Virus record (IMG/VR): IMGVR_UViG_3300028048_000040
Location: 1 to 64,000 of that record
Reading direction: 5' to 3' (one strand)
Source of the DNA: a virus
Lineage: Duplodnaviria > Caudoviricetes
DNA: 64,000 bases
A program made the translations under genes and the position numbers. Shown here one piece after another: positions 1 through 64,000 of the stretch. The notes below the pieces were generated by a model. It searched no databases, was not told the DNA's origin, and worked only from the letters and a program-made list of their open reading frames with translations. Positions within the stretch are counted from its first letter, which is position 1. The number at the start of each line of letters is the position of its first letter.

Positions 1-131
1 CTTGCTCATATAGGGGGGGGGGGTAATAATTATCAATCTCTCTTATCTATATGGGTAAATAGATCATCATTCATTCTAAATAATAATTGGAATTATTGCC
101 CTCCGATTATTGTTTAGGATGGTGTGAACTA

Positions 132-839
132 ATGAATTTTTTAATTAGACTAAAAGCTGATGAAAATGGATTTTATGATTTAGTAGAAGAAAATACATGG
201 GAAACAAGTCCAGCAGTTGCAACGTGTGATTTAACTGAATTAAATGTTAAAGGTTATGCAATAGATTTGACTCAAAATACATCTGCACTATCATTTCCTA
301 GAATGACTGCAGCTAATTGTTCTTTTTTTGGAAATACATATACAAAATTTACTGTTAGAAGCTGGATTTTTACATCTGAAAATACAAGAACATCACAATT
401 TAGATTAGGATTTGGCAAACCTGGGTCTTCTCCAGTTGGATGGCAATTTATATTACAACCTTCAAATTTTAGATTTGGTTGGCAAACTTCTAGTTCTGGA
501 GGAGTAAGTTTATCTTTACCTCAAAAAATTTCTGCTTATCAATGGTATTATCTAGAATTCTCTTTTGATTCTGGAATTATATCATGTTATATGAATGGAG
601 AATATATTGGAACTATTAATAGTATAAAATATAAAACATATATAGATTTTACTAATAGTTCTTGGCAATTTTGGATAGGAAACTGGTTCTATTCTGATAA
701 TTATTCAGGCAATAGAACAAGATCTCTTTATTATGATACAATCATGATAGATGATATATTAGAAGACCATTCTATGCCAAAATTACTACTACCAAATGTC
801 AATATGATATATAATAACATAAAAACATTTAATACTTAA
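132..839 (+). CDS. LamG/concanavalin A-like domain protein (probable virion adhesin)
   Basis: FTVRSWI, WYYLEFSFDSG..SCYMNG, FWIG and YYDTIMI match the LamG_3 pattern. ATG at 132 follows an SD-like sequence; the ORF track starts at TTG 87. Confidence 0.65.
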   Translation: MNFLIRLKADENGFYDLVEENTWETSPAVATCDLTELNVKGYAIDLTQNTSALSFPRMTAANCSFFGNTYTKFTVRSWIFTSENTRTSQFRLGFGKPGSSPVGWQFILQPSNFRFGWQTSSSGGVSLSLPQKISAYQWYYLEFSFDSGIISCYMNGEYIGTINSIKYKTYIDFTNSSWQFWIGNWFYSDNYSGNRTRSLYYDTIMIDDILEDHSMPKLLLPNVNMIYNNIKTFNT

Positions 840-925
840 ATTTCATCCTCTAGGTTTATCCTAGAGGATAATTCTTTGTCTATAGTACAGCTAGATAAGA
901 TGATTATATTATAGGGGGTATTATC

Positions 926-1696
926 ATGGTAATAAATACATTTAAAGAGTTTAGTGAATTTTTAGAACAAGTAGAGATTAATGTAGATGATTATATGTTG
1001 GATGACTCTCCACAGTTAGATTATCCAAAACAAGCAGGCAGAATGTGGTATGAGAATACTAATCTATGGTCAGTTGTATTTTCTGATGGTCATTTAAAAC
1101 CAGCACAGAAATATCTAGTAAAGAAGTTCTTTGATAAAGCAGCTGATACTAAATTATTTGTAGAGTGTTTCATTCCATTATATGAAATGGGTAAGATGAA
1201 GAAAAAGTATGTGATGGATTACTTTTATAAAGCAGATCATAAAAAGCTAGATATGGAATCTATTCTATTCCACGCTATAGGAGAAAAAAGAGGTTTATTT
1301 AGAGAACTTCTTACATTCTATCAGAAAAATCATATTAAGTTAGAAAGATCTGATTGCTATGGTAATCTAGAGAATGGATCTGGTTTAATTACAGCAATCT
1401 CCAAAGGATCTAAGAGAATAACCAATCTATTACTATCTAATGGTGCTAATCCTAATATGAGAGAAGGGTTACCATTACTTCTTGCAGTCAAGAATGGTTA
1501 TTATACTATTGCTTTAGATTTATTAAAACATGGTGCTGATATTCATGATAGAAATGATCTTGTCTATAGAACATTTTTAAAGAATGAAGATAAGAGATAT
1601 TGTCCAGAAGGGGAGGAACAATCTCATAATACACTGTTGTTTATGTTTAAGAATGCAGAATGCAAATCAGGAAGGGAGAAAGTAAACAATGGCTGA
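926..1696 (+). CDS. ankyrin repeat protein
   Basis: C-terminal repeats LITAISKG..RITNLLLSNGANPN and PLLLAVKNGYYTIALDLLKHGADIH. Confidence 0.85.
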   Translation: MVINTFKEFSEFLEQVEINVDDYMLDDSPQLDYPKQAGRMWYENTNLWSVVFSDGHLKPAQKYLVKKFFDKAADTKLFVECFIPLYEMGKMKKKYVMDYFYKADHKKLDMESILFHAIGEKRGLFRELLTFYQKNHIKLERSDCYGNLENGSGLITAISKGSKRITNLLLSNGANPNMREGLPLLLAVKNGYYTIALDLLKHGADIHDRNDLVYRTFLKNEDKRYCPEGEEQSHNTLLFMFKNAECKSGREKVNNG

Positions 1697-2438
1697 TAAT
1701 GGCTTACCTTCTTTTATTAGACAAGAGAAAGAAGCTCTTGTCTTTAATGGTAAGGATCAAGAGATGCTTGCATATATACCAGAGAAGTTCTTTGAAAGAA
1801 ATATAGCAGAAATAGAAGGAAATGTAGTCAATCTATTAGGTATATTTCCTTATACTGTACAAGATAAGAAGACTGGTAAGAATATAGGACTAAAGAACTT
1901 TAGATATCCTACTCCTATATATACAGAACCATATAAGATAGATAAAGTGAAACAGATTACTCTTACCAAGAACTCTATGCCTGAAGACTATAGAATCTTT
2001 AGATATCAAGATGGTGATGCTGTAGTATCTAATGTGCAGACAGTACAGTTTGTTGGTAATGTAGAAAAAGTAATCAACATGTTCTATATTCTAGGTTATA
2101 TTCCTAACACAATCAAATATACTGACTTAGTAGATTATATCTTTGAAACTATGCATATCAATGGTAATGATTGTGAACTTAATGCTCAGATAGTTGGTAT
2201 TACTATATCTGAAGTATGCAGAGGAATCAATGATATATCTAAACCATATAGATTAACTAAGACTACAGATGAAAATGCATATAGATCTATATCTATTAAA
2301 GAAGTATCTAAGTTTACTTCTGCTTATACTGCATTAATCTCTGAAGACTTTGATGAATCTCTAATGTATGCATTGATGAATAATGATCCAAAAGAAACTC
2401 CATTAGAGAGAGTTCTTGTTGGTACTGATAATACTTAA
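1689..2438 (+). CDS. probable extreme C-terminal fragment of RNA polymerase beta' (likely virion RNAP)
   Basis: The C-terminus (IVGITISEVCR...SISIKEVSKFTSAYTALISEDFDESL..AL...TPLERVL) parallels beta' region H and the end of 12214..14490. It lies in a late-promoter operon. Confidence 0.5.
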   Translation: MADNGLPSFIRQEKEALVFNGKDQEMLAYIPEKFFERNIAEIEGNVVNLLGIFPYTVQDKKTGKNIGLKNFRYPTPIYTEPYKIDKVKQITLTKNSMPEDYRIFRYQDGDAVVSNVQTVQFVGNVEKVINMFYILGYIPNTIKYTDLVDYIFETMHINGNDCELNAQIVGITISEVCRGINDISKPYRLTKTTDENAYRSISIKEVSKFTSAYTALISEDFDESLMYALMNNDPKETPLERVLVGTDNT

Positions 2439-2451
2439 GGAGGTTATAATA

Positions 2452-2787
2452 ATGGCATCTGATACTCCATCTATTGTAGTAACTCCAACAACATCTACCA
2501 CTTCTTTTTTTACCGCTGATCTTGCTCGAATAGAAACAGATAAAGCAATAAAAACTAAAGAAAATAATTATAGAGAAACTAAATTGAATCAAATACTCAG
2601 TGTGACTAATGGTATTATATTAAAACAATCCAAAACTGGTGCTGATTTTATTATCTTAGATTATATATCTTCATCATCAGATAGAGATTGGTTTAGAAAT
2701 AAACTTATTGAAAATGGTTATACTGTAGAAGATTATAGTTATCAAAAAAATGGTCATACAGTAACAACCCTAAAAGTTAAATGGTAA
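2452..2787 (+). CDS. hypothetical protein
   Basis: AAGGAGG SD precedes ATG 2452. Confidence 0.7.
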   Translation: MASDTPSIVVTPTTSTTSFFTADLARIETDKAIKTKENNYRETKLNQILSVTNGIILKQSKTGADFIILDYISSSSDRDWFRNKLIENGYTVEDYSYQKNGHTVTTLKVKW

Positions 2788-2825
2788 ATACTATAAAATA
2801 GGCTTCCCTGCCAGTTTCCTTCTTG

Positions 2826-2837
2826 AACATCATTATA
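2826..2837 (+). promoter_or_regulatory. late-type promoter AACA-N6-TA for the sheath/tube operon
   Basis: AACATCATTATA matches the AR9 late promoter consensus; the same motif recurs before most structural genes. Confidence 0.7.
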
Positions 2838-2959
2838 ATCGAGAGCTTTTGCAATAAGCTCCAATTATAATAACAACTAAAGATATTACTATAATGAAGT
2901 TATTTTTTCTTTCTTAAGAATATTATAGTAAATTTCTTACAAAAAAGGAGGAAAAATCA

Positions 2960-4987
2960 ATGGCAATCCCTGCTGTGAATATTATTTGGGACGATCAATC
3001 TCAGATTGATAGAACTGATAGTCTTCTTAATGAAGATAATGTTGATCGCCCTATAGTTATGACAGTTATTACGGCAGATAAGGGGCCTGAGGAATGGAAA
3101 CATAGAGTGTTTGGTAAAGACTTCTATGATTATTATGGTGAAACTCCATCATTTTCCGTACATGGTCAGCCTCTAATTCAAGCTGCCAACGTTATTGATG
3201 CCGGTGGTTATCTTACAGTTAGACGTGTTATGCCCCCTGAGGCTCAGCTAGCAACTATTGGTGTATATGCTGAACTAAGCTATAGTTCTGTACAGTATGT
3301 TCAGCAACCAGGTGAAATGCCTGTTTGGGTAAACAATGATGATGGATCTACTGTATTATCTGTTAGCAATCCTGCACCTGGTGTAAAAGCTTCTGATGGT
3401 ATTACTGATTTATGGAGTCCAGTAATGACAAATGATGTTACAGTTGATTTTAAACAGATCAACTATCAGATTCCATATGCTGGTCCTAATTCAGATTCTC
3501 CAAATGATCCAGCACAATACGCAAATCTACTTTATACTGATTATGCTCATACTGGTGGTGTAATGTCTAATAATCAGACATATGCACTATTCATGATTAC
3601 TGATAATGGTCGTGGTGTATCTAATAAGAGATTCCGCATCTCTCGTGATACCACTGCTTCTAAACCTGTTCAGTATGTTCGTTACTTCCTGGATGTAATG
3701 GAAGGTGACAAGACTTTAGAGACTCTTGCTTTCACAATGGATCCAGATATCATTGAGAAAGATAGAAATATGTCTCTTAAGAATGTAATTTATCAGCAGT
3801 CTAAACAGCTTCGTTGTGTATTCTTCGATGAAGAATATGAAGCTATGTGCGATAACATTGCAACACTTCTTAACTGGTCTAGTTCTAATATTTCCACTAC
3901 TCCAATTTCTCTGACACCAGAAGAACTCCGTAGAGCAGACCCACTTTTTGGTACTGATTTCTATGGCAATAAGATTCCTAATCTTAATATCACTAATGAT
4001 CTGAATAACGTATTCGGTATTCAGCTTGAGGGTGGTACTAATGGTTGGAAGAAATTGGATAAATCTGGTAAAACAGTAGATACAAATTATCCATTAGAAT
4101 CTTTACAATATACTCCTAAAGTTAGAGAAGCATTTGCTGGAGAACCAGACCCATCTACAGATTTTATTGTCCCGTCTGATGATGTATTCGATTTTGATAA
4201 TAATCGTATTGATGCTGTTTTTGATGCAAATTATCCAAATGCTGTTAAGAGAGCAATTGAAGACCTTGCAGCATTTCGTGAAGACTTTGTATACTTCCGT
4301 GATATGGGTCTTGGCCTGAAGAATACTGTTTCTATTCAGACTGCTGACCAACTTAATTTAAAGAGTAGATATTGTGCAACTTATGTAAACTCTTATGATA
4401 TCTATGACCCATATACTCGTAAACAGATTTCTGTTACTGTTACTTATGACTTAGCTCGTCTGTTTGTAAAACACTTTATCAATGGTAGAGCTCGTCCATT
4501 CTGTGGTATTAAATATGGTGTGGTTATTCCTCAGGATGATTTTGTTCCTGGTACTCTTAACTTTGCACCAAAACGTACTCCAACTCAAGATCAAAGACAA
4601 ATCTTTGATGACTTGAGAATTAACTATCTCTCCTTCTATGACGGTACTATTCTGGCTATGAACTCTGAATATACTTCTCAGACTCAATATACTCAGCTGA
4701 GCTGGATTAATAACGTTCTTGCTGTACAGCAAGTTATTAAAGCTATTCGTGTTCTCTGTCCAAAGATTCGTTATAGCTTCCTGGATGGTGAAGATCTCCA
4801 GAGATATAAGAAAGATGTTAATGAGCTTATCATTGATAAATATTCTAGTCTGTTTAAGTCCTTTACAATTGAATATGTAGAAAACTCTCAGTATGATTCT
4901 AACAAGATCATCTATGCAGTTCTCAAAGTTCAGTTCAGAAACTTCATTCAGACTGAAGTATTTAAGATTATTGCTCTACAGTCTTAA
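2960..4987 (+). CDS. tail sheath protein
   Basis: 675 aa. N-terminal KGP..F...YG...HGQP motif, IDAVFDANYP, and sheath-like C-terminus (RINYL, LSWINNVLAV, VQFRN). It is adjacent to a tube-sized gene. Confidence 0.85.
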   Translation: MAIPAVNIIWDDQSQIDRTDSLLNEDNVDRPIVMTVITADKGPEEWKHRVFGKDFYDYYGETPSFSVHGQPLIQAANVIDAGGYLTVRRVMPPEAQLATIGVYAELSYSSVQYVQQPGEMPVWVNNDDGSTVLSVSNPAPGVKASDGITDLWSPVMTNDVTVDFKQINYQIPYAGPNSDSPNDPAQYANLLYTDYAHTGGVMSNNQTYALFMITDNGRGVSNKRFRISRDTTASKPVQYVRYFLDVMEGDKTLETLAFTMDPDIIEKDRNMSLKNVIYQQSKQLRCVFFDEEYEAMCDNIATLLNWSSSNISTTPISLTPEELRRADPLFGTDFYGNKIPNLNITNDLNNVFGIQLEGGTNGWKKLDKSGKTVDTNYPLESLQYTPKVREAFAGEPDPSTDFIVPSDDVFDFDNNRIDAVFDANYPNAVKRAIEDLAAFREDFVYFRDMGLGLKNTVSIQTADQLNLKSRYCATYVNSYDIYDPYTRKQISVTVTYDLARLFVKHFINGRARPFCGIKYGVVIPQDDFVPGTLNFAPKRTPTQDQRQIFDDLRINYLSFYDGTILAMNSEYTSQTQYTQLSWINNVLAVQQVIKAIRVLCPKIRYSFLDGEDLQRYKKDVNELIIDKYSSLFKSFTIEYVENSQYDSNKIIYAVLKVQFRNFIQTEVFKIIALQS

Positions 4988-5010
4988 GAGAAAGGTGAGG
5001 TGAAATAACA

Positions 5011-5949
5011 ATGGCAAATCCAACTCCTGAGAAACAAACTAATATCTTTAGTGATACTATGGTACCAAGAGAAGTAACCTCATTCACTCTTATGCGTGGT
5101 GTTACAGATTTCTCAAATCTGCAGCAGTATGACCTCTTTGAGACTGGTTATAGTTTCCTTGTGTGCTTACAGATTCCTAAGTTCTTAAGTGAAGCTAAGA
5201 AGATGAATGATTCTTATAAGACTCTTATTGACTCTTATGGTCATATCATTGAATATGACTTCACAGGTGCTCAGGGTATTGAAGATATGAGTACTGAAAC
5301 TGGTGCTCTTACAAACAATATTGATACTCTCAATATTATCACTAGAGTAACAGAACAGTCTGGTACCAACTTCTCTATGAACTATTTCGAGAGATCTGGT
5401 GCTATTATCACTAAGACTCATGAATTGTTCCTCCGTGGTATCAAAGATCCAAGAACTCAGCTCAAGAGATATCTTGGTCTGATTACTGGTCCACGTACTA
5501 ATACTGAGAATACTCATGATTCTAGTCAGCTTACTGCTATGGAAGCTGCTTATCAGAATGAGGTATTCCACTATCTACTCATTGTAACAGACAATACTGG
5601 ATACAATGTTGAGAAATCTTTCATCCTTGCTTCTGCACAGCCTTCTCAGGCTAATACCTCTATTTACAATGTAACTAAAGGTGAAATTGGCTTCAGTCAG
5701 ATTGCAGTTCAGATGAATGCATTCCCAATTACTGGTCGTCTTGTTAATAACAAAGCAGCTAAACTGCTTGAATATATTAATAAAGCAACCTGCTTCGATG
5801 AAATGGAATTCGGTTACAATATTCTTGGTGACGAGAATAGCAGTGGTGTTAACCTTGATGAAATTGGTCAGTCCATGACTGCATCCAAAGTATTCAATGG
5901 TTCTGATTCCATCGTTGATAAAGTAGATAATCAAAAACGTTCATACTAA
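5011..5949 (+). CDS. tail tube protein
   Basis: Directly follows the sheath gene; F.MNYFERSG..I...HE.F..GIKDP pattern; 312 aa. Confidence 0.7.
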   Translation: MANPTPEKQTNIFSDTMVPREVTSFTLMRGVTDFSNLQQYDLFETGYSFLVCLQIPKFLSEAKKMNDSYKTLIDSYGHIIEYDFTGAQGIEDMSTETGALTNNIDTLNIITRVTEQSGTNFSMNYFERSGAIITKTHELFLRGIKDPRTQLKRYLGLITGPRTNTENTHDSSQLTAMEAAYQNEVFHYLLIVTDNTGYNVEKSFILASAQPSQANTSIYNVTKGEIGFSQIAVQMNAFPITGRLVNNKAAKLLEYINKATCFDEMEFGYNILGDENSSGVNLDEIGQSMTASKVFNGSDSIVDKVDNQKRSY

Positions 5950-6072
5950 TATATAAACCCCATTTCAAAGTATTCCCTAATAAGTATCTCCCAAGGCCTG
6001 TCGCTGGCCTTGGGAGAATTTATGTCTTAAACAGTTTGATAATCGGAATACTCTAGTATTGGAGGGAATACA

Positions 6073-8481
6073 TTGAAAAAGAGAGAAATAGACTTTTCTA
6101 TGATGAATCCTAAACAGAATATCAAGATTGCTAAGAACATTCAGAACAATATAAATGATATCTATCAGAATACATACTATTCTGATAATAAGGATTCCTC
6201 TTATATTGAAAACATTAGAAGAAAGATGGATCTTGATCTTAACTATCTTCAAGATAAAAATAAGATCCGTAATAATGGCGTAAATATCTCTGATCTATAT
6301 GCTAAGACATTAGCTAAGACAGATGAGGGAGTTATTAAAGAACTTAGAGGAGCATTACAAGATGAATCCATGATTACAGATATCATGGATATGTATTCTA
6401 AGAATGCTATTATCAAAGACCTAGATAGAGAGATAGATGTAGTATGTAAGTATATGCCTAAACTAGATCAAGCATTAGATATTAAAGCAGATCATGTTAT
6501 GAGTGCTGATCACTTTAATAGTGATCCACTAGAACTTACAATCAATAACAATGATTCCAATGCATCTACTAACTCTAATCCTAAATTTGGGCAGAAGAAA
6601 GACTTAGATTCTTTCAAAGAGAAATATGATATTTATAATAAAGCAAGAGCTTGGTATGAGAAAGCTGCTAAATATGGAGAATGCCCTGTATATATAACTT
6701 CATACAATAAAGCTTTACAAAGAGTAATGCAAAGAACTGGTAAATCAGACTTATTATCAGAATCTGCTATTACTGAAGCAGTGAATAGTGTTTCTGTTCC
6801 ATTAAAGTTCTCTTATACTATTCCTATTAATGAATCTATGAATGATTCAGAATTAGTAATAGAGAATAATGGAGCTATTAAAGAAGGATATACTGATATA
6901 GAGGTCGAATTAAACCCCTCAGGAGTAATACCCAGTATACTTACACAGCAAACCACTCTCAGACGCGTTTTACGAGAATCTCGTGGCGTATTTCAGGCTA
7001 AGGGCGTCAAATCTGACGACACATTACTTAGTAATGTAGGGTATCTGAAAAATATGAATAAAGAATTTCAGAAATTTGCTAAAGAAGGAGGTTCTTTAAA
7101 ACAACCTACAGCATTAGTAATTGATGGATTCTCTGATAGAGAAAAAAAGAAAAAAGAAGCTGCTAATATAGATGTAGCAGGAGCTGTTATTAAAGTTCTA
7201 GATAGAAGTATGCTCAAACCTTTATACATTGATGATACTTGTCTAGGATATTATTATATAGAAACTTCTGGTGGTATGAAGTTTGAAGAACAAACTACAT
7301 TCACATCTACATTAGGTGGTTTAAGACCTAGAAGATCTACTAGAGATAGAGAAGATCTGGATAAGAAATCTCAAATAGATGATGTATTGATTAAGATAGC
7401 TAGAAGAATATCTCAAAAGATAGATGCTAACTTCATCAATGCTAATCAGGATCTTACCCAAGAGATCTATGCTATTCTTAAATACAATGCAGATCATGGT
7501 GCTAATAGTAAAGTAGGTAAGATTAGAATAACGTTCTTGCCTCCAGAAGATGTAGTAATGATTGCATTTGATATTAATGAAAATACTCATAGAGGAAGAT
7601 CTGATCTTTATAAATCTCTATTCCCTGCTAAACTATATTCTTGCTTGTATATCTCTAATACTATTGCTCTACTTACTAGAGGATATGATAAGAGAATTTA
7701 TCAAGTAAGACAGACGGTAGATACTAATATCTCTGGTGTATTGATGAATGTTATTAACCAGATTAAACAGTCTAACTTCAATCTAAGACAGATTGAGAAC
7801 ATGAATAACATCATGAATATTACTGGTAGATTTAATGATCTAGTAATTCCTCAGAATGCTAATGGTGAATCTCCTATCAACTTTGAAGTATTACCTGGTC
7901 AGAATATAGAGATTAAAACAGAACATATGAACTCTCTAGAAGAAATGGCAGTAGATCTTACTGGTGTTACTATAGAGATGATTAATTCTCGTAAGGATGA
8001 ACAGACTGCTACTCATATTACTATGACCAACTCTAGATTCCTTATGAAGATTTATGCTAGACAGCAAGCATATCAGAAGTTCTTATCTCTAATCTGTACT
8101 AAGATTTATCAAGCAGAGTATGATACTACTGATACAGTAGAAGTTAAACTTCCACCTCCTGCATTCCTTAACTTTACAAATGTAACACAGCTTCTTGGCT
8201 TAGGTGGAGAGCTAATCAACAATATTGTTCAGATGAAGATGGGTGCTGAACAAGATGAAGAAGTTAAAGCAGAGTTTATTGGTAAATTGATGAGATACTA
8301 TTATGAAACCTTCTTACCAATGGATGAAATAGATAAACTGGCAGATGAAGCAAAAATAGAAGTAGAAGCAAGAAGACCTTCTGATCAAGTTGCTGCTGCT
8401 AGTATGCCACAACAAGGTGGTACTGAAGAAATGCCAAATACTGAAGGACCTCAAATGGGTGAACAACCACAACAATTTTAA
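6073..8481 (+). CDS. portal protein
   Basis: T4 gp20-like landmarks: LDQALDIKADHV, AKYGE..VY, TRGYDKRIYQV, DLVIP...PI..EVLPG. GGAGG SD with TTG start; late promoter at 6030-6041. Confidence 0.75.
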   Translation: MKKREIDFSMMNPKQNIKIAKNIQNNINDIYQNTYYSDNKDSSYIENIRRKMDLDLNYLQDKNKIRNNGVNISDLYAKTLAKTDEGVIKELRGALQDESMITDIMDMYSKNAIIKDLDREIDVVCKYMPKLDQALDIKADHVMSADHFNSDPLELTINNNDSNASTNSNPKFGQKKDLDSFKEKYDIYNKARAWYEKAAKYGECPVYITSYNKALQRVMQRTGKSDLLSESAITEAVNSVSVPLKFSYTIPINESMNDSELVIENNGAIKEGYTDIEVELNPSGVIPSILTQQTTLRRVLRESRGVFQAKGVKSDDTLLSNVGYLKNMNKEFQKFAKEGGSLKQPTALVIDGFSDREKKKKEAANIDVAGAVIKVLDRSMLKPLYIDDTCLGYYYIETSGGMKFEEQTTFTSTLGGLRPRRSTRDREDLDKKSQIDDVLIKIARRISQKIDANFINANQDLTQEIYAILKYNADHGANSKVGKIRITFLPPEDVVMIAFDINENTHRGRSDLYKSLFPAKLYSCLYISNTIALLTRGYDKRIYQVRQTVDTNISGVLMNVINQIKQSNFNLRQIENMNNIMNITGRFNDLVIPQNANGESPINFEVLPGQNIEIKTEHMNSLEEMAVDLTGVTIEMINSRKDEQTATHITMTNSRFLMKIYARQQAYQKFLSLICTKIYQAEYDTTDTVEVKLPPPAFLNFTNVTQLLGLGGELINNIVQMKMGAEQDEEVKAEFIGKLMRYYYETFLPMDEIDKLADEAKIEVEARRPSDQVAAASMPQQGGTEEMPNTEGPQMGEQPQQF

Positions 8482-8489
8482 CATTAAAC

Positions 8490-8587
8490 TCCCACTGCTC
8501 TGTTTCGAGCAGTGGGAATCTATAAGGAGGTATATATTAACAACAACAAGCAAAACAGAAAATGATACCGGCATATCATCATCCATT
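8490..8587 (-). ncRNA. candidate late small RNA with anti-SD (ACCUCCUUA)
   Basis: GACA-N6-TA promoter at 8598-8587, 5' hairpin 8562-8579, U-rich tract with CCUCCUUA at 8530-8523, and terminator hairpin 8490-8517. Confidence 0.45.
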
Positions 8588-8650
8588 ATACTATTGTCAA
8601 AAAAAATGAGGGACCTTTTTACAGGTCCCTCATTTAAGCTAATTTGTAGA

Positions 8651-9094
8651 TTAGTAATTAATCTTGCTGGGAAGGTTCACCTCTTTCTTTTTTCCTTTTT
8701 TGTTTTCCGAGATCAGATGGCTGAGCATCTTGGAAATATTTTCCAAGACCTCATCCTGCTTCTCGATGCGCTCCTCCAGCGCAGTGATGCCGAGGTTATT
8801 TTTCAGATTCTGGATACGCTCTTCGCGTTCCTTCATCTTATCTTCTGCGTCGGCTTCTGCGGCTTCATTGATGTTTTCAAACTGCTTCTGGCGATACTGG
8901 TTAAGTACCATATTGCCAATAGCGAGAGCACCATCAATAGCCATCCATTTGGCATTGGTGGCTTTCTTACTCTCCTTAATGAGCTCATCTTTGCTCGGAG
9001 CTTTTTCTGCCAGCTCTGCCAAGGTATCCTTGTTCTGAGCATTAGCTGCTGCAAAAGCGTTAACCAGGTTGAAGATTTCATTTACGTTTGCCAT
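8651..9094 (-). CDS. early hypothetical coiled-coil protein
   Basis: Has its own early promoter (9154-9170), AGGAGG SD and terminator (8599-8635). It is visibly more GC-rich than its neighbours. Confidence 0.8.
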   Translation of the reverse strand: MANVNEIFNLVNAFAAANAQNKDTLAELAEKAPSKDELIKESKKATNAKWMAIDGALAIGNMVLNQYRQKQFENINEAAEADAEDKMKEREERIQNLKNNLGITALEERIEKQDEVLENISKMLSHLISENKKGKKKEVNLPSKINY

Positions 9095-9153
9095 GATGAA
9101 TTTCCTCCTTAAATAACTTATGAACTACATCTTCTTGTGTAATTCTTCTATTC

Positions 9154-9170
9154 ATCACTGCTATAATATA
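9154..9170 (-). promoter_or_regulatory. early-type promoter TATATTAT-N4-GTGAT
   Basis: The motif recurs at 14591, 14893, 24612, 25129, 25811, 29228, 29895, 31693 and 62519 on the - strand, and at 15713 and 18712 on the + strand. Confidence 0.7.
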
Positions 9171-9227
9171 CAATTGAAATATACTAATTTTACAAAAAAT
9201 AAGGTATAGGGATTTCTCCCTATACCT

Positions 9228-10775
9228 TTATCTCACAAACTCTACAACTGTCTTTAATTTTTGCTGATTCACACCCTGCATCAAAGCTTTATCCCTTTCA
9301 TCTAGTTCATCTACTTGTCTATCTAGATCTTCTTGGGATAATTTTATCTTAGTTCTTTGAGTAGCATAAGTTTCAAATACTTTTTGTTTAGATCTAAAGA
9401 AAGCATTAATAGCTTTAAATCCTGTATCTACTACCTCTATATACTTAGTATCTTTAGCTCTAGTTCTACCTAAAGATTGTATAGCTAACTTAGGAGATTT
9501 AAATGGCTCATTAAGAACTATAGTCATTTCTAATCCAGCTAAGTCTAGTGCTTCTCCAGCAGATTTAGTAGTAGATAAGATTATCTTATTATCTAACTGA
9601 GCTCTCTTCATCTCTTTAGGAACAGCAGATGTATATATACCTATAGGAATATATGGAAAGTAATAATGTAACCAATTATAAGTTACCCCTATAGCATAGT
9701 TTGTTCCTATATAGATTAAAACCTTACCTTCAGGAGATGTATTGGTTCCTATGATTTCTATAAGTAATCTAAGTATCTTAAAGTAATTAGGTTTAGTTAC
9801 TAGATAATCAGTATACTTATTTCTATTGAAACCATACATATTTTGACAAGCGCCAATATCAAATGGAGTAGGATTAGAGTTGAAATGAATAGATATATAC
9901 TCAGTATGAGGATCATTCTCTTCATCAAATAGACTAAGCTTAGGAACTTTCTCATAGCATCTTTGATATATTCTGTCTTCATCTCGATCTGATCTCATAG
10001 GAGTAGCTGTAAGATAATAGGTCTTCCATACATCTGAGAAGTTGTCTATCATCATAGTATTATCAAAATATAGATGAGATTCATCATATATCTTGATTCC
10101 TATCCTTAGCATCTTAAAGAGATCATGTACCTTTTCCCATCCATTTGTCTTAGCATAAGAAGATATAGTATCATGAGAGACTAGATAAAACTTGATATGC
10201 TTAGGATTATGTAATCCATTCATAAGTTTTACTATAGATGCTTTGCCTGCTATGATATAGATTTGATCTTCAGTTAAATCTGTATACTGTAGTATTCTTT
10301 CTTTCCATTGTTGTATCCAGTCTAAGCTATATGTAATCATCATAGTCTTTACTCTATAATATGCAAATACAGCTATAGCAACAAATGTCTTACCAACTCC
10401 AGTATGAAGATTTAAGAATATCTGAGGTCTTTCTCTATTACCACAGTATTGATCAGCACCTACACAGAATTTTAATGCCTCTACTTGTCTTTCATCCCTA
10501 GGTTTGATCTTCATTTGAACCATAGAGAGTTTATCAAATGGGTCTGGCTCATACTTAATAAACAATTCTCCATTAAAGTTTCTCTCTATAGCAAATTGAT
10601 CCATTCCTGATGGTAGGTAAAGATCTTTATTTCTTTTATCATAATACATACCAAAAGGTTCTCTTCTAAATCTTGCTTTATTCCATATAGAGAACATCTT
10701 CTCTAATATTGGACTATCACCTATATCATAGTTATGAACTATGGTACAAGTGTGCCTTCGTTCTACTTTAATCAT
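9228..10775 (-). CDS. superfamily 2 helicase (UvsW/Rad25-like)
   Basis: Q motif (PRDERQ), Walker A TGVGKT, DESH, LTATP, QSLGR. Confidence 0.9.
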   Translation of the reverse strand: MIKVERRHTCTIVHNYDIGDSPILEKMFSIWNKARFRREPFGMYYDKRNKDLYLPSGMDQFAIERNFNGELFIKYEPDPFDKLSMVQMKIKPRDERQVEALKFCVGADQYCGNRERPQIFLNLHTGVGKTFVAIAVFAYYRVKTMMITYSLDWIQQWKERILQYTDLTEDQIYIIAGKASIVKLMNGLHNPKHIKFYLVSHDTISSYAKTNGWEKVHDLFKMLRIGIKIYDESHLYFDNTMMIDNFSDVWKTYYLTATPMRSDRDEDRIYQRCYEKVPKLSLFDEENDPHTEYISIHFNSNPTPFDIGACQNMYGFNRNKYTDYLVTKPNYFKILRLLIEIIGTNTSPEGKVLIYIGTNYAIGVTYNWLHYYFPYIPIGIYTSAVPKEMKRAQLDNKIILSTTKSAGEALDLAGLEMTIVLNEPFKSPKLAIQSLGRTRAKDTKYIEVVDTGFKAINAFFRSKQKVFETYATQRTKIKLSQEDLDRQVDELDERDKALMQGVNQQKLKTVVEFVR

Positions 10776-10977
10776 TCTTTTTCACCATAGCTTTAAGTTT
10801 GTTAGGAGCTTGATCTACTATTTCATTGAATTCCTTATTAGCTTCTTTAAGATTTTCACTACCAAATATATTGATAGTCTTATCTTTAAGCACATAGAAT
10901 ACATAGATTCCAAAACCAAGAGCTAAGCTGAATACCAAGATAAATAAAGCGAATTGTTTAACAGTTTCTACAGTCAT
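10768..10977 (-). CDS. small membrane protein
   Basis: One hydrophobic helix; GGAGG SD before ATG 10977. Confidence 0.65.
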   Translation of the reverse strand: MTVETVKQFALFILVFSLALGFGIYVFYVLKDKTINIFGSENLKEANKEFNEIVDQAPNKLKAMVKKND

Positions 10978-11044
10978 ACTAAAACCTCCAAATAAATTAT
11001 AGGAGATGGGAATACCCATCTCCTAATTGTCAGACTAAAATTAG

Positions 11045-12136
11045 TTATTCATTAATATTAGGCCAATTAATAATGTCTTCAAAATCATATTTTCTGCAAG
11101 TCTCTCTATTTTCATAATCTGCTTTATCTTCTATTCCTATAAATTTAAATGGAGGATCTTGAAGAGTAATATCTTTATCCATATATACTATACCTCTTAA
11201 TGGATAACCATTAACCTCATTTATTTCTTCAGTTAATCCGTTAGCATTTCGTACTTGCTCATTTTCTAGTTCTCTGATAGTATTAATCATGAAACAGATA
11301 AAGAGCATGTATATTCTTCTATTACCAAGTATAGCATCTTCTGTATCAATAATAGAATAGTTTCTTGGATCACAATTTATACCTACACATAAAGCAAGGG
11401 ATTTCATAAATCTAATGGATAATTCATTAAGACTGATATCTCCTTTATCTCTTAATACCTCATCAAATTTTTTAAATGCAAATAAAAGAGCATCTTCCAT
11501 AGTAGGTGCACCAAGAAGTATAGCAAATCTATTAATATGAGCATCAAATATTTGTTTAGCAAAATTGAATTGTTGTTGAGTTACAGTAGAATAATTTGTA
11601 TTGTCATACATAAATTTGCTAGTTTTATTCAAGATAGGCACTTTGTTAATTTGATCAATAGTGGCAGTTTGCTGAAAATGAGGAACTATATTCCAGATAA
11701 GCTGTAATCTAAATTCTTCTGCAGTTTTATTATGAAGTTTATTTGCTATAGCAAATACTATGCGATCTAATATAAATTCAGGTAAAATATTATCGTATTT
11801 TGAAGGTCTCCAAGCTTGATTACTTTCGGCACGCGTGTCGAAAGTATTAGTTTCGCATCCTGTTGCGAAAGTACTATTTACTTGAGAAATTTTGAATCCT
11901 TGTGTTAAAGTAACACCACAATTGTTCACTGAAATTCCTTCTGGTAATTTTTCTTTTAAAACTTCTAAGTAGTTAGAACCAAAATTATTAAGTCGTAAGT
12001 AAGTTTTTCCATTTTTGATATCAACCAAACCTAACATTTCAATTGCATCTCTGGTATAAACATAGGTATATGGAATATTATTATGATATTCACAGAACCC
12101 TTTGATACCATCAATTTCTCTTACAACTGTACTCAT
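11045..12136 (-). CDS. BRO-N/antirepressor-like DNA-binding protein
   Basis: The N-terminal half (IDGIKG...AIEMLGL...LPEFILDRIVFAIANKLHNKTAEEFR..LIWNIVP) resembles Firmicute phage antirepressor N-domains. Confidence 0.6.
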   Translation of the reverse strand: MSTVVREIDGIKGFCEYHNNIPYTYVYTRDAIEMLGLVDIKNGKTYLRLNNFGSNYLEVLKEKLPEGISVNNCGVTLTQGFKISQVNSTFATGCETNTFDTRAESNQAWRPSKYDNILPEFILDRIVFAIANKLHNKTAEEFRLQLIWNIVPHFQQTATIDQINKVPILNKTSKFMYDNTNYSTVTQQQFNFAKQIFDAHINRFAILLGAPTMEDALLFAFKKFDEVLRDKGDISLNELSIRFMKSLALCVGINCDPRNYSIIDTEDAILGNRRIYMLFICFMINTIRELENEQVRNANGLTEEINEVNGYPLRGIVYMDKDITLQDPPFKFIGIEDKADYENRETCRKYDFEDIINWPNINE

Positions 12137-12213
12137 TTTACATACCTCCAATAATTTAATATAAAATAGAGGAAGGATTTGATCCTTCCTCTAAATTGTC
12201 AAATCACTTTTAA

Positions 12214-14490
12214 TTACTCATCTAATCTATGCTTCTCGTATCCTTTAGGTCTTAAAGCATCCATGAAAGCTTTGCTATCAACAATCTCAGGATGACCAGG
12301 AACAACCCACATTACTGGACTAGTTCCTTCAGGAACAATCTTCTCATGACACTGATCCCATACCTCATGATCTACATTCATATATTTTACAGGTTTATGC
12401 ATATAGAATGGATCGAAACAAGAAGTCTTAGTCTTCTTATAAGTCATTGGTTTATGAAGAGCTCTAGCAATATCTTGATATTTGAAAGATACTACTACAG
12501 ATCTATTGTTAGATAAAGCTTCCTTAAGAGTTAATACTTCATAAGGCTCATTATATCTGCTCCAATCAGGCATCTCGAATCTATCATAAGCACTTCTAAT
12601 CTGATTTGCTATAATGATTTCAAGATGTACAGAACGACAATGAATCTTTCCTCTAATAACAGCATCTACAAGCTTCATGATAAGCTCGTCAATATTATAT
12701 TGCTTAGTGATATCTTTCTTATCAATAAGATCAGTAAAGATATCTAATGCTTTACCAAGGTCATTATTCATCATCTTAAGATAGAACAGCTCCATATCTT
12801 GAAGCTCCATTAAAGGAATTTCTAATACAGATTCGCTAAGATTCTCTTCAGTTTCAGGAGAGTCTTTAAGCTTATCTCTAATTATAGCAGTAAGAGCATT
12901 AGAGAAATACATTCTAGCTTTAGTATCATCTCCAGATTCTTTATCTATAATAGAAGATATAGCATATTCAGTTCCATCAGGAGACTTGATAGTCATATCA
13001 GTGATATACTCATTATAGATCTCAGTTGTATCATCAGTAGTATCAAACTGACCATTGGAATAGAATATATGCTTAAAGAAGTCACCATCATTCTCAAGCT
13101 GTACATCTTCACCCTTAATGATTAAACTCCACCCATCAAGACTTTCTATATTTGGGAAAGTTTCTTCATTAAGAAGAATAGCATTGGTATCTACACGGAA
13201 GAATTTATAGAAATCCAATACCCAATTGATTGCTCTAATAACAGTTTCTAACAGATGTTTAGCAGACAATCTCATCTGAGTATACTGAGAAGTTATAATC
13301 TCTGTAGCAATACGACCAACATTGATATCTCTATTAGTTCTTGCTAACTCACCATAACAATGTCTACAAATACCTTTACCCATAGCAAAAGATTTGCACA
13401 TAGCAGGAGTTCTAAGGTAAATCCACTTACCTATAAGATTAGTACAATCTTTAGTAATCAAGAACTCAAAACCATTTAACTCCATACGAGCATATCTATC
13501 AATGAAATGCTCTAATACTTCCTTATCTTTAATAAAGATATGAGCAAGATTGTTTGTATGACAATCATAATCCATATCTGGATTTAAGAAAGTATCAATG
13601 TTATTCAGACCTAAGATACGAGAGAATCCACCAGAGTCTCCTACATTCTTCTTAGAGATAATCTGTGCATTTCTTGCAGAATAAGCATCAATATAGAAAT
13701 ACAGAAGATTATCAAGACCACCAGTGATATAAGAAGTATTTACAATATCATGCAAGATACTACCATGACCATCAGGTTTGGTACCAATATTAAATGAATT
13801 TTCTTTCCATTGTCGTTTATTGATACCTTCTTTAGCAGCAAATGGATTTCTTAAACAATGTTCATGCCCCATGATTTTCTTAGAATCCATAAGCAATTCT
13901 ATAGCTCTATCTGCTGCTTCTAATCCTCTATCTTTTACTTCTTCAAGAGGAATATTAGAATAGTCTTTATGAATCAAATCATCATATTCAGGACAAGCAT
14001 CCATCATCTCTATAGTATCTTCCAGATTCAATGTATTAGCGATATAGAAAGAAAAATCGTCTACATCAAGGAAGTTATAGAGACAATCTGCTATGATGTT
14101 ATTCATAAGCACATTGTCCATATTCTCTCTACGTTCTGTGATAAAGTGTTTGTCAATAAACTTCTTGATATGACCACTATTAGTATGCTTAGCAAACACT
14201 AAATGCCATGGTTTAATCTCTCTATCTCCATTGGCAATAATAGCATACCAGAGTATAATATTAAAAAAGTAATCAGTGATACTAAGATCAACAGAATCTC
14301 CATTACCGAAATCAACGGTAATGAACATATGTTGTACATAGTCAGTCTCAATTCCATCCTTCATAATACTGAGAATGCCATCATAATGGTTTCTCCAGTT
14401 TTCTATGACTATATCTTTTGTATGAATAGTCATCTTTTGTCGTTGGACAAGTTCAGTGTACACGTAGTAGTTGTTCAGATTCTCCAACAT
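12214..14490 (-). CDS. rpoC: RNA polymerase beta' subunit C-terminal part (probably non-virion RNAP)
   Basis: Bridge helix (SARNAQIISKKNVGDSGGFSRIL), Zn site (CKS...GICRHCYG), trigger loop (GRIATEIITSQYTQMRLSAKH), VHLEIII. Early promoter at 14591-14598. Confidence 0.9.
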   Translation of the reverse strand: MLENLNNYYVYTELVQRQKMTIHTKDIVIENWRNHYDGILSIMKDGIETDYVQHMFITVDFGNGDSVDLSITDYFFNIILWYAIIANGDREIKPWHLVFAKHTNSGHIKKFIDKHFITERRENMDNVLMNNIIADCLYNFLDVDDFSFYIANTLNLEDTIEMMDACPEYDDLIHKDYSNIPLEEVKDRGLEAADRAIELLMDSKKIMGHEHCLRNPFAAKEGINKRQWKENSFNIGTKPDGHGSILHDIVNTSYITGGLDNLLYFYIDAYSARNAQIISKKNVGDSGGFSRILGLNNIDTFLNPDMDYDCHTNNLAHIFIKDKEVLEHFIDRYARMELNGFEFLITKDCTNLIGKWIYLRTPAMCKSFAMGKGICRHCYGELARTNRDINVGRIATEIITSQYTQMRLSAKHLLETVIRAINWVLDFYKFFRVDTNAILLNEETFPNIESLDGWSLIIKGEDVQLENDGDFFKHIFYSNGQFDTTDDTTEIYNEYITDMTIKSPDGTEYAISSIIDKESGDDTKARMYFSNALTAIIRDKLKDSPETEENLSESVLEIPLMELQDMELFYLKMMNNDLGKALDIFTDLIDKKDITKQYNIDELIMKLVDAVIRGKIHCRSVHLEIIIANQIRSAYDRFEMPDWSRYNEPYEVLTLKEALSNNRSVVVSFKYQDIARALHKPMTYKKTKTSCFDPFYMHKPVKYMNVDHEVWDQCHEKIVPEGTSPVMWVVPGHPEIVDSKAFMDALRPKGYEKHRLDE

Positions 14491-14619
14491 GCTGTTTCCT
14501 CTCCTTTAGAAAAAATTCATAAAATACCCTTTTGATATAATGTGTTGAAAGGTATTAAAAGTTATTATCCTTTCCTCCTTTCTCACTTATATAGTATATT
14601 TCTATTTTTTAGTTTACCT

Positions 14620-14888
14620 AAAAAAAGATAGCCTCGGGATTAAGGCTATCTTTGTGTATAGAAGTACAGAAGTAGTAGAGATTGTATTTAGATGGGATTA
14701 AGCTACTGGCGAGCTTTTTGGAATAACCATGTGATAATAATTTAGAAACGAGTATATTTGTGTGTTGGAATACCATGGGAAAAGGATACCAACAGTCAAG
14801 GAGAATACCACAGTAATGCCACTGTAGTTGTTTGTTTATCCGAGCCATATAAACAAACAGAAGAATATTCCCTACTACCTCTATACAT
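14620..14888 (-). ncRNA. candidate ~270 nt structured non-coding RNA
   Basis: Early promoter 14893-14900; 18-bp 5'/3' closing stem with three G-U pairs; internal hairpins; terminator 14624-14653 plus U run. Confidence 0.65.
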
Positions 14889-14933
14889 ATAAATAGTATA
14901 TAACTGAAAAAAATTTTAATAAGACAATATTGC

Positions 14934-15074
14934 ACCAGTAGAGTCAACAGACTCTACTGGTTAGAGGTTTGTAGTAAAAGAAAGCAGAACTAAGATGAGA
15001 ACTGAAAGGTCATATACTTATAGGGGAAAGTACATGATAAGAAGTATAATAGTTAGGGGTCTATCATCTTCTTT
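14934..15074 (-). ncRNA. candidate pyrimidine-rich late small RNA
   Basis: TACA-N6-TA at 15085-15074, no ORF, several CCCC/CCUUUC/CCUCU tracts, and a 12-bp hairpin at 14934-14961. Confidence 0.4.
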
Positions 15075-15128
15075 ATTTAGATGTAAAAATCTCTCTAGGG
15101 ATTTTCCCTAGAGAGATTAAAAAAGAAT

Positions 15129-15605
15129 TTATCTAACAACTTTAGTCATATCAAATGCTCTTGGAGAAAGCTTAATGAGTTTCTGTTGAGCTTTCTTAGC
15201 ATCTCTACGAACCATGTTATTGTACTTCTTATAAATTCTATCAAGTAACTGACGTTCCTTAATACGATTCTTTCTAAGAAGTTCAAAGTCATTATCACCT
15301 TTCTCACGAGCCATCTGCATTGCTGCAAGCATAACACGACGATCAAGGTCAGCCTGTTTGCTCATACGAACAATAGCTTTACGACCAACTACACCTGCTT
15401 CTTCAAGATATTTAAACTCTTCTGAATTCATATATTCATTTCTTTCAGCTTCATTCATAGAAGATACTCTATCTACAATCAAAGCTTCTAAGAAAGCAGC
15501 AGTATCAGTGATACCTTCTCCACCTTCTACACCTTCATAAGTTTCATCCAGACTATCTACTGTCTGAAGATCTGCACCTTCATCAAGATTTCTAAATAAT
15601 GGCAT
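15129..15605 (-). CDS. hypothetical late protein (possible head protein)
   Basis: AGGAGG SD, late promoter 15663-15674, acidic N-terminus with LDE motifs and basic C-terminus. Confidence 0.75.
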   Translation of the reverse strand: MPLFRNLDEGADLQTVDSLDETYEGVEGGEGITDTAAFLEALIVDRVSSMNEAERNEYMNSEEFKYLEEAGVVGRKAIVRMSKQADLDRRVMLAAMQMAREKGDNDFELLRKNRIKERQLLDRIYKKYNNMVRRDAKKAQQKLIKLSPRAFDMTKVVR

Positions 15606-15724
15606 TGTTAATTACCTCCTATATAGGAATTATTTGCTATAGCAAACACAAGTATAGTGTTTTATTGTAATGTTTTAGAAAGAAAGTTGTAGAGTAAAAA
15701 TTTTTTCAGTTATATACTATTTTT

Positions 15725-15822
15725 ATGGGTGAGTAAAGAGAGATAGTATTAAGAGGTAGAGTAGCTATCAATCTACTCATACTAAATTCAAGCGAATTTC
15801 AATCACCTCTACCTCTTTTTTT
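15725..15822 (+). promoter_or_regulatory. early-promoter leader/small RNA with attenuator-like structure
   Basis: TATACTAT at 15713-15720; stem AAGAGGTAGAG (15751-15761) / CTCTACCTCTT (15807-15817) followed by a U run. Confidence 0.45.
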
Positions 15823-15886
15823 AATAAACCATGATTTTCACACTAAGAGTAAGAAGCAGAATTCATCTGAACAAGGAGTATAAATC

Positions 15887-16216
15887 ATGGTCTATTATTA
15901 TGCTGAAAAGATAGATAATATTGTTTTAGTTACAGAATTCATATTATCTGCTAAATCCAGTTCTTCTAAATCTTATGCTTATTATGATAACCGTAGGTTA
16001 TTATTTGAAGAAACTTTAGTATCCTCTATTAAAAATAATAAAGTAGAAAGTGTGGTGAATAATATTCTTAAAAGACTTACTAAGAGGATACTGAATGAAA
16101 CCAATCAAGCTTATTTAAGTGATGAATTGGTGAATAAACTGAGATGCTATATTTTAGAGACGCTAGAAACAGAATTGGAGGAGAATGAACAATGGATGAA
16201 AAAGAAATTAATATAA
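15887..16216 (+). CDS. hypothetical protein
   Basis: ORF with AAGGAG SD. Confidence 0.7.
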   Translation: MVYYYAEKIDNIVLVTEFILSAKSSSSKSYAYYDNRRLLFEETLVSSIKNNKVESVVNNILKRLTKRILNETNQAYLSDELVNKLRCYILETLETELEENEQWMKKKLI

Positions 16217-16542
16217 TCACTGGTTTTAAGGCTTTCCCAAGATTACATTTATATATGCAGACACATAGAAAGATGTGTAATGACTGTCATGTAGACTTTT
16301 TCATCATATTGAAGAATGAGAAGAGATTTCTTCACAGATTCTATTTAGTAGATGCCCTAGGATTAGGAAGATATGATTTTAATAAACTTAAGAAGTTTAT
16401 TCATTGGACTAAGGATAGTATGGTTAAGTATACTGAAAAGATGTTATCAAAGAATTCAGTAGATTTGAATGCTAAAGCATGGGACAACATTAGTATGACC
16501 TATTATGAGGTTATATCTAAAATATGCGAGGAGAATAAGTAA
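16192..16542 (+). CDS. hypothetical protein
   Basis: ORF with GGAGG SD, coupled to the polymerase gene. Confidence 0.7.
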   Translation: MDEKEINIITGFKAFPRLHLYMQTHRKMCNDCHVDFFIILKNEKRFLHRFYLVDALGLGRYDFNKLKKFIHWTKDSMVKYTEKMLSKNSVDLNAKAWDNISMTYYEVISKICEENK

Positions 16543-18660
16543 ATGAGTGAGGAAGTAAAGTGGAAAGTTTATGAGAACACACCAAAAGGGGAATTTGTTG
16601 ATCGGTATAGAAAAGATATGCATGAGATATTACATAGATCTCTTCCATTGCTTCAACCATTTGAATTAGAAGAAGGGATAAACTATTCGATCAATAAGAG
16701 TTTTAGAAATCCTAAAGTAGTTATAGATAATAACTACACTAAACGAAAAGCTGAAATTGACCTATTAGATTTGGCAAATCAACTCCTAGAAGGTAAGTAT
16801 ATAATGACTACCTCAGGAGTTTTATTTCAGAAACATGGTATGGTTAAGAATCCTTTTTATAACTTCATTCAATATCTAGTAGATAAACGAGATGAAGCTA
16901 AGAACAAAATGAAGCAATATGATAAGGGTACTGAAGAATGGAATAAGTATAATCTTCAACAGCTGAACTATAAGGTTTCATGTAATGCACTTTATGGATG
17001 TGCTGGTAATTGGAGTTCTGTATTCTATAATTTATTCTTGGCTACAGCTGTTACTGGTCAAGGTAGAGGATGTATCTCAGCTTCTATAACCATGTTTGAA
17101 GGATTCTTGGCAAACAATGTTAAATTCCATAATCTTAATGAAGTTCATACATTTATGAATAACATTTGTCAAGATCAGAAGAAACCAGAAATGCATAAGT
17201 TCTATGATTATGATTATCTGGATAGAAATGTAACGATAGAAGAAGCATTCTTAAAGATAATTTATAATTGTGACTGGCCATTCTCTGACTTAGCAAAGAA
17301 ACAGATATGGAATTACATGAATAATTTATCTCAAAGAGAATTGAATGTAATCTATTATAAGAATAATCTATATGAGTTCTGTAAGAATAAGAGAGTTATG
17401 GATTTAATCATGACTATTCTTACTAAACTTAATTCTCCATTCCTAGATCCTAATAAACCAAATAAAGAGGTTAAACCAGAATTAGAGTTATTAAAAGATC
17501 TCTTGTTTGAGTATGTTTATTATCGTCATCTATGGATAGATAAACTTGATAGAGTTTATACTATGATGAGAGATGTTGTTCTTATAACAGATACAGATTC
17601 GTGTATTGTATCTCTAGATGAATGGTATAAATTTGTTAAGCAATATACCATTGGAGTTCCAATGACTATCAAGTATACTTATGAGGAAATGATGGAACAT
17701 CAAAACAGAGTTATACTTGAGATGAAGAAGGCTGAGAGAATAAATGAATATGATTTCTATAATGATAAACTTGTAGAAGCTAAGAGACTAAAGTATCCTA
17801 CAGTTATCATTGAAGAAGATAATCTTAGATATTCTATAATCAATATAATGAGTTATGTTGTATCTCAGCTTATATTGGATTACATGGTATTATTTAGTGA
17901 AAACTATAATACCTATGCTCCAAATAGAGAATGTCTCTTAATAATGAAGAACGAATTCCTATTCAAATCTATGCTTATTACATCTGGTAAGAAGAATTAT
18001 ACTTCTCTTCAGTTAATACAAGAAGGAAGATTAGTACCAGAAGCTAAACAATTTGATATCAAAGGTATGCCAATTGATAAGGTAGGTATACCAGAGTCTG
18101 CTGCACAAAGATTGAAGAATATATTGGAATACAATATACTTAGAACAGACTTTGTTGATCAAGTAGATATAATCAAATCTCTAGCAGCTCTAGAGAAAGA
18201 GATTTATATGTCTCTAGCAAATGGTGATAAAACTTATTATAAACCAGCTAGAATAAAATCTATGGGGTATTATGATAATCCATTCATCATTCAAGGTGTA
18301 AAAGCATCAATAGCGTATAATGAAATTAAGTCTAAAGACGAGGAAGCCATAGACTTAAATGAAAGAAATACTGTTTTGATAATCAAAGTAGTACTAGATA
18401 AGAAGAATGCTGATAAGATTGCAAAAGATTTCCCAGAGCATTATGTGAGATTATCTAAACTATTAGAAAGGAAAGAATTTAAGAATGGTCTTACTTCTAT
18501 AGCTATTCCATTTAATGCTCCTATTCCTAAATGGGTTGTTCCTTTCATTGACTATACTACTATAATCCAAGATAATATAAAAGTATTCCCAGTAGAAGAA
18601 CTTGGTATTAGTAGAGAAAACAATGCTAAGGTTACTCATTCTAATATTGTTACTTTCTAA
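16543..18660 (+). CDS. polB: family B DNA polymerase, fingers/palm/thumb part
   Basis: Motif B QLNYKVSCNALYG, VTGQGR, motif C TDTDS, KKNY, IKG. Lacks the exonuclease domain and motif A. Confidence 0.9.
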   Translation: MSEEVKWKVYENTPKGEFVDRYRKDMHEILHRSLPLLQPFELEEGINYSINKSFRNPKVVIDNNYTKRKAEIDLLDLANQLLEGKYIMTTSGVLFQKHGMVKNPFYNFIQYLVDKRDEAKNKMKQYDKGTEEWNKYNLQQLNYKVSCNALYGCAGNWSSVFYNLFLATAVTGQGRGCISASITMFEGFLANNVKFHNLNEVHTFMNNICQDQKKPEMHKFYDYDYLDRNVTIEEAFLKIIYNCDWPFSDLAKKQIWNYMNNLSQRELNVIYYKNNLYEFCKNKRVMDLIMTILTKLNSPFLDPNKPNKEVKPELELLKDLLFEYVYYRHLWIDKLDRVYTMMRDVVLITDTDSCIVSLDEWYKFVKQYTIGVPMTIKYTYEEMMEHQNRVILEMKKAERINEYDFYNDKLVEAKRLKYPTVIIEEDNLRYSIINIMSYVVSQLILDYMVLFSENYNTYAPNRECLLIMKNEFLFKSMLITSGKKNYTSLQLIQEGRLVPEAKQFDIKGMPIDKVGIPESAAQRLKNILEYNILRTDFVDQVDIIKSLAALEKEIYMSLANGDKTYYKPARIKSMGYYDNPFIIQGVKASIAYNEIKSKDEEAIDLNERNTVLIIKVVLDKKNADKIAKDFPEHYVRLSKLLERKEFKNGLTSIAIPFNAPIPKWVVPFIDYTTIIQDNIKVFPVEELGISRENNAKVTHSNIVTF

Positions 18661-18741
18661 CATAAATACCCTAGGAGAGTTAATCTCCTAGGGTAAATTT
18701 ATTTTTAGGAATATACTATTTATATGAAGGAGTTGATAGAG

Positions 18742-20268
18742 ATGACACAAGAATTTGAAAAGATTATAATTGGTGAGGTAGAAACAGATATAAGAAGTTA
18801 TGAATCTGCATTAGATATTTTAAAGAATAGATATAGATTTGTATTACCTACGAAAGAGTATCTTAGTGCAGTCTTTAATAATTTTGGGTATAGACTGAGA
18901 CCAAAGAACTTTGAATTCATAGATAAACTAATACCAATAGAAGACGTAGAACTTACAGATCCTATTAATATAAAACATAATGTATCGGAATTATATGTAT
19001 TTAATGAACATGATAGTCTTTCAAATGTTTTAGATGTTATAAAATTTTGGTGTAAAGGAAAAATGTATAATGGATTTGTTTTGAGTCCTAAATTCACTTA
19101 TAGAGATCCAGTATCTGAATCTGAATTAGAATGGTCTAAAATTAATAATTTTGACATTAAAAGATCAGCTATAGTAACAGATAAGCAGATACAATGGTAT
19201 GGATCAGATATAAGAACAGCTAGACTGTATAATATCAATCCAAATATAAATGAAGAGTATTTTGAAAAGAACATTATAAATTTTGATATGGTTGCTAGAA
19301 AAGTAAGTGTAGAAGATACATATCTTTTATTTACAATGGCTATAGTAGAACCAGATTCTATCATGTCTTTACTAAGAAGAGTAGAAATGGAAACAGTAGA
19401 AAAAGTAGTATGGGAGAAATGCGATGGATATGTAATGGCTCTTTCACCTTTAATGACTGTTGATGATTATACCGCTATTTTGAGATGCTATATGAATCAG
19501 ATATACAATATGTATAACAAATACGGTCTTAAGGGATTGATAAACTTTGCCATGTCTGTAAATCAAGAGAAAAACTTATCTAGAATTCTAGCTCAAAATC
19601 TATATAGTGGATATACTATTCCAGATACTGCATTAAATGCATCTATGGAAGAAGGATCTTTTATAGATAAATTTTCTATGCTTGATCTTGAACAAAAGAA
19701 ACAGTATGTTGCTGATTTGGAAATGACAACTAAAAATGGAAACATTGTTACTATAGTAAATAGATATGTAGATATCTCTAATCTCAATAAGATATTGAAA
19801 AGAAGAACTTCTACAGATCCAAATATCTATATAGATACTATGAAGAATCTTTATATTCTTATTTCTCAAATAAGTGTATATATTCCAAACTATATAAATG
19901 GAGTTTCTGAAAAATTGATATTTTCTAAGAATCTGTTTATAAATAAGAATAATTTTGGTCTATTTAATAAGAACTTTGATAATTTTATCTTTATAGATGA
20001 GAACTATAATATCTGTATGTGTGATATAGATAAAGTAGGTAAGTTTATCAAAGACAAATATTACAAGGACGTTAGATTAGTACCAAAAGAAGATATGGGA
20101 AATAAGAAACTGGAAAAGGAGATACCTGATTTAGTGTTTGAATATGATGAAATCATGAAACAAGAAGAGATATCTCATCAAATTCCAGTCTATACGGATA
20201 TACTCCGTATAGATGAAATTAAGAAAGAAGATGAGACTTATGGGTTAGAAGGATTGATTGTGGAATGA
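18742..20268 (+). CDS. hypothetical protein
   Basis: Long ORF with early promoter 18712-18719; AAGGAG SD favours ATG 18742. Confidence 0.75.
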   Translation: MTQEFEKIIIGEVETDIRSYESALDILKNRYRFVLPTKEYLSAVFNNFGYRLRPKNFEFIDKLIPIEDVELTDPINIKHNVSELYVFNEHDSLSNVLDVIKFWCKGKMYNGFVLSPKFTYRDPVSESELEWSKINNFDIKRSAIVTDKQIQWYGSDIRTARLYNINPNINEEYFEKNIINFDMVARKVSVEDTYLLFTMAIVEPDSIMSLLRRVEMETVEKVVWEKCDGYVMALSPLMTVDDYTAILRCYMNQIYNMYNKYGLKGLINFAMSVNQEKNLSRILAQNLYSGYTIPDTALNASMEEGSFIDKFSMLDLEQKKQYVADLEMTTKNGNIVTIVNRYVDISNLNKILKRRTSTDPNIYIDTMKNLYILISQISVYIPNYINGVSEKLIFSKNLFINKNNFGLFNKNFDNFIFIDENYNICMCDIDKVGKFIKDKYYKDVRLVPKEDMGNKKLEKEIPDLVFEYDEIMKQEEISHQIPVYTDILRIDEIKKEDETYGLEGLIVE

Positions 20269-21230
20269 ATAAGAAGAAGGAAAACAAAGTGGAGGAAACT
20301 AATCCTCCACTTAAAGAAGTATGTAAATTTACAAAATCAATATATCCTGATTTAATAACTGGATATCCAATAGAGTATTATAATATGTATAAGTATATGA
20401 CAGATACTCTTATGTGGTTACATGAATCTGGTATAGTGATAACATTTAATTTATATGCTTCTGGTAAACAAGTGCCTACTGTAGGTACTGAAGTATATGG
20501 ATTTTATTCTACTAGAGAAGGTAAAAACAGAACAATCAGTATCAATAGACAGTTTGGATATTGTATTGGTATAGAAACAACTAAAGCATTTAATAATACT
20601 TATAGATTAGCAGAAACAGTTAGAGCATCATTATTTCCAGATACATTGATAAACTTTAAGTATATTGAAGTGCCTAAGATAATGGATTGGTTTAATAATC
20701 CTACCAAATATATTATGCCAAATAAAAAGGATAAGACTAAATTTACTGCCAATTTAAATAAAGGAATATCTAAAGAAATCCATATGAGTGCATATCTAAG
20801 GAACAAAGATAAACAAGTAGTAGCTGTATTTGAAGCTTGTCCGGAAGATGATGGTGATGGTGGAAGTACAGGTAAACTAAATGTTGGTTTGTATTTTGCC
20901 GGACAGTTTATACATATTTCTTGGATTAAAATGTTTGAGTTCATTCATACTGTAATAGATATGAATCATCAGATGTATGCATCTACTATGTTATCTTTTA
21001 TAGGAATGGCTCCAGTTGGTGTAGGAATGGAACCAGAATATATGGCTAAATATAGTAAACTAAAAGATCAACCAAAGAAACTAACTTTAAAGAATACATC
21101 TTATTTTGAAAACTTTAATAAAACAAAAGCTTTAGGAGATGCAGTTAAATTGGCTAATAGTATGGTTAATAGTACTATTGAAGAAAAATTTAGAAAGGAG
21201 CATGATCTAAATGACAGCAACAAAAAGTAG
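20265..21230 (+). CDS. hypothetical protein
   Basis: ORF overlapping the upstream stop. Confidence 0.75.
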   Translation: MNKKKENKVEETNPPLKEVCKFTKSIYPDLITGYPIEYYNMYKYMTDTLMWLHESGIVITFNLYASGKQVPTVGTEVYGFYSTREGKNRTISINRQFGYCIGIETTKAFNNTYRLAETVRASLFPDTLINFKYIEVPKIMDWFNNPTKYIMPNKKDKTKFTANLNKGISKEIHMSAYLRNKDKQVVAVFEACPEDDGDGGSTGKLNVGLYFAGQFIHISWIKMFEFIHTVIDMNHQMYASTMLSFIGMAPVGVGMEPEYMAKYSKLKDQPKKLTLKNTSYFENFNKTKALGDAVKLANSMVNSTIEEKFRKEHDLNDSNKK

Positions 21231-22275
21231 CAAATATACTAAATATACTAAAGAAACCATAAAGAAGGGAGCGAAAGCAGGAGTATATAACACCAATCTT
21301 GGTGTTATGGATTATAGTTATTTGATAGGTGATTTTGGTGGGTCAACAGTAACCTTGGTCAATATAAAAACAGGTATGATTCATACTTGTAATCCTTCTG
21401 ATATTTACTTACCAGAAGAAGAATCAAAGAATTATCTTAATTATGATCAAGAAGTAATGAAAGTAGGAGATAAAGTATGTTTTAGAGGAAATGAAAGTAA
21501 TGTTTTATTTGAGATTACAAAAGTCAATCCTGTAGAACAGAGTTGCAACCTTTACTCTAAAACTGGAACTAGGTTATATAGTATTCCTTTAGGATATCTT
21601 AGATTTGCTCATAAGTGTGATTCTATCGAAGAAGAAGAAAAGAAGAATAAAGTAATTCAATTAAATAAAAAAGTAGAGGAGAAAAAGACAATGGCTAATG
21701 TAAAGAAAAACAATGTGGTTAAGAAAGCCTTCGAGGAACAGCAGGAAAAGATAATCAAAAAGGTTAAAGAAGCATCAGAAGCTGCAGAAGGTAATGTGGT
21801 TATTACTGAAGAACAGTTTGATACTATCACGATAACTATTAAGAGAAAAGATGATGATTTGATATGTAAATGCAAAGATTCTATGTATTCAGGAACTGTA
21901 GTAAACAGAGATTATTTCACCAATCCTCATTCTGAAAATGAGAAAAAGGATATAATAAGAAATATAGCAGATAGCAGCTTGAAGATATTCTTTAATGAGG
22001 ATAAACGTAGAAGAATAAATATGTATTTCCCTAAAAATGGAAATGGATATTGCAGATTTAACACTATATCTGATACCTTTAAAGAGGAAGATCTTTGTTG
22101 GAGAACATTCGATTCTGATTCTATAGATTGTTTAAAAGATTTAGAGTCTGGTAATGTGTATAGAGATGGGCATGAAGCAAGATCTGATTTCTATAGAATG
22201 AAGAATGACTTGTTACAAAAGAGAAAACAAATTATTGAGAAGCTCAATAAAGTTGATACGGATGAGGAGGAATAA
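21211..22275 (+). CDS. hypothetical protein (possible SH3/KOW-like modules)
   Basis: AAGGAG SD; MKVGDKV-type motif. Confidence 0.7.
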   Translation: MTATKSSKYTKYTKETIKKGAKAGVYNTNLGVMDYSYLIGDFGGSTVTLVNIKTGMIHTCNPSDIYLPEEESKNYLNYDQEVMKVGDKVCFRGNESNVLFEITKVNPVEQSCNLYSKTGTRLYSIPLGYLRFAHKCDSIEEEEKKNKVIQLNKKVEEKKTMANVKKNNVVKKAFEEQQEKIIKKVKEASEAAEGNVVITEEQFDTITITIKRKDDDLICKCKDSMYSGTVVNRDYFTNPHSENEKKDIIRNIADSSLKIFFNEDKRRRINMYFPKNGNGYCRFNTISDTFKEEDLCWRTFDSDSIDCLKDLESGNVYRDGHEARSDFYRMKNDLLQKRKQIIEKLNKVDTDEEE

Positions 22276-22277
22276 TA

Positions 22278-23234
22278 ATGGCTGGAACAATTATCGATAC
22301 TAATATGATTGTCAAAGTAACCAATCCGATTCTTCAGAAACATAAGAAATTCTTAAATATGGTAGGAGTAGTAAGATCTGTAACGGATATAGATGGAGAA
22401 GATTTAGATGTAATACAAACTGCATTTATAGACTTCAAATATAATCCCAAATGCTCTTTTGAATTCTTAATAGAAGAATTAGAACCAGCTAGTGAAAAAG
22501 ACATAGGATCCGAGTATGTTCTGATTAATCCAGATAGTTCTAAAAAAGAAAAAGCTCCAGAATTTGAAGGTCATAAGTTCCATAAAGCTACTCAAGATGA
22601 ATTGAAAGCAAATGATGTCCCTATTATTCCTGATGGTACTGGTTCTAATAAGGTTGGTTCGGTTAGATGGGAGTTAGGAGATAATTATCCTTGGATGGAA
22701 TATTTCTATGCTGATAAAGGTGATCATAGATTCGTAAAGGATTATATTCTTGGAGATATTTTCCGTCCTGTCAAACATGGAGACACAGAACCAGAGTTTA
22801 ATAGAGAACGAGCATCATATCATAGAATCTATTCTATGTATGATAAGCAAGTAGACTGGGCTACTATTGAGCGTAAGGTATATAATTCTTATCGTCGTAC
22901 TATATATCAGAATGGTTATATTTACCACAAAGATTTTAGTATTGGTAAAGAAGCTGTTGATTGGAAGAAGTTCCTTGGTAATACTAGACATATCTTGAAG
23001 AGCAAATATGCTAAGAATAGATATTATTATCGCTTCTCTATTTGTGGTAATAAATTCTGCATTAAGAGAGCCATTTTCCCAATTGATCAGGATTCTGATA
23101 TTGTGTTTGAAAGAGCTTGTACTGATTATGCTATGGGTAACTTCTTCCTTAGTAAGAAAGATGCTAAACGTAGTATTATGTTCCAAAAGCTTAAGACCTT
23201 CTTCAAGTATGATGATGGTTTATCTTCTAAGTAA
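22278..23234 (+). CDS. hypothetical protein
   Basis: GAGGAGG SD. Confidence 0.75.
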   Translation: MAGTIIDTNMIVKVTNPILQKHKKFLNMVGVVRSVTDIDGEDLDVIQTAFIDFKYNPKCSFEFLIEELEPASEKDIGSEYVLINPDSSKKEKAPEFEGHKFHKATQDELKANDVPIIPDGTGSNKVGSVRWELGDNYPWMEYFYADKGDHRFVKDYILGDIFRPVKHGDTEPEFNRERASYHRIYSMYDKQVDWATIERKVYNSYRRTIYQNGYIYHKDFSIGKEAVDWKKFLGNTRHILKSKYAKNRYYYRFSICGNKFCIKRAIFPIDQDSDIVFERACTDYAMGNFFLSKKDAKRSIMFQKLKTFFKYDDGLSSK

Positions 23235-23297
23235 GTGAACAATATATTAGTATAAGAATCACTCCTAGATAACTATGCAATAGTAGTGCGGTAAGTA

Positions 23298-23335
23298 CCC
23301 TGTAGCCTTAATTGGCTACAGGGATATCTTTTTTT
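23298..23335. terminator. intrinsic terminator between convergent genes
   Basis: CCCTGTAGCC-TTAATT-GGCTACAGGG followed by a T run. Confidence 0.8.
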
Positions 23336-24107
23336 AGTTTATGGTAAGCATAACTGGTTGATTTCTATTAGATGCAGATACATAGGTATTCTTAAGCTCT
23401 TCTATAATCTGATCTCTTTGTCTTGCTTTCTCTTCTAGGGAAGCAAGTTTTAAATCTATGTTGCTGAAGGTTGTTTCGAGATTATCATACATTTTTAGTT
23501 GTTCATATAAGAATGTAGCAACATCTGCTATTGCTAATTGTTCAAATGTTTCCATTTGAGTTGGTGGAATTGTCATTAAGTTATCAGCATGTTTTACTAA
23601 AAGATTAATTGGTATCTCTTGATTTTTAGGTAAGAAGTTAGAGTTTATAATAGCATTAAGTTTAATCTTGTTAGGTGGAATATAGTCTAGATAGATACCA
23701 TTACTAAAAATAGATACATGATCTGCTACCATCTGAGTATCTATAACAGTATCTACATCAAATCCAGTAGTACACATATCATAAGCATTAATAGATCCTG
23801 CACCATATAATAGACCAGGATATCCTAAAGAAAATGCTCTCCAGTCTATATCCTGTATTCCTAATATAGTCATATGATCACATATAGACTCATCTATTAG
23901 ATAGTATTTTCCTTTTCTATTCTGTGGTCCTAATATATAAGGAAACTTATTTGGAAAGTATCTACTAAAAGTATCTAAAGTTTCATTACAAATTACCTCT
24001 TCAGCCCATTTATCTTTAGACATGTATTCTGGTAAGTTAAGTTGTTTAGTTCCTAAACGACGCTCTATCTTATTAAGAAGGAGAGTCATTGAATTAGCCA
24101 TTGTCAT
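23334..24107 (-). CDS. probable neck/head-tail connector protein (T4 gp13-like)
   Basis: N-terminal LLNKIERRLG...L..FSRYFP and C-terminal coiled segment; late promoter 24126-24137. Confidence 0.55.
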   Translation of the reverse strand: MTMANSMTLLLNKIERRLGTKQLNLPEYMSKDKWAEEVICNETLDTFSRYFPNKFPYILGPQNRKGKYYLIDESICDHMTILGIQDIDWRAFSLGYPGLLYGAGSINAYDMCTTGFDVDTVIDTQMVADHVSIFSNGIYLDYIPPNKIKLNAIINSNFLPKNQEIPINLLVKHADNLMTIPPTQMETFEQLAIADVATFLYEQLKMYDNLETTFSNIDLKLASLEEKARQRDQIIEELKNTYVSASNRNQPVMLTIN

Positions 24108-24143
24108 ATATATCCTCCTCTCTATTAAATGATTGTCGAGGAG

Positions 24144-24170
24144 TACAAAAAAGAACCCCGAAGGGTTCTA
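24144..24170 (-). repeat. 27-bp terminator repeat, copy 1
   Basis: TACAAAAAAGAACCCCGAAGGGTTCTA, identical at 24640 and 25157. Confidence 0.95.
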
Positions 24171-24177
24171 AAGATTA

Positions 24178-24387
24178 TTATTTTGCTTTCAAGAGTCGTG
24201 TCTTTTCAATCATTTTTTCCAGATCTTTAATCATGGAATCTTTGAAAGGATTATCACTCTTTTCCCAATATTTTTTCTCTTCTTCCATAGAAAGCAGACA
24301 TTCATCTGCATAACTATCGAATTTGGGATAAGCTTTTTCATTTTTATTCTTAATTTCTGGCATATACTTGAAATCAAACTTAGCCAT
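24178..24387 (-). CDS. small early hypothetical protein
   Basis: AAGGAGG SD. Confidence 0.7.
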   Translation of the reverse strand: MAKFDFKYMPEIKNKNEKAYPKFDSYADECLLSMEEEKKYWEKSDNPFKDSMIKDLEKMIEKTRLLKAK

Positions 24388-24568
24388 TTGAATTCCTCCT
24401 TAAATACTCATCCAATTTTTCTTCTTGCTCTTTAAAACCATATTTTTTGGCTTTATCTAGAGCCATAGACGCTATATCTAATAACATAGCGTTTACGTCG
24501 TTATTATTGGTATTTTGTTTCTCTTGTTTTTGTTCATCCAAAGGTTCTATGTAATGGATTCTTGCCAT
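24380..24568 (-). CDS. small early hypothetical protein
   Basis: AAGGAG SD; early promoter 24603-24619. Confidence 0.7.
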   Translation of the reverse strand: MARIHYIEPLDEQKQEKQNTNNNDVNAMLLDIASMALDKAKKYGFKEQEEKLDEYLRRNSNG

Positions 24569-24639
24569 GATAAACTCTCCTTTCTTTATATAACACTAGT
24601 TTATCACAACAATAGTATACATCTATAAATTCAAATAAA

Positions 24640-24666
24640 TACAAAAAAGAACCCCGAAGGGTTCTA
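24640..24666 (-). repeat. 27-bp terminator repeat, copy 2
   Basis: Identical to 24144-24170. Confidence 0.95.
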
Positions 24667-24672
24667 GGATTT

Positions 24673-25059
24673 TTACCACTCACTCTGTGCTTCTTCATAT
24701 TTAGCACGAGCGGTATTAAGATTAACTAAGCCAACACATTCAGGAAGTACATCCTCATCTTGTAAAATCTCTTTCGAGATTACAGTGTTGCGTGTGCTGA
24801 GCATATGGATTGCATCCTCAGTTCTCTTAAACTTATACCCCTTATTTTTCAAATAAGAGATATATTGCTGTAACTCTTCCTTAGCGGGATGATCCTTGAT
24901 CGTGCCTTTCCATGCTGCAACCGCATACATGAAATACGTACGGATCTTTCTCTCTTTTTCGAGAGAATCCTCATGCCCATGTTTACGGAATTTACGGTTG
25001 AGCACTTCTTTCTGTGCCCAGATATATTCCTCGCCGAGGTTGAAGTTAAAGAATGCCAT
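24673..25059 (-). CDS. early hypothetical protein, paralog of 25404..25766
   Basis: Shared FFNFN, YF..AVA.WKG..KDHPA, YI.YLKNKGYK. Confidence 0.8.
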   Translation of the reverse strand: MAFFNFNLGEEYIWAQKEVLNRKFRKHGHEDSLEKERKIRTYFMYAVAAWKGTIKDHPAKEELQQYISYLKNKGYKFKRTEDAIHMLSTRNTVISKEILQDEDVLPECVGLVNLNTARAKYEEAQSEW

Positions 25060-25156
25060 GATGAATTCCTCCTTTAATCATATATGAACTACATCTTCTC
25101 TTGTGCAGTTCTTCCATTCATCACCTCAATAATATGCATTTATAAATTTAAACAAA

Positions 25157-25183
25157 TACAAAAAAGAACCCCGAAGGGTTCTA
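25157..25183 (-). repeat. 27-bp terminator repeat, copy 3
   Basis: Identical to 24144-24170. Confidence 0.95.
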
Positions 25184-25188
25184 TGAGT

Positions 25189-25389
25189 TTACCAGTTCTC
25201 AAGTGCGTCAAGCTCTCTATCCATTTCTTCTAAAGCTTTTTGAATTTCTTCATGCTGCCTATTAATCTCTTTACCAATGGTTTGAATTTTTTTGCCATTG
25301 TCCTCAATAATTCTTGAGTTTTGCAAAATTTTTTCATCAACCACTTTCATTCTGGATTCATGATTCTTTTTAAATTCATCATAATTCAT
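25189..25389 (-). CDS. small coiled-coil hypothetical protein
   Basis: GAGGAGG SD before ATG 25389. Confidence 0.7.
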   Translation of the reverse strand: MNYDEFKKNHESRMKVVDEKILQNSRIIEDNGKKIQTIGKEINRQHEEIQKALEEMDRELDALENW

Positions 25390-25403
25390 TATAGTTCCTC
25401 CTC

Positions 25404-25766
25404 TCATTTCCTAAAAGATAATAATGCAATACTAGTTGGGAAAGCATCACTATTTTGCAAAATATTTTTCCGCATTATAGTTTTATTAGGAGTAAATAGA
25501 ATTGCTTCTCCTTCTTTAATCCCTCCTTTATATCCCTTATTTTTCAAATATGCAATATATTTATCTAGGATTTTTTGCGCAGGGTGATCTTTAAAATCTC
25601 CTTTCCATCCAGCTACTGCATGCAAGAAATATCTGCTTGCAATATCTTCATTTTTTGATGTATCTTCTGCTTCTACATCATTGATAACATTGTAAAGAAG
25701 TTCACACTGCATTACAATGTATTTATGTTCTGGAAAATTGAAATTGAAGAAAGATGTATTATTCAT
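25404..25766 (-). CDS. early hypothetical protein, paralog of 24673..25059
   Basis: Shared motifs with 24673..25059; early promoter 25802-25818. Confidence 0.8.
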   Translation of the reverse strand: MNNTSFFNFNFPEHKYIVMQCELLYNVINDVEAEDTSKNEDIASRYFLHAVAGWKGDFKDHPAQKILDKYIAYLKNKGYKGGIKEGEAILFTPNKTIMRKNILQNSDAFPTSIALLSFRK

Positions 25767-25864
25767 GTTAATATTCTCCTTTCATTTTTATACATCTAAA
25801 TATCATAGTAATAATATATAACTCAAAATTACAAAAAAGACTAGGGGATTTCTCCCCTAGTCTT

Positions 25865-26758
25865 TTAGGTTACTTTAAGACACAATACATATATGCTATA
25901 GGTACTCATTACTTTCTTTTTACATTTTCCTATATCTAATTTTACCATGAAATATCTACTATCTAATCCTTCTATTTGATCATGAATAGATAACCATATC
26001 TTATCTCCTTTAACATTATTCAATATTGTCTTATTGATATAGAAAACATATGGTTTTAGATTATCTCCGTATTTTACCACATCTGGACACCAGATTCTGG
26101 CTCCATCGCCTGCTTTGAGAGCTAAGATATCGAGAAAAGCCCTGTCAGAAGATATGTCTGTATACTCACACACATTATGACTTCTAGACCACATCTGAGC
26201 GTATTTTTTAATATGATCCATTACCATATACTCTGGATATAGTTGTATTAAAGATCTAGTCAATGTATTATTACCTGCTAGATTTTCTAATACTTGATTA
26301 TTATGATCTAGAGTGTATAGTTGTCTTCCTATAGCATGTATAGATCCATTAATCTCCACAGTATCATATGTGAGATATGATAACATAGGCATAGCTTGTT
26401 CTACTAACATAGAATCTACTTTTTTAGAATTGACTAACTTATTATCATTAATAGCTTTGGTTGTAGAATAGTCCATCACTAATTTGATATATGGGTTAAT
26501 CTCTTTAGTCATCATTACTATATACTTTAGATTGATATTTGTCCATAGAGGTTTATACGCCAATCCATTTGCAGCCATTAAGTCTCCTAAAGTTGCTATA
26601 TGACAAATAGCATTATCAGATATACCATATACAAAACTTTCTATTCTTACTCCTGGAGTAAATACTCTAGGAATGCAGACAAATTCACTTTTCACCCCCT
26701 TTACTATTTCTAATACTTTCAGTAATTGACTTGTTTGAATTGCTTCTAGATTTGCCAT
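25865..26758 (-). CDS. hypothetical protein co-transcribed with the polymerase N-part (possible replication accessory)
   Basis: GAGGAG SD directly after the polymerase stop; the function guess is from context only. Confidence 0.6.
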   Translation of the reverse strand: MANLEAIQTSQLLKVLEIVKGVKSEFVCIPRVFTPGVRIESFVYGISDNAICHIATLGDLMAANGLAYKPLWTNINLKYIVMMTKEINPYIKLVMDYSTTKAINDNKLVNSKKVDSMLVEQAMPMLSYLTYDTVEINGSIHAIGRQLYTLDHNNQVLENLAGNNTLTRSLIQLYPEYMVMDHIKKYAQMWSRSHNVCEYTDISSDRAFLDILALKAGDGARIWCPDVVKYGDNLKPYVFYINKTILNNVKGDKIWLSIHDQIEGLDSRYFMVKLDIGKCKKKVMSTYSIYVLCLKVT

Positions 26759-26769
26759 TGTTTCTCCTC

Positions 26770-28695
26770 TTATTTAATCTTGAGCGATGCTCTATGTCTA
26801 TCTACTTCTTTTTCTACCCAGTCTGGTATAGGACGATTACAAAATACTACTGGTGTAGTCTTATCTGGGAAATATGCTACTACTTTAGCTTGAGTATCAT
26901 ATGGAAGATCTCCAGGTCCCTTAAACATAGGAGTTCTATACTTAGTAAAGTATTCTTGAATATCTCCCAGCATTTCTTCTATACCAGCAAGACCAAACCA
27001 TCTTTGACCAAATTCAATATAATTGAAACTAGCTAGATTTTCAGTGAATGTTCCACCTGGTTCCATCTTAAGATAATCAGGATCTTTATATCCTATTTCA
27101 GACGGTTCTATCTTACCTACTTGGGTATGTGGAGCCATATTAAACTCTTGAAGTAGAGATGGATATAGACGTTTATAGTCAAAGTCATTAGTGTTATTGA
27201 ACTTGTTGATATATTTACCATTTGCTAACATCTTATTCTTATTGCTAATGAGATTAGGATCTGCTACAAATGCACCTGGGAATTTCTCTGTAGGAGGTTC
27301 ACCAAACTTATTTACATTTTCTCCTAAGATAACTCCTTCATGATTCTTATAGAAGTCAGCACCTTTAGTAGCAAGATAGACTGTTTGTCTCCATATCTTC
27401 TGATATGGAGTATTCATTTCTATAGCATTATTGAACATATATTTCATATCACCAGTTTGTGCTTCTATACAAACCTGGTCAATAACATCGATAAGGTTAT
27501 ATAACCAGAATAATATAAAATCTAGATATGGGAACTTAGCAATGTTAGTAGTAATATGATGATAGTCTAACTTATGAACACCACATTCTTTAGCACCTAC
27601 AGAATCCAAACTATAAGACTCTATTGCCGATTGCCCTTTTCTTCTAGAAGCATATAATATAATTTGATCTATATATGTTGTAAAAGATGCTATATCAGCA
27701 AAGTCACATCTCTCTTCAAACTTATCAGCATTCTTTTGATCTACAAAATATGAACAAAACTTATTTTCAAATATCATATCACATACAACTGCAGGAACAT
27801 TTAATCCTAAGATTTGAGCTCTTGCTAATAGCTGAGGCATATCGTATGCCATATTATATGCCAATGCAAAATCTGGACTTAGCATCTTTATCAATTCAAA
27901 GAATGCTATTATCATCTCAGCTTCTGTATCAAAGAACTTTACTTCTAGATTAATATTATCTAACCCATATTGTTTAATTTTTTCTTCAGAACCTAGATTA
28001 TCTTTAATAAGCTCCTGGAAATGATTCTTATGTTTAGTATACCCAGATTTTGTCTTAAGTTCTTCTTCTAGTTCTTTACACTTAGGAATGTTTGGCATTC
28101 TTACCATATAACTATACATAGTCTTATTCTTAGTATAATAACCAGAAATCATAATAGTAGGACATTCGCCTATGATAATATTATCAGTAGACGATTGTAT
28201 TGCATCTGCTTCTGTATCAAAGAAGAACAAATCTATATCACATACTGGATTCTGATATGTTTCAGCAAATTCAGATCTAATGAAATTCAGTATAGGCATG
28301 TCTGCAGAAAATACTCTTGGATGTGCAAAGAATGCTCTATTGAGTTTATAATCCCCAGACTTTATATTTCTATTATACAAATCTAGATTACCAGTTCTTT
28401 CTGCTATAGATCTAGTAAGCTGATTATAAGGACAAGTTACTGGAATAACTTTCTCTCTTTCTATGAAATGCATATTAAAACCTGGATCTTGATATTCTGG
28501 TTTGAGTAGATAATATGTATAACTTGGTTCATAAATAGTCTCATGAAACTTCTTACCTGTATTATTATCCTTATAGATTAGAGTCACATAGTCTTTTTCC
28601 CTAACACCAGTCTTTTCATTTTTCCTAGGAAACGTATAGAATGCATTCATAATAGTGAGATTGTCTCCTGGTTGTCGTCCTCGTAATGGTAACAT
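26770..28695 (-). CDS. polB: family B DNA polymerase, 3'-5' exonuclease + motif A part
   Basis: ExoI FFDTEAD, ExoII AYNMAYD, YSLDSV, ExoIII YNLIDV, FPGAFV, motif A DFDYKRLYPS..QEFNM. No motif B or C. Confidence 0.9.
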   Translation of the reverse strand: MLPLRGRQPGDNLTIMNAFYTFPRKNEKTGVREKDYVTLIYKDNNTGKKFHETIYEPSYTYYLLKPEYQDPGFNMHFIEREKVIPVTCPYNQLTRSIAERTGNLDLYNRNIKSGDYKLNRAFFAHPRVFSADMPILNFIRSEFAETYQNPVCDIDLFFFDTEADAIQSSTDNIIIGECPTIMISGYYTKNKTMYSYMVRMPNIPKCKELEEELKTKSGYTKHKNHFQELIKDNLGSEEKIKQYGLDNINLEVKFFDTEAEMIIAFFELIKMLSPDFALAYNMAYDMPQLLARAQILGLNVPAVVCDMIFENKFCSYFVDQKNADKFEERCDFADIASFTTYIDQIILYASRRKGQSAIESYSLDSVGAKECGVHKLDYHHITTNIAKFPYLDFILFWLYNLIDVIDQVCIEAQTGDMKYMFNNAIEMNTPYQKIWRQTVYLATKGADFYKNHEGVILGENVNKFGEPPTEKFPGAFVADPNLISNKNKMLANGKYINKFNNTNDFDYKRLYPSLLQEFNMAPHTQVGKIEPSEIGYKDPDYLKMEPGGTFTENLASFNYIEFGQRWFGLAGIEEMLGDIQEYFTKYRTPMFKGPGDLPYDTQAKVVAYFPDKTTPVVFCNRPIPDWVEKEVDRHRASLKIK

Positions 28696-28805
28696 TAAAT
28701 CTTCCCCCTTATATTATTCTCATCTTAAAGTCAATCTTCTCCTCAAAAGAAAAAATAGATTGATTTTATTGAAGTTTATAAAATGTGATCTAGGTTTACA
28801 CCTAG

Positions 28806-29204
28806 TCACATTAAACTACTTACAAACGATCTAAATACTTCTGGACCTCCAACTAAATGAACAATAAAATTTATCCATGAGAAGTAACAGCATATTATTC
28901 CTATTAATAAACATAATATACTAACAACAGTTCTGGTTAGATTACTTCTTATTATTTCTTTTGCTTTATTTTTATCTCCGTTGGCTGGAGCAACTTCCCA
29001 TTTAGCCAATAACTCTTGAAAATATAAACAATAGGTACAAATACCAACATTAATTGCTGGAGACAGCATTTCTCTATTGAATAATATAGAGTATACAGCT
29101 ACTAATGGAAATACTGCTAAAGATATCTTGGTAAGATAATAATAATTAAGATACACCCCTATTCCTACAGTTTTAAATATCATTGCTTTCGTATGGTTAC
29201 TCAT
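28806..29204 (-). CDS. membrane protein
   Basis: About three hydrophobic segments; early promoter 29228-29235. Confidence 0.7.
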   Translation of the reverse strand: MSNHTKAMIFKTVGIGVYLNYYYLTKISLAVFPLVAVYSILFNREMLSPAINVGICTYCLYFQELLAKWEVAPANGDKNKAKEIIRSNLTRTVVSILCLLIGIICCYFSWINFIVHLVGGPEVFRSFVSSLM

Positions 29205-29282
29205 ACTACAACCTCCTTTACATATTAATAGTATATGCCTGTTTTCAAAGTTAAAAAAAGAGAGCCGAAGCTCTCAAGGGAA

Positions 29283-29825
29283 TTATGCTGCTTCAAGAAA
29301 GTCTTTGAAGACTTCCTCAAACGGAACATGTTTTTCTGATATTTGATACTTATAAGCATCTTTCTCCATAGCCCCATTTCCATAGAAGCTTTTCTGCTCA
29401 GCAGCATAAACTTTTTCTGCTAAATTTTTACTTTTATCCATCAACCAATGGATCTGGTGGCAGTGTCTGTTTTCATGAACCACCAACTGATGCACAAATT
29501 TAGTATAAATGGTCTCTGGAGATTTAGCCAGATGGAGAATTCTCAGCAATTTAATAACCACTGAGTCTCCCATTATGAACTTCATAACAGGAGTATAGAA
29601 TAACTTCAGAATGGCATCAATGAAGAACGTTGAATACAGAGTATCCATGTTGGTTACCGCAACAGCGCCACCACAAACACTAGAACCTTTGCCTGCAGTA
29701 AACAGGTCGGTAAAGATTGGCTTTTCATCCAGGACCATAGGATGAAATTCTTTCCAATCTAATTTTTCGATTTCTTTCTGAAGATCATTTTTTAACTGAT
29801 TTGCAGAAATTTCAAACTTTGCCAT
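29283..29825 (-). CDS. HExxH zinc metalloprotease-like early protein
   Basis: VVHENRHCHQ plus downstream EKDA; AAGGAGG SD before ATG 29825; early promoter 29886-29902. Confidence 0.6.
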   Translation of the reverse strand: MAKFEISANQLKNDLQKEIEKLDWKEFHPMVLDEKPIFTDLFTAGKGSSVCGGAVAVTNMDTLYSTFFIDAILKLFYTPVMKFIMGDSVVIKLLRILHLAKSPETIYTKFVHQLVVHENRHCHQIHWLMDKSKNLAEKVYAAEQKSFYGNGAMEKDAYKYQISEKHVPFEEVFKDFLEAA

Positions 29826-29986
29826 GATAAAGTACCTCCTTTTCATATTACACTGAGCCACCTGAATTGATGACTCTCTTACTTTATCACGGCTATAATA
29901 TACATTTGAATTATACCAGTTTTACAAATAGATAAACAAATATACAAGAAGAGTTTAAACTCTTCTTGTATAAGGAGGCAATAATC

Positions 29987-30151
29987 ATGAGTAAGAAAGA
30001 ATATAATAATGAAAAATCTAAATGTACCACAGGAAAACAGATCCATTTATATAATACAAAATATTATGAATCTTTAAACAAATATGATATAAAAAATCTA
30101 GATAAATATTTTTTAAATAAAAATTATAATAAACCTTCTAATGGGAATTGA
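29987..30151 (+). CDS. small hypothetical protein
   Basis: AAGGAGG SD; preceded by a perfect 32-bp palindrome. Confidence 0.4.
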   Translation: MSKKEYNNEKSKCTTGKQIHLYNTKYYESLNKYDIKNLDKYFLNKNYNKPSNGN

Positions 30152-30203
30152 TTATTTTGAGCCTTCTTACAATAATATAATCATATAAGGAGGTAAATTA
30201 ACT

Positions 30204-31217
30204 ATGAAGCAGGTTATTGAAATCGTAGATGACGATAATGATCAGAAAGCAGAATATGGGCTTTCTGCATCATCTTTAGTTCAAGAAGGAAATGAAGATG
30301 TGATTGATACACCAGTACAGGTTCCTAAAAAGAGAGGTCCCGGCAGACCACCAAAAAACAAAGAAGCTGATCTAAACTCTAATACCTATACTGATATTGT
30401 TGTATCTGATAAGAAGAGAAATACTCCAGATAGTTTAGTAAAGGAATATGAGAAAGGTTACTATGATAATGCTAAACTTCTATATGGTGCTATAGCTCAG
30501 ACTGAACAAGTATATGCCAATATAGAAGAAGAGTTAGATAAGTATCGTAATAATAGAGCATATGGTGGTAAGAATCGTGCTATGAATATATCACAATTCA
30601 TGAGCACTCAAGTAGGAGTTATTTCCACTAAGATTAATGCAGTAAGAGAATTGAACTCTGTAAGAAATAAGATTAATGATCTTGTAATGAAGAAAGAACA
30701 GATGTTGAAAGATACTGGAGAAGATAATGCAGATAAGAATATTATGGATGCTTATTATGCATTAGTAAATGCTCCAAGATACGGTCTTCCTCAGTTTAAT
30801 CAACAGCTTTCTCCTACTACTATTAATACTGGTACTATGATCTCTGGTAATCAATTACCTTCCTCAGGTATAGTAACAGCAGGTACAAATAATGTTAAAC
30901 CAGTTAACAACAATAATCCAGTAGATAAACAGTTTGAAGACTATCAGAACAATCTAAATCCAATACAAAAAAGAATGATTGCTCAGAATGATCCTAATGT
31001 AAAGACTGTAGTGTGCTATGATGCATCTACTGGTAATAAGTGGTTTGATGTGGTAAATGTACAGACTGGTATGTCTATTCCTGGTATTCAAAGACCAGCA
31101 GAGTTCTTATTAGATGATATGAGAGTAGATACTAGAAATGCTATTGCCGTAAACTCCAATACTAATATGACTTTCCCTCTAGTAATCTTAGGAACTAGAG
31201 CAGCAGATGAGTTATAA
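30204..31217 (+). CDS. hypothetical late protein with AT-hook-like motif
   Basis: KKRGPGRPPK; late promoter 30168-30179. Confidence 0.75.
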   Translation: MKQVIEIVDDDNDQKAEYGLSASSLVQEGNEDVIDTPVQVPKKRGPGRPPKNKEADLNSNTYTDIVVSDKKRNTPDSLVKEYEKGYYDNAKLLYGAIAQTEQVYANIEEELDKYRNNRAYGGKNRAMNISQFMSTQVGVISTKINAVRELNSVRNKINDLVMKKEQMLKDTGEDNADKNIMDAYYALVNAPRYGLPQFNQQLSPTTINTGTMISGNQLPSSGIVTAGTNNVKPVNNNNPVDKQFEDYQNNLNPIQKRMIAQNDPNVKTVVCYDASTGNKWFDVVNVQTGMSIPGIQRPAEFLLDDMRVDTRNAIAVNSNTNMTFPLVILGTRAADEL

Positions 31218-31263
31218 AAAATAATCCCAAGAGCTATAATGCTCTTGGGACTTTATGTAGGAT

Positions 31264-31626
31264 TTATTTGCGAATCATAATATAACTAGGTATACTAAAT
31301 ATAGCATTCAATATACCCATTACTAAACTAAGTAATACTAAAGATATGAATCCTCCAATAATAGATTCTATAAACATCATGAATCCATTTGTAGTATTGA
31401 AGCCAACTGTGTTGTCAATCAACACTACAAACCAATATGCTGCTATCAGAGTTGACCACAGCAAATGATAGCCTGATAATTTAATTCCATATCCAAATAC
31501 CTTAAAGGTAAGGGATATTACATTTACATTGTCATTCACAATATCCAAATATCTCCTTTGCATCTTTGGTGCCATAACATTATTAATAGCACCTGTACTT
31601 TTTTCCGGCTTAATAATTTCGATCAT
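31264..31626 (-). CDS. membrane protein
   Basis: Two hydrophobic segments; AAGGAGG SD. Confidence 0.7.
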   Translation of the reverse strand: MIEIIKPEKSTGAINNVMAPKMQRRYLDIVNDNVNVISLTFKVFGYGIKLSGYHLLWSTLIAAYWFVVLIDNTVGFNTTNGFMMFIESIIGGFISLVLLSLVMGILNAIFSIPSYIMIRK

Positions 31627-31741
31627 ATTTTTTCCTCCTTTACATAATCGAACTAATTAAAAGTCTTCCCTCCTCTCATATCCTACAATATAATAGTATA
31701 TAACTGAAATTTAAGTACTCTCATTAAGAGAGTACTTAAAT

Positions 31742-33454
31742 TTATGATCTCTTATTCCAATTATTAGCATCACTTTTAACTTTATTCCACATATCAAATG
31801 CAGTAATACTAGATTCATTGTTATGAGGTTCTGTATCTGTAACTACATTATATGTTTTCCAAAGCTTATTCAATCCAGGAGACCATTTATCTTCTTCAGG
31901 ATTTGGAACAGTAACTTCACAGTTAATATATTTACTATAGTTAGTTTTATATGGAAGAGTTTCTACAGTAATAGGAATATCTATAAATAGTTTTAGTCTA
32001 AGTAGATAGTTGTAGTAATAGTAGTAAGTCATAATATTCTTATTATCTGGAATATTGTCATAAAGAACACCATTCTCACCAGTATTCACAATAATATGAG
32101 CAGGATCTGTAGCATTAGGATCTGTATAGAATGCATCTGTTAATGGCTGAATGAATAACCAATATAGGTCTTGATGTTTACCAAAGTTATTATTAACCAT
32201 ATCTACACTCATGAATAGATCTCCAAGAGTATATATATCTATCTTATTATTAGCTAGATCAAATACCATTCCCCATTCATCTGGCTGTATAGGAATAGAT
32301 GGATTTAATACTGTACCAGCATCATACTCAAACTCTACATTATATATATTAGAGTGTTTCTTATATGGAACATGTTTCTTATGAGCCATATCTATCCAGA
32401 ATACTTTCTGATTAGTAGTGGTATTGATAGCACTAGTTAATCCTATCTTTACTGGAACACCATTATATAACATATGACCTTGACTATCTACTTGCATTAG
32501 AGCATTCTTAACTACAAATTCTAGATATATCTTTTGGTCTGTAGGAATAGGCCAAGCAAGGGTAGATATATCATTAGAATCAGGAGATCTTAAAATCATT
32601 CCTAATGGATTAGTTCCATAAGCCATATTAACAGGATTAGAATGAATCAGATATGGATTTCTATGAGTTTCTATTGGAAAGTTTATAGGTGCTATATCAT
32701 TTTGAGCTTCTACTTCTACAATACAGTTTTGTTCTACTGGAGGTTTAGTATATACTTCTCCAGCTTGTATAGTAGTATAAATATCCCATATAGCAGCTTT
32801 CTTGTAATACCAGCATTGATACAGACTCCAATATCCTTCTGGTAGATATTCACATTTATATCTACCAAAGTTTACAGATCCAGATACTAGTTCATCTTCT
32901 TGACAAGTTATACAAAAATAAAATAAATCTGGTTCTGAATTAATATCAAATTCAGTAGGTTTAAAGGAATACATTCTATTCCCTTCTACATAGATAGTTA
33001 TAGTATTAATAGTAGTATCTACACCAATACCAATAACATGATTTACCATAGGAACTCTAGACCCAAGTTTCTGTGTATTCTTGGTTATGGTAACATTAGC
33101 ATTATATTTATATCTTTCTACTGATTGAAAACTAGTAGGATGAGTCCAATCTTTTGGATCAGAATAATAATATGGATTGCAATAAAAAATAGAACCTAAA
33201 CACATATCTGCTGCTAATATACCAACAGATGGTTCTTTATGTATTCCTACATGTATAGGAAGGTGTCTCATCTTTGCATTAGACGGGTGTTGTTTAATAG
33301 TAAATTCCATATAAGCCTTAGAATATTTAGGAATAGGCTTACTGGATAGAATAGTAAATTTCTTTTTACAAGTGAACTTCTCTCCACTAACAATGGAATT
33401 AGATTGCACTGAATCTCCATCATAAGCAACAGGAAGAATTCTATTCGCACTCAA
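31742..33454 (-). CDS. tandem SPRY/B30.2-like domain protein
   Basis: Two repeats: YMEF...IGIGVD...ITIYVEG...VNFG...LPEGY and YLEF...WGMVFDL...IDIY...VNTG. TTG start; late promoter 33480-33491. Confidence 0.6.
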   Translation of the reverse strand: MSANRILPVAYDGDSVQSNSIVSGEKFTCKKKFTILSSKPIPKYSKAYMEFTIKQHPSNAKMRHLPIHVGIHKEPSVGILAADMCLGSIFYCNPYYYSDPKDWTHPTSFQSVERYKYNANVTITKNTQKLGSRVPMVNHVIGIGVDTTINTITIYVEGNRMYSFKPTEFDINSEPDLFYFCITCQEDELVSGSVNFGRYKCEYLPEGYWSLYQCWYYKKAAIWDIYTTIQAGEVYTKPPVEQNCIVEVEAQNDIAPINFPIETHRNPYLIHSNPVNMAYGTNPLGMILRSPDSNDISTLAWPIPTDQKIYLEFVVKNALMQVDSQGHMLYNGVPVKIGLTSAINTTTNQKVFWIDMAHKKHVPYKKHSNIYNVEFEYDAGTVLNPSIPIQPDEWGMVFDLANNKIDIYTLGDLFMSVDMVNNNFGKHQDLYWLFIQPLTDAFYTDPNATDPAHIIVNTGENGVLYDNIPDNKNIMTYYYYYNYLLRLKLFIDIPITVETLPYKTNYSKYINCEVTVPNPEEDKWSPGLNKLWKTYNVVTDTEPHNNESSITAFDMWNKVKSDANNWNKRS

Positions 33455-33528
33455 GTTATATTCCTCCTTATAGTCATATTAACCAAATGTCGTGCCACTA
33501 GGGAAATTAATCCCTAGTGACAAATTTA

Positions 33529-34176
33529 TTATTTTCTCATCATTGATAATATATCATCAATTCCATTTAGTTTCATGAATCTATATTTAGTATTTCCATA
33601 GCTATTACCGCATAATACTTCACAATCTTTAATACGTTCAGAATCAAATGTAAAGTACACTAAATAGAAATGGGTTTTATCTATATAAAGTTTATGGTAA
33701 GTAGTGCAATTGGTCATACCATTAAAACCACTTTCACCACTAGCTTTACCATGTAAAGACTCTTGTCCTCTGGTGACTGTTTCATATTCTACATCATGAG
33801 AATAAGTAGAACTAGAAGAAGCATAATTGGTGTTAGAATTATTCTTACCATATCCAGGATTGTTATAAGTGTTAGAAATAGTTTGTTTATGTTTTTCTAC
33901 ATGCTCAGAATTGAACAAAGAATCTAGTTTATAGTTATCTAAAACTACAGCTTCTTTAGTTCTAGATTGTATAATCTGAACAAGTCTTTTTCTAGCAGTA
34001 TCATTTAGAGTATAGAACTTTCTAAAGTATTGTAATTTCTTTTCATACTTATCCCCACCACTAAATGCTGCTTTAATTTGAGCCCACATTGTAGATAGAG
34101 ATTCATTTAAAGGTCTTCCTGTATCTGCTACAGCTTCTGTTAAAGTATATTGTCCATCAATTAATAAATAACCCAA
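33529..34176 (-). CDS. hypothetical protein (possible processed head protein)
   Basis: GAGGAG SD with TTG start; N-terminal LTEA/LNES. Confidence 0.65.
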   Translation of the reverse strand: MGYLLIDGQYTLTEAVADTGRPLNESLSTMWAQIKAAFSGGDKYEKKLQYFRKFYTLNDTARKRLVQIIQSRTKEAVVLDNYKLDSLFNSEHVEKHKQTISNTYNNPGYGKNNSNTNYASSSSTYSHDVEYETVTRGQESLHGKASGESGFNGMTNCTTYHKLYIDKTHFYLVYFTFDSERIKDCEVLCGNSYGNTKYRFMKLNGIDDILSMMRK

Positions 34177-34183
34177 TCTCTCC

Positions 34184-34966
34184 TCATCCTTTCTGATCTT
34201 CTTTAATTTTATTTAAGAATTGATCTTTATCTTCTAGAGTATATTGTTCCGACACGATTCCTCTATCCATCTCATTTATTTTAGTTGAGAGTGTTTCTTG
34301 CAATTCTTGAATGTTTGGGAACTCATATGCTCCAGAAGGATCTATATAAACAGGGCTTACTTCAAGTATTCTGCATTGAGATTTATAATCATAGACTTCA
34401 GATACTTTTTCAGCCTTGATAAGTATATTTTTTAGATCTGGTTCCATATACATACCATAGAGTTCAACAAACCTTTTATACATTCCATATACTCTAGTAG
34501 TAGGAATGAATAATTGACCTCTATGAACTATAGCGTGTACAGTTTCAGATAATGGGATTAATCCAACCATTAAATTATAATGACACCACATTACTTCTTT
34601 AGCAACCATCAATTCAGATATAGGTTCTCTATTTAATAATCTCTTAGCATATACTGTAGTTACTATATCATATAACGTTAATGGACTGTGGTGAATATGA
34701 ATCTTGATAGAGTAAGTATCTATATTGTTTACGTTCTTGTAAAAGGAACATTTGTTCATATCAACATGCTCTCTTAAGAAGTCTATTAACTTCTTATAAG
34801 AACGAGAGTTTCTACATATTTTTTCAATTGACTTGAAATAAGCAGTCAATTCTTTAGGGTTGGTTAAATCATAATCTTCTATATCAAATTCAGGGAGAGA
34901 TTTAATAACAATGGATTCTTTCTTCTCTGGTAATTCTATTTCTGTATATTCTCTCATTATAATCAT
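34184..34966 (-). CDS. HNH-like nuclease-fold protein
   Basis: C.F...IHIHH.P...HY...GLIPLSETVH..VH pattern; late promoter 34997-35008. Confidence 0.5.
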   Translation of the reverse strand: MIIMREYTEIELPEKKESIVIKSLPEFDIEDYDLTNPKELTAYFKSIEKICRNSRSYKKLIDFLREHVDMNKCSFYKNVNNIDTYSIKIHIHHSPLTLYDIVTTVYAKRLLNREPISELMVAKEVMWCHYNLMVGLIPLSETVHAIVHRGQLFIPTTRVYGMYKRFVELYGMYMEPDLKNILIKAEKVSEVYDYKSQCRILEVSPVYIDPSGAYEFPNIQELQETLSTKINEMDRGIVSEQYTLEDKDQFLNKIKEDQKG

Positions 34967-35077
34967 CTCCTTTCTTAGGAGTTACGTTACTTTCTTTACT
35001 CTATTGTTCCCACTATCGGTGACAATAGGTAGTTCTAAAACATTCATATAATAGAAAATATATAGGAGGTGGACAGT

Positions 35078-35416
35078 ATGTTTCAGAAATTTCTTGATTA
35101 TTTAGATATGCTCTTTAGAGGAATGATGTTTGAAAATGACACACTTTCTCTTACTAGAGTTATATCAGTTGGTGGTTATTTGGCATTTCTTATTGGTTCA
35201 CTATATCTCATGATCAATAATATAGCATGGGATGGATATGCTACATTTGCTGGTTATACTGGTGGTGGTGGCGCAGCACTTCAGTTAGGTAATAAACTGG
35301 TAAATAGTAAATATAATTCTGTTGTGGGAAGTTATGAGCCAAAAGAAGAAATAGAAGTAATGAAAATGAGAGAAATTAAAAGAGAAGAACAAGGAAGACC
35401 AGTAGATAGAAAATAA
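35078..35416 (+). CDS. putative holin
   Basis: Small, two hydrophobic segments, charged C-terminus; late promoter 35039-35050. Confidence 0.55.
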   Translation: MFQKFLDYLDMLFRGMMFENDTLSLTRVISVGGYLAFLIGSLYLMINNIAWDGYATFAGYTGGGGAALQLGNKLVNSKYNSVVGSYEPKEEIEVMKMREIKREEQGRPVDRK

Positions 35417-35437
35417 ACTTAAGACTTCATATAGGGG

Positions 35438-36148
35438 ATGAAGTATATGGATTTAACATTAGAGACTTTAGGTATCACAAGTATAGAATTGATCTTGATT
35501 GTTCTTATATCAACTATAGCAGCTTTAATGCACGAATATATGATAACTATCAAAAGATTTCATGTAGATAATAAATTAGATATAATCCGTAATATAATCA
35601 TGACTGTTCTTGTTGACACTATTATTTGCATTGCTATTGATCCATTTGTTGCAATGATTTCTCATAGATTGATTCTTATTCCACCTCTTATACTAGGACT
35701 GATAGGACCACAGTTGTTGTATTATTTTTCTGGTATCAGTAGTACTGCTAAACTTATTAGGTATATCTTATCTACACTTGGAATAAAGAAATATGATGAA
35801 AAAGTTGATATAGATGATTTAGAACAACAAGTAGAAGAAAAGAAAAAGAAAGAAGAAAAAGAAGCTGAGAGATTAGAGAAAGAAAGGAAAGATCAGCTAG
35901 ATGCTGATCTTCTTTTGAAAAGAATAGATAGTTTAATATTAGCTTATGTAAATGAGAAAATCACCAAAAGTCAATTCGTTATAGAATATAGATCTATAGA
36001 TACGAGTGTAACTTGTTTTAAACAAAATGTGACTGGAAAAGATGTTCCTATACATACAGCTATGAAACTAGCTGAGATAATAAGAAACAAAGAGTTCTTA
36101 GATAAGACTTTTAACCAGATAATAAGTCAAGTATCTAGTCCGACATAA
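35438..36148 (+). CDS. holin-like/antiholin-like membrane protein
   Basis: Three N-terminal TM helices followed by a charged coiled coil. Confidence 0.5.
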   Translation: MKYMDLTLETLGITSIELILIVLISTIAALMHEYMITIKRFHVDNKLDIIRNIIMTVLVDTIICIAIDPFVAMISHRLILIPPLILGLIGPQLLYYFSGISSTAKLIRYILSTLGIKKYDEKVDIDDLEQQVEEKKKKEEKEAERLEKERKDQLDADLLLKRIDSLILAYVNEKITKSQFVIEYRSIDTSVTCFKQNVTGKDVPIHTAMKLAEIIRNKEFLDKTFNQIISQVSSPT

Positions 36149-36194
36149 AGTTAAGGTATTTCCTAAATAATTTGAATAATAGGAGGTAAAAACA

Positions 36195-37796
36195 ATGGCT
36201 TTTCCTAATGATTTATACGTCGCCAGCACTTATTCTGGAAATCTGTATAAATATGTTGATGATGAACTAGTAAGTTCTGCAACTATTGGTCTTGGTTCTA
36301 GTGCTAAACCACAAGCTGTTTTTGTTGCTCAGGATCAAAGATCTGTATACACTGCTAATAGAGAAAATAATACTATTAGTTACATTAAAGATGGTGTTAA
36401 TGAGGGGTATGTTACTGTAGGTAAACAGCCTTATTCTATCTGTGAAGATGGTTTTGGTGCTATCTATGTAACTTGCTATGGTGATTCTACAGTATATAAG
36501 ATTGAAAAAACTGTATCTGATCCAACTACTATTACTGCAGTTATTAATGTAGATTCTGGTCCTACTGGTATCTGTTGTGATAGTGATAATACAGTATGGG
36601 TAGCTTGCGCTAACAAAGGTACTGTATGTAAGATTGTTAATAATAAAGTTGTTCTTAAGATTCCTTGCGCTGATGCTACAGTAGATAACTCTGTATGTCG
36701 TCCAATGGGTATCTGCTGTGACAGACTTGATAATATTTATGTTGCTTGCTATGGTACAAGCTCTGTTATCAAGATTAGAAAATCTGTTAAGATTCAGACT
36801 CTTACTTGCAGCAATACTCCATTTGATGTTATTACAGATTCTAATAACAATCTGTATGTATGTTCTTATCTTGCTGATACTGTTACATACTATCCACTTT
36901 CTGATATGAATAACCCAACAGTAATTCAGCTACCTGCTGGTACTGGTGCTACTGCAATGGGTATTAATAAAACAAATGAGCTTTATGTAATTGGTTCTCT
37001 TTCCAATCAGATTATCAAGATTAAGAATTCTGAGATTGTAATGACTAAAACAACTCAGACTATTACTCCTGCTGGTTTTGGTGATCCAACTGGTTGTAAA
37101 GCATATAACATTTACAACAGATCAAATGAGTCTGGTGAAGCTCTAACTCCTGCAGCATCTGCAATTCAGCTTATGGCTGCTATGAAGCTAACTTTCAGAG
37201 TAGATGAAATGACTGAAAGCACTACAGCAACCACATTTACTGTATCTAGTGATACTGTTAAACTTAATGGTTTTGATCATCTTAAACTTAATGATGTTGC
37301 TTGTAATCTGCTTGGATCTACTGGTCAAGCTCAGGCTTCTTTAGCACTTCCAATTGTAGATGATAAACTTAAATTAGTTGGGTATTTTGATGCAGGCGAA
37401 TCTGAATATGCTGAGTTTAATCCAATTGATTATAACGACGTATATAAAATTGTTGTTGGTTCTATGGATAATGATGGTGCTGGTAACTTCTCCTTCACTC
37501 CTGCAGCTGTTAAACCTGTTACTGTAGCTAATCCAAGCGATCAGATCAATACAGTTATTGTAGAAACTGTAGCTGATGGCAATCTTTGTGTACTAATTCC
37601 TAGTCGTGTAGCTGCTGCTGTTGAACAAGGTCTAGTTGTTAATGGTATGCAGATTTATAAAGATTGGGAAGTCGATCCAGCTGATCAGATTGCTATTAGT
37701 TCTGCAACTGCAGCATATCCAAATTATAAAGCATATGTAAATCCATATCCTGCTTATGCTGGTACTTCAGTTATTATGAATCGTTATAAACTTTAA
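36195..37796 (+). CDS. NHL/YncE-type beta-propeller virion protein
   Basis: Repeats of P.GI..D..(N/G).(V/I)(Y/W)V.C; late promoter 36142-36153. Confidence 0.75.
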   Translation: MAFPNDLYVASTYSGNLYKYVDDELVSSATIGLGSSAKPQAVFVAQDQRSVYTANRENNTISYIKDGVNEGYVTVGKQPYSICEDGFGAIYVTCYGDSTVYKIEKTVSDPTTITAVINVDSGPTGICCDSDNTVWVACANKGTVCKIVNNKVVLKIPCADATVDNSVCRPMGICCDRLDNIYVACYGTSSVIKIRKSVKIQTLTCSNTPFDVITDSNNNLYVCSYLADTVTYYPLSDMNNPTVIQLPAGTGATAMGINKTNELYVIGSLSNQIIKIKNSEIVMTKTTQTITPAGFGDPTGCKAYNIYNRSNESGEALTPAASAIQLMAAMKLTFRVDEMTESTTATTFTVSSDTVKLNGFDHLKLNDVACNLLGSTGQAQASLALPIVDDKLKLVGYFDAGESEYAEFNPIDYNDVYKIVVGSMDNDGAGNFSFTPAAVKPVTVANPSDQINTVIVETVADGNLCVLIPSRVAAAVEQGLVVNGMQIYKDWEVDPADQIAISSATAAYPNYKAYVNPYPAYAGTSVIMNRYKL

Positions 37797-37867
37797 AATA
37801 AAGAGATCATATATCCAGGAAAGATCATATGATCTTTCCTGGTTCTTTATGTTAAGAGGTGAGATTA

Positions 37868-38980
37868 ATGGCAGCAAATAAAGGGTTTAAAGTACCTATG
37901 ACAGTTGTTACACAGGATGATAGAGATAAATATCCTGTGGTGAATACTAATGATGTTGCTGGTGGTCTTCATTCAGTTGATACTATAGGTGATATGTTAT
38001 CTATACCTTATCTTAGAAGAAGATTGGGTATGAGATGTTACGTTACTAGTCTGGAGAAAGAATATAAACTTATCTCTCATACTGATGCAGATATTACTAT
38101 TATAGCTAACTGGGAAGAAGTTAAAAAAGGTGTAATGCCAGAAGAGTTAGATAGTTATACTAAGAAATCTGAATTTGATACTGTAAAGAATACAGTTGAT
38201 TCTCTTCCAGATTTAACCAAGATGGCTACACTTGGAGATTTACAAGCACTTCAAAATCAGATTCCTAATATGGATGAATATGTAAAGAAATCTGACATTT
38301 CTATTCCTGATTCTGGTAGTGGTGAAGGTGGCGGAGAATCTGGTGGTGGTGGAACTATGGTTCTACCAGATTTTACTAAATTTGCTACTAAAGATGAAGT
38401 ACAGCAAGTACAAGTTCAGATTCCTGATATGAGTCAATATGTAAAGAAATCTGATATTGGAACTCCTACAACTGGTGGCGAAGGTGAAGAACCCACTATA
38501 GAATTACCAGACTTCACTAAATTTGCTACTAAAGATGAAGTACAAGTAGTAGATAATAAAGCTACTACTAATAAGACTAATCTAGCAAACCATATTATCT
38601 ATACTCAAGAGGAATTAGATAAACTTCAATGGCAACAAAAAGAGTTTACAGTAGAAGCATCTGAAGTTCCTAAAGAGGTTACTATTGATATTAAGAATGC
38701 TCAATCTAATTATAAATATCCACCAATAGAAGTATTAAAATATGATAAACTTACTACTGCAATTACTGAAACAGTAACGCTTGCTGATTTCACAGCAAAC
38801 GAAGCTAGTAGATATGAGACTAATGATAAAGTTACATTTGATGGTAGTTTGCATATATCTCCAGATGTGACTATTAATATGAGTACTCCTACTTTATTTA
38901 GTAATGGTGTATATGTATCTATAAGTGATCCTATATCTTATGATAGAATTCAAAATGCTGCATCTATTACTATCGAGTAA
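37868..38980 (+). CDS. virion fibre/decoration protein with shared N-terminal domain
   Basis: N-domain shared with 44347 and 45019; internal LPDFTKFATKDEVQ repeats. Confidence 0.7.
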   Translation: MAANKGFKVPMTVVTQDDRDKYPVVNTNDVAGGLHSVDTIGDMLSIPYLRRRLGMRCYVTSLEKEYKLISHTDADITIIANWEEVKKGVMPEELDSYTKKSEFDTVKNTVDSLPDLTKMATLGDLQALQNQIPNMDEYVKKSDISIPDSGSGEGGGESGGGGTMVLPDFTKFATKDEVQQVQVQIPDMSQYVKKSDIGTPTTGGEGEEPTIELPDFTKFATKDEVQVVDNKATTNKTNLANHIIYTQEELDKLQWQQKEFTVEASEVPKEVTIDIKNAQSNYKYPPIEVLKYDKLTTAITETVTLADFTANEASRYETNDKVTFDGSLHISPDVTINMSTPTLFSNGVYVSISDPISYDRIQNAASITIE

Positions 38981-38992
38981 GAGGTGATATAG

Positions 38993-40840
38993 ATGGCAGG
39001 ATATGTTGTTGATTCAAATACTATAGCATTCTATAAATTTAGTGATAAAACAGACCCTACACGTAATTCAATTATAGGAAATCAGAATTCGCTGTCACTT
39101 AATAATGATTTGTGGAAATATGGTGATGAGCATTATTCACACAATACTTTATCATATACAGCAGGATCTGTAATTTCTTCTGATAAATACTTTAGTAAAA
39201 AATCGTCACTAACTATTAGATATAATGAAGAAGAAAAAATTCATTCAGCCAATTTGTTTAAAATGGATGATTTAAAATTTGATACGTATATTGGAAAAAG
39301 TTATAATAATAATTATGTAATACAATCAATGACTAAGAATGAATGGACATTAGATTTTTGGTTATATCCAAATTTTATAAGAAATGGAGAAGATTCTATA
39401 AAATTTAGTTCATTTTTATATATATATACAAAGTCTGGATATTCCGAACATGTTAAATTTATGAACGGTTATGCTAGTTCTTTACATACCTTAGGAGTAG
39501 AAAAGTTTGTTTTTGATATAAGGCAAATGAGAATATTTTATTCAGAAAATGATAATTTACCGTATAATCATTATATCTCTACGGCAATAAAAACAAATTA
39601 CTATTTGTATGTTGATATGCTTATTGCTGTAGATTATGGAGCTAGTAGTATGGGTGGTACAACCATGAATAGAGGTATTTTGATACCTTTAAATATACAC
39701 ACAAATTCATGGAATCATATATCAATTATAAGATCAATCGAAAAAGGACCATTAATATCAATAAATGGGCTAATAACTCCGATAATAAAAGATTACAATA
39801 AATCTATCTCAGAAAATGTTATATGTTATTCTACAGGAACTATAATACACATTGGTTCTTTGACAGGGTACATAAATAAGACAAATTTATTAACTACAAG
39901 AGACATAAATAAAGAATATAATATTAATCTAACCAAATCTGGATACACTGAAACTTATTTTTATCCAAATGATCCATATGACACAATACAACTTATACCA
40001 GCTAATGAAGTACAGAAATTTACATGTGATTCATATATTGACAATTTGCGTTTTTCGCAAGCTGCTTTATGGACATCAAACTTCACTCCTCCAGGATTAA
40101 TAGGAAGACAATTTTTTATATATGATGGGTATGCATATTACAATAATGAAAATAATGAGATTGTAAAACTTTCATTTGCTAAATGGGAAGATATATCAGA
40201 AACTGATAAACTAATTTTATTAGAAAAAGTGTCGTATAATAATTTTCCATCTGCAGAACAAATCAAACTTATTCAAACAGACCCATCTAAAGATATTATT
40301 TGTTTAAATTATCAAACTGATACTGTTAGACCAAAATTGACAATAGAAAAGATAGACCAGTCTAGATCAGAAATAGTATATCCAACTAAATTCTTAGATT
40401 ATGGAGCAATACAAGATTATATAAAAAATATCAAAGCAACCGGATCTACTAATGCCACTTCTAATATACGTTTAGCTATTACTAGAGATGGAGAAACTTA
40501 TTATACTTATAATGCCACTAATGTTGCTTGGGTTCCATTAGATAATAGATCTGATGTTCGTACTAGTGGAATATTATTAGATTCGCTAGATGATATTCCA
40601 GCATCATCTTGGAAACAATTTGGATTAGATAAGTTTGCCTTCTCTATATCTCTATCTAAGATGAATGAGGATGATCCTTGTCAAATTAACGATATAACTT
40701 TGAGTATATCATTAGATGAGAAATGGGTTAAAGCAAACAAATCTACTCAAGTTAAATATAAATATATAGGTCCTACTCTTCTAAAGATAAATCTATTAGA
40801 AGAGGGTAAGTATAAAATAAACTATAATGATAGGGGGTGA
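38993..40840 (+). CDS. LamG-like receptor-binding protein, paralog 1
   Basis: WTLDFW, WNHI, YIDNLR..FTPP; conserved C-terminus GKYKINY.D. Confidence 0.7.
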   Translation: MAGYVVDSNTIAFYKFSDKTDPTRNSIIGNQNSLSLNNDLWKYGDEHYSHNTLSYTAGSVISSDKYFSKKSSLTIRYNEEEKIHSANLFKMDDLKFDTYIGKSYNNNYVIQSMTKNEWTLDFWLYPNFIRNGEDSIKFSSFLYIYTKSGYSEHVKFMNGYASSLHTLGVEKFVFDIRQMRIFYSENDNLPYNHYISTAIKTNYYLYVDMLIAVDYGASSMGGTTMNRGILIPLNIHTNSWNHISIIRSIEKGPLISINGLITPIIKDYNKSISENVICYSTGTIIHIGSLTGYINKTNLLTTRDINKEYNINLTKSGYTETYFYPNDPYDTIQLIPANEVQKFTCDSYIDNLRFSQAALWTSNFTPPGLIGRQFFIYDGYAYYNNENNEIVKLSFAKWEDISETDKLILLEKVSYNNFPSAEQIKLIQTDPSKDIICLNYQTDTVRPKLTIEKIDQSRSEIVYPTKFLDYGAIQDYIKNIKATGSTNATSNIRLAITRDGETYYTYNATNVAWVPLDNRSDVRTSGILLDSLDDIPASSWKQFGLDKFAFSISLSKMNEDDPCQINDITLSISLDEKWVKANKSTQVKYKYIGPTLLKINLLEEGKYKINYNDRG

Positions 40841-42581
40841 AGATGTGGATTATGAAATGAATGGAATAACAAAACCTTATCAAATTTATAAATATGATGA
40901 AAATAAAAATCCAATAAATAAAAATGGATTTCAAACAGATGTAGTACATTTATCAGATATTTCAATAAGTCAAAATGATGCTAAAATTGGAACTGGTTGT
41001 CTTGAGATAAAACCAAATAAATGCATATATTCCTTAGACACATGCTTTTCTGAAGAAGACTATGATGATAGTTTCCATAATATATATTATATATCAAATA
41101 AAGAGTTTACTATAGATTTTTGGTTTAGATTTGATAAATCTTATGATACACTAGAACCATCTACTGATTTAGAAGAATATGATGAATATAGTGTAAATTG
41201 TACCAATCCATATTTATTCATATATGGAATATTAAAATCGAATCCTAATGAGCTACAAGATAAACTATTAGAGGTGTTAAAACAAGATCAAAATCAATAT
41301 TACTATGTTCCCGTAGAGACTGCTGTAGGATATAATGCCAATACAGAGAAATTATATGTAGAACAAGTGTATGTAGAAGTTAAACAAAAGCAAGAAGGAG
41401 CAATATATCCAGAAGACACTAAATTCTTTGCCATTGGTAATGGTGAGTATTATTTAAGCTATGTAAATGATGAAATCAATAATATAGTTAATGGAAAAAG
41501 AATATTTGAAATTCCTATATCTGCTAATACATGGCATCACTTATCTTTATCATATAATAAATCTAAAGATGCTACTCTAAGAATAGACTTTGGTTCGGAT
41601 AAAGGAAATGGATATTCTATAGATTACAATGTAACCACATCTTATCCTCCTAATAAACAAGGTCCTATATCATTTGGTCAATATGGAAGAACTTTCTTTA
41701 GAGGACTAAATCCTTGTTTCTTTATAGGAAATCAATATATTCAGAGTGAACAAGAATGGTTACATTGGAAATTATCCATAACTGGTCAAGGAAAGACTTT
41801 TGGTAACTTATATATAGATAATCTTAGAATTGTAGATGGTTATATTGATATAGTACCAGATAAAATGGTTGCTATAATAAACAATGATGCTTATGGAGTT
41901 ATTAAAGGAGTTACTACGCAATTAGCTGTAAACTGGTCTTTATTATCAGCAGATCAAATAATGCAATGTATTAAACTATTAGATCAGGATGCTTATCCAG
42001 ATTTAGATGAAATTAGAGAGTATGTTACAGACCCTACTAAATCTGTAACAATCGAGTCTTATACTGCTAATTATACTAATACTGTATTGAAACTAGTATC
42101 AGATGAAGACCATAGAGCTATAGTAGAACCTAAGAATCTATGGGATATTGGAATCTATGGTGAGATAGAACAAGTTACAGCTGATTATAATATAGAAAAT
42201 AATGGTAAAATCATGATAGCTCCTACCATAGATTTGGTTAATGGAGTATACTTTGGATATGATTTTGTTTTAAATCAATGGAAACCTATAACTGCAGAAG
42301 GAATAGCAGATGGAGGAATAAGGGTAGATCAATTAGGTGCTATTCCTACATTTGCTTGGGCTTCATTAGGAACTAATCTAGCATTTGGATACTATATAGA
42401 AGCATTAGAGCAAGGGGTAGATGTTGCTGAACTAAATGCTATAAATGCTATTTGTGAGATGGATGAGGCACAAGAAGAAGTAGAAGTAGACTACGCTTAT
42501 CTAAATCCAAGCAAACTGCTTATCAAATTCCCAATAGATGGAAAGTTTAAAGTAAATTACTTTGATAAGGAGGGAATATGA
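40827..42581 (+). CDS. LamG-like receptor-binding protein, paralog 2 (exact start uncertain)
   Basis: FTIDFW, WHHL, YIDNLR; C-terminus GKFKVNYFD. Confidence 0.7.
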   Translation: MIGGEDVDYEMNGITKPYQIYKYDENKNPINKNGFQTDVVHLSDISISQNDAKIGTGCLEIKPNKCIYSLDTCFSEEDYDDSFHNIYYISNKEFTIDFWFRFDKSYDTLEPSTDLEEYDEYSVNCTNPYLFIYGILKSNPNELQDKLLEVLKQDQNQYYYVPVETAVGYNANTEKLYVEQVYVEVKQKQEGAIYPEDTKFFAIGNGEYYLSYVNDEINNIVNGKRIFEIPISANTWHHLSLSYNKSKDATLRIDFGSDKGNGYSIDYNVTTSYPPNKQGPISFGQYGRTFFRGLNPCFFIGNQYIQSEQEWLHWKLSITGQGKTFGNLYIDNLRIVDGYIDIVPDKMVAIINNDAYGVIKGVTTQLAVNWSLLSADQIMQCIKLLDQDAYPDLDEIREYVTDPTKSVTIESYTANYTNTVLKLVSDEDHRAIVEPKNLWDIGIYGEIEQVTADYNIENNGKIMIAPTIDLVNGVYFGYDFVLNQWKPITAEGIADGGIRVDQLGAIPTFAWASLGTNLAFGYYIEALEQGVDVAELNAINAICEMDEAQEEVEVDYAYLNPSKLLIKFPIDGKFKVNYFDKEGI

Positions 42582-42582
42582 T

Positions 42583-44331
42583 ATGGCAGATTATATAAAT
42601 ACTACTAATACTATTGGATTTTATAAGTTTAGCAATTCTACTGATTGGGCAAAAAATTCAATCTTAAATCCTTCTATTTATCTTCCACTTCAAGGTTTTA
42701 AAAGAGTTAATACATCTAATAATCAGTGGGGAGATACTGTATTTGGTATAAATCCAACTTTTACAAAAGGTAAATATAAATCTAGACCTTTTGCTATAAA
42801 TTTAACAGAATCAACAGGTATTACGATCAATAATATTAATTTAATAGCTAATTGTATGACAACTGAATTCTGGTTTTATCCAGAAAGAGGATCAAATTTA
42901 ACAGATCCAAATCAATATCATAATGTATATCCAAATGCAATATATCAATTCACTGCTGATGCAAGTAATCCATTTTTATTTGTTTTAAATATTACACAAA
43001 ATTATTCTGATAGAAATAGATATTATACTGGTGATTATTGTTATAGAGTTGACACTGGAGGAACAAGTAGTAATACTTCTATCCATAGAGATATACCCAT
43101 ATATTTAAATTTAGGGTACTGTTGCTATAAAGAGAGATTTGAATTTCAAGCTGTTTATCAAGGATCGGATGGAGCTTCATCTCCACAAGTTAGAATACTG
43201 ACTGCAACTAAAAATTATTGTCCGTCTAACAGATGGTATCATGTAGCAATAACTCAACAACAACTTTCAGAAAGAACTGCAAAAATTTGCTTATTTATCA
43301 ATGGTTCTAAAGTTACAGAAATGAATATAGATTCTGGGTCTACTGCTTATTCCACTAGTAAAGGAGTAAAGTACAAGTATTATCACTATAATAAATTAAA
43401 AATGGGACTCTGTGATCATATATCTATAGGAAATAGATGTTATAGAAATAATGGTATATACGCATATCAATATTATGGACCTAATAATCCTAGTTCTAAT
43501 AATAACAATGCTATGCTATATCCTGGATTTCAAAATATAATAATAGACGATCTTAGAATATCTAATTCTATAGTATATACTGAGAATTTTACTCCACCTG
43601 GTATATCAGGATATCAATTAGTATATATAAATGGTGATGTGTATGGGTATGATGATACATATCAATTTGTCAAGATTGCTTCTGATTGGGATAATAAAAC
43701 TTCAATACAAAAACAATCTATAATTAATACTATGGGATTTGTAGATCTTTCAATAGAAGATATAAAAACTATATCAACAAACCCTTCTGATAATATTCAT
43801 ATAGAGGTCTATGCAACAGACTCTTTACAAAAAACATGTGAAATACCAGAATCTTCTTATGAAACTATAGTTAAACCATCTGAATTATTGCCTAATCCCC
43901 TTCCAGGATCTGATATCAAGAAAATAGATTTTACTTATTCAATATCAACTAGCACAAATTCTGCAATCAAAGTTCTATTAACTACAGATCTTGAAACTTA
44001 TAAAACTTACAATTTTGAACTTAATTCTTGGGTAAATACTCCGTTAGAAGACATATCTTCTTATGGTATACCAATAGATCAAGTTAAGAATATTCCAGAA
44101 GCAGATGTTATGTCATTAGGAGATAATTTTGCCTTTGCTTACTTCTTACATCTGGAACCATATGAAGCAGATTGTAATATAAATAAGTTGGCATTAGATG
44201 TGTCTCTTACATATGCACAAAAACATTGCAATCAATCTATAGCAAACTATGAATATCCTATGTTTAATAAACTTAAAGTAATCTTCTATGAAGATGGTGA
44301 GTTTAAAGTAAATTACATGGACAAACCATAA
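42583..44331 (+). CDS. LamG-like receptor-binding protein, paralog 3
   Basis: TTEFW, WYHVA, IDDLRIS..FTPP; C-terminus GEFKVNYMD; SD favours ATG 42583. Confidence 0.7.
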   Translation: MADYINTTNTIGFYKFSNSTDWAKNSILNPSIYLPLQGFKRVNTSNNQWGDTVFGINPTFTKGKYKSRPFAINLTESTGITINNINLIANCMTTEFWFYPERGSNLTDPNQYHNVYPNAIYQFTADASNPFLFVLNITQNYSDRNRYYTGDYCYRVDTGGTSSNTSIHRDIPIYLNLGYCCYKERFEFQAVYQGSDGASSPQVRILTATKNYCPSNRWYHVAITQQQLSERTAKICLFINGSKVTEMNIDSGSTAYSTSKGVKYKYYHYNKLKMGLCDHISIGNRCYRNNGIYAYQYYGPNNPSSNNNNAMLYPGFQNIIIDDLRISNSIVYTENFTPPGISGYQLVYINGDVYGYDDTYQFVKIASDWDNKTSIQKQSIINTMGFVDLSIEDIKTISTNPSDNIHIEVYATDSLQKTCEIPESSYETIVKPSELLPNPLPGSDIKKIDFTYSISTSTNSAIKVLLTTDLETYKTYNFELNSWVNTPLEDISSYGIPIDQVKNIPEADVMSLGDNFAFAYFLHLEPYEADCNINKLALDVSLTYAQKHCNQSIANYEYPMFNKLKVIFYEDGEFKVNYMDKP

Positions 44332-44346
44332 GAGAGGAGGAATAGC

Positions 44347-44931
44347 ATGGCATCTGAAATTAAGAAAGGATATAGAATACCTGCACCATTGACTACAATG
44401 AATTCTTCTCAAGAATATCCTGTAGCAGATATGGAAGACATTGCAGGAGGTTATCACATAACAAGAAATGTAAATGAAATGTATAATATTCCTCGCTTAC
44501 ATAGAAGAGTAGGAATGGTTTGTTATGTAAGAGATGAGGATCAAGAGTATCGTCTGATTATTAATGCTAGCACACCAACAACTACTAGTGTTAATTGGTT
44601 AAAGATTACAACTCCTGGAGGATCTGGTGGTGGTGGAGGAACCCCAGTAGACATGTCTAACTATGTTACAAAAGCTCTATTTGAGCCAGTTAAACAGAAA
44701 GTAGACAATCTTCCAGATATGACTATGATGGCTACTAAGGTTGATGTACAAATAGTCAAAAATAGTATGCAAACTTATGTTGATAATAAGACTGCTAATA
44801 TGGCTACAATGGATGATTTACCAGATATTTCTCCATTTTTAACTCAACCTCAAATAGAAGATCTAATAGACGAATCAGATAATGATGATGATGTTACTCA
44901 AAGTGAAATAGACGCTCTATTCAGCACATAA
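44347..44931 (+). CDS. virion protein with shared N-terminal domain
   Basis: KGY.IP...YPV.D..DIAGG.H...IP.L.R.VGM.C.V domain. Confidence 0.7.
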   Translation: MASEIKKGYRIPAPLTTMNSSQEYPVADMEDIAGGYHITRNVNEMYNIPRLHRRVGMVCYVRDEDQEYRLIINASTPTTTSVNWLKITTPGGSGGGGGTPVDMSNYVTKALFEPVKQKVDNLPDMTMMATKVDVQIVKNSMQTYVDNKTANMATMDDLPDISPFLTQPQIEDLIDESDNDDDVTQSEIDALFST

Positions 44932-45018
44932 AATAATAAGTCCGGAGTATAACACTCCGGACTTATAAATAAGTGATTCTAGAAAAATCCTTAAATTAGA
45001 AGAAAGGATGATATTTTA

Positions 45019-48000
45019 ATGGCTAGAAATAAAGGCTATTTAGTTCCAGGCACAGTCAAAACATTAGATGATAGAGATAAATATCCTGTCGTTGATGTGA
45101 ATGACATTGCCGGTGCACGACATATTGTGCAATCAGATAATGCCAGACTAAATATTCCTAAACTCCGTCGTAAAGTCGGTATGGAATGTCTTGTTGTTGA
45201 CACCAATACTTTAGATGGTTCAGTGGCATTTAGGCTGTATAAACTTAAAAACAATCCAAACACAGAAGCAACTACTGCAAGTGATTGGGAAGAAATGGCT
45301 GATCTCACTGCAGCTGAGATTGCTAATTTTATTACTGATAGTAATTTAACTACTAAACTTTCTAACTATGTTCAAAAGAGTGATCTGCCTAATATAACAG
45401 ATTATCTTAAAACTGCTGATGCAGAAACTACATATGCTAAGAAAGATGAAGTATACAGTAAGACAGATGCAGATAGTACATTTGCTAAGAAGGCAGATCT
45501 TCCTGAATTCGATAAAATCGTAGTAGACGTAGTAACACCAGATGTATTGAATGTAGCATTCAATACAGATATCAATACCGCAAATGTGTTACCAACTCAA
45601 GTTGATGTAACATATGAAGATGGTACTAGTGGTAAGGTTGATGTAAACTGGAATACTACTACTTACGATAAAGAAAAATCTGAATTACAAGTTGTGCTTG
45701 GTACCCTGGACTTATCAACAGGCACCAAGAATGCTATCGTCACTGCAGTTCAGCATATTATCGTAGGTGCAGATATTCATATTCTTGATGAGATTGTTAG
45801 CACCAATCCTGTTGTGTTAACCGATCTCTATAATACTCCATTTGATAATCTTGAACTTCCTGAGAAGATGAAGGTTAAATATACTGATGGTACTACTGGT
45901 TTCCTTAATATTGATTGGAGTGCAGCTTCTTCAGTATATAATCCTCAGTCATTGACTGAACAAACTCTTGTCGGTGAATTTATCTTAACTGAAAAAGACA
46001 AACAGCCAGTTGTACCTATTGATCCCCCTTCAGCAAAAGTAACCCTATTCCAACAGAAGAAGATTGTTTCTCAGGCAGCGATCAATGATGTTTCTGTTCT
46101 TCAGGAAACTGCATTTGCTGATGCTGGATTCCCAACTAAGAATACAGTAACTCTTGATGATGGTTCTACTGTTGAACTTGATATTGTTTGGAATAAGGGT
46201 TCTTATAACCCACTTACTGTTTCTCATCAATCTCTAACTGGTGAATATGTACTTCCAAAGAATATTACTAATGAGGATGATATTACTCCAATCATTGCTT
46301 TTGAAGTATGTGCTAAACCAGATATTTGTGATGCAGAAGATCCTACTATGGCTCCTGTAAATCTTGGAGTATCTATTAATGATCTTCCACTTCCAGCATC
46401 TACAAATGTAACTATCTTACCTCATGATTATGATGGCGTAAACGTATTGATGACTCAGGGTACAGCCAATATTAACTGGGATTTAACAGAAACTGATTAT
46501 GACCCAACTACTCCTGGCGATTATTACATTACTGGTGAACTTGTTCCTCCTGCAGGAGTAACCAATAAGACAAATATTACTGTTGAAGTAAAAGTAACTG
46601 TATTAGCAGCTACTGGTCCTTCTTATTGGGTAAAAAATGTTCCTATCATTAATCATGCTGATTTGGCAAATGGTTCCAAAATTATTGATGTAGTAGAACC
46701 TGCAACTGTTGATATTACTATTGGTACTAATAGCGGTCCTGACTTTACAGATACTGCTACAGTTGTTTGGACTCCAGATCCTACATTTGATGGTTCTCCT
46801 GCTACAGAAACTACATATGTATGGACTGGTGTGATTACTCCATCTGATCCATCTTATGTTGTTAATGGTAAGAAAGCACAGATGTATGTTAAGGTTCTAG
46901 CTCCTGTGGTGGAAACATATACTTTAGTATCTATTGATGATCCTGTTGGTTCTGCAACAGTTACTGAAGGAGATACATTTGCTGATCAAGATGCTCTTGA
47001 AGCAGCCCTTGGTTTACCAACTCAAGTACAGGTAACTGTACTCAAAGCGCCAGATAATACTCAAACTCAGTATACTGCTGATATCTCTGTATGGAATCTA
47101 ACTAATATTGATAATGATGGAGATAGTGTAATTGATAATGTTGCTTCTCTTAGCCAGCCAATCAAAGTATATGGTACTATTCTCCCAACATCAATGATTC
47201 CTGGTGTAAGTGTAAATACTAATGGCTTAGCAGTTGAGTTCAATGTAACAGTAAATGCAAAACCAGTTGTTCCTGCTACTCGTAGAACAATTAAGAGTGT
47301 AAGCACTACTATTAATCCAATTGATGTAGAATTTGGTTCTAATGTAAATGATGTTAAGACTGAACTGAATACCAATTTCCCAACAGTAGATATTGTTATT
47401 GATGATCCTACTAATGGTGATACTCCAATGACTGGTGTTGCTGTAACTTGGGAAATACCATCAACTGCCGACAATACTCAGGCTAATAGCACATGGTATG
47501 CTATAGGTACACTTGATACTGCTTCTCTTGAAGCTCTTGCTGATCCAGTATATGATGATAATAATATTAGCCCAATTAAAGTAGCTGTAAATGTTGGTGC
47601 TGCTCCTGTTGTTAAGACCATTGATAGCTATGCAATTAAAGGACCTAACACTTCTTTCACTGTAGAAAATGGTACTGCTGAAGCAGATATCCCATTCACA
47701 GAAAATACACTGGATATAGTTGTTGCTAATTGCTTAGTCAATGGTAATGCTGAAACTCATGATTTAGCAGTCACTGCATGGCAACCAGTAACCACTTATG
47801 ATGGTACTACTGCTGGTAACTATGACTTCACTCCAGTATTTGATAATAGTAGCTTGACTACTAATGGTTATACTGGTAACCCAACAATTCCTATAGTTAA
47901 AGTAACTGTAAAAGCTGCTGAAAGTACTGATCCATCAGCTCCTGATCCTGATGTATATGGCCCATCTGCTCCAGTATCTGCTTTAACCAATAAGATTGGT

Positions 48001-48474
48001 ATGTCTGAATTTAGTGATGAGTGCTTCTTAAAATTAGTAGCTCTTGGTGATAATTTAGAAACTGCTTGGATGGGCGAATTTGATGAAAATGATGAAGATG
48101 AACATGTAGATCCAGATACAAGAAGTGTAGATATTAGATACATGGGTACTCCAGTGTATAATATTCCTGGTGGTATTAGAATTCCTGCAAGCTTTGCAGA
48201 TGAATTAGAAACTCCAGAAACTTATACTGCATATCAAGCTAAGCTTGCTGAACTTGGTATTCCTGATGGTACATTTGGAACTGATGGTGCTCCAGTTACC
48301 ATAGTATCTATTAATATCATTCCTCCAGCAAGTAATTCTGCTGCAGATATTGCTTCTGCTAAAACTGCATCTGATATTCAGTTCAGTGCACCTATTCAGA
48401 ATGCTATATTTACAATTCGTATTGCTAAACCTGGCTACGTTATCAAAGCATCTGCTGGACCTAATGCGTATTAA
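45019..48474 (+). CDS. large Ig-like (Big_4-type) repeat virion protein
   Basis: Shared N-domain followed by repeated LP..V.V.Y.DGT....V.W....Y modules. Confidence 0.8.
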   Translation: MARNKGYLVPGTVKTLDDRDKYPVVDVNDIAGARHIVQSDNARLNIPKLRRKVGMECLVVDTNTLDGSVAFRLYKLKNNPNTEATTASDWEEMADLTAAEIANFITDSNLTTKLSNYVQKSDLPNITDYLKTADAETTYAKKDEVYSKTDADSTFAKKADLPEFDKIVVDVVTPDVLNVAFNTDINTANVLPTQVDVTYEDGTSGKVDVNWNTTTYDKEKSELQVVLGTLDLSTGTKNAIVTAVQHIIVGADIHILDEIVSTNPVVLTDLYNTPFDNLELPEKMKVKYTDGTTGFLNIDWSAASSVYNPQSLTEQTLVGEFILTEKDKQPVVPIDPPSAKVTLFQQKKIVSQAAINDVSVLQETAFADAGFPTKNTVTLDDGSTVELDIVWNKGSYNPLTVSHQSLTGEYVLPKNITNEDDITPIIAFEVCAKPDICDAEDPTMAPVNLGVSINDLPLPASTNVTILPHDYDGVNVLMTQGTANINWDLTETDYDPTTPGDYYITGELVPPAGVTNKTNITVEVKVTVLAATGPSYWVKNVPIINHADLANGSKIIDVVEPATVDITIGTNSGPDFTDTATVVWTPDPTFDGSPATETTYVWTGVITPSDPSYVVNGKKAQMYVKVLAPVVETYTLVSIDDPVGSATVTEGDTFADQDALEAALGLPTQVQVTVLKAPDNTQTQYTADISVWNLTNIDNDGDSVIDNVASLSQPIKVYGTILPTSMIPGVSVNTNGLAVEFNVTVNAKPVVPATRRTIKSVSTTINPIDVEFGSNVNDVKTELNTNFPTVDIVIDDPTNGDTPMTGVAVTWEIPSTADNTQANSTWYAIGTLDTASLEALADPVYDDNNISPIKVAVNVGAAPVVKTIDSYAIKGPNTSFTVENGTAEADIPFTENTLDIVVANCLVNGNAETHDLAVTAWQPVTTYDGTTAGNYDFTPVFDNSSLTTNGYTGNPTIPIVKVTVKAAESTDPSAPDPDVYGPSAPVSALTNKIGMSEFSDECFLKLVALGDNLETAWMGEFDENDEDEHVDPDTRSVDIRYMGTPVYNIPGGIRIPASFADELETPETYTAYQAKLAELGIPDGTFGTDGAPVTIVSINIIPPASNSAADIASAKTASDIQFSAPIQNAIFTIRIAKPGYVIKASAGPNAY

Positions 48475-48587
48475 TAATTATTCACTAAGAGGTGTCTATT
48501 ATAAAGATGCCTCTTAGTTTTATATAAATTCATATCTAAAAGAAAGGAGGGTATCCCTTTCTTTTAAATTGAAAGGGAGATTGAGAT

Positions 48588-49313
48588 ATGTTTGCAACTC
48601 CAGAAAGTCAGTTATATAAAAATCAGTATGATTCTTTATTTGAAGACACTGAAAAAAATCCTTACCTCAAATCTAGTAAAGTGGCTTCTAAGAATAAAGC
48701 ATTAAAGTTTAAAGATGATACTGGTAAGAAAGTTAAAAATGTAGTAAATGCTATTAATGCTAATAAAGAAGCGATTGATGCTTTAACCAATACTACTGTA
48801 ACCCAACTTGCTAGTCAGAATACTAAAATTGGTAACCTAGATGGTGATCCAGAATTATATGAGGCATTCCAGGCTACAGGTTATTCTAACTTAGCTGAAG
48901 GTATTATTAATCTTCATGAAAAGACAACTACAGATGTAAAGAACATTGTATTTGTATTTCCAAAAGTAAATACATCTACTATCTTTCCTGAACTTTATAT
49001 TCCATTTGATATGCATTTAGAAAATGTTACGGTACGATTCTCTGTAGAAGATAATCAAGAAATGGAAACATTTACAAACAATATAAAAGTCGTCCTACAA
49101 CATACAAGTAATGACAATCCAACTGAATTTACTACTTTTAAAGAAGTAGTAATGGAAAACACTAATCAAAATTCTTTTATTAGTGTGAATTTTACAGAAG
49201 ACGACGAGATTAGAGATTTGCCTGCTGGAATTATGAAAGCTAGAATTACAGAATTCCCAGACAATATCAAAAATGTTAATATCGTCGTATCAGCAACTAA
49301 AGCTAATATTTAA
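48588..49313 (+). CDS. hypothetical virion-module protein
   Basis: ORF with SD inside the late cluster. Confidence 0.7.
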   Translation: MFATPESQLYKNQYDSLFEDTEKNPYLKSSKVASKNKALKFKDDTGKKVKNVVNAINANKEAIDALTNTTVTQLASQNTKIGNLDGDPELYEAFQATGYSNLAEGIINLHEKTTTDVKNIVFVFPKVNTSTIFPELYIPFDMHLENVTVRFSVEDNQEMETFTNNIKVVLQHTSNDNPTEFTTFKEVVMENTNQNSFISVNFTEDDEIRDLPAGIMKARITEFPDNIKNVNIVVSATKANI

Positions 49314-49325
49314 TTATAAAGGAGA

Positions 49326-49916
49326 ATGATTAACATGGCAGTAGCTCCAATTGTCGAATATTATCGTTTAGAAGGCACAACTGGTTCATATCAGTTTGTT
49401 GATGCTAACAATCCATCTACTCAGCTTGATTTTGGTACTGTAGATGCTGGCACTTCTACTCATGAAGGAACTATTACAAATATTACTTCTAGCCTTGCTG
49501 GCTGTCAAGTATTTGCTATTTTCAATAACAAAAGTGCTACTGGTGGTCCTGTATCTGATATGCAGAATGCTGTACTTAGCGTAGTAGATGATACTGGTAG
49601 CTCTGCTGGTACAGTTTATGAAGGTCGTTGGATTAATGTAGTCCTGAATGATGGTGATGAAAACGATCCTGTTAAACTTGGTAAATATAAAGCAACTACA
49701 GATCATCCAGCTGATACAGAAGAAACTAAACTAGATCTTACTGCTGCTGGTCTTGATGCTGTAAATGATAAAGGCACTATCAAAGGTACTACTAATGGCG
49801 GTACTCTTGCCGATACAACCAACTATGCTATCATTAAGACTTGGGTACATCCTGAAGCTAATGCAGATGCTGGTTCTCATAACTTCCGTCTGCGTACCAC
49901 TTACTCTTATACTTAA
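49326..49916 (+). CDS. virion protein, paralog of 60448 and 60945
   Basis: G.V.A...I(F/W)NN...D...W..V...IKGT.N.G...F..R...Y pattern. Confidence 0.75.
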   Translation: MINMAVAPIVEYYRLEGTTGSYQFVDANNPSTQLDFGTVDAGTSTHEGTITNITSSLAGCQVFAIFNNKSATGGPVSDMQNAVLSVVDDTGSSAGTVYEGRWINVVLNDGDENDPVKLGKYKATTDHPADTEETKLDLTAAGLDAVNDKGTIKGTTNGGTLADTTNYAIIKTWVHPEANADAGSHNFRLRTTYSYT

Positions 49917-50008
49917 TAGAAATTAAGACCTTCTACTTATAGTTAAACTTAAATAAACAATAGGTAGGGTGATTTTCATCCTACCTATAAATTTTAAGGA
50001 GGGTCATT

Positions 50009-50626
50009 ATGACAACAACAAGTTTAATAGAAAAGCTAAGATCACCGGAACATGATCAGGCTTATATTTATTATGCTGAATACTATGATGGAACTAAACT
50101 ATATGAATATGATAATAGTCATATTCATACAGATTTTAAAGACATTGATCAATCCAAAGTAAAATACTTTGGATTAATTGGTAATGGAATGAAAATCTAT
50201 TGGGATATTCCTACTGGTATTCTCCATATTGGTAAAAAAGAGTTTATGATTAGATTATCATCCAATGCATCTGTATTGCCCATGATTGGAGTTAAGAAAG
50301 ATCTTATTACTTTTAAGATGGCTCATACTGATAGTGTTATTAGTGGTGGAGTTATTCAAAAGAGTGAAAAGGGTAATGTTATAGATTCATATTTTATTGG
50401 ATTTAAGATGAATCTAGATTCTGTCTATACTCAGATTCTATTTGGTATTCCTATGACAGGACCAGATAGAAAACCATTCTTTGGCGTAAGAATCTCTAAT
50501 AAGAATAATGAGAATTATACTGCAGAATTGGTTGGATTAACTGGAGAAGACAAATCTGGATTTACTAAAAAAGAAATCAAACTTAAAGATGGTAAATCAT
50601 CTGCAATTGAGTTATATTTTAATTAA
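50009..50626 (+). CDS. hypothetical protein, paralog of 61504
   Basis: Q.YI..A....G...YEY...GLIG.G...ID.Y..G. Confidence 0.7.
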   Translation: MTTTSLIEKLRSPEHDQAYIYYAEYYDGTKLYEYDNSHIHTDFKDIDQSKVKYFGLIGNGMKIYWDIPTGILHIGKKEFMIRLSSNASVLPMIGVKKDLITFKMAHTDSVISGGVIQKSEKGNVIDSYFIGFKMNLDSVYTQILFGIPMTGPDRKPFFGVRISNKNNENYTAELVGLTGEDKSGFTKKEIKLKDGKSSAIELYFN

Positions 50627-50642
50627 TACGAGGTGAATATTA

Positions 50643-51971
50643 ATGGCAGCACCTGTTACAACTGGCAAATATGTCAGTGGTCTGAGTGGAATGAGCATTG
50701 ATGACTATATCAAATGCGTCTATGAAGCACCATTTGACAATGTTGCTGGATATTTTTCTCAGTTAGGTAATAAAGAACCATGGATAGAGATGCATACTAC
50801 TACTAATGGTGGAGCTGAAGTAGTAAGTAAAGAACCGTATAGTGAACTTCCTACTACTCCAACATCAAACAATATCTCTGGTTTCTTTTATCTGATTAAA
50901 GTAGATAATGGTATGCTTATTGCTGATCGTATGGTTCAGCAAGCTATCTCATGGGAATCTCTTAATAAGAAAAACTACATCTATGGTGGTGTATTTGATA
51001 CTGTTAATAGTAGAACTGTGTGCTATAAAGACATTCAGTCCAGAGAATATAATTCTGAAACTGATACCACTACAGAAGTTACTAAATATTATAATCCAGA
51101 TAATGGTGAAGAGATTACTGCTGCTCAGGCACAGAATTACTTTAATGATTATGATAAGAAGATTATTAAAAAATCTGTAACCTCAGTAGATAATACATCT
51201 ACTCCTACTATAATTACAACTGTAACTACTACAACTCATTATGCCTATATTCCAGATGAGCTACCAGATAGAATTCAGAATGCTGTAATTGATTATGATA
51301 GTTATGAGGACTATCTTGATTTTGATGAAGAGAAGAATATACCAGTTATAAAGATTCCTTATAATTCTGAAATCAGTGCAATCTCTGATAGACTCAATTC
51401 TGTTACTCAGGCTAAATGCACTATACTGAAAGATGATGGCAGTACTGAGCAAGTCAATATTGATGTTACTTGGGATTATAATCTAAGAGATAAAGATGAT
51501 AACATTGTTGATCCTGTATATAAGAAGGGTGACGTAGACAATGTAATTATCTATGGTGATCTTGCTGATATGGATATTGATCCAGAACATCCAATTCAGA
51601 ATCCAAATGATATCAAAGCATCTTGTGTTGTTATGATTCAAACTGATGAAATCGTAGGAGTTAAAACACAAATTGCTGATATTACAGTAAATACTGAAAC
51701 TGGTGCAGTTGATCTTTCAGATCAGCTTGCTAATACATATCCTTCTTGTACTGTATATTGCCAGAGATATGGTGCTGCAGAAGATGAAGAACCATATGAA
51801 CAACCAAATGTTGCTATCGTATGGGATGCAAGCAACTATACTCCTGGTGTAGTTGGTACAACTACAATTGTTGGTGAACTTAGTGGATATAAGAGCTATG
51901 GTTTAAGCAATACTGCTGGTATTAGAGTAGAAGTTACTGTAATTACTGAACCTGTAGTTTCTGGTTCTTAA
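50643..51971 (+). CDS. virion protein with partial CLec-like domain and Ig-like repeats
   Basis: GFFY.I...IADR.VQ..ISWE.LN motif shared with 52962; C-terminal Big_4-like units. Confidence 0.65.
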   Translation: MAAPVTTGKYVSGLSGMSIDDYIKCVYEAPFDNVAGYFSQLGNKEPWIEMHTTTNGGAEVVSKEPYSELPTTPTSNNISGFFYLIKVDNGMLIADRMVQQAISWESLNKKNYIYGGVFDTVNSRTVCYKDIQSREYNSETDTTTEVTKYYNPDNGEEITAAQAQNYFNDYDKKIIKKSVTSVDNTSTPTIITTVTTTTHYAYIPDELPDRIQNAVIDYDSYEDYLDFDEEKNIPVIKIPYNSEISAISDRLNSVTQAKCTILKDDGSTEQVNIDVTWDYNLRDKDDNIVDPVYKKGDVDNVIIYGDLADMDIDPEHPIQNPNDIKASCVVMIQTDEIVGVKTQIADITVNTETGAVDLSDQLANTYPSCTVYCQRYGAAEDEEPYEQPNVAIVWDASNYTPGVVGTTTIVGELSGYKSYGLSNTAGIRVEVTVITEPVVSGS

Positions 51972-52115
51972 TACAGAGAGTAATAAAAGAATAACTTATA
52001 AACTTAGAATAGAATAGGCTAAATAAGCCTATTCTTTTCTTATTCTAGACAATAGTGTAACGGGATATTATAACCCCATTATACATTTACAATGCAATGT
52101 AAAGGAGGCCCTTTT

Positions 52116-52922
52116 ATGGCAACTACATTAAGTTACCTAGACACTAAAAATCATAGACTCTATGATAGAACTAAAGCTTCTATTACTCAAGGTTTAGTTA
52201 CTATCACTAATGAGTTTGGTAAATTTGATGGTTCTTGTATCGACTTTACTAATCCATCTCATACTGGTATTCTGTTTCCTAATGGAGTAAATTACTCTAA
52301 CGAAGCATTTACTATTTCTGCTTGGATTAGACTAACTGATACAATTGATAACTTTGTTTTCATTGGCAATGCTGATGATGTAACAGATATTGATGCTTGG
52401 GAGACTGGTAATGATACTGCATTATCTGCAGAGACTTTAGATCATACTACTCCTACCGAGTTTGTTGTTTCTACTGATGCCCAGCATCTAGTAAACGCTA
52501 GTATTATTGCCTTAGAAGATTATTCTTGGCATCATTTTGTATTAACTCGTATTAAAGGATCTCCAAATGATTCTCTGATTCAGTTTGTTGATGGTGTTAA
52601 GATTTCTGAAACTACTTTAGAGACAGCTAAGAATATTGACTTCTCTAAACTAGTAATTGGTTGTAGTGGTGGAGAAAATCCATTGATTGGTTATATGGAT
52701 GATTTCTGCTTAATTAAAGGAGCTAATCTTTGGACTGCAGCATTTACTCCTCCAGCAGTTCCTATTAGAGAAGCAACTGGACTGACTGCTCAGTCAGATA
52801 TTGCTTCTCAGACTGCTAGAACATGGAATGGTAGTACTGATATTATTGATTGCTCTACTAACCCAAATATTGCTACTTGGGAATTACTAGAACTGAATAA
52901 AAGTTTCGCTCTTAAGCTATAA
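52116..52922 (+). CDS. LamG domain protein
   Basis: FTISAWI, WHHFVLTR, FVDG, GYMDDF, FTPP; late promoter 52048-52059. Confidence 0.8.
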   Translation: MATTLSYLDTKNHRLYDRTKASITQGLVTITNEFGKFDGSCIDFTNPSHTGILFPNGVNYSNEAFTISAWIRLTDTIDNFVFIGNADDVTDIDAWETGNDTALSAETLDHTTPTEFVVSTDAQHLVNASIIALEDYSWHHFVLTRIKGSPNDSLIQFVDGVKISETTLETAKNIDFSKLVIGCSGGENPLIGYMDDFCLIKGANLWTAAFTPPAVPIREATGLTAQSDIASQTARTWNGSTDIIDCSTNPNIATWELLELNKSFALKL

Positions 52923-52961
52923 GCTTTTCTATTAATACAATAATGGAAAGGGGATTTAAAT

Positions 52962-55900
52962 ATGGCAGTAGGCCAAGTATATTCCACTCCTGAAGAAGGA
53001 TGGAAACAAGTAAATTGTAACTTAAATCCTAATTTATATACCTTTGTTAATATGAACTATGGTGGCGATGGTAATGCTGCTAGTGGTGGTTTATGGTATC
53101 CTTCTCCTGGTGGAATGAATAAACTTAATTACCAGACTCCTCATAACCATGCATTTATGTTTTGTAACTTCACTGGTACTAAAATTAGAATCATTGGTTA
53201 CTCAACAAATACCAGTTCAACTTCAGAAATTGCATCTATTTATATTGATGGTAATTATGCTGGTAAATGGTATGTACCATCTGATAGATCTGTTGGTAAT
53301 ATTTACAGATTCTGTGGATATGAAAATACAAATCTGACTGATAAAGAACATACCTTGCTTATCGTTGTAGAACCAGAATCTGGTAGATGGCATTTCGATT
53401 GTCTTCACATTGGTGAAAATGCTAGTGTAATTAAATCTATTACATCTACACAGAATCCTTTTTCATTAACAGATGCTAATAAATGTATTTATGAATTAAA
53501 TAAAAATCAATTCAGAGCATTTACTGGTATGGATGATAAAGAAGCCAAGAAGATAAAAAATGGTACTATCATCACTGCTAAATATCTTGAAATCAATCCA
53601 ACTGTGTTTGGTATATTATCAGATATTAGAATTTCTAGCTCTCCAGTAGATAATGATGTCAGATCTGGTGAAGGTATTAATCTAGAGACTAAACCATATT
53701 TTGATTTCTATACAACTCCAGAAGATCCTGATGTATATGAGCTTAAAGGTACTAATGTAGTATTTAAGACTACTAGAGGTCTTAAAGAGACAAATGGTGT
53801 TACAGAAACTATTGATCCTTCTAAATATCAAGAAGTGATTGACGTAGATTATACTAATAAGAAACTTTCAGTAGTTCCTAAGAATGCAGTATTGAAGACT
53901 AAACAATTGATTCCAGTAGATGATACTTTCTCTGGTATTAAATGTACATTTACTCATAGTGATATGAGTATTAAGTATCTCATATCTTTAGATAATGAAA
54001 ACTTCTTCACTTATGATGCTACGGAAGCTACATGGATGGCTGCTTCTATTGATGAAATTGACGAAAAAGGCATTACCGATTTTTATACAATTCCATATGC
54101 AGATATGGTTACATTCTTTGGTGGATATGATAAAGTTGGTATAGTAATGAAGCTATATGTGGAAGATCCAAATGATGTTGCATTCTATAGTATGACAGAT
54201 AGAAAATTCTCAGGATTTAAATTCACTACAGGAGATCCTGCTCTCTGTAGAGTAGAATCCTGTGTAAGGGATGTAAACTTCTATGTCAATGATATAGGAG
54301 GATCTTATAATGGGAATGAGAAATCTCTTATCTGTGATACTGTATTGAGCAAAGGTATCAACTGGACTAAAGTTAATGACTTAAATAGATCTTACTCTGA
54401 ATATAGTGATTCTGACGTTATCACCACTATTGGTTATGATGTAACCTATTCAGATTATGATGTTCAGGCGGCTCTTAGATTGCTTACTACTGAAGATTAT
54501 AATACTTATGTATTAGATCCAGCAAATGCTGCTAAGCTCAATCCATCAAAAGATGTAGCTACTTGGGTAGATAATGGGGCTAATCTGACTAATAATGAAG
54601 ATTTCAATGCTCTTGGCGATTCTACTCTTACTATTACTCATGCTACTGCAGATAAAAATACAGTATATGATAATATTGGTATTCGTCCTCAGCTGTTCTT
54701 TAACACCAGATCTAAGGTATATCATAGATTCGATTCTGAAACTTATCTACCAGTAGTAAGAAAGGTTAAAGATCTTGAACCTGGTAAAGCAATTGCTTGC
54801 TCTTATACTGCTACCACTTCTGGTGTAGCTGCAGGAGCTGAAGGATTTGCTATTGGTAAGAATGGTAAATCTCTATTACCAGACTATGGTCTTACTACTC
54901 CAGATGGATACTTCTATTTCATCTGTGTAGGTTATGCTCCTTCTGGTGCATTAAAATGTATTGCAGATAGAAATATTCAGACCAATATCTCTTGGGAAGC
55001 ATTGAATGATAAAGGTTACTGTGTAACTTCTGGTGTACCTCTCAAATTTGGTTCTGCTAAGAACTGCTTACTGAGACTTCCAAACACTGTATCTGAAAAT
55101 ACATCTGGCTGGGATAATCTTGGTGAATGGGATGCTTGTATTTCTTATTATGGTCAGCATGGTATTAATCCATCTTCCAATGCAGTATGGAATGCATCCT
55201 CAAGATATTCTTGGACTCTTGTAACTCCACAAGGAGCAATGGCTAATCGTATTGTTCGTGGTTATCAAGATGAGAGTACTGTTGCAAATACATATGCTCA
55301 GAATGCTACTATGGTAGAAACATATGGTGGTGGTACTGATAGAGTATCTACTTATGTTGGTGCTGATGTTGGTTTCCGTCCAGTTATTGAAATTCAGACT
55401 TATGTAGATGAATCTCAGATTACTACATATCCTGAATGCTATCTTGATATTGCTCCTTCTATTGGTGCTTGTAAACCTGGTCAAGCAATAGTATGTGAAT
55501 ATAGACAAGATACTGCTAATGTGGCTGGTGCTGCTAATGCATTCAGCTTTAATCCAGATTCTTCTAAAGATCCTATTGCTGATCCTGCTCCAGATACACC
55601 AAATGGTAAATTCTATTTCGTATGTGTAGGATATGCTCCATCTGGTGCTAAGAAGTTTGTTGCTGATAGAAATATCCAGACAAATGTATCTTGGGAAGAT
55701 CTTAATGACAAAGGATACTGTGTAACTTCTGGTGTTGATGTATCAGAACAGACTGGATTTGAAAAGTCTCTTATGAGATTAATGGTATCTGATGTTACCA
55801 ATTATAATATGCGTCTTGAATCTTCTGAATGGGATGCTATTATAATGAGAGAGAACATTGGTAATACCGATGTATCTGCTGCTGGTTGCAATTACTGGAA

Positions 55901-56645
55901 TATGAAGAAATCCTTAAGCTGGATGCTCAATACTCCTCATGACGTAAACGCTTCTGGTAACGTAGGTAAAATGAGTGATCGTGTTGTTCGTGGTAAAGAA
56001 ACTATTGATTATGGTGATGAACCAAACATGATGTCTGATTCTCAAGTAAGATCTGCATCTATTGGTTTCCGTCCTGTACTTGAAGTAAGAATCGAAGGTA
56101 AAACTGCATACCATAATTGCAAGATTAATACTACTCGTGTATCTGAAAAGAACCCAGAAAATCTATTCATTGGTATTGATGGTTCTTATGAATTCTTTGA
56201 TGAACGTCAAAGTGCTGCTAATGCGTCTATGACCATGTTTATTAATAATGATTTTGAGAACCCAGACTTCAATCCTGAAATGAGTGATGAAGATCGTACT
56301 TATCATTATGACTTACCAATCTCTATGCTAGAATATGGTGACAACGTAATCAAGATTGTATTAAGCACATTTACTAGAGGGACAGATAAGAGTGGTAATG
56401 AAACCATTGAAGATAAAGTAGATAATGAATTCGAATATCATATCTTCAAAGAATATCTCAAGAAACCAGAATGTCAGACTAAGATGAGAGAACTTGAATC
56501 TTATACTGCTGGTTTTGATATGGGTAATGGTTTAACCATCGAAAGTAATACTGTTGTTAATAATGGTAAAGTAAAATCTACTGAATCTCCAGAAGAGATA
56601 CTGATTCCTGCTAATACCATTAAGATTACATTTAGTGCTGAGTAA
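52962..56645 (+). CDS. large tail-fibre-like protein with three C-type-lectin-like (G(F/I)RP-terminated) domains
   Basis: Repeats with ADRNIQTN.SW..LN...EWD...W...SW...R.VRG...GFRPV; a third, diverged copy ends GIRPQL. Confidence 0.65.
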   Translation: MAVGQVYSTPEEGWKQVNCNLNPNLYTFVNMNYGGDGNAASGGLWYPSPGGMNKLNYQTPHNHAFMFCNFTGTKIRIIGYSTNTSSTSEIASIYIDGNYAGKWYVPSDRSVGNIYRFCGYENTNLTDKEHTLLIVVEPESGRWHFDCLHIGENASVIKSITSTQNPFSLTDANKCIYELNKNQFRAFTGMDDKEAKKIKNGTIITAKYLEINPTVFGILSDIRISSSPVDNDVRSGEGINLETKPYFDFYTTPEDPDVYELKGTNVVFKTTRGLKETNGVTETIDPSKYQEVIDVDYTNKKLSVVPKNAVLKTKQLIPVDDTFSGIKCTFTHSDMSIKYLISLDNENFFTYDATEATWMAASIDEIDEKGITDFYTIPYADMVTFFGGYDKVGIVMKLYVEDPNDVAFYSMTDRKFSGFKFTTGDPALCRVESCVRDVNFYVNDIGGSYNGNEKSLICDTVLSKGINWTKVNDLNRSYSEYSDSDVITTIGYDVTYSDYDVQAALRLLTTEDYNTYVLDPANAAKLNPSKDVATWVDNGANLTNNEDFNALGDSTLTITHATADKNTVYDNIGIRPQLFFNTRSKVYHRFDSETYLPVVRKVKDLEPGKAIACSYTATTSGVAAGAEGFAIGKNGKSLLPDYGLTTPDGYFYFICVGYAPSGALKCIADRNIQTNISWEALNDKGYCVTSGVPLKFGSAKNCLLRLPNTVSENTSGWDNLGEWDACISYYGQHGINPSSNAVWNASSRYSWTLVTPQGAMANRIVRGYQDESTVANTYAQNATMVETYGGGTDRVSTYVGADVGFRPVIEIQTYVDESQITTYPECYLDIAPSIGACKPGQAIVCEYRQDTANVAGAANAFSFNPDSSKDPIADPAPDTPNGKFYFVCVGYAPSGAKKFVADRNIQTNVSWEDLNDKGYCVTSGVDVSEQTGFEKSLMRLMVSDVTNYNMRLESSEWDAIIMRENIGNTDVSAAGCNYWNMKKSLSWMLNTPHDVNASGNVGKMSDRVVRGKETIDYGDEPNMMSDSQVRSASIGFRPVLEVRIEGKTAYHNCKINTTRVSEKNPENLFIGIDGSYEFFDERQSAANASMTMFINNDFENPDFNPEMSDEDRTYHYDLPISMLEYGDNVIKIVLSTFTRGTDKSGNETIEDKVDNEFEYHIFKEYLKKPECQTKMRELESYTAGFDMGNGLTIESNTVVNNGKVKSTESPEEILIPANTIKITFSAE

Positions 56646-56659
56646 GGAGGGGAATTGAA

Positions 56660-58414
56660 ATGAGTAGACTTTGTGCATTTAGATCTTCTTTGGTACCTCA
56701 GTACTATGTATTCAATGATGATAAAACTGCTTTAATTCCTATTAAGTTTAATCCATCTGATCCTATTTATGCTGCTTGGATGGATCCTAATGAACTTAAT
56801 AATCTTACTGAAGAGCAGTGTGTTAAAGTAGCTGGGTACTATCTCGAACTATATTCTGATATAGAAGATGATGTATATAATGTGACTATGGAGAATTATG
56901 ATATTCTCCAAACAACCGATAAATCACATTTTATACTTAGTGGATTCGGTGGAATTCTTGGTATGAAATTTGCTGATACTAGTACAACCTGCCATATTAT
57001 TCTGAGTTTTGACAATAGACAAACTTGGGTATATTATGATTCTGTTACTGGCGAATGGAAGAAAACATTCTTATCTAGAATTCATACTTCTCAATCTAAT
57101 ACTATTCAACAGGTCAATAACTTTGGTGAAGCTATCTTTGCTAAAATATTCAAGAAACATTGTAATTTAGATTATGCAATTGCTATTGAGAATTCAGAGC
57201 ATGTTGGTTCAGTTACTCTATCTCTTCCTGATAACTATGGTCCTACTATCATTGCATTAGATATCACTGGTGATGAAGATGGAGACGACCAAATTTCAAC
57301 TCATGAAAAGAAAGTCAATGTATTTGCCCATATAGATGATCCAGAAGGAGACGACGTCTTTTATGAAATTAGACGTAAATTTAAAGGAAAAGAAATGGAA
57401 GGATTTAATGGAGTTCCTCCAATTGAATCTGGTAAATGTAATCCTTACGCTAATGGCAAATACTATTATACTATCGATCCAAAGAATTTTGAAATAGGTA
57501 TGAATGAGATCATCTTTGTCTTTACTGATGAAAAAGGAGACAGTAACCAAGCTTCTATTTTCATCAATAAGATAAATACCGATGCTGTTATCTCTTTATC
57601 TGTATTTAGAGATAAACTCACCTATTCTATAGTAGATGAAGATTCAGATAAAGGAAAGTATAGAATTCGAATCAATGATGTAGATATCTTGACACCAGGA
57701 TATGTTCCTGCTGAAAAACCAGGTATTGATTCTAATGGGGATGCAGCTGGAACACAAGAAGAACCTATTAAACTTGAAGATGATATGGTCACTGGTTGGT
57801 CAGAAATTATGGATGTTCCTATAGAAGTTACAGACAATAATCCTATGCAGATTCCTTGGGATAAGATCAAATTTGGTGTGATTAATACAATAACCATAGA
57901 ATTCCAAGAAGAGTTCTATAATGCTGTCAAATTAAAATCATCTGTAGACTTTATTGGTACTTACTTTGGTATACTGTTTGTTGATCCAGCAGAACCATTC
58001 TATATCAATAATGATCCTACTAAACCTAATATCAATCATTATTATTCCACATCTCTTGGAGAAGTGCTTAAGAAGATCCAGCTTGGTGGTGTAACTCATA
58101 CTCAGAATTCTAAGACTGTCGAAGTAGGTGTTATTAACCTTAGTGGTGAAAAGATATCTCAGGCAGTTATTAATGGATTCACTAATAAAGATGAAAACTA
58201 TAGAGTATCAGTTTCAACTTCTGAAACATTTAATCCATTGAGTGATAATCTGACTATTCATTTTGATAATATAGATAATTATGATCCAACTGCAGAAAAA
58301 CCTGATATGAGAAGATTCTATGTGAAGTTATTCTCATTAGATACAGTAAATGCAGATGTGGATGACATGATTACTGTAAAAACAAATGAAGAGTCTACGA
58401 GCAATAATAGCTAA
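56660..58414 (+). CDS. hypothetical virion protein
   Basis: N-domain related to the C-domain of the LamG paralogs; DDPEGD.V.Y Ig-like motif. Confidence 0.65.
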   Translation: MSRLCAFRSSLVPQYYVFNDDKTALIPIKFNPSDPIYAAWMDPNELNNLTEEQCVKVAGYYLELYSDIEDDVYNVTMENYDILQTTDKSHFILSGFGGILGMKFADTSTTCHIILSFDNRQTWVYYDSVTGEWKKTFLSRIHTSQSNTIQQVNNFGEAIFAKIFKKHCNLDYAIAIENSEHVGSVTLSLPDNYGPTIIALDITGDEDGDDQISTHEKKVNVFAHIDDPEGDDVFYEIRRKFKGKEMEGFNGVPPIESGKCNPYANGKYYYTIDPKNFEIGMNEIIFVFTDEKGDSNQASIFINKINTDAVISLSVFRDKLTYSIVDEDSDKGKYRIRINDVDILTPGYVPAEKPGIDSNGDAAGTQEEPIKLEDDMVTGWSEIMDVPIEVTDNNPMQIPWDKIKFGVINTITIEFQEEFYNAVKLKSSVDFIGTYFGILFVDPAEPFYINNDPTKPNINHYYSTSLGEVLKKIQLGGVTHTQNSKTVEVGVINLSGEKISQAVINGFTNKDENYRVSVSTSETFNPLSDNLTIHFDNIDNYDPTAEKPDMRRFYVKLFSLDTVNADVDDMITVKTNEESTSNNS

Positions 58415-58447
58415 CCTAAGCAATACAATGCAAAGGAGAGAATAATA

Positions 58448-60322
58448 ATGGCAGTATATACAAATAATCTTGCGGTCGAAGCTTCTATAATTGACCCTAT
58501 TACCAAAGTAGTACCTGTATATCCTGTTAAGGATGCATATCTTTCTCAAGCAGAACCTGTGTTTCCACATGGTATACAGAAATCTTTGATTCTGAATAAC
58601 TCTACAGAGCAAGATTTTGTTGGTAATAAAATCATAATGGCATTTGATGTGCCAAAACTAAAAGACCCTCAATATGAGAATCTAATTTCTGTTACATTGG
58701 AACTCCAATGTATCACTACTCCAAAAAGAGATGTAAATATTGGTATTAAATATCATATTGATAATGACTGGATTGAAGATGGTACTACTTGGTTAGGTCA
58801 ACCTGAAGACGATCCAGAGTATATTCAGATGAAGACTTTATCAGCAAATGAAAAATTACTGGTATATGATCTTACTGATTTATTTACTTCTCATAATAAT
58901 ACAGAGTTCCATTTACCACTTACTATAATGGAGCAAGAATCTAATACAACTCAGCGCAAGGTTCAGTTCTATTCTAGAGAAGCAGGCACTAGATATTCTC
59001 CAGTACTCAAAATAACTTATGCATATTTTGCAGAGATGATGGATGCTAAAAAGATAGATGGTACTGTTAAAATTAGAAGATATGTTCCTGATAACAATGT
59101 ATTTCCACCAGTAAAACCTCCAGAACTTCCAGGTACTCTTGAAATAGAAGGCGGTATATCTAGCAGCTATTTCCCAGCTAAGGATACTATTCCTGGTGTT
59201 ATTGGTATTACAACATTTGATGATCATAAAGATCTAGAAGGTACTTTGGTTGTAAGAAAAAATATTTACAACTTTATGCCTGATATTGATAAACTTCCTG
59301 GTACTGTTACTATTAGACGCTATTCTGACCATAAATTCAAAGGTAAAGTAGACGTTAATATTTATATTACTAGAAAAGGTTTCCCAAAAGTAGATGACCC
59401 ACCAGCTAGATTACCTTCAGATGGTAGATGGGTTCAACCTCTCTCAATTCCATATCTTAAAGGTAAAATAGCCATCACTATATTTGATGGTAATAAAGAT
59501 CTTAATGGTGAAGTTAGAGTTGCTAGACCTGCATATCTCAATGGTCATATACTAACACCTAAATATCATGCTGTCCTTGATTCTTCAGTAGAACTTCCTA
59601 GTGAACTTGATGGATCACCAAAAGATTGGGATAAGTATGTTCATGCTAATGACTTTACTGGTGTAGTTACAGTTAGACGTAATGTTCCTAACGATACTGA
59701 AGACGCTCCAGAAATAACTGATGGTCATGTGTCTATAGCTAAATACTTTGCTATCCTTGATCCTTCAATAGAACTTCCTAGTGAACTTGATGGAAAGCCA
59801 GAAGAACACTTTAGATATGTTCATGCTAATGATTTTGCAGGCACAGTTAATATTAGACGCAATGTTCCTAATGCTAAAGAAGATGCTCCAGAACTTAATG
59901 GTGTAGTAGCAATTACAACCATTAATGATACTAAAGATTTTGAAGGTGTAGTAAGAATAAGAGATTATGATTACTTCCCACCGAAGAAAGATAAAGAAGG
60001 CAATCCAATAGTTCCTGGTAATATTACTATCCATGAATACTTTGTACCTGATCCTGAAGCTGAACCTCCAGTAGAAGCTCCAGAACTTAATGGTCATATT
60101 CTGGTCATTGGTCATAGATATGAAGATCTTGGTGGTCATATTAGTATACCAGATAAGAAAGATTTGAATTGCCATCTCAAAACTAGAGCTAGAAGATTTG
60201 CTGATCTTCCTCCAACTCCTCATAGAGATCCAGTAACAGGTGAAATGGTTCCTGGTGCATTACCTGGTAAGATTACTATAGACAGTGCTTCTAATGGAGC
60301 ATATGCTTTCATTATAGTATAA
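58448..60322 (+). CDS. DNRLRE/CBM96-domain protein with C-terminal Pro-rich repeats
   Basis: DAYLS...FD.P...W.E...TW...P...FYSRE.G...P.L.I.Y. Confidence 0.7.
   Translation: MAVYTNNLAVEASIIDPITKVVPVYPVKDAYLSQAEPVFPHGIQKSLILNNSTEQDFVGNKIIMAFDVPKLKDPQYENLISVTLELQCITTPKRDVNIGIKYHIDNDWIEDGTTWLGQPEDDPEYIQMKTLSANEKLLVYDLTDLFTSHNNTEFHLPLTIMEQESNTTQRKVQFYSREAGTRYSPVLKITYAYFAEMMDAKKIDGTVKIRRYVPDNNVFPPVKPPELPGTLEIEGGISSSYFPAKDTIPGVIGITTFDDHKDLEGTLVVRKNIYNFMPDIDKLPGTVTIRRYSDHKFKGKVDVNIYITRKGFPKVDDPPARLPSDGRWVQPLSIPYLKGKIAITIFDGNKDLNGEVRVARPAYLNGHILTPKYHAVLDSSVELPSELDGSPKDWDKYVHANDFTGVVTVRRNVPNDTEDAPEITDGHVSIAKYFAILDPSIELPSELDGKPEEHFRYVHANDFAGTVNIRRNVPNAKEDAPELNGVVAITTINDTKDFEGVVRIRDYDYFPPKKDKEGNPIVPGNITIHEYFVPDPEAEPPVEAPELNGHILVIGHRYEDLGGHISIPDKKDLNCHLKTRARRFADLPPTPHRDPVTGEMVPGALPGKITIDSASNGAYAFIIV
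59561..59895 (+). repeat. tandem ~180-bp (60 aa) intragenic duplication
   Basis: ELPSELDG...YVHANDF.G.V..RRNVPN..EDAPE occurs twice. Confidence 0.85.
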
Positions 60323-60447
60323 CTCTGTTCAATTTTATTAACATTCCTAGGGATATATAATCCCTAGGATTGTTTTCTTAGACATGTGAATAAAGAGAGG
60401 TTTCTCTTTATGCATAAATAGAAACAATTATAAGGAGGTAACGTAAT

Positions 60448-60930
60448 ATGGCTGCTCCGTCTATTACAGTTGTTAATGCTGCAACTAATACTACTATACC
60501 TAATTGGTCTGTAGGTGTTGTTAAAGCAAATAATAGTTCTACTGTTCTTTCAATTCAGATTTGGAATAATCGTGGTGGTAGTACTGATCTGGCTGATCTT
60601 AGAGATGCATCTATTACTTCACTTGATATTGATGGTGGTAATTCTTCTGATCCAGTTGCTAATAAATGGTTACATGTAAATGTACCACAGATGGATGGTG
60701 CTTCTTCTTGGACTCCTGTTGGTGGTACTAGTACTAAATTTATTCGTGGTGATACAGTTACTGCTACTGAAGGCAATATTATCAAAGGTACTGCTAATGA
60801 TGGTAATGCTTCTACCACAGCATCTAAAGTAAACTATACTACAGTAAATCTAAGAGTAGATGTTCCTGTGAATGCTACTCCAAATACTTATAACTTTAAG
60901 ACCAGAATTAATGGTTACTATGTTGGTTAA
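60448..60930 (+). CDS. virion protein, paralog of 49326
   Basis: Shared motifs; late promoter 60381-60392. Confidence 0.75.
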   Translation: MAAPSITVVNAATNTTIPNWSVGVVKANNSSTVLSIQIWNNRGGSTDLADLRDASITSLDIDGGNSSDPVANKWLHVNVPQMDGASSWTPVGGTSTKFIRGDTVTATEGNIIKGTANDGNASTTASKVNYTTVNLRVDVPVNATPNTYNFKTRINGYYVG

Positions 60931-60944
60931 TGGAGGTGACTTAA

Positions 60945-61415
60945 ATGGGTCCACTAATCGGCATATATAATGAAGCTAATTCTGCTCTACAGGCTACATG
61001 GGATGTAGGTATTGTTAGAGCACAAATTCCATCTGATGAATTGACTATCAATATTTGGAATAATAGAACTGGTGCTACTGATGTATCTGATTTAAGAGAA
61101 CCTATGCTTGCTGTTTTAGATTCTAATGGTCTAACTTCAGATACAGCAGTTCCTAAAGATAAATGGGTTCAGGTTAATGTAGAATCAGTAGATGGTAATA
61201 CAACTACTTGGACTCCTATTGGCGGTACTGTTACTAAATTACTAAGAGCTAATGATTTAGTAACCGAGGATATTATTAAAGGTACTATGAATAATGGTGA
61301 TCCTCTTCTGTTTCCACAGAATGTATGTACTACTAAGCTTAGAATTGTTGCTCCTCTCAATTCTATTCCTGGTGATTTCTCTTTCAAAATTAGACTTACT
61401 GGTTACTTTACCTAA
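60945..61415 (+). CDS. virion protein, paralog of 60448
   Basis: IWNNR.G.TD..DLR, KW..VNV...DG...WTP.GG, IIKGT.N.G. Confidence 0.8.
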   Translation: MGPLIGIYNEANSALQATWDVGIVRAQIPSDELTINIWNNRTGATDVSDLREPMLAVLDSNGLTSDTAVPKDKWVQVNVESVDGNTTTWTPIGGTVTKLLRANDLVTEDIIKGTMNNGDPLLFPQNVCTTKLRIVAPLNSIPGDFSFKIRLTGYFT

Positions 61416-61503
61416 TATTATCCTCTACCCATATTGGGTAGAGGATTTTTAATTATCCTATAAACTTCTAAGTAATCATTTATTTATTATAGGGGGTATC
61501 CAT

Positions 61504-62196
61504 ATGTTAGAAGTTTGTAAATCTCCATTGGAAGCAGAAGGTCAGAATTATATTTGGTTTGCCATTAATAAAAATGGTAAAAGTATTTATGAATATAATG
61601 ATAATTGGGATAAGAAAGATTTTACTAAAGACGTATATGAACCTAGATATTTCATGAATACTTTAGGATTGATTGGTAAAGGATCTCTTTATACAATGGA
61701 CTTAGATATTTTAAGTAAAGAAGATATTGAGTCTAATATGTTTGCTCATCATGCTATGTATGGAGAGAAAACAAGTTTAAATTTACCTAAAGTATTTTTA
61801 GCTCATGCTACTTATCCAGTAGAAGTATTTTCTTTATCTACTCCTAATATGACTATTTCTAATCCTAAAGATGATATCTTTGTAAGAAAGTATGTTCATT
61901 GTGATCTTAAAGTAGTAAAAAATAAAGAAAGTACAGCTCATTCAATGATTGACTATTATGCTTTAGGATATTCTAATCATATAGAAATGAATGGGGCTAC
62001 TATTAGATATGCACTGATGCTATGTATTCCTAATGATGATGACAGAGATCCTTTCTATAAGATTCAACTTACTTCTACTAAAGATATTAATGTAGATTTG
62101 TATGCTACTCCACATATATTCTGTATTACAGATCCTCATAAGACTATAGAACTTAAAGCACATCAGAGATCTGAATTTGATTATCGTTTAGGATAA
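61504..62196 (+). CDS. hypothetical protein, paralog of 50009
   Basis: Shared motifs with 50009. Confidence 0.7.
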   Translation: MLEVCKSPLEAEGQNYIWFAINKNGKSIYEYNDNWDKKDFTKDVYEPRYFMNTLGLIGKGSLYTMDLDILSKEDIESNMFAHHAMYGEKTSLNLPKVFLAHATYPVEVFSLSTPNMTISNPKDDIFVRKYVHCDLKVVKNKESTAHSMIDYYALGYSNHIEMNGATIRYALMLCIPNDDDRDPFYKIQLTSTKDINVDLYATPHIFCITDPHKTIELKAHQRSEFDYRLG

Positions 62197-62514
62197 AAAA
62201 TAAGAGAGGTTTGAGTGGATAGATATAAATTTTGTCTACCGAACCTCTCTTGATTAAGCATCATCCTCCATTTCTTGACAAAGTTTGTCATAAATGTAAT
62301 TATCAATAGTCCAGCTTATAGTGCTATCCACAACACTATGAGGATCTAATGATACTTGAAACAACACCAACCCCTTCTCCACTATGTTATGCTGGGAAAT
62401 TTCGTTATGCACTACCTCGTTAATCGTAGCATTACTCAATTTTTAACTTAGTTTACGATAAATAACACGCTTCTAATATCATCATAAATATTTCCCCTTT
62501 ATCTATCCACTCAT
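62195..62514 (-). other. early transcription unit bounded by a 14-bp inverted repeat, no intact SD-led ORF
   Basis: Promoter 62519-62526; inverted repeat 62212-62225 / 62500-62513; terminator stem 62202-62211 / 62242-62251. Confidence 0.45.
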
Positions 62515-62563
62515 ATAAATAGTATATGTTTATTTTTTCTTTTACTCAATTTGAGGTGATATA

Positions 62564-63196
62564 ATGGAACAACAAGATACCAGTTATATCGGGAAATTTG
62601 TCAAAGCACATGCAATTGATTTAGTCTTTCTACTAATCTTACTAATAGTATTATACTTCTTATATCAAATGAAATTAGATAATGATAAACTAAGACAAGA
62701 ATTATCTACTAAACCAGTAGTAATGACTCCTCAACAAGCTACCGACTCAAATTATCTAAGAAATAAATTAGATATGGAGAAGAAAGATGCTGAGAAAACT
62801 ACAGTAATCATAGAAAAGGCCCAACAAGGGCAAATACAACCACAGGGTACTGTAGTAGTACAGGCACCCTCTGTTGAGAAGGCTGTAGAGCGGGTTTATG
62901 AAAAAATAGAGAAAAAGGATCCAACTATGGCTCCAGAAGCCCTAGAGAAATCTGACAAAACGATAGTTGCTCCACAACCAGAAAATGAAGATTATAAAGT
63001 AGGAGTTTATAAGATAGATTTACAAAAGAAAAACTCTATTGGTATAGGTGTTGGACAACATGACGGAAAAACATATATTCCAGTATCATATGAAAGAATG
63101 TATGCTAGAAATAAAGCAATAGAAATACAGATTAACTATGATATGAATGATAGAAAAGTAGCTGGTGGACAAGTAATGCACAAATGGTTCTTCTGA
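62564..63196 (+). CDS. membrane-anchored protein (possible Rz/spanin-like)
   Basis: N-terminal TM, coiled coil, and C-terminal beta-strands ending WFF. Confidence 0.55.
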   Translation: MEQQDTSYIGKFVKAHAIDLVFLLILLIVLYFLYQMKLDNDKLRQELSTKPVVMTPQQATDSNYLRNKLDMEKKDAEKTTVIIEKAQQGQIQPQGTVVVQAPSVEKAVERVYEKIEKKDPTMAPEALEKSDKTIVAPQPENEDYKVGVYKIDLQKKNSIGIGVGQHDGKTYIPVSYERMYARNKAIEIQINYDMNDRKVAGGQVMHKWFF

Positions 63197-63238
63197 CAAA
63201 GTATATCCCTGATGGTCTAAGACCATCAGGGTGAATTA

Positions 63239-63574
63239 TCATTTATCATATATCTTAATCAAACCTATCTTTGTAACAACATAGTGAATGGCTTTTCTAG
63301 TTTCTAAATTCTTATTGGTTTCTATAGTAATCTTATTACCATTAACAGAAGCACAATAAATATATCTAGGATACTCTTGTTCTAGATATACATTAAAGTT
63401 TCCTTCATGATCTTTATACACTTCTACTTCTTTAGTAAAAGTAGTTTGAGATTTTACATCATATCTAGTTAAAGTTACATGTAAAGTATCTTCTTCTTCA
63501 ATCTTCTTAGATAGATAGATATAGAATACAGATATAATTCCTATAGCTAACATAAGTACTACTATCCCACTCAT
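63239..63574 (-). CDS. hypothetical membrane-anchored protein
   Basis: N-terminal TM helix. Confidence 0.65.
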   Translation of the reverse strand: MSGIVVLMLAIGIISVFYIYLSKKIEEEDTLHVTLTRYDVKSQTTFTKEVEVYKDHEGNFNVYLEQEYPRYIYCASVNGNKITIETNKNLETRKAIHYVVTKIGLIKIYDK

Positions 63575-63975
63575 TCTATAACCTCCTCACAATAACCATC
63601 TTCAGTGGTATAAAATATCTTTTTGATTCCATATTTTTTTATCACCTCCATACAAGCATTGCAAGGTCTACAAGGAGCTAGTTTACCCCTCTTATCTTCT
63701 CTATACACATAAATACATGCTCCAGATAAGTTCTCTTTGTCTGCATTGATTATTGCCCTCATCTCAGCATGTAGGTAATGATGGTATTCAGGTTGACAGT
63801 TAAATCTAAGAGAGTTATATTTCTTTTGCATAGGATGAGATTTCTTAACATTGACTCCAGCTGATAAGATTTCTTTCTTATAGACTATAATACAACCAAT
63901 TCTGATTCTGTCAAATGTAGAAGTCTTAGATACTGCTTTAGCTATCTTAAAGTAATGAAAATCTCTCTTAACCAT
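63571..63975 (-). CDS. cytidine/dCMP deaminase family protein
   Basis: HAE...PC..C zinc motif (HAEM, RPCNAC). Confidence 0.85.
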   Translation of the reverse strand: MVKRDFHYFKIAKAVSKTSTFDRIRIGCIIVYKKEILSAGVNVKKSHPMQKKYNSLRFNCQPEYHHYLHAEMRAIINADKENLSGACIYVYREDKRGKLAPCRPCNACMEVIKKYGIKKIFYTTEDGYCEEVIE

Positions 63976-64000
63976 AATAATACCTCCCTTATAGAAAAGT

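Follow-up and report, generated by a model that had tools for sequence, protein, structure and literature searches.

Genome G000 is a virus record of 342,328 bp, and the DNA analysed here (the window), its first 64 kb, has 32% G+C. Gene calling on the full genome, with ATG, GTG and TTG as the only accepted starts, gave 356 genes. The portal protein is 22–29% identical to the portals of Bacillus phages AR9 and PBS1 and of Staphylococcus jumbo phages, a likeness that places the phage near these viruses, and by its sequence the phage is an uncultured AR9/PBS1-like jumbo phage. We studied the gap in which the portal gene and a 147-aa gene converge (Table 1). Searching phage records at the DNA level returned no match, and Rfam at permissive thresholds over positions 7500–9500 gave sub-threshold noise only, the best hit being the L20 leader at 28.8 bits against a gathering score of 58.7. 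The spacer within the gap has no counterpart elsewhere in G000 or among 74 related loci. Exact-word scans of viral contigs for the spacer recovered two already known sister contigs only, and exact-protein look-ups for RNA-derived contigs returned DNA assemblies of the same strain only.

Table 1. Features in and around the portal/147-aa gene gap, in window coordinates
Feature	Position	Strand	Description
Portal gene	6073..8481	+	left of the gap
Convergent gap, portal/147-aa gene	8482-8650		169 nt
Perfect-identity block versus sister phage G001	8485..8629	both	145 nt
Hairpin 1	8485..8522	-	16 bp, -27.8 kcal/mol; core 8490-8517
RBS-like TAAGGAGGT	8523..8531	+	9 nt; orphan, no ATG/GTG/TTG 2-13 nt downstream
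U-rich tract	8523..8553	-	ends in ACCUCCUUA (8531-8523); predicted unpaired; directly 5′ of the hairpin 1 stem
Hydrophobic frame, 20 codons	8520..8582	-	between the predicted start and hairpin 1; no SD
Tiny plus-strand frames	8536..8609	+	ATT..TGA, 9 codons (8536-8565); ATG..TGA, 15 codons (8562-8609); ATGA overlap
5′ terminal hairpin of the putative RNA	8554..8587	-	fold prediction
Late-promoter-like motif GACA-N6-TA, GACAATAGTATA	8587..8598	-	predicted start A8587; abuts T8 of the upstream terminator
Hairpin 2 and T8	8604..8635	-	canonical terminator of the 147-aa gene; site of the single shared hairpin of relatives
147-aa gene	8651..9094	-	convergent with the portal gene; helicase gene next

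Layout of the gap and parts of a putative minus-strand RNA

Eleven convergent gene pairs in G000 share a single hairpin, in gaps of about 35–65 nt. These shared hairpins are bidirectional and often have a weak U tail on one side (for example 23235–23333, 31218–31263 and 63197–63238), and from this pattern hairpin-only termination seems to be usual for the polymerases of this phage. The portal/147-aa gap holds two hairpins and an 85-nt spacer instead. Relatives with portal identities of 68% or less have an A-run and one hairpin after the portal gene, nothing more, and their hairpin is placed and shaped like hairpin 2. Positions 8482–8599 (about 118 nt) are thus a lineage-specific insert, and the element was not found in any more distant relative examined. 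Given the one-hairpin norm in G000 and among the relatives, the second hairpin and the spacer need explaining. As a separate observation, two relatives with portal identities of 52–57% carry a small minus-strand frame after the portal gene and before a plus-strand terminator (L005:8503-8700 and L007:8503-8700); the two frames, of 17 and 27 codons, share the start MN[LV]IS..WE.

The original prediction placed in this gap a small RNA transcribed from a late promoter on the minus strand, and the parts that it listed are present in the order given: GACA-N6-TA, read directly from the letters at 8598–8587; a short hairpin after the motif at 8587–8554; a U-rich tract ending in AUAUACCUCCUUAUAG at 8535–8520; and an 11-bp core hairpin at 8490–8517. 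A minus-strand reading uses the insert fully, with its first base in the GACA and its last paired stem base at 8485. Both the MFE and the centroid fold of the putative RNA consist of a 5′ hairpin, an unpaired C-rich motif and a 3′ terminator-like hairpin. ACCUCCUUA is predicted to be unpaired in both; the U-rich tract is wholly unpaired in the centroid, and in the MFE only its 5′ UUAAUAU pairs, with the 3′ tail. Taken alone, the 5′ hairpin gave a z score of −0.79 against shuffles, which is not significant, and it was rejected as an independent structure.

Hairpin 1 differs in length between the two strands. Because of two G-U pairs it reaches its full 16 bp on the minus strand, and on the plus strand it is limited to the 11-bp core (−21.9 kcal/mol). 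Its minus-strand tail reads UAAUGUUAAAA after the 16-bp stem and AGUUUAAUGUU after the 11-bp core. As a G+C-rich stem-loop it has the form expected of an intrinsic terminator; a proper U run is missing, and a simple terminator scan calls it on neither strand. Many of the hairpins shared by convergent pairs in G000 have tails as weak as this on one side.

The same strand also offers two reading frames that could encode a small hydrophobic peptide. The first opens with an AUG at 8586 that is nearly leaderless, the predicted start lying 1 nt before it, and had been put forward earlier as a leaderless alternative to the RNA; the second, of 20 codons (8582–8520), just fills the space from the start to the terminator. 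The frame from 8586 fits poorly, since it has no stop before hairpin 1 and continues, antisense, into the portal gene to a length of 90 codons. A 5-nt leader that lacks an SD precedes the 20-codon frame, and the hydrophobicity of either product follows from U-richness in any frame. We consider it highly improbable that a peptide is the product of this strand.

Late-promoter motifs in the phage genome

Late promoters of AR9 have the form AACA-N6-T-A/G, whose last base is the start site, and they also drive antisense RNAs and internal starts (PMC5312081). The motif at 8598–8587 shares this geometry, with ACA at −10 to −8 separated by six bases from T and A/G, and a predicted start at the final A. 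It differs from the AR9 pattern at −11, where A is essential in vitro and any substitution abolishes AR9 transcription (PMC5449584), whereas the base here is G, at 8598. As a promoter, GACA at 8598 would be acceptable only by the statistics of this phage itself. Across G000, the density of GACA-N6-TA upstream of genes is 0.65/kb in sense and 0.15/kb in antisense orientation, against 0.10/kb in coding sequence, a 4–6-fold enrichment that makes it the most sense-enriched variant, and 18 of its 22 sense sites lie 28–68 nt before a start codon. Upstream enrichment is seen for the AACA and CACA variants too and is absent for TACA. By this enrichment GACA-N6-TA is a legitimate late-promoter variant in this phage, which bears out the late-promoter status first proposed for the motif, and the AR9 rule for −11 appears to be relaxed here, since A, C and G at that position are all enriched upstream of genes.

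The late motif carries about 9–10 bits, with little information outside six fixed letters, and about 0.1 chance matches to VACA-N6-TA are expected on one strand of the spacer. The window contains 101 copies of VACA-N6-TA against 167 expected from shuffles, a depletion that fits selection against stray promoters. Sixty such sites in G000 lie 24–80 nt before a start codon. The motif at 8598–8587 does not have this placement, as no minus-strand gene lies downstream and hairpin 1 comes next; taken together, convergent gaps are not enriched in the late motif.

Other promoter readings of the same DNA were rejected. The long, strong early-promoter consensus of G000 is (A/T)GAGTAAA-N13/14-TATATACTAT-N5-TG, present at about 50 intergenic sites (for example at window positions 14900, 15713, 18712 and 31700) and different in sequence from the AR9 early consensus; TATACTAT occurs 54 times in all in the intergenic DNA of G000. 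The plus-strand TATACTAT at 8587–8594 has no A before it, no GAGTAAA upstream and no TG downstream, and resembles the 38 chance copies found in coding DNA. A minus-strand sigma-70 reading, TTGACA..TATAAT, has a spacer of 4 nt, and a promoter scan was empty there.

Conservation of the block and the adjoining gene unit

The same gap is present in contigs of a sister phage (L003, L004 and L011, all of one strain), and the whole sister genome, G001, was aligned to G000. In the portal gene 135 of 2409 aligned positions differ, about 5.5 per 100 nt, with differences up to 8464 and 8484, and other nearby gaps are about 4.2% different. From 8485 to 8629, the spacer with CCUCCUUA included, there are no differences. 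Identical runs of at least 145 nt number 14 in the 342-kb comparison; only this one is wholly intergenic, and it is the longest such run of the genome pair. Random 86-nt intergenic windows are identical to the sister in 1.3% of cases, and by identity the portal/147-aa gap stands fifth among 113 gaps. The identity of the block argues for constraint on the spacer, beyond the hairpins, on one pairwise comparison made beside a swapped cassette. This conservation is strand-neutral, as zero substitutions in the block leave no covariation to tell which strand matters. Orphan AGGAGG sites in general showed no link with conservation except at the 8.5-kb site.

The adjoining 147-aa unit, with its promoter region (8640–9227), is 66–80% identical to the sister, and both of its flanks are about 94.5% identical; as read from the alignment, it is a swapped gene unit that has a terminator hairpin, perfectly kept in the sister, at either edge (8604–8635 and 9188–9228). 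Since this cassette adjoins the block, recombination could have homogenised the block. In T4-type phages, PeSL cassettes, which place a promoter and a stem-loop terminator at the edge of a unit swapped between close relatives, mediate gene shuffling (PMC2839356). By that precedent the block might be kept identical as a recombination boundary for exchange of the 147-aa gene unit, with no trans-acting RNA needed, and both the divergence of the unit between its similar flanks and the perfectly kept hairpins at its two edges speak for such a role. We regard it as quite unlikely, however. The right-hand perfect block is only about 41 nt long, against 145 nt here, and recombination needs homology, yet by itself erases no existing differences left of the crossover. 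PeSLs are moreover repeated, sigma-70-type and early (PMC2839356), whereas the 8.5-kb block is late-type and single-copy in G000, which speaks against a repeated cassette. The comparison also shows that swapped gene cassettes of these phages have gene-less units and terminators at their edges.

On the plus strand the letters of the tract are a plain consensus RBS. As had been noted, TAAGGAGGT has no ATG, GTG or TTG at SD distance (2–13 nt), and it could be the orphaned RBS of a deleted plus-strand gene that once stood after the portal gene, behind hairpin 1. The leftovers of that gene would be a few first codons (ATT, formerly perhaps ATG) and the last 15 codons to the TGA at the terminator; the minus-strand motif would be there by chance, with a probability of about 0.1 for such a match, and nothing functional would be made. 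The perfection of the RBS agrees with this, as do the two short plus-strand frames, which lie in different frames, fit remnants of a start and an end, and include one that stops at hairpin 2. Two relatives (L010 and L066) have a plus-strand gene after the portal gene, and other orphan strong RBSs exist, such as the one at 209929 (minus strand), which is sense and lies between a gene and its terminator. The relic is at odds with the conservation and with the strand bias of hairpin 1. Neutral sequence should be no less diverged than the flanks, so that 4–7 or more changes would be expected in the 85-nt spacer; none is seen, in what is the best-conserved intergenic block of the genome pair, and the 5 bp of extra length that hairpin 1 has on the minus strand are left unexplained. 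We hold a relic to be a possible, though less likely, origin of the locus and the main rival to a small RNA. If that is what it is, it carries a warning, for with a late promoter of about 10 bits any orphan RBS can mimic an anti-SD small RNA from the other strand.

The same plus-strand frames might alternatively be in use, as an element of the portal gene 3′ UTR. The strong SD would then load ribosomes on the ATT-started 9-codon frame, coupled through the ATGA to the 15-codon frame that ends at hairpin 2, or would itself serve as a ribosome-binding stabiliser. The strand-neutral conservation of the block is compatible with this; the ATGA overlap and a stop codon placed at the terminator amount to ordinary gene punctuation, and strong-SD mini-ORFs occur elsewhere in G000, for example at 153819 and 217530. 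A canonical start is lacking, though, and none of the 356 called genes starts with ATT (the caller being limited to ATG/GTG/TTG). In a separate scan of G000 no gene had ATT, ATA, ATC or CTG as its sole RBS-proximal start, and an ATT or other unusual start for the plus-strand frame was rejected as having no support elsewhere in the genome. The peptides are of low complexity, no plus-strand promoter is present, and hairpin 1 stands between the portal gene and the SD. A working plus-strand element seems to us improbable.

Complementarity to ribosome-binding sites and the putative late unit

ACCUCCUUA is the complement of the strong RBS consensus of this phage. Its plus-strand counterpart, TAAGGAGGT, is present in 4 copies in the window where 0.61 would be expected, more than chance gives, and the other three copies are working RBSs. 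The 16-of-17 match to the RBS of gene 31742..33454, from which the original prediction argued, is real, and so are the matches to other strong RBSs, which are exact over 12 nt at 30184 and 60429. Specific targeting does not follow from them. A partner as good as 16/17 is found for 14 of 112 AAGGAGG sites (12.5%; P ~0.125). The best predicted duplex of the tract with the initiation regions of the phage has −26.3 kcal/mol, with 30204..31217; when 70 real RBS regions were reverse-complemented as controls, 81% found a target at least as good. The tract would pair with every strong RBS, so that it has no evident specificity.

The wider idea of a family of anti-SD RNAs in the phage fared no better. 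CCUCC occurs 0 times in the 2.4 kb of 12 gene-less stretches led by early promoters, and 3 of 13 orphan AGGAGG sites have an antisense late motif upstream, which equals the chance expectation. With ordinary target matches, and with no CCUCC in the early-promoter-led stretches and no homology to a unit at 153.8 kb, neither a specific target nor an anti-SD RNA family is supported; a generic anti-SD seed in the putative RNA is possible.

The 153.8-kb unit (G000:153753-153915, plus strand) has an architecture like that of the 8.5-kb unit, with AACA-N6-TA, a 5′ hairpin, a U-rich tract containing CCUCCU and two CUCCUUU, and a hairpin. It includes a 112-nt block identical to the sister phage, and its opposite strand reads as strong SDs with 4–5-codon frames. 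Paralogy between the two units was rejected, their alignment being no better than shuffles.

Based on these comparisons, we tentatively prefer to read 8482–8599 as a lineage-specific, conserved, self-contained gene-less late unit, and an RNA of about 100–110 nt may be made from its minus strand. The non-virion RNA polymerase would start at A8587 from GACA-N6-TA, a motif that directly adjoins the T8 of the 147-aa gene terminator. The RNA would fold into its 5′ hairpin and leave about 30 nt of U-rich sequence, ending in ACCUCCUUA, unpaired, and transcription would stop at hairpin 1, which would set the length of the RNA. Strong ribosome-binding sites of the UAAGGAGGU type would be bound by the exposed tract, and initiation on them lowered, in the manner of C-rich Rsa-type RNAs of Bacillota; with any portal mRNA that extends past hairpin 1 the tract would form a perfect duplex as well. 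Sequence comparison bears out the anatomy of the insert, its restriction to one lineage, its exceptional conservation, the stronger minus-strand form of hairpin 1 and the use of GACA-type late promoters by this phage; transcription of the unit, the position of the RNA end and an effect on translation are inferred. The original prediction is in this way partly supported, with its specific targeting left unsupported. If the RNA is real, the AR9-like jumbo phages, for which no late polymerase-specific small RNA has been described, would gain one.

In the jumbo phages 201phi2-1 and phiKZ, ONT-cappable-seq has revealed short intergenic small RNAs that run from a start site to a terminator (PMC11512511). 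Like the 8.5-kb unit, these belong to giant phages with their own multisubunit RNA polymerases, and they span less than 250 nt, have a terminator after the start site and contain no ORF. They differ in having been seen as transcripts and in that one is conserved across genera, whereas the 8.5-kb unit is predicted and confined to one narrow lineage; its promoter is AR9-type and theirs are phiKZ-type. In Bacillota, RNAs with C-rich (UCCC) seeds, namely RsaE/RoxS, other Rsa RNAs and RNAIII, bind SD sequences through unpaired UCCC (PMC2790875). The putative RNA shares with them a 5′ hairpin, an unpaired pyrimidine- or C-rich motif complementary to the SD, a 3′ terminator hairpin and a proposed block of the initiation complex. 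The UCCC lies in loops there, whereas here the full 9-nt ACCUCCUUA would be presented once, in a linear tract of a phage-encoded RNA. The putative RNA has no homology to the Rsa-type RNAs or to any Rfam family at gathering score, and its target complementarity is no better than that of any anti-RBS sequence. The 201phi2-1 start-to-terminator RNAs appear to be the closest experimentally seen likeness, and the Rsa-type RNAs the closest by design; the putative RNA is assigned to neither type, as it shows no homology to a described family.

The 3′ tail of 16S rRNA, the anti-Shine-Dalgarno sequence, docks on SD sequences, and ACCUCCUUA is letter for letter the core of that docking tail. The likeness is limited to this 9-nt identity, the unavoidable complement of a consensus RBS, and extends to no other rRNA feature (no Rfam match). 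A late RNA might nevertheless display ACCUCCUUA as a decoy that titrates the strongest SD sites, and we consider this distinctly doubtful. Such a decoy would re-balance phage and host translation late in infection and would act as a ribosome-tail mimic, not as a gene-specific antisense RNA. Were the RNA real, a perfect 9-nt anti-SD in an otherwise unstructured tract would be a clean test of phage translation tuning by ribosome-tail mimics.

Several strong SDs lie in unusual positions elsewhere in the genome. A second orphan strong RBS, TTAAGGAGGTATATTTAACAGCAA, is found in G000:209811-209959, between a 61-aa gene and its terminator, with its SD at 209929 on the minus strand; it has no start codon, is sense to local transcription, and is similar in sequence to the 8.5-kb site. 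AGGAGG at window positions 14579 and 31674 (both minus strand) stands 12–25 nt after early promoter starts and far upstream of the real RBS of the gene, and may act there as a 5′ ribosome-binding stabiliser element. Strong SDs are followed by frames of 1–8 codons at G000:217489-217530 (minus strand; MNRIRDKN, then a stop), 185288 (plus strand; ATG-TAA) and 153819 (minus strand; MSKQN, then a stop). The leader of gene 216819..217442 contains a hairpin that the first of these mini-frames overlaps, and this frame resembles a leader peptide.

Follow-up and report, generated by a model that had tools for sequence, protein, structure and literature searches.

A structured non-coding RNA with its own promoter and terminator beside an RNA polymerase gene of an AR9-like rumen jumbo phage

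Results

The window, the whole stretch of 64,000 nucleotides analyzed here, is the first part of the 342-kb genome of an AR9-like jumbo phage from bovine rumen. Within it, a structured RNA unit adjoins the upstream side of a gene for an RNA polymerase beta-like subunit and has the same orientation (Table 1). This 758-aa gene was the anchor for gathering related loci, and the homologues described below were found with it. The polymerase gene has a promoter of its own, which, together with the T-run before it, forms the right-hand boundary of an exchangeable cassette. No candidate partner protein is encoded beside the cassette, and the neighboring genes vary independently of it. ARAGORN detected no tRNA or tmRNA at the region, and a blastn search against 50,697 phage records returned zero matches for the RNA.

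Table 1. Features of the RNA unit and its downstream neighbor, in window coordinates.
Feature	Position	Strand	Remarks
Phage promoter	14887..14922	-	A/T-rich upstream part, core ATATACTAT at 14901-14893, 6-nt spacer TTATAT
Predicted primary transcript, ~263-267 nt	14620..14886	-	From G+1 at 14886 to the U-tract of the terminator
Closing helix, 5' arm GUAUAGAGGUAGUAGGGA	14869..14886	-	Begins at the predicted +1 G
Hairpin 1, 11 bp	14829..14859	-	Predicted fold
Hairpin 2, 9 bp	14807..14828	-	Predicted fold; contains G-U pairs
C-rich module 1, UUCUCCUUG	14797..14805	-	Canonical anti-Shine-Dalgarno (CUCCUU); unpaired probability 0.86
Hairpin 3	14764..14793	-	Loop CCUUUUCCC at 14785-14777 is C-rich module 2
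C-rich module 2, loop CCUUUUCCC	14777..14785	-	Unpaired probability 1.00
C-rich module 3, CUUAAUCCC	14694..14702	-	Single-stranded; unpaired probability 0.97
Closing helix, 3' arm UCUCUACUACUUCUGUAC	14664..14681	-	Pairs with the 5' arm
Intrinsic terminator	14624..14653	-	12-bp stem, U-run to 14620; loop with C-rich module 4
C-rich module 4, CUUAAUCCC	14636..14644	-	In the terminator loop; repeats the 9-mer of module 3
Second promoter, for the RNA polymerase gene	14584..14612	-	Core ATATACTAT at 14599-14591, G+1 at 14584
RNA polymerase beta-like subunit gene, 758 aa	12214..14490	-	phrog_3015, E = 2e-40; downstream neighbor of the RNA unit

The promoter of the RNA unit reads TTATATACTAT-TTATAT-G. 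An initial annotation of the window had placed an early phage promoter at 14900-14893, and TATACTAT is present there in a setting that fits the rule for early promoters of the AR9 virion RNA polymerase, AAATATATATTAT-(6N)-G+1, as given in the AR9 report (PMC5312081). The resemblance comprises an ATATA(C/T)TAT core within an extended A/T-rich element, six bases and G+1, and extends to the genes that the motif precedes, which include an RNA-polymerase subunit gene and numerous small genes of early type; between the two phages, the core is slightly altered (ATATACTAT here, ATATATTAT in AR9). Chance does not account for the motif: across the 342 kb, ATATAYTAT is present in 117 copies where 64 would be expected, with a G seven bases past the TAT in 80 of the 117 copies and a T preceding it in 85. 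Judged by its motif, which is also what assigns the timing, the promoter would be of the AR9-type early class read by the virion RNA polymerase, and transcription is predicted to start at G14886. At the other end, the terminator that had been proposed at 14653-14620 was recovered as a hairpin (14653-14624) followed by a T-run.

We then looked for coding capacity. Minus-strand open frames of 30-109 codons do exist within the unit (a 30-aa frame from an ATG at 14888, and frames of 37, 76 and 109 aa), and one of them might specify a small protein. None has a Shine-Dalgarno sequence, although 258 of the 331 phage genes have a strong one, and the earlier statement that no credible Shine-Dalgarno-led ORF lies inside the unit was borne out. 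Nor is any frame conserved in length or phase across the homologues or in any allele; the indels that separate the homologues measure 1, 2 and 4 nt, i.e., they are not multiples of three. A conserved protein in the 109-aa frame would speak against an RNA gene; that frame begins upstream of the promoter, within the preceding hairpin, is not conserved, and has no Pfam or PHROG match. A protein product is extremely improbable, and from its sequence the unit appears to make none. Rfam returned only sub-threshold chance matches for the RNA region (none for 6S RNA or pRNA at E <= 10), nothing at the gathering score anywhere in the window, and no match for six other cassettes, consistent with a previously undescribed non-coding RNA. 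Two further candidates were rejected: a retron msr/msd (no reverse transcriptase nearby) and a type I toxin (no hydrophobic peptide).

The sense strand folds with a minimum free energy of -78.9 kcal/mol and z = -7.9 (200 dinucleotide shuffles), compared with z = -3.5 for the opposite strand. The minimum-free-energy fold contains every structural element that had been listed for the locus, at the same coordinates: the 18-bp pairing of 14886-14869 with 14681-14664, the 11-bp, the G-U-containing and the C-rich-loop hairpins, and an unpaired stretch. They are laid out around a multi-branch junction with a long unpaired A/C-rich segment. The closing helix is continuous over its 18 bp and has exactly three G-U wobbles, each of which is A-C on the other strand. 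Inspection by eye also gave a loop-loop complementarity of 4 bp (AUGG/CCAU); in phi29-type packaging RNA, mutually complementary loops permit ring formation.

Four C-rich modules lie in loops or unpaired regions of this fold. Their motifs are one CUCCUU and three UCCC, one UCCC being in the terminator loop. Over five cassette variants, UCCC occurs ten times, compared with 3.3 expected from shuffles and 1.8 from the genome rate. The unpaired probability of the motifs is mostly 0.85-1.0 against a whole-RNA mean of 0.46, a difference to be read with the excess of C over G in cassette RNAs, since such an excess alone would leave many Cs without a partner. Against the consensus Shine-Dalgarno sequence of the phage, AAGGAGG, module 1 can pair with AAGGAG and is the only canonical anti-Shine-Dalgarno among the four; UCCC is not the complement of the dominant AAGGAGG site, and GGGA occurs in only 28 of 258 phage initiation regions.

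Structural conservation in relatives had been named as decisive for an RNA at this locus, and the helices are kept in the homologues while the loops drift. The comparison set holds six distinct homologues from three lineages; this leaves little covariation to be seen, and RNAalifold assigns it a slightly unfavorable term (+2.2). The distribution of variable columns is more telling: in the homologue group designated L011, 6 of 118 paired columns vary, compared with 69 of 188 unpaired columns (Fisher p = 3e-11). In the closing helix, homologues differ by U-A to U-G or G-U to G-C substitutions, which preserve pairing on the minus strand only, and relative to the L011 group this helix has a 3-nt insertion matched on both arms. 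Substitutions within the retained helices of the L011 group are U-A to U-G. These patterns point to purifying selection on the helices. The four modules occupy corresponding places in the window RNA and in the L011 group, although the sequence around them has diverged to ~68% identity. Module 1 is retained as AAUCUCCUUUAC in all L011-group homologues, hairpin 3 has a counterpart with the loop UUAUCCC, and the positional counterpart of module 3 is AAAUCCCACA.

Other cassette types extend this picture. In L019, the predicted +1 G opens a closing helix of 28 bp whose wobbles are G-U on the sense strand alone; that of type B runs for 10-13 bp from the +1 G, and type C has none, with a local 5' hairpin instead. 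In every cassette type, the first paired base is the +1 G. Folding z-scores of all cassette variants lie between -5 and -11, and the sense strand is always the stronger. The terminator loops of type A vary, yet each has UCCCA or CCUCCUU. In type C, the stem of a hairpin is kept and its loop is swapped for one with UUCCCAUCC. Three unrelated alleles share a build of paired +1 G, exposed C-rich segment and terminator.

The RNA body is an exchangeable allele and one of several cassettes, two points that the initial annotation had missed. Phages with ~99%-identical flanks bear an unrelated RNA of similar build at the locus, and the window allele and the unrelated alleles are mutually exclusive in two complete genomes; one replacing allele is a 169-nt RNA of different layout. 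The whole module, promoter included, is swapped between genomes in the manner of PeSL-like mobile cassettes (promoter-early plus stem-loop). The break points fall in sequences that recur at other cassette junctions, where a composite of a T-run and GGTAAACTAAAAAATAGA is found again. The RNA has no sequence paralogue in its own genome, in which only the promoter and terminator flanks recur. The swap would probably proceed by recombination in these repeated flanks. Lineages whose RNA polymerase subunit is 66-67% identical lack the cassette altogether. The occurrence of other cassettes also varies from genome to genome; G001, for example, lacks two in tandem.

The unit is also represented in RNA libraries. 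Metatranscriptome contigs from three independent bovine-gut studies cover the RNA body only, spanning 14703-14861, 14682-14863 and 14661-14871. In the X1 run, the depth is 485 over the RNA body against 2-8 over the flanking genes, values that come from contigs and give no strand, ends or true abundance. The first 15 nt and the terminator hairpin are not represented in any of these contigs, nor does a contig run from the RNA into either flanking gene. The RNA runs X3, X4, X7 and X8 each contain 5-7% of the query words and do not enter the contig evidence given here; DNA runs with the locus include X9-X12. Adapter sequence abuts 14861 and 14703 in X1 and 14661 in X5, which may reflect single fragments. 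Promoter, Rfam, reading-frame, helix and contig evidence all support the proposal that the minus strand specifies a free-standing, structured and hitherto undescribed non-coding RNA beside the RNA polymerase gene, with a promoter and a terminator of its own.

Potential targets were sought by searches that covered phage mRNAs only. Complementarity of the RNA to the phage genome is at the level of chance (84 non-self matches of at least 11 bases, the longest of 14, compared with 91 in shuffles), and duplex energies of the four modules against 258 phage initiation regions are no better than those of shuffled modules. The duplicated 9-mer CUUAAUCCC has a single complement in the 342 kb besides the RNA gene. 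This complement falls on the 12-nt leader (GGAGGGGAUUAAG-AUG) of a gene with an early promoter, at genome position 332007(-). In the genome that carries the unrelated type-B allele, the RNA of that allele and the orthologous leader can form 10 bp (UAAUCCCUUC), and the L011-group modules reach only 6-7 bp with the 332007(-) leader. About five chance matches are expected per RNA, so this pairing is a lead and not evidence.

Discussion

We put a probability of roughly one half on the reading that the window RNA is a stable and abundant trans-acting sRNA, carried as an exchangeable allele, whose C-rich modules base-pair with ribosome-binding sites rich in G. Under this model, the virion RNA polymerase would start transcription at G14886 and the intrinsic terminator would stop it near 14620. 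The 18-bp helix, opened by the very first base, and the terminator hairpin would leave neither RNA end free, which would protect the molecule from end-dependent RNases. The scaffold would thereby present four single-stranded modules (UUCUCCUUG, the loop CCUUUUCCC, and CUUAAUCCC twice), whose most likely partners would be G-rich stretches at the ribosome-binding regions of mRNAs from the host, the phage or both; the pairing would block translation initiation early in infection. Two functions had been suggested at the outset. The conserved, exposed C-rich modules favor one of them, an mRNA-pairing regulator; the other, a polymerase decoy, finds neither a 6S-like shape nor an Rfam 6S match.

An unlikely alternative is that the RNA acts on proteins, either because its exposed motifs (CUUAAUCCC twice and the UCCC loops) titrate an RNA-binding protein of host or phage (e.g., of the KH-domain, cold-shock or S1 type) or because the long helix occupies RNase III or a double-stranded RNA sensor of the host. 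The motifs are indeed repeated and placed in loops or single strands, closing helices of 18-28 bp are perfect or nearly so, the RNA appears abundant, and the searches among phage mRNAs came up empty. On this view, alleles would turn over fast because the phage and the defenses of its host are in an arms race, in keeping with the replacement of alleles between 99% relatives and with the presence or absence of other cassettes among genomes. A helix acting as a specific ligand is difficult to reconcile with lengths that range from 28 bp in L019 through 10-13 bp in type B to the lack of any closing helix in type C; no partner protein gene sits beside the cassette, whose neighbors vary independently, and multi-copy C-rich motifs are equally typical of base-pairing sRNAs (PMC2790875). 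We regard it as less probable still that the unit is a functionless by-product of promoter-terminator shuffling, in which arbitrary or decayed sequence has been trapped and is transcribed. Shuffling has a precedent in PeSL cassettes (PMC2839356, PMC4122927) and would account for the exchange of the whole module, promoter included, between ~99%-identical flanks with break points in recurrent sequences; it would also fit the absence of the cassette where the RNA polymerase subunit is 66-67% identical and of the two tandem cassettes in G001. Fast replacement could equally mean that the RNA is dispensable. However, shuffling explains the movement of cassettes and not their conserved content, which includes the strong helix selection in the L011 group (p = 3e-11), extreme folding z-scores in all alleles, module positions held over ~32% sequence divergence, and the convergence of three unrelated alleles on one build.

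The position of the unit, directly upstream of the polymerase gene and in the same orientation, raises the question of a cis-acting leader, attenuator or insulator of that gene, with regulated terminator read-through that would tune expression of the subunit, and a closing helix followed by a terminator recalls a riboswitch aptamer with its expression platform. We consider this very unlikely, and a riboswitch or attenuation leader was rejected: past the terminator, the gene is preceded by a complete consensus promoter, the RNA body is hypervariable or exchanged outright next to a gene that remains 99% identical, the RNA is missing from phages at 66-67% identity, no alternative anti-terminator pairing is seen in the sequence, Rfam has no riboswitch or leader match, and contigs of X1 are ~100-fold deeper over the RNA body than over the gene. 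The closing of 5' and 3' ends by a helix is also common to 6S RNA and to the packaging RNA (pRNA) of phi29, and a gene adjoining that of a polymerase would suit a 6S-like decoy. The pRNAs of phi29 relatives retain their structure while the sequence diverges, much as the RNA does here. A decoy or a packaging/scaffold RNA of this kind is nevertheless highly improbable, and both 6S RNA and a phi29-type pRNA were rejected. Neither has an Rfam match even at E = 10, the fold is a multi-branch junction and not an irregular rod with a central bubble, and the RNA is absent from related phages that retain the polymerase, or replaced by the 169-nt RNA of different layout; pRNA, moreover, is expected in phi29-like podoviruses, whereas the carrier here is a 342-kb jumbo phage.

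The base-pairing reading is drawn by analogy with C-rich-seed sRNAs of Bacillota, such as RsaE/RoxS, the other Rsa RNAs and RNAIII. In S. aureus, RNAIII and the Rsa RNAs bind to Shine-Dalgarno sites and are defined by UCCC motifs left unpaired, together with a hairpin at the 5' end and a terminator (PMC2790875); RoxS and FsrA of B. subtilis work via C-rich regions (PMC8216469). Like the Rsa, RNAIII and RoxS class, the window RNA has its own promoter and a Rho-independent terminator and lacks coding capacity. As in the Rsa RNAs and RNAIII, its 5' end is locked in a helix, and like hairpin 14 of RNAIII, its terminator loop carries a C-rich motif, the others being in hairpin loops and linkers. 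With ~265 nt and several hairpins, it falls in size between RsaE and RNAIII. On the other hand, it has no sequence or covariance-model similarity to RsaE, RoxS or RNAIII in Rfam, and its gene belongs to a jumbo phage of virulent type, with a promoter for a phage polymerase where Bacillota sRNAs depend on a host sigma factor. Unlike the Rsa RNAs and RNAIII, it has a long-range 5'/3' closing helix in place of a local 5' hairpin, and its body is an exchangeable allele.

Among jumbo phages, transcriptomics has revealed 11 sRNAs of unknown function in Pseudomonas phage 201phi2-1 (PMC11512511) and one unconfirmed sRNA candidate in phiKZ (PMC8244752). These, too, are short non-coding units of giant phages with their own multisubunit RNA polymerases. 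They are mostly derived from 5' UTRs and shorter than 250 nt, and one is conserved across genera; in contrast, the window RNA is free-standing and hypervariable, carries C-rich modules, and has no counterpart in those phages. The arrangement of the locus is closer to the PeSL cassettes, which undergo modular shuffling in T4-type phages (PMC2839356, PMC4122927). In both cases, repeated terminator-promoter composites flank small modules that are inserted, deleted or replaced between near-identical phages. The PeSL cargo consists of small protein genes, whereas the cargo here is a structured non-coding RNA under selection, and the phage lineage and promoter type also differ.

As a tentative extension, rumen AR9-like jumbo phages may carry a fast-evolving arsenal of early, polymerase-independent sRNAs as exchangeable promoter-RNA-terminator alleles at several loci per genome. 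Each would have a nuclease-proof scaffold with its own set of exposed C-rich seeds, and the set would match one particular host strain, either in its ribosome-binding sites or in an RNA-binding protein of defense or regulation. RNA cassettes, and not proteins, would in that case be the unit of variation in host takeover and counter-defense among otherwise identical phages. If the modules block ribosome-binding sites, the phage would be using the sRNA strategy of Bacillota from the first minutes of infection, by way of its injected polymerase, and cassette variation would constitute a natural experiment linking seeds to targets.

Little has been charted of the regulatory RNAs that virulent phages encode. 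The window RNA combines apparent purifying selection on its fold with wholesale allelic replacement between near-identical phages, and it can be delimited from sequence alone. The combination of early promoter motif, paired +1 G, exposed C-rich loops and terminator offers an annotation rule for uncultured jumbo phages, and the genome studied here has further ORF-less promoter-to-terminator units with unpaired UCCC, UCCUCC or UCUCCU.

Setting and promoter of the RNA gene

The window covers the initial 64 kb of a virus record that is 342,328 bp long, has a G+C content of 31.6% and is rated complete by CheckV. Pfam and PHROG profile searches showed that the RNA-polymerase beta-like subunits of this genome are split and that its family-B DNA polymerase is divergent; these are marks of phiKZ/AR9-like jumbo phages. 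The public runs holding the window sequence are bovine-gut metagenomes and metatranscriptomes. The RNA gene lies in an intergenic gap beside a polymerase subunit gene (Table).

All elements listed in the initial annotation were confirmed at the coordinates given there, including the early promoter core TATACTAT. The motif around this core is repeated genome-wide, can be extended to a consensus of about GTAAA-N-TTTTTYAG-NN-ATATAYTAT-N5-TG, and precedes many genes with a Shine-Dalgarno site. ATATAYTAT cores occur 117 times (64 expected by composition), with a G seven bases after TAT in 80 of the 117 and a T just before that G position in 85. According to a study of the Bacillus jumbo phage AR9, its early promoters have the form AAATATATATTAT-(6N)-G+1 and serve the virion RNA polymerase that is injected with the genome; in phiKZ-related phages generally, promoters of the virion polymerase are described as extended and A/T-rich, and the start site lies 6 nt downstream in the two that were experimentally studied (PMC5312081). 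The promoter of the RNA has the same architecture as those of AR9 (A/T-rich core, six bases, G+1) and is real and, judged by its sequence, of the early type. Applied to the window, the AR9 rule predicts +1 at G14886, exactly the first base of the helix that closes the RNA. Because a second complete promoter stands after the terminator, the RNA is a separate unit, and a cis-acting leader of the polymerase gene is contradicted.

Coordinates of the RNA gene, its neighbors, RNA-library contigs, and further units
Feature	Position	Strand	Remarks
RNA gene	~14620-14886	minus	
Closing helix	14886-14869 x 14681-14664	minus	18 bp, three G-U pairs
Terminator of RNA	14653-14624	minus	
Intergenic gap with RNA gene		minus	638 nt, between 158-aa and 758-aa genes
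158-aa gene	15129-15605	minus	one border of gap
758-aa RNA polymerase beta-like gene	12214-14490	minus	phrog_3015, E = 2e-40; other border
Second complete promoter	core 14599-14591, G+1 14584	minus	3' of terminator; serves polymerase gene
Polymerase-gene leader	14491-14584	minus	
368-aa ORF	11045-12151	minus	directly downstream of polymerase gene
ORF-less stretch	14935-15085	minus	150 nt
X1 contig on RNA body	14703-14861		contigs carry no strand
X2 contig on RNA body	14682-14863		contigs carry no strand
X5 contig on RNA body	14661-14871		contigs carry no strand
ORF-less tandem pair	G000 (whole genome) ~149,880-150,000 (near 149.9 kb)	minus	promoter scan
ORF-less tandem pair	G000 125,420-125,650 (near 125.5 kb)	minus	promoter scan
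ORF-less unit	G000 300,410-300,535 (near 300.5 kb)	minus	promoter scan
ORF-less unit	G000 325,530-325,821 (near 325.8 kb)	minus	promoter scan; four UCCC
ORF-less unit	G000 172,619-172,850 (near 172.6 kb)	plus	closing helix ~19 bp starting near +1
ORF-less unit L037	G000 133,429-133,640	plus	early-type promoter, unusually G+C-rich ~200 nt, terminator
L044 leader	G000 332,007-332,030	minus	early-promoter gene, 227-244 aa

A non-coding RNA present in RNA libraries

The minimum-free-energy fold contains the closing stem that had been read from the sequence, as well as the terminator, two hairpins of 11 and 9 bp, a further hairpin with a CCUUUUCCC loop and the unpaired UUCUCCUUG. The minus strand folds at -78.9 kcal/mol (z = -7.9 relative to dinucleotide shuffles), and the other strand reaches only z = -3.5. 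Covariance-model searches of the region and the window returned only chance-level Rfam matches, and ARAGORN found no tRNA or tmRNA. The RNA belongs to no described family.

All frames of at least 20 codons lack a Shine-Dalgarno site, in agreement with the initial annotation, and a strong AAGGAGG-type site accompanies 258 of the 331 crude gene calls of the genome. The overlapping 109-aa frame, considered at the outset as a possible conserved protein, has no Pfam or PHROG match and starts upstream of the promoter, within the preceding hairpin. Comparison of the frames of the RNA unit across homologues revealed none of at least 20 codons common to them, and the indels between homologues are 1, 2, and 4 nt. 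A micropeptide gene is contradicted by these Shine-Dalgarno, frame-conservation, and indel tests; a 6S-like decoy and a pRNA-like scaffold were each contradicted by specific tests.

Among the runs in which some of the stretch was detected, eight are listed as gut-sample RNA libraries (six labeled bovine gut). When four of these were compared with positions 13800-15700, three of them (X1, X2, and X5, from three studies) contained a contig covering the RNA body only, 99-100% identical to the window. In X2 and X5 the remainder of the 1.9-kb stretch was not assembled. In X1 this contig has a depth of 485 and the polymerase-gene and 158-aa-gene contigs 2-8, but since depth is a poor measure of level and contigs carry neither strand nor ends, we take from them only presence in RNA preparations well beyond that of the neighbors. 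A stable and abundant small RNA would be expected to produce such a pattern. We have high confidence that this is a genuine, expressed non-coding RNA gene.

Allelic replacement and selection on the fold

Using the polymerase subunit as an anchor, we gathered the corresponding gap from 15 contigs and found three unrelated kinds of RNA within it. To type A belong the window RNA, L019, and the L011 group, whose four distinct sequences are 84-97% alike; across lineages, type-A RNAs are 60-69% alike. Type B (L009, L010) is 169 nt long when counted from the predicted +1 G and 175 nt in the extracted sequence, and type C (L012, L018, L022) is about 200 nt long. The flanks of L009 and L010 are ~99% identical to the window, with identity breaking within the promoter and resuming at the terminator T-run. 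The complete 332,775-bp type-B genome lacks the window-type RNA, and the window's own genome lacks the type-B RNA; they are alternative alleles rather than products of translocation. In phages whose polymerase subunit is 66-67% identical, the gap is 141-324 nt and holds only a terminator and a promoter. These comparisons show that the RNA body is an exchangeable allele.

The alleles have a common build. They fold with z of -5 to -11 vs shuffles, better on the sense strand in every case, and pairing in each begins at the predicted +1 G. In types A and B this base starts a long-range helix formed with the 3' portion of the RNA, and in type C a local 15-bp hairpin. The long-range helix measures 18 bp in the window, 12+3+3 bp in L011, 10-13 bp in L009, and 28 bp in L019, where G-U pairs occur on the minus, or RNA, strand only. 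The closing helices of the window and the L011 group differ by a 3-nt insertion on both arms (AGG opposite CUU) and by U-A/U-G exchanges. The structure is conserved in relatives, a point on which the initial annotation could have failed: in the L011 group 6 of 118 paired columns are variable vs 69 of 188 unpaired (Fisher p = 3e-11), and changes within retained helices are U-A to U-G. The fold is under selection. Formal covariation is sparse for six distinct sequences from three lineages: RNAalifold detected double changes at 10 pairs, yet its covariation term was slightly unfavorable.

Small RNAs of jumbo phages were mapped only recently, without known functions (PMC11512511, PMC8244752): 11 in 201phi2-1, mostly 5' UTR-derived (PMC11512511), and one unconfirmed candidate in phiKZ (PMC8244752). 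In the small-RNA literature compared, we found no description of a long-range closing helix beginning at +1, or of a whole RNA gene replaced allelically between near-identical phages; both are added here.

The cassette is one of several. A scan of all genomic promoter copies for those that do not lead to an ORF with a Shine-Dalgarno site uncovered further promoter-to-terminator units (Table), none of which, L037 included, has an Rfam match. Most contain unpaired UCCC, UCCUCC, or UCUCCU. Compared with a closely related type-B genome (G001), their identity is 78% and 86%, or the unit is lacking there entirely, in which case the flanks are 42 nt apart vs 243. The composite "T-run + GGTAAACTAAAAAATAGA" at the cassette's right edge is repeated at their junctions. 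PeSL promoter-terminator motifs mediate modular shuffling in T4-type phages (PMC2839356, PMC4122927) and show the same pattern of repeated composites, but the cargo of the rumen-phage cassette is RNA.

Exposed C-rich modules and a proposed mode of action

On the transcribed strand the RNAs, type C excepted, contain 17-22% C and 10-14% G. UCCC occurs 10 times in five alleles (3.3 expected from shuffles, 1.8 from the genome rate), every copy in a predicted unpaired stretch; partition-function unpaired probabilities of the motifs are mostly 0.85-1.0, vs a mean of 0.46. Conservation among the single-stranded parts falls on C-rich sequence. Four C-rich modules occur in the same order in the L011 group as in the window RNA, with drift in the sequence around them: a linker (AUUCUCCUUGAC in the window and AAUCUCCUUUAC in the L011 group), a hairpin loop (CCUUUUCCC and UUAUCCC), a second linker (CUUAAUCCCAUC and AAAUCCCACA), and the terminator loop (CUUAAUCCCG in the window; variable but always with UCCCA in the L011 group). 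The L019 terminator loop is UUCCUCCUUUAC, and the 9-mer CUUAAUCCC occurs twice in the window RNA. Within type C, one hairpin keeps its stem and has its loop swapped for another with UUCCCAUCC in it; L012 has an apparent AAGGAG-TTG start that is disrupted in L022.

In Staphylococcus aureus, unpaired UCCC motifs of the Rsa RNAs and RNAIII bind Shine-Dalgarno regions and prevent initiation-complex formation, and their 5' hairpin is believed to stabilize them (PMC2790875); RoxS and FsrA of B. subtilis act likewise via C-rich regions (PMC8216469). The window RNA resembles this C-rich-seed class of Bacillota in design, not in ancestry: like the Rsa RNAs and RNAIII, it has its 5' end locked, ends in a terminator, and exposes several UCCC/CUCCU motifs, one of them in the terminator loop. 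Because its build matches these precedents, we favor a small RNA that would be made from the first minutes of infection, act in trans, and block translation, and by this analogy give that reading a probability of about one half. As to the pairing with mRNA suggested initially, module 1 perfectly complements the phage AAGGAG consensus, but no phage target stands out, either by exact complementarity in the phage genome or by duplex energy among the 258 phage initiation regions. GGGA, the complement of UCCC, is present in only 28 of these 258. GGGGAU(U)-type sites form a minority class. Outside the RNA gene, the complement of the duplicated 9-mer occurs in the genome only at the 12-nt leader GGAGGGGAUUAAG before the AUG of L044, a gene with no PHROG match, and this is within chance expectation.

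The main rival, a sponge or decoy for a protein, would suit the motif repetition and the fast turnover about as naturally. Selection on the helices and modules is difficult to reconcile with a cassette that is a purely passive by-product of shuffling.

Neighboring elements

The region directly downstream of the polymerase gene is plastic too. The window phage has a 368-aa ORF there, unmatched in Pfam and PHROG; relatives whose polymerase is 87-99% identical instead carry a 105-108-aa gene (weak DUF7448) and/or 84- and 69-aa genes, followed by a conserved 515-aa helicase gene.

The polymerase-gene leader, ~90 nt and conserved in relatives, begins with GUGAGAAAGGAGGAAAGG, a strong Shine-Dalgarno-like block that lies 6 nt from the predicted +1 and is followed by no start codon. 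5' stabilizers of the STAB-SD kind exist, and the block may be one of these or a ribosome standby site.

Between the terminator of the 158-aa gene (15118-15088) and the cassette promoter is an ORF-less stretch kept in all relatives with a polymerase subunit at least 87% identical. It folds into hairpins at 15073-15039 and 15037-15010, with C-rich loops GACCCCUA and UCCCCUAU, and a third of 12 bp (14962-14935) without a U-tract; z is -9.35 for 14928-15128. At its start is a TACA-N6-TA motif similar to the late promoter of AR9, AACA-N6-TA/G, and an X1 RNA contig runs from the 158-aa gene through the stretch as far as 14983. One possibility is another small RNA, conserved and stacked on the variable one; an alternative is a 3' UTR element in that position.
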